Source: Podarcis vaucheri
Lineage: Eukaryota
Direction: 5' to 3' (one strand)
DNA length: 64,000 nucleotides
NCBI GenBank assembly: GCA_965113315.1
Contig: OZ220368.1
Below, piece after piece: positions 1 through 64,000 of the stretch (position 1 is its first letter; each line of letters starts with the position of its first letter). Made by a program: the position numbers and the translations under genes. Below the pieces are notes generated by a model. That model saw only the letters and a list, made by a program, of their open reading frames with translations, ran no database searches and was not told the DNA's origin.

Positions 1-1708
1 TGTTCTGAATTCAGGAGCCACCTAGTGGCTGCCATGTGCAATGCCTGTAGCAGTGCAATACACTGACGGTACCAGAGTTCACCAGTCTTCATAGGTTTGG
101 GGGCACATTTGGAAACCTGACAAACTGCCCTGGGCACCATAAACACATATGAACAGCCACCCTGCAGCTGTGCATCCCACAACTATGCATGGCCACATTT
201 AACAAAATGTAGTGTTTAAAAATAAACCACAACTTGCAGAAGAATTCCTCTAGCATTACAGTAAGGCTCAGGTGCTTCATAAGACAATAGAGGACTAGGA
301 CAACATGGGACATGTTTGCTGGTCCTAGGCACTCCATCCTCCACATCAGGATTTGGGCCTGAAAAAACAAGCAAAAGTGTGGGTGCATGGGTGGTAAGTT
401 GTAAGAAAGCACAATTTGTGACATTGCACAGCATCATTTATGTTAAACTGTCAACCTTAGCTTTTCGTTCCTCAGCTTTGTAGAGCTTGAGCCAACATGA
501 GGCAGTCTGAACTCTGGACTTAAACTAGCAGGGGTTTTTTACATCATTTAATCTTCAGGTGACTAGAATCAATATGAAGTGGGAAATTGGGATATTATTG
601 GAAGATCTAGTAGTCTGTTTAAGGATGGAGTGCTCTGCTTTGCATAAAGCTTGCTTGCTGGGTTACATCTGTGGTAGAAGCCTTGGCTACTTTTGATAAA
701 GAACTTAAAATGTCACTGCAACTTCAGTTTATCCCTAACTGGTTAAGCTAAAGTAGTTGTATTTCCAGCGACTCATCATAATTTTCTCACCAAATTATCA
801 TACTTCTAAAAGTAACAGAAGGGGGGGGGGAGGCATAGCTATTACAGTTGTGCAGAGTTTCTGGCCTAGACTTTGGTGTTAAAGAAATGGGAAAGAGCAT
901 GTTTGCATCCTTTTTTTGGAAGAACTTACGCTGGTCTTGTAAGTTTTAAAGTAAATAGAGTCTACATGTAGAATTAGTTGAGGAATTACTAAATCTGCAC
1001 CAGAGGATTAGGAGAAACACTAGAATAAACGTAGGGGATATGGGGTGAGGAGAGGGAAAGAATGTTCCATTGCACAAGCAGAAATCCTTGTGCTGACAGA
1101 CTGTTCACTTAGCACTTCATTGGATTCCACCCAATATGACTAAATAAGCATTGAGCTATATTGCATATCCCTGTCAATGGCTAATGCTGGCACAAATACA
1201 TGCATGCATATCAGCTAATATACAGGGCAAACACTTTTAAATGCTACATCTGCAGCATGGAGACCAAAGTCGGGTAAGGACTTTGCAGCAGCCCCTATCT
1301 GGGGGCTTGGCTCTCAGTCAAAATAAAAATCAGGATGATCTTTAGGAAAGCCACTTTTCATTTGCAATCTTATGTTAAGATCTTCCTGAGTCAACTTTTT
1401 CTCCCTGAGCTTGTACTTGAGGAGAGATCAGGATCTGTCTTAGGCTCATTTTCTTCCCCAGTTTCTTCACTGTATGGAGAAGTAAAGAACAGAAGTGGGA
1501 GACCCCAAATTCATGATCTCACTGAGTGAAGAAATTTAAGCTTGTGCCTGAGCTCTTCCTGAGTGCATTGCTGAAGGGGTGTGGGTGGGTGTGTGTACGT
1601 TGCCTGATATGTGAACTTCATTTCTGCTTAGATCGTCCTTTGAATTTAAGAAATTGAAGCTTTCTCTAACAATATAGTAAGGAAGGTCTCTTTCCAATGT
1701 GATCCTAA

Positions 1709-7093
<5,385 letters not shown>

Positions 7094-10000
7094 CTGACAA
7101 ACTTTTTTAGAACATATTTTAATCAGGTTTCTAATGTGGCCACTTAAAACAGTTTTTCTTTTCACAAAACTGTCATTTTTTCAGACACTGTGATGAACAG
7201 AAAGTACATTTGATTGGAAGTTAAATTAGGCTGCATGAAGGACCTTTTGGATTGCATATATGAAACTCTTCAAAAGCTGCTGTCCTTTGGTCCCTTTGAA
7301 GGTGGTGTCCTGCTGCTCCTGATGTTGCACTGCTAAGGCTTTCTGATAGTATTGTGAGATAATGAACAAAATTATTTAATGCCTATTATCAGTGTAATCA
7401 TGACTCACTACTCTTGTTCTTGTGCCAAGTTATCTACTGTATCCTGTTGAATCTTCTGCATTTTCCACTGCCACAGAAAAGGGAAAAAAAAGTTTAAAAA
7501 TGAGTATTTACTCAAGCATGCTGCATGTTTACATAGGGAATATTTCTGAGTTCTCGCTGCTCAAGCAAGAAGTTAGATGTGCTTGGTTTTCTTGGCTCTC
7601 TGGAGTCAGGGAGCAAACATGCCCCAAATGCCTTTTTTCACAAAGCTCTCTTCCACCCTCCTCAAACCTGTCAATACCAGCATAATAACTTTAAACAGGA
7701 CAGCCCCCCTTTATATGTGCTTTTTTGTCATTTGCTCTCTTCACTACCGTGTTTGAGTTGTCCATTCCAACTTTAAAATATGTGATACAAATTTAAATCC
7801 GAAAGCTGAGTAGTTTTAAAATCACAACAGTTCTCTTAATTTCAGCGTGATTATATTGAAGTAAGTGGCTTCAGGATTGCCACGAAATTATATCCTGATT
7901 ATTATTTTTTAACAAGCACTTTTAACATTAGTTATTAAACATGCAGAGTGTGCATATGCTTTCAAGCTTACTGCCATGCTGTTTGTCAGCATCTCCCATC
8001 TGTTGTTTGTTTTTTTGCTTAATGCTGTCTAAACACTTGAATATTTCCTGCCTTGGCTCAAAATTCAAGATCTTAAAACACAGCAGAGTAAACCGATCCA
8101 CCAAAGTCAAATTCTCAAGAATTGTCCTCGCTTATCGCTATTACTAGAAGACCTTATTTTGTTTTCCATTTTTTTACGTACCTCTCTTACTTCTGTGTGA
8201 GTGTAAATATGATAGTGAGGAATGTTAACAGTGGAGCACATTTGCACCTCAGACGTGTAGTTAATTGTGATGGGATTTGAGGAGATGGCAAGCTGCAAGA
8301 ATGGAGACTTTGAATTTTACATAATTCTAGCAATGGATTTGGCAGCCTCTGAATGAGCTTTTGTGAGTTTGATCCATCTCAGCAGAGAGTTTGATCCATG
8401 CCCCTTATGTTACCCTAAATCAAAGATTTCCACATTTTGTCAGGGAGCTTCCTCTTCCAGTAGGCTGTTTAATTGTATTAGACTTCTTTCTTCCAGCTTT
8501 CAAGGCTTGCTCTCTATTTTATATTTTATTCTTTCCCCTTTCTTCTCAAACTTATTTTCTTTCCTTCATCCCCTAGTTTCTCTTCCAGTCCTTTTTTTAC
8601 CTGTTCTGTTAGTTACAGTGTTTAAGTGATTTCTCAAACATGCAGAATGTTTTGTAATGGAACTTTCATTGCCTGTGTGTGTATACGTGTGTTCGTTTTG
8701 GGAATGTCTTAATGCAATGTCTGGTTAATAAGTTCTGCAAGTTCTTTAGTGTTTTGAACTTGTTTTGATTTTTGCGCGGGAGTGTGTGTGTTTGAGATGG
8801 GACAAAACAAGTTCTTTCCAGCATAGCAACACTGTGGCAAATGGATGTCTGCAAATTAAGGACACATTGTTAATATTGCCTTTTAAGAACTCTACTACTG
8901 CTAACATTCTTCTCCCTTCCTCTCCCCTCTATTTTGTGAAATCCCTATCTACTAAAGAAAAAAAAATGCACAGTACTATTTTTCTTGCACAGTAATGTCC
9001 AAGCATTTAAAAATAAATAAATCTAATGGTGGCATTCCTGTTTTGCTGACATATTAGCCCTTTCTTTTTATCAGTTGCACGCTACTTTAGGCAGTCTGAC
9101 AGTCAGTTTTACTGCTTTGTTGAACTGAATGAGACAAGCTTCTCCACTTCCTTTGCATGTGTAGTTCTTTGCATGTGCAGTAACTACTGTTACTGTGGCA
9201 CTTCCCCTGAGCCAGTAGGAATAAGAGAAAAGTCATTCCCATTGCTGTTTGGAAATATTTATCTGTATAGAGCCCATCTATCTGCTCAAGGTTTTACCAT
9301 TTCTGTTCCATTTTCACTTTTGCATGATACTGCTCAGCCTTATTCTGGAGAACAGCTGAAGTTGGCATTGTGTTGTAGTAACTACAGGCTTGCCACTGAG
9401 GGCTTTAGCGATGTCACTTTCAGAAGATTATTGCTTTGCATTCAACTCGATTGCTGACATACCCTTTTCACCTAGCCCTGCTGGGTCTGAATGCTTTGAG
9501 TGTGATGGGGAATAGATTGGTGAAGATATCTAGGATAGTGGTAATCCTGTGAACTCTTGAAATGGACTTTGATTGCTGAAGAATGAAATTCCTTAGATGC
9601 TGTCTGTGTGAGATATGATTTCACTGAAGCCTAGAACACTACTACAAGAGGTGTACTTGCTTGGTGCTATTGCTACTGGCTTTGTATGACTATCCCTGTG
9701 TGGTTGCTGTGCTTATCCTGCTAGCTTGATCAGAAGCAACTGACATAAGTGACATCCAATTGCCCATTTAAAAGCACTAGGTCTCTAGAAAGCTGTTGAT
9801 TAGCCCTTTCCTCACCACCACCTCTCAAGCTGACCATTGCAATGACAGTGAAAATGCTTGAGAAGGAAAAGTTGAAAGCATAAACGTACCTATAATCAGA
9901 GCCTCAATAGGATGCCTGATGGCATTGGTCAGAATGGGAAATTGAATGGTGCAAGGTTGTCTATTGTGCAATAGTCCTGCACTTTCATGATGGATTTGCT

Positions 10001-10945
10001 CATGTGGCACCCAGAAACATATACTGGTGTGATGATGCACATTTAAGTTACGTTAGAACATCTGTTCACCTTTTTAAAAATTTGTGCAAGGTGTATGTAC
10101 GTTGGCTGTGAATTTACAGTATCTTACAGTTCCACATGGGTTTGTGCTTTTTATTTTTAAATGGAGTTTTCCCATCCCAACAATATCTGTGTTGCTTATT
10201 AATTTCCCTGAGTTTTTAAAAGTTTGATGTGGCTCAAATGAATTCCTGTTTTTAACAGGAGGTTTTTAAAAGCCCTATATTCTTTGGACTTGGTTTTCCT
10301 AAGCATTTCTGTGGTGTGATGCTACCAAGACAAACCAGTTCTTGAGGAAATTGTTTTTTAAAAGACTAACAGCTGGTTAAACTCTTAATATTAAGAAAAT
10401 TGTTTTTTGAAGTGTCTTTTGTTCTCTCATTTAAGAACTCAAGTTGCTGTAGGACGTATGTGCAAATATTGTAGAAAATTACTGTGAAAATATTTAATAC
10501 TTGAGTTAGCCTAATGTAGTTTAAATACCTTGACAAACATCATGAAACATCCCTTCAAGATTCTCTTATACTGTCACAGAATAGTGTTGAATGAAAACTG
10601 CAGAAATATCAAGATGACTTAGTAAAACTAAAATTGTTCCCCCCTCCATTATTCAGCAAGTAATCATTATCCATATGCAATTTAACCTTTAATGGCGTGA
10701 CCTAATTTGTTGTCCTCTGTTTGATGTGAGCCCTTCTACCCAGAGACTTTGTATCTGTACTTAACTGCATAAAATGACTTTAGCAATGTGGCCTTGGAAT
10801 GTTGAGAAACCTATGGTTGTACTGGATGTAAATGTTTATATATTGTACAGCACCTTTATATATACTTCTAAGGTTCTGATTAGAAAGAGACCTGTAAATC
10901 GCTCATTATTTTTTATATAGATACATTAAAAAGAGACTCTAGTTC
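7094..10945 (+). other. MAGI3: MAGI3 3'UTR (about 3.8 kb); candidate polyA signals AATAAA near 9012 and ATTAAA near 10925
   Basis: AT-rich and free of transposons downstream of the stop, with U-rich/TGTA blocks before ATTAAA. The end position is inferred. Confidence 0.6.
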
Positions 10946-11484
10946 ATGGCTTCTGGAGTACTGTACTTTATGAAACTATCACCTCTTCAGTATTTTATGC
11001 ATTAGAACAAGAGTATATAACTTTTTTTCAGGCCAAGGGCTGCATTGGCCCCAGCTAACACTGTAAACGCGGGCATGGCCATTTTTCAAAAGGGGGAGAT
11101 TTTGGAGATCACAGAACTGTTTGGTATTGCAGCATCAAATTATGTAGAGTAAGAGAAATGGTTGGGAGGGATTGCAGGGCCACAAAAAACTATTGGGCAG
11201 AGTCAGACTGTTACCCACCTGCTACATTATAACTCTAGATTGGATGTAAAAGATCATGAACAGCAGGAAGGTACAAGTTCAAAAATTCTAAAATACATAG
11301 GCTCAATAGCATTGTTCATGCTTCTGCTTGTGCAGAAACATCTCAAAGATTTAATTTTACTTTTCTCACAGCTGGAGCACAATGGAAAATTAACCTTCCA
11401 CCTGCAGCCAACACATCTCTCACAAATGGCCCTTTTACCTGTAAACACAGTGGTTGTCATCAGAAAAGAACATAGCAAAACTTC

Positions 11485-12957
11485 AGTGTTTATATTACTT
11501 GTTTTATTCGTCCAGATTACTAACATTTAGTTGGACTTGAAGAATATTGTATGACAATAAACAGTTCATACAAAGCTGTTTGTATAAACAGTATCATATA
11601 CAAAGTATATCTTGCTTAAGATGCTACAGGCAGTGCTGATTTTAAAAATATTCAACTATTCCATACATACTAGTGACAGCAACCAACCACTCAGTGATAA
11701 TTTGGTAAGCCCTTTTAGAGTTACTTCACATATTTGTATGTGGATTCAGGAATAAAATTATAGTATCACAAATAGAAAAACATAGAAATATGGGTTTGCT
11801 GCCATGTACATTCAGAAGCTGCCATGTAGGTTCTAAATATTTATGTATGGTAAACCATATATATACCATATGTGAAAATCAGTATAGAAAATTTTCTTGT
11901 GTGAAGCAGTCCACAGCCCTAATACTTACCCTACTTGGGAAGGATTGTGTGTAAAGTTCTTTAATCAATAGCCCCCTGCAGTGGGAAAATTTTCAGGTCC
12001 AACCCACTTTCCGTGCAGCTAAATGCCAGCAATGGGTGTTGTAATCTATCCCAGCAGAAATTTGGTTCTAATTGCCTCTTAAATACTGTAGAATATCTGC
12101 TCTCTCTGGAAGCATATAAACATTGCTGTATTCTCTCATGGAGAGATTGCTTTGCTTGTTCAGATCAGTCTGAGTTCACATAATGAGTTATTTGAAGAAT
12201 GCTAATCATATAAAAACTATCATCTCTCCTGGTGTGTGTGGCAGGCCTACTGTAAGCCACCTTCTGGAGCTGTTTGTGTGTTCCTAAGCAACCGCTGCAT
12301 GCCTGGAGATAAAAATCCATCACCACAAGTTGAGTATATAATTTCCTTCTCTTATAAATCAACATCAGTAGGCAAGGCCTCCAGCAGCTTCTGCTGCTAA
12401 GTCTAGTGCCATTCAAGAAAATTTTATTGGAGGCACTTTAAAGTAGGTCAAGAGCAAGCTACCAAAAGGAGGTGATTCTGCCAAAAACAAGCACTTCTCT
12501 GAACTTAGAACATAGCACCATGCTCAGCCACCTCATTTAAAAAACATGTCCCTTAACATGTTCGTAGTATGCATTAAGTTCTGTTCCCCTTACAGATGAC
12601 TTAACAGCAAGCCTTTTCAGGTCGGAAAATGACTGGCTTGATGCAGTGGTTTTGTTTATGCAACAAATATCTGTTGTATGATTTCATACTACTGCACTCC
12701 ATGGGAGCTGCAGGTTTGTCAGATAACTTTATTCTAAGAAGCCCGTTTACTAAGGTTTATTTAACCATTTCTTCAAGCCATGGCCTCACTGAGAATAAAA
12801 TTAATTTATTCTGGTCTTGATGGAATGTATGAAAAACATAAGATGTGAAGACTACTAAAATGAGAGAAGCACCTTCAAATGCCATTCCAAGCCCATGCAG
12901 GACTGCTGATAACTCTTGTGGCACTGGACAGGGGCCCAAGCTTCTTTCTTCTTCAAC
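11485..12957 (-). other. PHTF1: PHTF1 3'UTR; polyA signal AATAAA (tttatt at 11503-11508)
   Basis: Lies downstream of the stop on the - strand. The end is inferred from the signal. Confidence 0.55.
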
Positions 12958-38665
<25,708 letters not shown>

Positions 38666-39269
38666 CTGGCATCTCCAAAATCAATAATCAAATTACCTGA
38701 ATAAAACAAAGAGAGCTCATTATCCAAGCCTAGGATCTTAAGCATCATCCAGGCGACAACCTGAGGGTGGCATCAGAAGCCGGTGCCCTTGGCCAACTTG
38801 GTCCAAGGCCAGCCAAGAACAGTCCAGCTGGGCTGGTGGCTCTAATCTTTTCTGTTGCATAAACGATATGCAGGTGTTGCTTTTAGAAGAACAACAGATT
38901 GTTTTAATTTTCCAACCCGTTTTAAATCACAATCCTCCCGGGTTGCTACTGCTTGTATTTTTAACGGAAAACTTAAAAACTTTTACGGATGGATTCGGTT
39001 TAGGAATCACCGCCATGATGGCACAGGGATGCTCCGGTGCAAACAAAAAAAACTTCTTCTCGGGAGGGTTTTGAGATGCGCATTCCCGAGACAATATTGA
39101 GAATTAATCAGGTTGCTGCGCATTCCCGAGCCAATATTGAGAATCGATCAGGTTGCGACGCAGCCCTTCCCAGCCTTTTCTTCCCCTTTGCACGCGGAGA
39201 GCCGCAATCTTCAGCCAACCCAACCACTCCTCTGTTTAAAACCTCTTTTTTCCACACGCGGCTGCAGAG

Positions 39270-39900
39270 CTCCCTTTTTCCTCTTCTCCATCCCTCCTTC
39301 GCCTCAGCTCGTCGACGCCCAGCCCTATCCCCCCCCCGCATCCCTTCCCTGCCCCTCCGAGCCTCACCCTTTACCCCACCCCGCAACACACTCACTCTGC
39401 CTCTCTCCTACCCCAGGAGCCCGCAGCCGCCCGTTTCCACCCTAATCCCGCGGTCCTCCGCCCGCCGAGGCCTAGCGCTTGCCCTCCGCCGCTCAGTGGC
39501 TTCTCACCGTTACCATGGAAACGCGGAGCGGCGCCTCCAGGGGAGAGACCAGGCTCCCGGCCCGATCGGGGGAAAGGCCGCAGCCGACATCTTTGCTCAG
39601 GGCGAGGCAGCGCCAGCCGAGCGCTGCTGCCCCGCCCCCGCTGATCTTCTCTTCGCCGTTCGGCGAAAGGGACGTCGGCAGCAAGGCAGCGACAGCCGAA
39701 CGCCGAATCCAGGATCAGCAGACGCGGGCGAGGGGGGGGGAGAGCGCAAAGTTGTGCGTTAAATGCAAGAGGGGCGAATGGCCCCGTGACAGCGGGGAAA
39801 GGAGGGGCAGTGGGGCACTGGCCAGTTGGGGGGGGGGTAGGGAGCGAGATAAAGGAAGCGGAGTCAACATCTGGACTCCGCCAGGTTCCTTGTTGGTGCA
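39270..39900 (-). promoter_or_regulatory. PHTF1: PHTF1 CpG-island promoter and non-coding first exon
   Basis: Sharp GC/CpG enrichment about 0.6-1.2 kb upstream of the ATG exon. GC box CCCGCCCC near 39631. Candidate donors gtgaga (exon end 39508) and gtgagg (near 39368). Confidence 0.8.
39509..39522. promoter_or_regulatory. RFX X-box GTTACCATGGAAAC
   Basis: Exact fit to the palindromic X-box consensus GTTNCCATGGNAAC inside the CpG island. Confidence 0.65.
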
Positions 39901-40062
39901 CAGCACAAATTAGTTATACATGCAGATGTAGTAAGTTACTCATCATCAGTTGTCTGCATCAAAAAAAAAAAAAGTTGATCTGTTAACTTAAATACCACTC
40001 TGTAATTGCAAAAAAGTTGTAGCTGTTGACATTCTGATGGGTTTTTAAAAAATGTATTTACT

Positions 40063-40298
40063 GTAAAGGTAAAGGGACCCCTGACCATTAGGTCCAGTTG
40101 TGGCCGACTCTGGGGTTGCGGCGCTCATCTCGCTTTACTGGCCAAGGGAGCCGGCGTACAGCTTCCAGGTCATGTGGCCAGCATGACTAAGCCGCTTCTG
40201 GCGAACCAGAGCAGTGCACAGAAATGCTGTTTACCTTCCCGCCAGAGCAGTACCTATTTATCTACTTGCACTTTGACATGCTTTCGAACTGCTAGGTT
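40063..40298 (-). mobile_element. Sauria SINE, 5'-truncated
   Basis: Near-identical to 25636-25863. Confidence 0.9.
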
Positions 40299-40574
40299 GT
40301 ACTTAGAAGCAAACAGTGCTTGCATGTAGCGGCCGGGGAAAATATCTGCGTCATAGGCACATGGCTCTTAGTTCCACAGCCCTAAGCAGCCCATCCTGTA
40401 AGCATTTACATGACTACTTCGTATCTAACCCAGTGCTGCACCTCTGACAAATCTCCGTTTTGGCAAATAGGACTCTGAAGATCATGCAAGCACAGCTGTT
40501 ATAAGCGCCTGACCAATGCAGTTGATCAGACTACGTGAGATTTTTTTAAACCAATCCCTACAGTAGCTCTATAC

Positions 40575-40853
40575 CAGGGGTCTGCAACCTTTAAGACAAA
40601 AAGAGCCACTTGGACCCGTTTCCGAAGAAAAAAAAACTGGGAGCCACAAAACCGGGAAGGTGACGTCGGGATGGTGCATGACTAACGCACGCACCGCCCC
40701 CATGTGACATCACAGCCAGTACAGCGCCCGCCACAGTGGGGAGTGTCGGGGTGCACAATGCGCCTCCTCCCCTCGCTAGTATCCACCCCGGAGCTGCGGC
40801 AAAGGTGTAAAAGAGCCACATGCGGCTCCGGAGCCGCGGGTTGCAGACCCCTG
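40575..40853. mobile_element. hAT-type MITE
   Basis: TIR CAGGGGTCTGCAACC...GGTTGCAGACCCCTG; perfect 8-bp TSD CTCTATAC. Confidence 0.9.
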
Positions 40854-41569
40854 CTCTATACGTTCCATATAGGCTCCTCAATGCTGTTCCTGGCACTGCT
40901 TTCGGCTTAAGGGTTGCACACAGGTAATCTGGAAAGTTCACCTCTTTAGCAGTGTTGAGGCAGGTGGACAGTTCCATTCCTCCACTGGCAGGTGTAGATA
41001 GCACAGGTCATGATTTCCCCTGTAGTAAGCGGGAAGCGTAAAGGGTAGAGACACTTTAACTACTGCATTATCTCTTGCGCTTTAAATGTATACAGTATAG
41101 GAAGATTGCAAGGTTGTGATGACCATTATATTCCTTCCCCCCCCCAAAAAAAAGCCACATTGAAAAGCAAACATTGTGCTCTTCAGATTTATATAAAAAA
41201 ATTGAATGTGTCAAATGTACCTACATCTCATCACAGAAAGATTCAGCTGTATTTACCCTACCCTCCCATATTGCTTGTTTCCAATATGACTGTCAGTGGA
41301 ACAATCTAGTTCAGGACTAATTTGCAGCCAGTAATAAGTTCTAAAGTATAATGGTTTATTCCACCCTGTCAGCACCAGTTTTAGGTTCCCCTGCACAGGG
41401 CGCTGAGCCAAGGGGAGAAAAATTGAGCAGATCTGCAGCTGAGAAGATTCACTTGGGGACACCAAATTTTGGGCTCACACAAGGCACCATATTACAAAAG
41501 ATTATCAAAGTCCATCCCTGCCCCTGGCCCAATATTCTAACAGTCTTTCTGCCAAACAGCAGTTTTCAT

Positions 41570-44500
41570 TAAGGACAAATCAGACTTCTGTTTATTAAAA
41601 AAATACTTTACAGGGGGAAAATCTATGCATTCCATTGTACTATTTGTTTGTTTTACAAAGAAATAACTTTAACAGTTTGATACGCTTGTACAGTCAGCTA
41701 CTAAAAGAAATGCACTGCGTTAGAGGATTATTCACAGAGAGGCTTAAAATTTTCCCATCAGTTTACACTATTATAAAAACCTCTTTAAAACACTTGCTAA
41801 ATGTCAATAAATATACTAAGGCCACACAAAGCCAAAAAAGAAAAAGAAAAAACAGTCTTCCAGACAATTGTACATATCCTCTATATGCAAAGACCTTAGA
41901 TATATTAAAACCACAGAAAAATATCTTGGCTGCCAATCAAAACTGAATTTAATCACAAAACACTACACAAATCTATTTTATACAACATGTAAAGATAAGT
42001 ATTTGCTTAGACAGAATTGAAAGTGCTATATTAAGAGAAGCCCCTTCTCAACTACATGTGCTGTTGGGTCCTAAAACTATTATGTATATCAATGGAAGGC
42101 CATAACATTATTGGAAAGTTGTTTATTGGACCAACATAAAATTTATCTACAGTACAAAGCTTTCAGGAACTGAAGCAACCCCACTCATAGCAACCTTCAA
42201 ACACAACCAATATGGCTATAAATACTCAGCATTTATAAAAGAATTGAGAGTGCAATCCTGCCAACATTAAACACATTTAGTTTCACAGATTCCAATGGAA
42301 AGTCCAGCTTATCTCCCAATTAAAAAAAAAAAATCAAAGGAACTTAAAAGTGCTTAACCTTGGCTAGATTGTGCCCCAGGTGAAAAGAGCTTACTGCTCA
42401 TAATATAGTCAAGCATGTGAATGGCAGCATGAGAAAACATTTATGTCCATCCATAGGCTCTTAGCAGTAAATGAACTCTCCCATCTCTTGACAAGCAGCT
42501 ACATCCTCACATGTAGGAAAACTACCAACAAAACAAGAGCCCTTTTACTGTTTGGGAAAATCTGTCTGATAAATGTAAGTGTCCCTTAAATATAAAGAAC
42601 CCTGCACATGTTCCATCTTCATGGAAGAGAACATGTCAGTTATTTACAAAATATATTTTTGCTCATAAATATTTGGGGTGGGGTGTGAAATGCCTATTCC
42701 ACTTATTTCTTAATCTTACTTTTGCTGCTTTGCTAAATGGATCAGTGGCCCAGTACAACCATTCACTGAACACAAATTAATGTTGTTCTTTGGTCCTTAA
42801 AGAACAGTGGGATATTTATTCAACATGGATTCAGAAACTTTAGACAAGAACCGTATTTGTGAAACTGCTAGTAGATAGCAGATTCTTTACAGTTTTGAGA
42901 CAATATATATCAAAGAATAACTGGTTTTCAGTTATAGAAATTGGACAGAGAAAAGTCTTCCCAGCTGGAAAATTACCTGTAATAAATAAATCTAAAGATA
43001 ATTCTGCCTTTGAACTCCTTTTCCACTTTGTAACTAAGTTTTACTCAAGAGTAGACCTTAGAAATTACTGTTATGTTCATTAATTTCAGTGGGCCTACTC
43101 CAAGTAAAACATAGCTCTATAGTTTATAACATTGCATTTCTTGTTAAGCGAATTTTATTTGCACATCTTGGCATTCAATAATCAAGTTGGCATCAGAAAT
43201 TTCTGAACAATGCAAGATGTTACTTTTCCCAGTATCTTCCTGCAAGTTCACTTCTAAAAATACCTTATTTCTCTGAGAGCTAAAGGTTATATGTTCACCA
43301 AATAAAGAGTTATTTGGATAATATGAACTCAGTCATCTGTCACTCCTATTTTTCAGGTTCGTAGTAGTCATCATTGTTCTTATTGCAAATGTTTAAACTA
43401 GCCTTCCTTTGCCCAAATCAGGTAAATTTATCACCATGCTAATCCTACATGGCATGTCTCTTATTTAAAAAAGGGAGACCAAGGCAGAGATCCTGAGGGC
43501 CATACATGCACTGTGTGGAGCAGCCTGTTCTCCCACTGCAGCCCCTCATTCCCCCAGAAATTGGAGACTATCTAGAATATAGTCCAAAGCTTCAGCAGCG
43601 AAATCAACAAAGTCTCAGTGTGTGAACAGAACTCTTTGGTACTTGACCCTAGAATTTAGAAGTAATGACAATTTGTGCTTCTGAACCATTTTGAAAAGTA
43701 TTTTTGTAAAAGATAATGGGTTGGATCCAGACTTGTTCCTCTGACAGCTGAAGGAAACTAGAATAAAGAGCACTGGAGGAAGAAGGGCATTTTTTCCTTC
43801 ACCACCTCCCACATTGTTCCAGAGGGTCTCCCTGTCTTCCAGAGAAAATTTTCAGGGGGCTACAGTAGGAAGATGGCATTGGTGTAAATCACCTCCCTGC
43901 CCCCCCTCTACCCTGCTTCCTCCAGCACAAGAAGAACCCAGTGGAGCATTAATTCTCAATCCAAACCAATATAGTTAAAATGAAATTAAGATAAGTGAAC
44001 ATGACAGAAAGAATTATCTTTAAATGTCTGAAATATATTCAAAATGCTACTACATACAACACAGCATAATTCAACACTAACATATTGAACTGGAAAAGCA
44101 CAGAACATCATTCCAAGATTCTCCATCTCCATTGGGTGCAGAGAGACATAAGAGGCCATGAAAGATTGATCCATATTCCTTTTGCAGGGTATAAATCCAT
44201 TTGAAAGCAACCTTCTGTTGTACTTTATGCCCACTGCTATAATTTAATGTGTACAAAAAACTTTTTATGAATGGTATTGAAATAACTTTTACTCTGAGTA
44301 GACCCACTGAAATTCATGAACATAACTAAGTTAACCCCATTAATTTTAATGGGTCTACTCTAGGTGGGATTCACCTGACAAGTCTCATCAGACTTCTGCT
44401 TGCGCAACAGGACTTCCCTCCCATGCCCACCCAAATTGGCTCAGAGATCTGGAATACCCCTAGAACAGGACATAGGGAAGATAAGTGGAGTCATTCTGTC

Positions 44501-47032
44501 TGACAAGCTAAATAGCTTGCTCAGACAGAACATTTGCAATAGTGCATGTGACATTGAATTCCACCTTACGTTTCCATTTTAATTCTGTCTGGTCCTAAAC
44601 TACCACTTAAGCCACTTTCACACGTAATGCTTGTAAGTGCATAATGCACAAAGTGCATGTACTGGAAAAAGCCTATGCAGAAGTTAGACTCATGCACTTT
44701 AACCTCCCTGATGTCCAGGAGAAAGACTTCACTGGCATTTAGTTTCACTTTCCTCTTTTATCAGCATGTGTGAACCAGCTACCACTGTTCAACAACTAGG
44801 CATAGCTGTATGTTGGCATTCCTGGTTAGCATAGGATGCTAAACTCATATTTTTTAAAAACAAAAAGCAAACTTAGCAGAAATTCTCCTGGCTGCATAGA
44901 GGGCAGAATACAATCTAGAAGCTTAGAAAGGGTCACAGAAGTTTGTCCATGTATTAATTATTTTTTGTTACGTGGGAATGGTGTTTCTGTGAGTACACAT
45001 TGTTAGAATTTGTTTGTTTAAATTCTGTCAAAATTTTATTTGGGGACAAAGAGATAACAGTTTTCCCTTCAACTGTAAGAACTTTTTTTTTTTAATTCCA
45101 GTTCCTGAGTGATTATACACAGTGCTGTTTTCATGCTAAGTTGTAAAGACCAGTGTTATATTTGTTGATATAGCTATGTGCAATGCATGGGTAAAGGGAA
45201 ATCAGTGCTTGGAAGACTAGTAAAATGGATGGAAGAGAAATGCAAAAATAAAGATGGACTTGGTTAAATATAAATCATGCACTGAAACTTGTATTGCCTG
45301 TGAAGAATTTTACTTTGCAGAGCCTATTAAAGCTTATGAAAATTCTTCTGGACAAGAGTAAAAAAGTGGAAAAAGCCAGAGTACACAGGGGTTATCATCT
45401 GAACCAGTATTGGTCAATGTAGAATTTTGTTAAAAGCTACACTCCTGCATTTAAAAAATTACCTTTTGTAAAAAGGTTTTCATCCTAACACCTTATTTAC
45501 ACAGATTACTTAACAATTCATCACCACTCCAATCTGAAAATTCATTTTAAGTTGAAATATTTTCTATTTGTCTTCAGTCTGCACCGAAGACAATACATAT
45601 ACATGTATATATCAGGAGTAATACAAGTTCTATCTAAATCACTGCAATATTTTCTGATCATTTTGCTATTGGTTTAAAACTGTCCTCTGTTTTAATATGC
45701 ATATAATCTACACAAAATAATATTGCACAAAGTAATTGCTATTAGAAAAAGATTAATATTTGCAGGTCTTTTCAAAAGGATTGATAAAGGTGTGTTGAAA
45801 TAAACACAGCTGCTTTCTTACTTGCATTGATGTAGTGCTGCAGATCTCTCTCCTACCCCACAAGTACGGAGTTGTTTATTAACAACTATGATTACACCTT
45901 AACAAAGGTTATATCCTACATGTGAAGGGCCCATCTCTTCTAGTACCAGAAATAAATGTAATTCAGCATACAAATAATGAATGAAAGTTGACTATAGTTA
46001 ACATTGGGAAATATTGTATGAGTGCTAAACAATCTTGCTAACGTTACTGAACATACTAGTGAGTGTCATTTAACCTTTCAACGTAGCACTAGGGTACCCA
46101 AGAGTTACATGTGGAAATAGCAGTACACATGAGATTTCCTGTGAAACAGCAATATAGAATTCTTGAGAATAAAGGCAACCAATTTATACTGTGAAGCCTA
46201 CTCTACTGGATTAAGTGCATCAATGAAAAGGAACATATGGTTTCCACCTCAGGTGCTTGCTGTGAATTGAACAAGCCACCAAGTTGGTTAGAATATTGTA
46301 AAGCCTTAAAGTGCTCTAAGATGGCAATTTCCTCAGGGAGACTGCCAACAGTTACTTTCATTTGACACTAGTATTACATTTTGCAGTCAGGGAAGATATA
46401 AAAAGTAATATTCCCACAAACATTAAAAGCAGAGGTATGGGAAGTGTTACATCAGGTATTACAATTCAACAAGATCACACTCTGCAACTAATCTCAGATA
46501 TCAGCTTCTTTGTGAAGGTGCTGATAAGCAATTAGGATTAATCTACACTGCTGGTAACTTGAGCTTTCTCTAGGCTTTCAAAGTCTCTCTCTCACAAATG
46601 TCACTGATCATTAAAAGTGCTGTGCTTTCTCTTTCATTCAAGCCACTAATCAAATGGGAGAGTCACTTTGTGACTCCTCCACAGAAACCAACACTTTTAT
46701 GCTGAAAACTAAAGATAAAATAGACGGAGGGATATCAGATTTACTAAATGTTAAATACTTAATGTTCCTGAAGGAGGGGGAAAACATTTGTGGAGATGTT
46801 GAATGACAAAGAAAAATGTAGTCCACTACTACATGCTGTACTAAGGAAGTAAAATACAACTCTAACTTTGCATAATCTGTGTAAAAAGATACGCTTGACA
46901 TTTTGGAATGTCACCTTTCTTTATAGAATTATAGGCAAGATTTCTCCAATAAAACATAACCCAGTTATAAAACTATAACTTCACATCAAAATTTTAAAAA
47001 GCCGTTTAAAAATGTATATGATTATGTACATA
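41570..47032 (-). other. RSBN1: RSBN1 long 3'UTR (about 5.5 kb); polyA signal AATAAA (tttatt at 41591-41596)
   Basis: AT-rich, largely repeat-poor stretch after the last exon. The end is inferred. Confidence 0.6.
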
Positions 47033-47137
47033 TCACACAAGAGAGCACATATGACCATCCTGTGGCTTGTGTTGCTGATCGGATTCTAGTTTAAAAACTG
47101 GAAGGGGCTGAGCCAGCTTATCTTGTTGCAGAACAAG

Positions 47138-47500
47138 TCACGACAGAGATGAAAACAATGATGGTGACGCCACTGTTGCTGTCTGTACTTCTGTTCCTAC
47201 TTCTTCAGACTCCTTTTTCACAAGCACACATTGATCTTCACCTTCTGATTTAGTCTCATCACAGATGCTAGTGTCCATATTTGAAATGCTTTCTGTACTT
47301 TGAGAATTCTCCCCTGAAGGATGGTATTGTTTGAGTCTTATATGCCAAGCTAAGCTGCAGACAGCTGACACCGTCTTGAACTGATGAATGACATTTCTAG
47401 GGATGAAGTATATGTCATTGTCACATAGCTGGATTCTAGCATAGCGAATCCCTTCTCGCCTCATTTGGTTTAGCTTAGCTTCATCGACCCATTGAACACA
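47138..47500 (-). CDS. RSBN1: RSBN1 last coding exon ([17 protein letters not shown]...SSLS*); the frame stays open after the TGA to a second stop at 47033-47035
   Basis: ccttcag|TGT GTT CAA TGG; see the readthrough finding. Confidence 0.9.
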
Positions 47501-50500
47501 CTGAAGGAGAAAAGAAGTTAGAGGTAAACCAGATGCCAGGCCCAAAGTGGGCATTTAGTGTGCAGTGCACATATTCTGCCCTCCAGCCTTTAGTTATTTA
47601 TTAGCCACAATAAAAAGGGAAAGTCTCAAAATGGCACAAATACCAACAGTCTGGAATGGGAGCTGCTGCTGCTAAACTACTGAGCCAAGTACAACATTTG
47701 GTGCAACTTAAAAGATGTGCTTACATACTCAGGTAGCAAAAGCAAACAGTGAAATCCCCATGACTGTCAGAGAAAAGCTACTCAGAAACATGCAGCATTT
47801 GATCATGGCTAATATATCTATACTTTATACTAGGTTCAAGCAAATAGTGAACTGTTAAAAGTTCCAACTCATAAGTTTGCGACAGCCACATCACAGGGAA
47901 GCTGTGAAACAAAAGGAAATGCAAACTTCCCACAAATAATCTTACTTGACTGATCAAAACAACTTCTTGATTAGCTCAAGGGTTTTCTGTTCTCAACACT
48001 ATTTAAAAACTGTACCCCACTTTTCAAAATTATTTTTCAAAGTGCTTTACTTTGAAGAGAACACACATACAGACAAAATCAAATTATAAAAATGCAACAA
48101 TATTAAAACCAATTTTAAGGTACCTTAGATAATTTTAAAGTATTCAAAATATAAAAGTGGGGGAGAGAGTGAACTTGTAGAATTCTCTCCTGCGTGAGTT
48201 ATGACAACTATGGTGCCACGAGTGAGAAGACCCTGCCCCTAGTAACCACCAATTGCATTTTTGCTAGTGCAGGACCTCTGATACCAGTCTTAAGGCTTGG
48301 GCAAATTCATATAGTTCTATTCCCACAATGTCTCACTACAGTCAGTGAAAACCTGCAGGAACCAAGGACATACACACACAAAGTATGTCTGTCCACTAAC
48401 AGGGTAGAACCTTTAACAGAAGTTTAAACTGCACTTAAGGGAAAGGAATCCAGTATCATCACTTCTGCAAAATCCAGATGACAGTGCAGGTTTGGCCAGT
48501 GTTGTGGAACAGAAATTTTGGAACAAATGCCTGAATATGCATTTCATATGTGGGAATTTCATGTGGAAAGAAAGGCCGCATGTAATGGTAAGGTATGTCT
48601 ATGAAGCACTGGTATGAGGCACTGTTGAGGCAATGTCCCCAATACTGTTCAACACACTCTGGTCAATGTGGCTCTGGTAACTGTATGATCTTGCTTGTGG
48701 CAGGGGAATGAACTACAATCTAAGGTGCTTCCACTTGCAATCCAATCAAATGTTTGTCAAAACGTAACATTATCTGGTTAAAAAAGGGCATGTTTGTTTT
48801 CCAGATCTGTATACTATATTCTGGAAATGTGATTTCACAGGGAAAATACAAGCAGTAAGGGGGGATAGGCAACTAACATCATGCTTTGAAGCAACATGCA
48901 AAGTATACATTTCAACAAATGAGCTGACTACCTGCGACACTGGAGGTTCATGTAGATCCAACTGAAGCCTCTGAACTACATCTGTGAAATCCTCAGCATG
49001 AAAACAAACTACATCTTTGGTTATACGAGGCTGGTCACTCCTAGAAAAATGAAGACTTTTCCAGTGAGAATGTGCTAGTAGACATCTTGAGAATTATATG
49101 TGGGGCCCATTTGTATTCTAAATGTATGGTAAAGATAAAGTAAAGGACCCCTGGATGTTAAGTTCAATCAAAGGTGACTACGGGGTGTGGCGCTCATCTC
49201 ACTTCAGGCCAAGGGAACCAGCGTTTGTCCACAGACAGCTTTCTGGGTCATGCTATCAGCATGACTAAACCACTTCTGGTGCAACGGGACACCGTGATGA
49301 GTGCCAGAGCACACGGAAACGCCATTTAATTTCCTGCCACAGTGGTACCTATTTATCTACTTGCACTGGTATGCTTTTGAATTGCTAGGTTGGCAGAAGC
49401 TGGGAAAGAGCAACAGGAGCTCACCCAATTGCATGGATTCAAACCACCAACCTTCTGATCGGCAAGGCTCAGTGATTTAGACCTGCTCCATCTAAATGTA
49501 TAACTGTGTCAGGGACCCACTAATCCCCCAAATCCCCCTAATTCTATAACGAACTAAGCTATGGTATGGTAGAGAGCCAGTGTGGTGTAGTGGTTAAGAG
49601 CGATAGACTCGTAATCTGGGGAACCGAGTTCCCGTCTCCGCTCCTCCACATGCAGCTGCTGGGTGGCCTTGGGCCAGCCACACTTCTTTGAAGTCTCTCA
49701 GCCCCACTCAACTCACAGAGTGTTTGTTGTGGGGGAGGAAGGGAAAGGAGAATGTTAGCCGCTTTGAGACTCCTGAAGGGGAGTGAAAAGCGGGATATCA
49801 AATCCAAACTCTTCTTCTTCTTCTTCTATGATCAGCAGGGCTCTGGGTAGACTGGGAATTCTCCATTTTCCCCAGAGGTCCACAGAAAACAAAAACTCAG
49901 TTTCACTTTGTTTCTATGGTGGTTCAAAGTTTAACTCAGGGTAGTTTATTATGACAAGACTGGAGAGCCCCTGGTCTATAGCAATTTGCTTAGTACAAAT
50001 GAAATATTCCTGACAAATATTGGTTTGTTGGTTTTTAAATGTTCTGTTTTCCTGAATATTCTAGTGCAGCATACTAGACAGCTTTCTGAATGATCTGCTC
50101 AATTCCAAGCATATTCTGACTTGCTACACCAGACTTACCATTCACCAAACTGTACAGCTTTCAACACTCCAACAGCAGCTGTACTCTGCCAGTCAAATCC
50201 TTGCCCAACATGATCAGCATGGGCTCTTGTTCTGTCTTCAAAGAGAACTTCACGGGGTTCACTGGTCCGAGGTAGATACTGGAGGTTTTTTATTTCATTC
50301 ATTGATCTATGAAGTGGGGAGAAGAGAAAGAAGGCTGTTAGAACTATGCAGTGGGGATATTGACATCTTAAAACAAAAAAGCTTCCCCAGCTCTACTATA
50401 GAGGCAGTCATGTGATATTCAGAGATTTAGCTACAGCTTTACAGTTTTACCTGGAATAAAAGCAAATGATAGCAACAAATCTCACTGATATTTTTTAAAT

Positions 50501-53500
50501 CAAGGGCTCTGCATAACCTCTGTAGCACTTCAAGATTTTAATAACTCAAATATAAAATGGAATCCTGATTACAGGAAGACTTCTAAAATGTGTTCAAGTG
50601 AAGACACTTACAAGCCCCAATCAAACCTCACACTTAAGTGCAGCAAGGTCAGGGGTCAGTGAACATAGCCAAATGCCTCTAATAATATTTCAATTTAACA
50701 GTACCCAAAGAAGCTTAGAAAGTCATTAATATGGTGGCACTTTAAAAAGTCGACCATTTAATAAGATATAGAATTGTAATGCTCTACCTCTACACAAATA
50801 TTATGCTGGTGTGTCCAGCTGTATTGCTATTAAGGGACATTACATGTCATAATTTGTACTTAGGTGCTTAAGCTGGAATATACTGCTACCCATTTCCTGG
50901 AGGAAGAAAAGGTTTTTAAAAGCTCCACATACTCTGCAATGTATACAGTTTGATCTTCAAAACAATGGCACCATCAGTATACATGGCATTTTACCAAACA
51001 AGAGGCAAGTCCCTGCCTGCAGGAGTTAAGAATACATGGCACTGAGGTGACTAAGAGAAAAGAACATGACTACATTCTGCACTGCATAGTTAAATTTCAG
51101 TATGGGAAAAGCTGGTACTAATTATATGATCAGCTGAGAGATCAGAATCAGTAAAGAGTTTTGTGAACTCAACTGTACGGCAAGCATTAAAACTTTCCTG
51201 TAAAATAAATTTAAGGAGTATTACCTCCGCCGTTTGAATGGTGACTTTGGCATATCAGCTGTTGGGATCATCTGTTCTCCTGGTCTTACCCACATTATGG
51301 GGCCATCATCACTTTGTGACCTGCATTGAAGTCTGAGGCTAGAAAGAGTACCCCAAGGTAAAGTCATCTGTATAAAGCAAAAGAAATCCAAATCAGGTGG
51401 TCAGCAAGACAAAATGCTACTGAACAGAGGTACAGCTTCCTTATTGAAAAGAAACCTACACACAGAGAGAGAGAGATGTGTTTATAAAACCAGGATTATA
51501 CTACATGGATATATACACAAAATATGTCATATATATTCCACTCAGTCATGTGAAAACAGTGGGGTGGAGTGGGAAACCTCAGGCGTGGGGGCTGAATGCA
51601 AGACACACCTTCACCAGCTCTGCTTTGAGTCCTCCTCAAACGATCTTGCCTGGTTAGAATGTGTTATTGGGCTGTGGTAACATCTCTTGCTTAGTTGGAT
51701 TTGTGGGGGTAAAACAACTCTGAATTTTGATACACGGAATGAAGCCTACTGTACAAAAGATAGGAACCACATCATTTCACCCCCGGCCATGACCACCACT
51801 GTCATGTGACCCCCTCCCCACAAAAGAAGCCCCATTATGGAATGCCTCAGGCTGAGGAAAGTTCCCCGGTCCTGTAGTAGGCAGACTCATGTATTCATTA
51901 TTATGCTTAACCATTCTGTGATTAATAATACGTTACAGGTTCTCATATGCAATAAAGTTAATTCTTACACGAAGAAATGGAGATTCTTCCAACATATCAA
52001 GAAATTCTGGGAAATAGTCTCCAACTTCTTCATCTACTGCTCCAACAAGACTGATCTGCCTCATCGGACCTGCTCTGTAGGTTCCACAGCAGTATGTTCG
52101 ACTGACCTGTACAAATAAAGCAAAAATGTGTTTTTACTCCATACCATAGCATATACTTGATATAGTGTACTATGTTATTGTGAAGTCTAAATGAGTAATG
52201 GAATTGACTGAATATAGTGAAGAAATAAGCACTTGGATGTGCAAGTGAATTTCTTCTTTTTGTAGGCAATTGGTTACAAAGCAGGTTGGGCCCTTCTGAG
52301 CATAGATCATACAGCATTCATCTGCAGGGAAGAGCCATTACCACCCTGCATGAGGGAACCACCAAAACATCTAGAGAAAACTGAAGAACCGTGGACAGTC
52401 TTAAAGAAGGCAAACAATTTGAACTAAAGGTGACAATCAAATGGAGAAGAATGAACTGAAGAAAAAATTCCCCTGGTAGGTATCAAAACAAGTTGATTAG
52501 GCAGGTGCCCTGAACTGACATTATACCACCCTGAACAATACCGAAAAGGAAACAAAAGTTGAAACACATCTGTACATCCAAGTTTTTGTATTTCACCCAA
52601 AATGCTGTAACAAAAAGGATTCTAAGTGGAAAACTAGTGTAATTTCCTAAAGTCATCTCTTGTCAAGGAAACATATTTTTTTTTAATTATTATTATTATT
52701 ATTAGTAGTAGTAGTAGTAGTAATTGTGTATCCAAATACTAAAAAGTGGCTTTCTTAAATTTACCTGTGGTGGAGAAAGATAGCTACCCAATTGGCATCC
52801 TAAGAGACAAGGTTGATGAAGCATAGCAGTAAATAAACATTTAAGCTACTTTGGGAGCAATCCTATGCATCTCGGTGTACAGGCTATTGTGGAATTCCCC
52901 TGCTGTCTCCTCCCCACCGCCACCACGAGCAGAAAGGGAGGTCCACTCCAGACACCTCCACATTGCAAAGTTTCCCCACTATGGATTCGTCTGCCACCAT
53001 CTTCCGAAGATTTTTATGTAGAGTAAATTAACAGTTCATTGTAAACACCAAAGGTATGTTGTTCTAACTATGTATAGTAGAGGGGAAAGGAAGGAAGAAT
53101 CTGTGTGAAAGCTCAATGCCCTTACACCTTCAGAGTGGCATTTAAGCAGCTCTGAAGTCTAAACTGGATTTCATTCAGAAGCATATAGAATTACAGAATC
53201 GTAGAGTTGGAAGGGATGCATTACATACCATATTGGCCCAAATATGAGCCGCACCTGAATATAAGCCACACTTTTAAAATTCAAGGGGGGAAAAGAAGAA
53301 AAAGACAATACCTGAATATAAGCCGCTCCCTTAAAATTCCACAGGCAATCACACCTGTTCTGTTTTACCATATGTCTGTTTCAGCAGCGATATCGTAAAA
53401 GCCAGTTTTTGTAAGGTCGCAAATTTAAGCCGCACTTTAACTTTTCATGGTTGGAATTTGGGAAAAAGTGAGGCTTATATTCAGGCAAATACGGTAATAT

Positions 53501-56224
53501 TTTGCACTTGGGTTCAAATGTTTAAATAAAATGCGCGTACATTTTTCACCTGTTGTGAAGGAAACATGCACATTTTAACTGAAGTTTATCCCAGAACAAA
53601 GGCAATAATAAAGAATGGATCTTTCCCCTGCATACAAGCATGTGTTTTGCCCATAGGGATAATTTAACCATTTATGTACCCTTCACAATTGATCTCAAGA
53701 CTGAACATTCTGTATTCTGATATTGATACCAGAGTGCAAGTAGTTTTTTAAAAAAATATATATATTAAATGTTCATTAATCATTCTTTATCAGACAGTCA
53801 CAGAGGCAGTGTACAACCAACAAAACAAAAGGCAAGCTTAAAACAAGTAGAGGAATCCTACCACCTAATGAGGCTGACCTGGAATTCCAAGATACTTAAG
53901 CAATGTCCTGAACATCAGCTTTCATTTGAAAAAAAACAAAACAAGAAACTTGCAGAGAAGATATTGACTGCAATAAAAAACTTTACAGTCATACCTCAGG
54001 TTAAAGTAGCTTCAGGTTAAATCTTTTCAGGTTGCGTCCCCCGGCGACCCAGAAGTAACTGAATGGGTTACTTCTGGGTTTCACCACTGGCACAGACGCT
54101 CAAAATGACGTCACACAAATGCACAGAAGCGGTGAATCGTGACCTGCGCAGACGCGGGTTGCGTTCTGCTCAGGATGCGAACAGGGCTCCGGAACGGATC
54201 CCCTTCGCATCCAGAGGTACCACTGTATTTGGCAAACATCCTTCTAGACTAGCCTAAGAGGACGTAGACTTAGGCTAAGACCTATATTACCAAGGTTATA
54301 GCTTCAGAAAGGGAAGAGAAACTTTGAAGCCAAGCCAAGAAACGTACTAGTGTGGAAGGAACTGTTGGAAGGAACACATGGAAATTGGATAATGTTGAAC
54401 AAGCCTGTGGACAATAAATGACCAGTACAGGATGGATGTTCACACACAGCAACAATAGCAGTAAATGCACCTATTGTTCCTTTTTCTTAATTGCATTTGC
54501 AGAAATTTGAACAAGTTTACTTAACTGAGTTACAAAGTAAAAAAAAATTAGTGTTGAGCTGAAAACCTTCTTCTGACAGTTCAAAATAGGTCCATATCAC
54601 ATGACTTTTAGACCAGCACACCTAAAAGAGCATGAAAATTTGGGGACACATGTCCATCCCCCCAGAACACCTGTTGTCTCAATTGCAATTGGACAGTCTA
54701 GAAAACACTTTAAAAACCTGTATGTTTCAGTGCCAAAAGATCAATATGCACTTTCCACTGAAACCAATGAAATGTCAGAACAGAGCTGGTTAACCTGTGG
54801 CGCTTCATATGCTGCTAAACTACAGCTCCCATAATAATAATTTTCTGACTTGAGCAATTTTAGAATATACATATATAGCATTAGGATCAAAGTACATTAG
54901 AGCTAGGGAGGCTCTCAAAACAATTATGTCAGTTAGAAAAATATGGAATATAATGTCTAATAAAAATAAAATTGATCAATTTACTCATGGCTAAATTGAC
55001 TTTGTGGGGAAACCCAATTTTAAAAATTGAGGGAAAGATGGTAATATGGAAAAATTGCACAGAAGCAAGCATACTGACTTTGAACCAACTGACAGATGAG
55101 AAAGATGAATTTTACACATTCTTTTAAGAGACAACTCTATAAGCCCAATGGAAATATTTGCAGCTGCAACACATGGTAACAACTTTGTTTGGACCAGCAG
55201 CTTTTACAGCTTCTGAGGTACCAGAGATATTAGAACTGATCAAATACTTTGAAACTAAAAAGCCTGCAAGTACTTTTTATAGATATTTGCTATCAATGAA
55301 TCAATCCGAAACACAGATTTTAAGAAATGAGTGGAACAAAGAATTGGATGTTCCTGTATTACCTAGATAGTGGGAAAGTGTTTCAGCTTCCTTAGTAAAG
55401 GTGTCTATGGATCTGAAATTATAACTTATGCAACAGAAAATGTTTACAATCTACTGGACTCTATTATGTTTATATAGAAAAAGACTGTCTAAACCAGCAT
55501 GTTGTTTGATATGTAATAAACATAATGCTTCTTTAAAACACATTGACAATCACTTACTAAGTTTTCAGAGAAAGTATTGGATTGTATAAACATGACTGTG
55601 CAGAATTGGTTAGAATTTTCAGAGGTAAATATTCTATTGAATTATGTACCTACTATATGAAATTTGACAAGTAGACAATATAAATGTATTTTTTGTGCCC
55701 TTACTAAAAAGGTAAAGGATCCCTGGACAGTCAAGTCCAGTCAAAGGTGACTATGGGGTGCGGCACTCAACTTGCTTCAGGCCGAGGGAGCCAGCATTTG
55801 TCCACAAACAGCTTTCCAGGTCATGTCACCAGCATGACTAAACCACTTCTGGTGCAACGGAACACCGTGACAGAAGCCAGAATGCACAGAAACACCATTT
55901 ACCTTCCCACTGCAGCAGTACCTATTTATCTACTTACACTAGTATGCTTTTGAACAGAGCAACAGGAGCACACCACCGTCATGCGGATTGGAACTGCCAA
56001 CCTTCCGACCAGCAAGCCAAGAGGCTCAGTGGTTTAGACCTTACTATGGCCAAGAGACTGATACTGATGCACTGGAAGGATAAATCTATGGCCTCTTTTA
56101 GTCAATGGATTAAGGATATGGCAACACTTGCAACTTATGGATTGCTTATAGTTATAGACTTTGTATGGACAAGTATAAAGATATTTGGAACATGTTTATA
56201 AAAAACATAGGTTATAAATAATCA

Positions 56225-56280
<56 letters not shown>

Positions 56281-56628
56281 GGTTTTGGTGTCTTCGGGTG
56301 TCTTCCCGTGTAAGAGTCGGGGTGTCTGTGCGACGTTTCGACGAGGTCTCACTCGTCATCTTCAAAAAAATAGTTTCTCGTAGGTTCTTGTCAGCTGGAA
56401 GGTTTCCTCCCCGTAGAGGTGAGATATTTGCTTTCGTAGATTTTCACGGGTACAGGAATGCAGGTTTTGGTGTCTGTGCGACGTTTCGACGAGGTCTCAC
56501 TCGTCATCTTCTTGAAGATGACGAGTGAGACCTCGTCGAAACGTCGCACAGACACCCCGACTCTTACACGGGAAGACACCCGAAGACACCAAAACCTGCA
56601 TTCCTGTACCCGTGAAAATCTACGAAAG

Positions 56629-56671
<43 letters not shown>

Positions 56672-57841
56672 CATTTATATACCTATATACTAGACAAGCA
56701 TATATGGAGTTATAGCTGCTTGAATATATAGTGATATAATATATGTTCATCCACCTTTACTTCTTTTTTATTATTATTATTTTATTATTATTATTTCCAG
56801 TATATTTTGTTCAATTGAAATATTCTCAGTAATAATAATAACAACTCATGTTTGTTCAATGACAGGCTGGAAATGGGAAAGTAGGAAACTATGGTTCAAA
56901 AAGGCTGTGTACTAGTTGGAGTGGTAAGGCATTCAGAAGCAGCCTAGATAGCACAAAATCTACATGGCTTTAAATTGCAGGGACTATCATCCTATATACA
57001 GACAAAGTTATAGGTTTGTTATTGAAGGAAAGGTAGTTGGAAGGCAGTAGCTGACAGAATTGCCTAGATTTTGGTTCGTGTTTCTGCCCTAGCGCTCCTT
57101 TGTGAGTTTCTCAGGTGAATGATATGCTTAGTTTCCAATACTCTTGGGTCTTTAGGATGACATCTCTTACCTGAGCATGAAAGTTTGAAATGGTTGTTGT
57201 TTCAATATCCTTCTTGCCAAGGATTTCCATTTTCACTGGAGTGTTAGGAAAATTAAAAGCAAAGTAATCCAAGAAGTCTGGCAAGTAGGCAGCTGCCCCA
57301 TGAACTATAGCTAGAGCATAGTATGCTGCATTTTTCTCATTTTCACTGAATGTCAAAGCAAGAAACTCTTCTGCAAATCTCTCCATCTCCACTGGAGACA
57401 AAAATGAGAGTTCATCCATGTAGGCATGAAGAACTAGAGCTCCTCCATTTGACTGACGCTCTTCATGAATAAAGTTACTAAATTTAGTGCCTGTTTTTAA
57501 GAAGCTGCTGCGAACAGAATGCTCCTGGTGTGTAGTAAATGGAGACTGCACCCCCTGGGGTATCCTATATTCCTGCACGCCCAAATTCAACTGACATAGC
57601 TGCTCATCTTTTAGGTACCTAAAAGATTCCTTATTTTCTTCCAAGTTATCACTCTCCCCTGGAGTCAAAATCTCTTTGTTGATACGGGTAAGACCAGCAC
57701 ACACAGTCTGCACTTCTTTATTATACATTTTCAGATGCCTCCCCCTCATATCTTCTCTGTGTTTCTTTTTCTTCTTTTTCTTTATTTTCTTTACAATAAG
57801 ACTGTCAGCTCTCTGGGTCTTGCCATTTTCATCTCGGCTTT
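47138..57841 (-). CDS. RSBN1: RSBN1 (round spermatid basic protein 1 / KDM9 family), 5'-partial; six coding exons
   Basis: complement(join(47138..47500,48932..49040,50139..50306,51225..51367,51969..52106,57171..57841)); phases consistent. Contains [41 protein letters not shown] and [23 protein letters not shown]. Adjacency to PHTF1 supports RSBN1 over RSBN1L. Exon 1 is beyond the window. Confidence 0.95.
48932..49040 (-). CDS. RSBN1: RSBN1 exon ([18 protein letters not shown]...HEPPVSQ)
   Basis: AG/GT boundaries, 109 bp. Confidence 0.93.
49128..49483 (-). mobile_element. Sauria SINE (second subfamily)
   Basis: taaaggacccctggatgttaag...ggtacctatttatctacttgca...ggattcaaacc; flanked by tctaaatgta repeats. 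Confidence 0.85.
49571..49826 (+). mobile_element. tRNA-derived squamate SINE (Squam3-like) with (TTC)n tail
   Basis: A box tggtgtagtggttaagagc, degenerate B box, LINE-derived tail agccgctttgagactcc. Confidence 0.8.
50139..50306 (-). CDS. RSBN1: RSBN1 exon ([19 protein letters not shown]...AVQFGE)
   Basis: AG/GT boundaries, 168 bp. Confidence 0.93.
51225..51367 (-). CDS. RSBN1: RSBN1 exon ([11 protein letters not shown]...KSPFKRR)
   Basis: AG/GT boundaries, 143 bp. Confidence 0.93.
51969..52106 (-). CDS. RSBN1: RSBN1 exon ([13 protein letters not shown]...ESPFLR)
   Basis: AG/GT boundaries, 138 bp. Confidence 0.93.
53228..53494. mobile_element. pogo/Tigger-like MITE
   Basis: TA|CCATATTGGCCCAAATATGAGCC...GGCTTATATTCAGGCAAATACGG|TA. 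Confidence 0.75.
53986..54225. mobile_element. Tc1/mariner-type MITE
   Basis: TA|CAGTCATACCTC...GAGGTACCACTG|TA. Confidence 0.8.
54900..56220 (+). mobile_element. Decayed L1-clade ORF2 C-terminal fragment, split by a Sauria SINE
   Basis: Remnants NEWNKEL...W, C..C...ASLKH and [14 protein letters not shown]...QWIKDM, typical of the L1/Tx1 zinc-binding C-terminal region; many stops. Confidence 0.7.
55707..56040 (-). mobile_element. Sauria SINE inserted in the L1 fragment
   Basis: aaggtaaaggatccctggacag...ggtttagacc; TSD CCTTACTA. Confidence 0.85.
56228..56277. repeat. (TA)n microsatellite, left flank of the fold-back
   Basis: Read directly. Confidence 0.95.
56276..56635. mobile_element. Penelope-like element pseudo-LTR remnants: three copies (two on -, one on +) forming a fold-back, each with a hammerhead-like core
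   Basis: 56276-56365 is the exact reverse complement of 56512-56601. 56424-56511 is an inverted copy with a 34-bp deletion. Motif (T)TGAAGATGACGAG-TGAGAC-CTCGTCGAAACGTC. Confidence 0.75.
56632..56670. repeat. (TA)n microsatellite, right flank of the fold-back
   Basis: Read directly. Confidence 0.95.
57171..57841 (-). CDS. RSBN1: RSBN1 large coding exon (SRDENGKTQ...[11 protein letters not shown]...TTISNFHAQ)
   Basis: AG/GT boundaries, 671 bp; poly-Lys stretch resembling an NLS; overlaps ORF 57111..57749. Confidence 0.94.
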
Positions 57842-58342
57842 CTAGAAATAATAAGAAAATTAGAATTCTATTGTTGCACCATAAAAATAGTCAAGAACAT
57901 TAGGAAGAAAAGCCCTGACCCACCTCCCGGACACTCAGTATGAAAATCTTCACAGTTTTCAGTGCTTGGATATATCAGGTTGGGAATTTGGGTCTCAGAA
58001 AGAGAACATATTATGACACCTTCAAGACTAGCAAACTTAATATGTCCTAAGTGTAAGGTACCGTGAGACTTTTTTTGCTGGAATAGACTAACCTCTGAAA
58101 AGATTTTCAGTAAGTTGGGGGGGGGGGTTACTGCATTGCTTTACCTTTGAAAATCAAGACAGTAGGTTTACAGAAAAAAATGAGCTACTTTCTGCATTAT
58201 TAAGTGCTCCTGTACGTGATTTATACAACACATAGCAGTTCAAGAAGGATTTGTTTACACATTTATCTGTTAGTTATACAGTAGTATGCCAAGCCTATTT
58301 GAGAATTGTGAGCAGGGCTGTTTTGATGCTGTAATTCTATAA

Positions 58343-58478
58343 CAGGCATAGGCAAACTCGGCCCTCCAGATGTTCTGGGACTACAACTCCCACAATCCCT
58401 AGCTAACAGGACCAGTGGTCAGGGATGATGGGAATTGTTGTCCCAAAACATCTGGAGGTCCGAGTTTGCCTATGCCTG
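58343..58478. mobile_element. hAT-type palindromic MITE
   Basis: CAGGCATAGGCAAACTCGG...CCGAGTTTGCCTATGCCTG; 8-bp TSD TTCTATAA/TTCTAGAA. Confidence 0.9.
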
Positions 58479-58548
58479 TTCTAGAATGGAAAATTCAGAT
58501 AAAATAAGCTGAGCTTGAGAAGTGATGAGCAATTGCTGGTAAACTTTC

Positions 58549-58817
58549 AAAAGGTAAAGGTAAAGGGACCCCTGACCATTAGGTCCAGTTGTGACCGACT
58601 CTGGGGTTGCGGCACTCATCTCGCTTTATTGGCTGAGGGAGCCGGCGTACAGTTTCCGGGTCATGTGGCCAGCATGACTAAGCCACTTCTGGCAAACCAG
58701 AGCAGCACACAGAAACGGCGTTTACCTTCCCGCCAGAGTATTTATCTACTTGCACTTTTTGACGTGCTTTCAAACTGCTAGGTTGGCAGGAGCAGGGACC
58801 GAGCAACGGGAGCTCAC
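58549..58817 (-). mobile_element. Sauria SINE, 5'-truncated
   Basis: aaggtaaaggtaaagggacccctgaccattagg...gagcaacgggagctcac. Confidence 0.9.
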
Positions 58818-59038
58818 AAAAAGGTAGAGTGGTGCTAAAAGATTTCTAGTGCCTGGGGGTAGTGCTTCAGTACTTTATATAGCATCTCATCCCTCCTATG
58901 ACCAGCAAACCCAGAACTAAGCATAATAGTAAACAATTAAGCAAGCACAATGGCTCCTGGCAGTCTCCAGGTTAGCTTATTGTTTATTGCAGTGTGGTGG
59001 ACTCAGTTAAAAGTAATGAATTTGCCATTTAACTCACT

Positions 59039-59374
59039 TCACAGCCTGGGATCGGGATACCTGAAGGAGCGTCTCCACCCCCATCGCTCTGCCTGGACAC
59101 TGAGATCCAGCGCCGAGGGCCTTCTGGCGGTTCCCTCACTGCGAGAAGCAAAGCTTCAGGGAACCAGGCAGAGGGCCTTCTCGGTAGTGGCGCCCGCCCT
59201 GTGGAACGCTCTCCCATCAGATGTCAAAGATATAAACAACTATCTGACATTTAGAAGACAGCCCTGTTTAGGGAAGTTTTTAATGTGTGACATTTTAATG
59301 TATTTTTAATCTTTGTTGGAAGCCGCCCAGAGTGGCTGGGGAAACCCAGCCAGATGGGCAGGGTACAAATAATA

Positions 59375-59412
<38 letters not shown>
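59039..59412 (+). mobile_element. 3' end of an L2 LINE (same family as 17713-18917) with (ATT)n tail
   Basis: Near-identical to 18543-18917; YLKERLHPH...RAFSVVAPALWNALP. Confidence 0.9.
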
Positions 59413-59414
<2 letters not shown>

Positions 59415-59474
59415 CCTTAGGAGCTACACAGAGAGAGAGATCTTCAACAAGGACCCTTCTTTGAGTGCCCCCAT

Positions 59475-59616
59475 CATAGGCGTAGCCGGGGGGCAGGGAG
59501 GGGCAGCTGTCCCTCCCCAAATCAATAAAATTCAATAAAAATACATAGTAAACTGAAGTTCTGCCCCCCCCCAACAAAAGGCCTGCCCCACCAAAAAAAT
59601 CATGGCCATGCCCATG
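59475..59616. mobile_element. hAT-type MITE
   Basis: CATAGGCGTAGCC...GGCCATGCCCATG termini; 8-bp TSD GCCCCCAT. Confidence 0.75.
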
Positions 59617-61759
59617 GCCCCCATATCTGAGGCATGGTGGGCTACATGAGAAAGAGATTAATAAGTGGTGACATCTCAACTGTGGAAAGCTCTTCCTGCT
59701 TCACTTAGCATGTCCCTTAATACTTACATTGCCAAATTTTTATAATTTTTATAATTTTCAAAAAAAAATGTTTCTACTGCCTAGAGTTGGTTCTTAATTC
59801 TGCTAGCTACTTTTATGCTGCTCCTTGATATTGTGGTGCTTTATAATCTTGTTTTGTTAGTTTTTGTAACCAGAGCTGGACTGGATGCAGAAAATACAAG
59901 CAGTCCTTACAAGTACAGTACAAGGAATCAGCCTGTGCATCTTGTATATATGTACCCTGGCAGACAGGATAGGAAAAGTGCATTTGCACAATCCACTTTT
60001 ACTCCTTCACATAAAACAGACCAAGGCAGCCCAGGCGTGCAGAATGTTTCTTCATGCCAGACTTAGACAGCAACAGAAGACAGAACATAAAAGGACATCG
60101 TCACTATTTCTCATGTTTGAAGTTTTTGCACTTCAAATTTCCTAGAAAGCCCACACCATTGACCATTATTAATTTATTGTTCCCTCCAAGTCCTGAAAAA
60201 AAGGAAGGAAGGAATTAGTATTGTATTTGGTTTGAACACTTGAAGCTGCATGCTTCTGAAGTTTAACTTGCCCAAGATTAAAAAAAGTTGCTGAAGCTTC
60301 CAGCAACGAACTAAAGTTACATAATTCTCTAAGTAGGCAGAAGAGTGGTCTAGAAATAAGTCAAACAGTAATAAAGGGGCTCCCCATCCCACACGTTAAG
60401 TTGCTGAAAAAGAAAAAAGATTGAGGGACGACTAGGAATGGATTGCTGTGTGGCCAGTTCTGGTCCTGAAAAGAAAACTTTGGACTAAGCATATACTCAG
60501 AGGCACCACTTTCCTTAATTTTAAATGCATGTCTGTCCCTCACAAGCCACTATTTTGCACTTGGCCTCAGCTGGTAGATCTCAAGTAGTGTGCTCTACAG
60601 AGTTCTACAGAGTAGTTCTACAGAGTCTGCTCATTTCCTGCCTTAAACTGCTAGAAAGGGATTTTATTTTGTTTTGTTTTGTTTTATTTCAGAAGAGTAC
60701 TTTACAGACATAATCAGATTATAGGCCATCAGGTAAATTAGAAGACAACAAATAAAGAAAGCTTTTTCTGTTCAACACTACTTTGAAGAACATTCACAAG
60801 CTCAGAAACATTTACAGGGAATATGACAGTGAGAACCTATTAACCCAATATTCAAACAGCTAGTTTTTTCGGCAGGATGTGAATGCAAGCTTTACACATA
60901 CCTCAGCACTGGTGGAACTTGTAACAAAGTAACACAGTATCTAGAAAGCTTGTGGGAGGGACAATCAGAGCCTTAGGCTGCAGTCCTAAATGTATTTACT
61001 TGAAATTAAGTCTAGTTTATTACAAAGGGGCATATTGTTGAGCAGAAGTGGTTAGGAATAGACTGTTGCAGCTACATTAGGAGCTTACTGCCAAGCTAGA
61101 TAAGACACCTCTTGTCATGTCTAGTTTGGACCTTAAGAGACAGGTACTTATAATCCTGTTCTTTAAATAAACATAATTTAAAAATGGAACACAATCCAGA
61201 GAATATTAGGTGAATCCAGGTGGCAATCCAACATCCATTTACTAGAAAATAAGACCTATAAAACCAATGCTACAATCCTATGTACACTAAAGTAAGCCTG
61301 AATGAATTTAATGGTCATTACTTCTGTGTAAACAGCCATCTATAGGATCATGCATTATATTCTCAATGGGATGGAATGATCCTGGGAAATTTAGTTTACA
61401 CACCCTCCAGTACTATACAGATACGAATGGGGAAAATCCTGTGCATTAATGGGGAAGAAAAAGCCAGTGGTGTGGCCTCACAGGCAATATGATCAAATGT
61501 GCTGCCAACAGAAACTATGAATGCATGCAAGCAATTGGGACCAATAATGAAAAGCAGCGTGACAAGCCAGATACTATAAGTTAATTCATATGCACAAAAT
61601 ACGGTACTACATATGCCAGTTAGAGGATATGATCACTTTGGGGAATTTTCTAGTGGCAAAAGATGGCAATCCTGCATAGATCGTAGTATGTCCACTCTAG
61701 AAAAAAACCAACCTGGCCTGAATGGTATTCAACAACTACTGTTCAGTTGCAAACACCCG

Positions 61760-63170
61760 CTTTTTTGCCAAGGCACTTGATAGAGTTGTAGCAGCGCAAC
61801 TGCAGAATTCTTGGAGAAAACAGATTATCTAAACCCATTCTAATCCGGATTCAAGCCCAGGTTTGGGACTGAATCAGTTTTGGAAGTCTTCATTAATTAC
61901 CCTAATCAAGAGGAGACGGAAACCATGATTCTGCTGCTAGTGTTCAATCCCCCAGCAGCTTTTGACATTATTAAGAATAGCATTTATGGAAGATGGGTAT
62001 CAGGGCACAGTTCCAGAAGATGCCATTAGATGAATTCTTCTCACCCCCTTGTTCTTGAGCTATGGGATGCCGCAGGGCATTGTCTTCAATGTTATTTAAT
62101 GTCTTTATGAAGCTTCTGGGAGCAGTCATTAGGATTGAAGTGTCACCAGTATACTAATGATACCAAACTATTTCTCCGTAGTACCTGAACTGAGAATGGC
62201 TGAGCAGGCCTTGGATGCAATGGTGGGCTAGATGAGAACTAAGTCCAAATCCTGGCAAGATGGAGGCTCTATGGGAGAGTGGTTCCTGAGCCCCAGGAGT
62301 GGGTAAGTTCCTGTTCTGGATTGGGTCATGTTTCCCTGAAGGAGCAAGGGCATGCTTTGGGGGTGTTCCTAGTTCTAGCTCTGTCACTAGTGCCACAACT
62401 GTCACCTGTGAGTAGAAGTACGTTTTTATCAGCTTCGGCTGGTAAGACAACTGTGGTTGTCATTAGATTGGAATAGTGTATGTAGGAATATACTTGAAGT
62501 TGGTCTAAAGCTTAACTGGGCTTAATGCGGCCCGCTGGTCTCCTGGGGTAAAATCTTAAAAAAAAGCTCAACAACTTCAATCCTAAAAAAAGCTCATGCT
62601 CACATCTGGTCCTCTTTCAAAAAGGTTTGGACACCCCTGAGTGCAGCTAATGTAGATCACAGTAGCAAGGTTGCTTGAGGGGGCAAACTACCACCAGCAT
62701 AACATACTTTATTTACATGATTTGAAGTGGCTGCCTGATACCACACCAAGTTCAAGGTACTGGTACTAACGTAAAAGGCCCTATACTACTCAGGACCAAT
62801 TTACTTTAGAAATCATCTTATCCTTTATACAATCAGTAAGTCACTGAATTCTGTGGAAGAGTTTCTCCCTCAGTTCCCAAAATATTAGACGTTTGCTCCA
62901 CAGCAACTGACAGCAGGGCTTTCATTATGGCTGCTCCTGATTTGTGGAACCTCATTCCTGTAGATATGACAGGCACCCACTATTCCTATTTTTCAATAGG
63001 CTTTTCCAGCTGGATAAGAAAGTCTCTGCCTTGGATGTTCATTTTGTATTGTTTTTATACCTATCAATTATTTTTGTACTTTTAAAAAAACAAACTATTT
63101 TTTTTCTTTTTTGTGATATGTTTGTAAATTGCCTTGATGCATGTTGAAGTCAATTCATAAATAAATAAAA
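61760..63170 (+). mobile_element. Old, decayed L2-like LINE fragment
   Basis: Remnants of the QSGF.PG.GTE, AAFD, G.PQG, QY..DT.L, LNP.K.E and WLP motifs; ends in aataaataaaa. Confidence 0.7.
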
Positions 63171-64000
63171 TTCCCAAATCCCTGTGCAGTGTGCATGCAG
63201 ATTCATTTGGAGAAGCTGCTAGACAGAAAGAGAGCAAGTAAGCAAGAGGAAGCAGCTAGGGAATATAGACCGCCAGCACAACCAAGAAAGACACCATACA
63301 CAACTACAATAGTTATTTTAGGCACCACTGATTATTTGTTGCACTGCCTTAAGTCAGAATGATTTATCATCAGTCACAACGAGTCCCTAAATACAGCAAG
63401 TACCACTCAAATGGTCTCCTGAATTCATCTCGCTGAGATCAAAGCTCAATAAGTTGCTATGACAGGTTTCAGAAATGCTGAGTAAAAAGGAAGCCATAAT
63501 TATATACTCCTAACAACTTAATGCCCCAGCAGCTAACAATGTCTTATTTTGTAACACACCTATAAATTGCTTATTCTGGATCCTTATAACAACAACAACA
63601 AAAAATCAAATCATGCTTCATAGCTGAATGAGCATTTTAAAGACCCTTCAAAAGGCTATTCTGCTTTAAGAGGAAGGACTCTTATAAGAAAAAAGGCAGC
63701 TCTGTAATGTTACTTTATTGGTGTTACTGTTTGTAAAGTAACATGTTGCAATACAATAGACAATTATAAAGAAGAGATCCAGAAAAGTGATACCAATTAG
63801 GAAAAAAACCTCATTTTTGGGGGGGGGCGGGAGTAACCTGATGGATTTTCAACAAAATTGAGCAAGCAAAATATACTGACAGTATCATACTGCACCCAAG
63901 GGATCAAATATCTAGGATTCAGACATCTGAAGATTTAAACAACTGAGCAGCAATGGATTGAGAAGTCCCCTACCCCACCAAGAGATATGAAAAATTAAGG

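Follow-up and report, generated by a model that had tools for sequence, protein, structure and literature searches.

A three-piece insertion of a young Penelope-like element in an RSBN1 intron of Podarcis vaucheri and the insertion patterns of its family

The window analyzed here, a 64,000-nucleotide stretch of Podarcis vaucheri contig OZ220368.1, carries within a (TA)n tract of an RSBN1 intron a 360-bp structure that stems from a single insertion of a young Penelope-like element (PLE), probably of the Penelope/Poseidon type. All of it is one element, organized as arm A, a jump segment (piece B plus the adjoining spacer), and arm C (Table 1), and by base-by-base mapping 353 of its 353 templated bases are identical to an intact copy, L062. 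At its outer margins lie the two 3' ends that are fixed in the family (+84 and +118), and all three pieces stop at -5 or -4. Element numbers refer to L062, with the A of the ORF start codon as +1 and no zero; hammerhead positions C3, U4, and A9 are then -6, -5, and +1, and the cut falls between +28 and +29. The structure is probably a single recent insertion, for which the element's own enzyme likely primed from both cut ends of the (TA)n target and copied one short RNA three times.

Table 1. Features of the insertion and its surroundings in the window
Feature	Position	Strand	Element coordinates and remarks
Left (TA)25 target tract	56228..56277	.	Last AT is also element +83/+84
Arm A	56276..56364	-	Element -5..+84; 89 nt identical to L062; 3' end is the tail-less initiation site, 5' end is U4 of the hammerhead core
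Six untemplated bases	56365..56370	-	Read as T along the element strand and as A in the cDNA; site where the head-to-tail jump leads from -5 to +171
Jump segment, distal part	56371..56468	-	Element +74..+171
Section of the distal part	56371..56423	-	Element ORF +119..+171, continuous with B
Jump segment, proximal part	56469..56511	-	Element -4..+39; fused to +74 via the 34-bp deletion
Single extra T	56512..56512	+	At the head-to-head (inversion) junction
Arm C	56513..56635	+	Element -5..+118 with 34-nt tail; 123 nt identical to L062; last ATAT is also target repeat
Minimal hammerhead remnant in C	56513..56545	+	UGAAGA-U, 6-bp stem II, GAAAC-GUC; contains the ORF start codon
Matching hammerhead remnants	56332..56364 and 56480..56511	-	Same remnant as in C
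Right (TA)n target tract	56632..56670	.	
Host RSBN1 (KDM9) intron	52107..57170	-	Insertion about 535 bp from the splice donor

The flanking TA repeats and three hammerhead-like copies reported in a preliminary description of the locus are present, the latter as exact matches to a 32-nt motif at 56332-56363 (-), 56480-56511 (-), and 56514-56545 (+), with 0 expected by chance. A and C form the claimed 90-bp perfect inverse pair, and B and C a palindrome with 43-bp perfect arms, a 2-nt loop, and an additional 52-nt arm; the 34-bp deletion (+40..+73) lies, as had been noted, at a 7-nt microhomology (AGACACC). What had been taken for a 58-nt spacer between A and B was misread, and consists of ORF sequence continuous with B and the six untemplated A. 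CpGs are retained (observed/expected ratio of 1.22 versus 0.27 for the whole window), and the very recent age proposed for the event is supported, as is a microsatellite target. Pieces A and B are indeed sense in the RSBN1 pre-mRNA, because the gene is on the minus strand; RSBN1/KDM9 matches Zootoca vivipara at 99%, and a Pfam search with three RSBN1 exon pieces returned no family.

The strong fold-back anticipated for the insertion agrees with folding predictions. The RSBN1-sense strand is predicted to fold as a long duplex (-224 kcal/mol, z of -22), with a predicted C-A pairing at -190 and an alternative C-B pairing at -160, and the predicted DNA hairpin of the insertion is at -134.7 kcal/mol. 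Most likely, the insertion is a scar in the intron, neutral in effect and folding into a long hairpin. Elsewhere in the window, translated frames reveal three similar interspersed repeats (40030-40329, 55708-55953, and 58503-58781), which may belong to a Sauria-SINE-like family.

All three hammerheads are broken at the core, as first described. Where a CUGANGA core with a C3-G8 (or U3-A8) pair belongs, A and C have UUGAAGA, with U3-G8, and B has AAGAAGA; the stem I 5' strand (-8, -7) is missing in all three. Stem II (GACGAG/CUCGUC), GAAA, and the palindromic stem III with its UC cut triplet (GAAACGUC) are intact in each. A scan of the window with Rfam models, as had been suggested, gave 21 weak matches at E ≤ 10, none of them to a hammerhead family, and the miRNA matches mirror no more than the palindrome and the TA tracts. 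Changes at C3 or G8 abolish cleavage of PAc, a Penelope-like element described in PMC11167929; the window's three hammerheads, which have neither C3 nor the 5' strand of stem I, are accordingly predicted to be inactive.

The parent that had been postulated, a PLE with both reverse transcriptase (RT) and GIY-YIG, is present in the genome and upholds a Penelope-like origin. L062 is a pLTR-ORF-pLTR copy with a period of 2,961 bp and an ATG at 1506 and again at 4467, a partial tandem in which the ORF start overlaps the pLTR. Its ORF is open over 906 aa, with an RVT_1 match (E of 6.7e-15) and a weak C-terminal GIY-YIG match (E of 0.0011, under the Pfam cut-off) in which VYEIPC...YIG is visible. Among named proteins, the best matches come from Podarcis, Vipera, Anolis, and insects, with 96% identity to a Podarcis muralis protein, 82% over 481 aa to a Vipera latastei protein (P0002), and 45% over 773 aa, including the GIY-YIG region, to an Anolis carolinensis protein; no extra Cys-rich linker between RT and EN is seen in the alignment with the latter. 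The 82% protein identity between a lacertid and a viper element makes the pair a candidate to be examined for horizontal transfer.

The family is abundant and young, with 12,423 exact matches to a 24-mer from copy C in the 1.6-Gb genome and a median identity to L062 of 99.3% (284 segments). Its intact hammerhead has a CUGAAGA core, one extra base ahead of stem II, a 6-bp stem II, a palindromic ACGU stem III, and a 2-bp stem I, and the ORF start codon lies inside it (CUGAAG-AUG-A). Among 11,572 copies bearing UGAAGA, 11,253 keep CAGC[C/T] 5' of it, so full-length copies do carry the CUGANGA core and truncation there is a minority state. A tail of 34 nt, between the +84 and +118 3' ends, is as a rule present at one end only.

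The family is also varied in several respects. Targets are (AAT)n or otherwise AT-rich rather than (TA)n at L062:1126-1171 and 4550-4563 (the intact copy itself), L097, L100, L111, L254, and L260, and newer insertions have landed beside older ones in one TA tract at L019, L024, L090, L110, and L129. A 69-bp pLTR deletion (-226 to -157, with a 4-nt microhomology) recurs at L068, L083, L090, L135, L159, L161, L181, and L193; it is present in both arms of an insertion and marks a sub-lineage that itself transposes. In another sub-lineage (L197 and L217) the sequence from the ORF end to -135 is swapped for 8 other letters, again in both arms. Runs X21, X23, and X24 from a related species contain a sister subfamily, mostly 90 to 99% alike, with the same +84 and +118 ends reaching into TA, and thus the two start sites are kept across species.

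The inverted layout is no oddity but the standard insertion of this family. The sample of 130 loci comprises 43 regions from the first listed matches on contig C1 and 87 others; a +84/(AT)n pattern has 227 matches, and these 87 are taken from the first 100 of them. From these loci, 232 chains were found, and removal of 45 that were duplicates or cut at the locus edge leaves 187 unique chains, of which 132 are head-to-head, 48 have one orientation, and 7 are other. TA is present on both sides in 126 of the 132 head-to-head chains, and 69 are no longer than 400 bp. Outer arms end at +84 (n=166) or +118 (n=136), and 120 of the 132 have one end of each type (6 are +84/+84 and 6 are +118/+118); the +84-anchored sampling forces one +84 end but leaves the scarcity of +84/+84 pairs unaccounted for. 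The head-to-head inverted shape of PLE insertions is already published (PMC3846280; PMC8557442).

The two arms of an insertion resemble each other in both length and sequence. Among 109 simple two-arm insertions, 5' reach is correlated between arms (rho of 0.71) and the arm 5' ends are within 10 nt in 38 (shuffle mean 10.5, maximum 20); without the -43 to -36 hotspot, 14 of 77 are this close (shuffle mean 3.0, maximum 11). Alleles at 11 polymorphic sites are concordant between arms in 281 of 289 comparisons (shuffle mean 65%, maximum 75%), with discordance at one or more sites in 7 of 94 insertions, two of them only at +114, at the 3' junction. Rare variants are in both arms in 43 cases and in one arm in 33 (21,560 bases compared). 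Many pairs are strongly unequal, with differences up to 2 kb, and the +84 arm has the longer 5' reach in 61 of 101 pairs, the same in 18, and the shorter in 22. The one-tail rule, the allele sharing, and the 5'-end correlation together favor priming from both ends on one sense RNA, and twin priming on one RNA is the best reading of the family's paired arms, with the shared alleles equally compatible with two RNAs from one source locus or with later homogenization of the arms.

At two loci (L202:505-585 and L094:5193-8140) both arms extend, in inverted form, into one shared stretch of non-family or older-family sequence; copying of the two from a single chimeric RNA would give this result. A palindrome of about 284 bp, with arms ending at -42 and a 2-nt GC overlap, is present in many independent insertions genome-wide (e.g., L064, L084, L095, L166, L173, L203, L212, and L215), and these would resemble a MITE family to an annotation pipeline.

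Inverted arms of the same element could also have arisen by self-priming or fold-back, either through snap-back of the cDNA or, in the proposal of Arkhipova et al. (2013, PMC3846280), through self-priming that uses an antisense template. Such a process accounts for the shared alleles and matching 5' ends; overlaps of 1 to 5 nt are found at 63 of 109 inversion junctions, and on the antisense strand the TATA motif reads TATAAATA. We nevertheless consider it unlikely. A fold-back copy cannot hold what the first arm lacks, and since the arm without the tail has the greater 5' reach in 61 of 101 pairs and the tail is confined to the other, neither arm is simply a fold-back copy of its partner. Furthermore, symmetric junctions (e.g., -42/-42 and +29/+29) overlap by 2 nt without a loop, and PAc primes both strands on sense RNA in vitro (PMC11167929).

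The family has preferred 5' ends, counted genome-wide as junctions with two non-reference letters directly 5' of a position, using patterns of the same design. The most common is -42, with 548 junctions; it sits 29 nt downstream of TATTTATA and is likely the transcription start. A second peak is at -5, with 78 junctions, part of which could instead be -4 ends next to an extra T, whether added or belonging to the TA tract (-9, -8, -6, and -4 have 9, 24, 23, and 19, respectively), and a third is at +29, with 70 (+16, +24, +28, and +30 have 17, 23, 4, and 14). When matches lying within 1 kb of each other are merged manually, about 55 events remain at +29, 72 at -5, 20 at -8, and 19 at +24.

The +29 position is the exact 5' end of the predicted hammerhead 3' product, and both arms end there in 10 of 40 chains (the first 40 regions listed for +29). 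The peak is possibly a trace of hammerhead self-cleavage in the animal, a suggestion drawn from genomic sequence. Palindromic microhomology alone was rejected as its cause, with only 4 junctions at the CG of +28, 24 at the GC of -8, and 23 at the ACGT of +24. For -5, no TATA-like motif is present in the sequence 30 nt above it. Zn-dependent cleavage between C3 and U4, the subject of work by Borda et al. in 2003, reportedly requires high pH and an earlier cut at A9, and it was not adopted as the source of the -5 end.

RNA reads of a related species show no pile of molecule starts at -42, -5, or +29, although low depth and fragmented libraries make this uninformative; the reads come from both strands and pass into TA at +84 and +118, the pattern that host transcripts containing insertions would give. 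No census of PLE 5' ends or arm pairing was found in the open-access literature, and subscription papers or bioRxiv supplements may contain one.

Head-to-tail jumps are the second recurrent feature of the family. For the -5 class, 77 of 78 sites were retrieved, giving 73 chains, and jumps to between +60 and +260 are found in 18 of these versus 3 of the 187 chains of the general sample (Fisher P of 1.4e-8), with selection by junction letters favoring multi-junction arrays and somewhat inflating such shares. Jumps are present in 5 of 19 chains of the -4 class and, by the script's rule, in 6 of 40 of the +29 class (5 of these from +29); over all retrieved loci there are 39 chains with such jumps. 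Landing sites cluster at about +150 and +181, and lesser clusters are seen around +76, +109, and +210; the densest 5-nt window holds 9 sites (P of 0.00085), while general clustering relative to a uniform 70-219 range is not significant (P of 0.22). The window's +171 is not among the common landing sites (about +150, +181, and +109). It lies close to the length of the minimal PAc RNA, which is the first 172 nt of its ORF (PMC11167929), and this may be coincidence.

The RNA of the intact pLTR-ORF junction is predicted to fold no more stably than shuffles (z of -0.34), and the pairing in this fold between -10..-1 and +143..+152 gives no more than a lead on the +150 landing cluster. From +84 and +118, the two chief start sites, through +150, +181, and +213, the chief landing sites, the intervals are 31 to 34 nt, suggestive of a 32-nt periodicity, and the deletion in the window is also 34 nt; this may be chance.

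Template jumping by the R2 RT requires untemplated addition (PMC8857657), and untemplated A/T are found at several of the jumps here. Head-to-tail pLTR units of 155 to 211 bp are present at L001, L012, and L015-L018. Within a single array at L001, the untemplated letters vary from unit to unit, a pattern that fits RT jumping and not a copied circle, whereas the four identical junctions of L015-L018 fit either. A circular-RNA origin of the tandems is thus compatible with L015-L018 and is rejected for L001 and L012, in which junctions vary between units. At three further loci, jumps to +152..+181 from -42 (L075), -108 (L190), and -41 (L222) yield head-to-tail units with intact hammerheads; these are the nearest thing to a newborn retrozyme dimer.

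At the window locus, the twin-primed insertion that we favor would proceed as follows. The GIY-YIG endonuclease would cut both strands of the TA tract, and the two DNA ends would prime on the same RNA, one at +84 and the second at +118; this RNA could be copied no further 5' than -5, inside the hammerhead core. RT extending the +84 arm would reach -5, add six A, jump back to +171, and copy again to -4, with 34 nt either skipped at the microhomology during the second copying or deleted later. The two cDNA 3' ends would then be joined head to head, each serving as a template for the second strand of the other. An early suggestion that the structure is a template-switching product is supported.

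A simple head-to-head insertion might instead have come first, with the third piece and the 34-bp deletion added by later DNA rearrangement of an unstable palindrome. Long perfect palindromes are unstable, the DNA hairpin predicted here is strong (-134.7 kcal/mol), and the deletion is unique and has 7 nt of microhomology. The scenario is improbable, because +119..+171 of the middle piece is in neither outer arm and so needed element RNA or another copy as a template; moreover, the jump junction consists of six untemplated bases without homology, and like jumps recur in 39 chains. The 34-bp deletion alone may be postinsertional.

The proposal that A-spacer-B-C is a nonautonomous, MITE-like or retrozyme-like unit that spreads as such has very little probability. 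The insertion is short, noncoding, and pLTR derived with inverted ends, the family does contain head-to-tail pLTR units of 155 to 211 bp, and retrozymes have been proposed as pLTR derivatives (bioRxiv 10.64898/2026.07.22.740005). But its deletion junction has 1 match genome-wide, namely the window itself, a search for further copies of the layout found none among the other 72 of the 73 chains with a -5 end, and what look like inverted ends of a unit are the 3' ends usual in the family; none of its units has the intact core that the preprint demands of an active retrozyme. An assembly artifact at the TA repeats is scarcely credible despite the trouble that PLE inverted structures cause short-read assemblies (PMC8557442), in that the locus is within a 108-Mb contig, the same head-to-head architecture is in 132 of 187 chains, contigs of run X1 (possibly the very sample behind the assembly) show loose ends at -42, -5, +29, +84, and +118, and a chimera does not typically have untemplated bases and a microhomology deletion.

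The window locus itself is ordinary, one of thousands of insertions of known shape, with ribozymes predicted to be dead; the family is young and abundant enough to read PLE mechanism from the genome. A broader interpretation, offered tentatively and at rather less than an even chance, is that about 12,000 near-identical young copies record the Penelope cycle in vivo: priming from both ends at +84 and +118, reverse transcription to RNA 5' ends at -42, +29, and -5, and jumps back to about +109, +150, +181, and +210 to give head-to-tail pLTR units, with this locus as one such product that holds one RNA copied three times. The family counts predict that both arms come from one RNA, that 5' ends lie at -42, -5, and +29, and that jumps land at defined sites, and they suggest a concrete route from a PLE to retrozyme-like tandem units. 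If this interpretation is true, the +29 peak would record in the genome the cleavage of a PLE hammerhead in an animal, -5 would be an end not described before, falling between C3 and U4 of the core, and the head-to-tail units would be the birth step of retrozyme-like arrays. The mechanism behind tandem and inverted PLE insertions has been called undefined (PMC8557442), and evidence for an in vivo role of the PLE hammerhead has been lacking (PMC4209133; PMC11167929).

The closest described system is PAc (Poseidon_Ac) of Anolis carolinensis, which likewise has one ORF with RT plus GIY-YIG at its C terminus, a start codon inside the hammerhead, a cut site about 26 to 28 nt into the ORF, two internal RT start sites bounding a 30- to 40-nt tail, and an AT-rich target; PAc, which is predicted to be a dimer, itself cuts and extends both strands (PMC11167929). 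The nearest Anolis protein, which may or may not be PAc itself, is, however, only 45% identical to the L062 ORF. A further difference is at the cut site, where Frangieh et al. (2024, PMC11167929) found no RNA-seq reads to end, whereas genomic copies peak there in this family (70 versus 4 and 14 at the adjacent positions). The accessible text of that paper contains no census of 5' ends, arm pairing, or jumps.

Inverted pLTR insertions of EN+ PLEs (PMC3846280; PMC8557442) share the head-to-head inverted 5'-truncated copy with a tail at one end, the microsatellite or AT-rich targets, and the complex tandem and inverted structures. The mechanism is described there as undefined or as antisense-RNA self-priming (Craig et al., 2021; Arkhipova et al., 2013), whereas here features of the pairing are counted. 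The intact family motif is as in the minimal hammerheads of metazoan PLEs, such as that of D. virilis (Cervera and De la Pena, 2014, PMC4209133), from which the window's three copies differ in lacking C3 and stem I. That work attributes tandems to circular RNA closed by ligation at the cut site; in the present family, most tandem units start at -5 and end variably, often with untemplated bases, and RT jumping therefore fits better.

Non-LTR retrozymes (Li, Clavereau, and Pollet, 2026, bioRxiv 10.64898/2026.07.22.740005) are similarly composed of head-to-tail, pLTR-derived units of 150 to 210 bp with a hammerhead motif, but active ones form families and have complete hammerheads in at least two consecutive units. 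The window has two head-to-tail pieces (B plus spacer, and A) with broken cores, in a unique arrangement. The two primed pieces in L1 twin priming cover different parts of the RNA, whereas the window pieces overlap fully, starting at two fixed internal sites 34 nt apart. With L1 twin priming the insertion would share the use of two target ends on one RNA, and with template jumping by the R2 RT (PMC8857657) the addition of untemplated bases followed by a jump.
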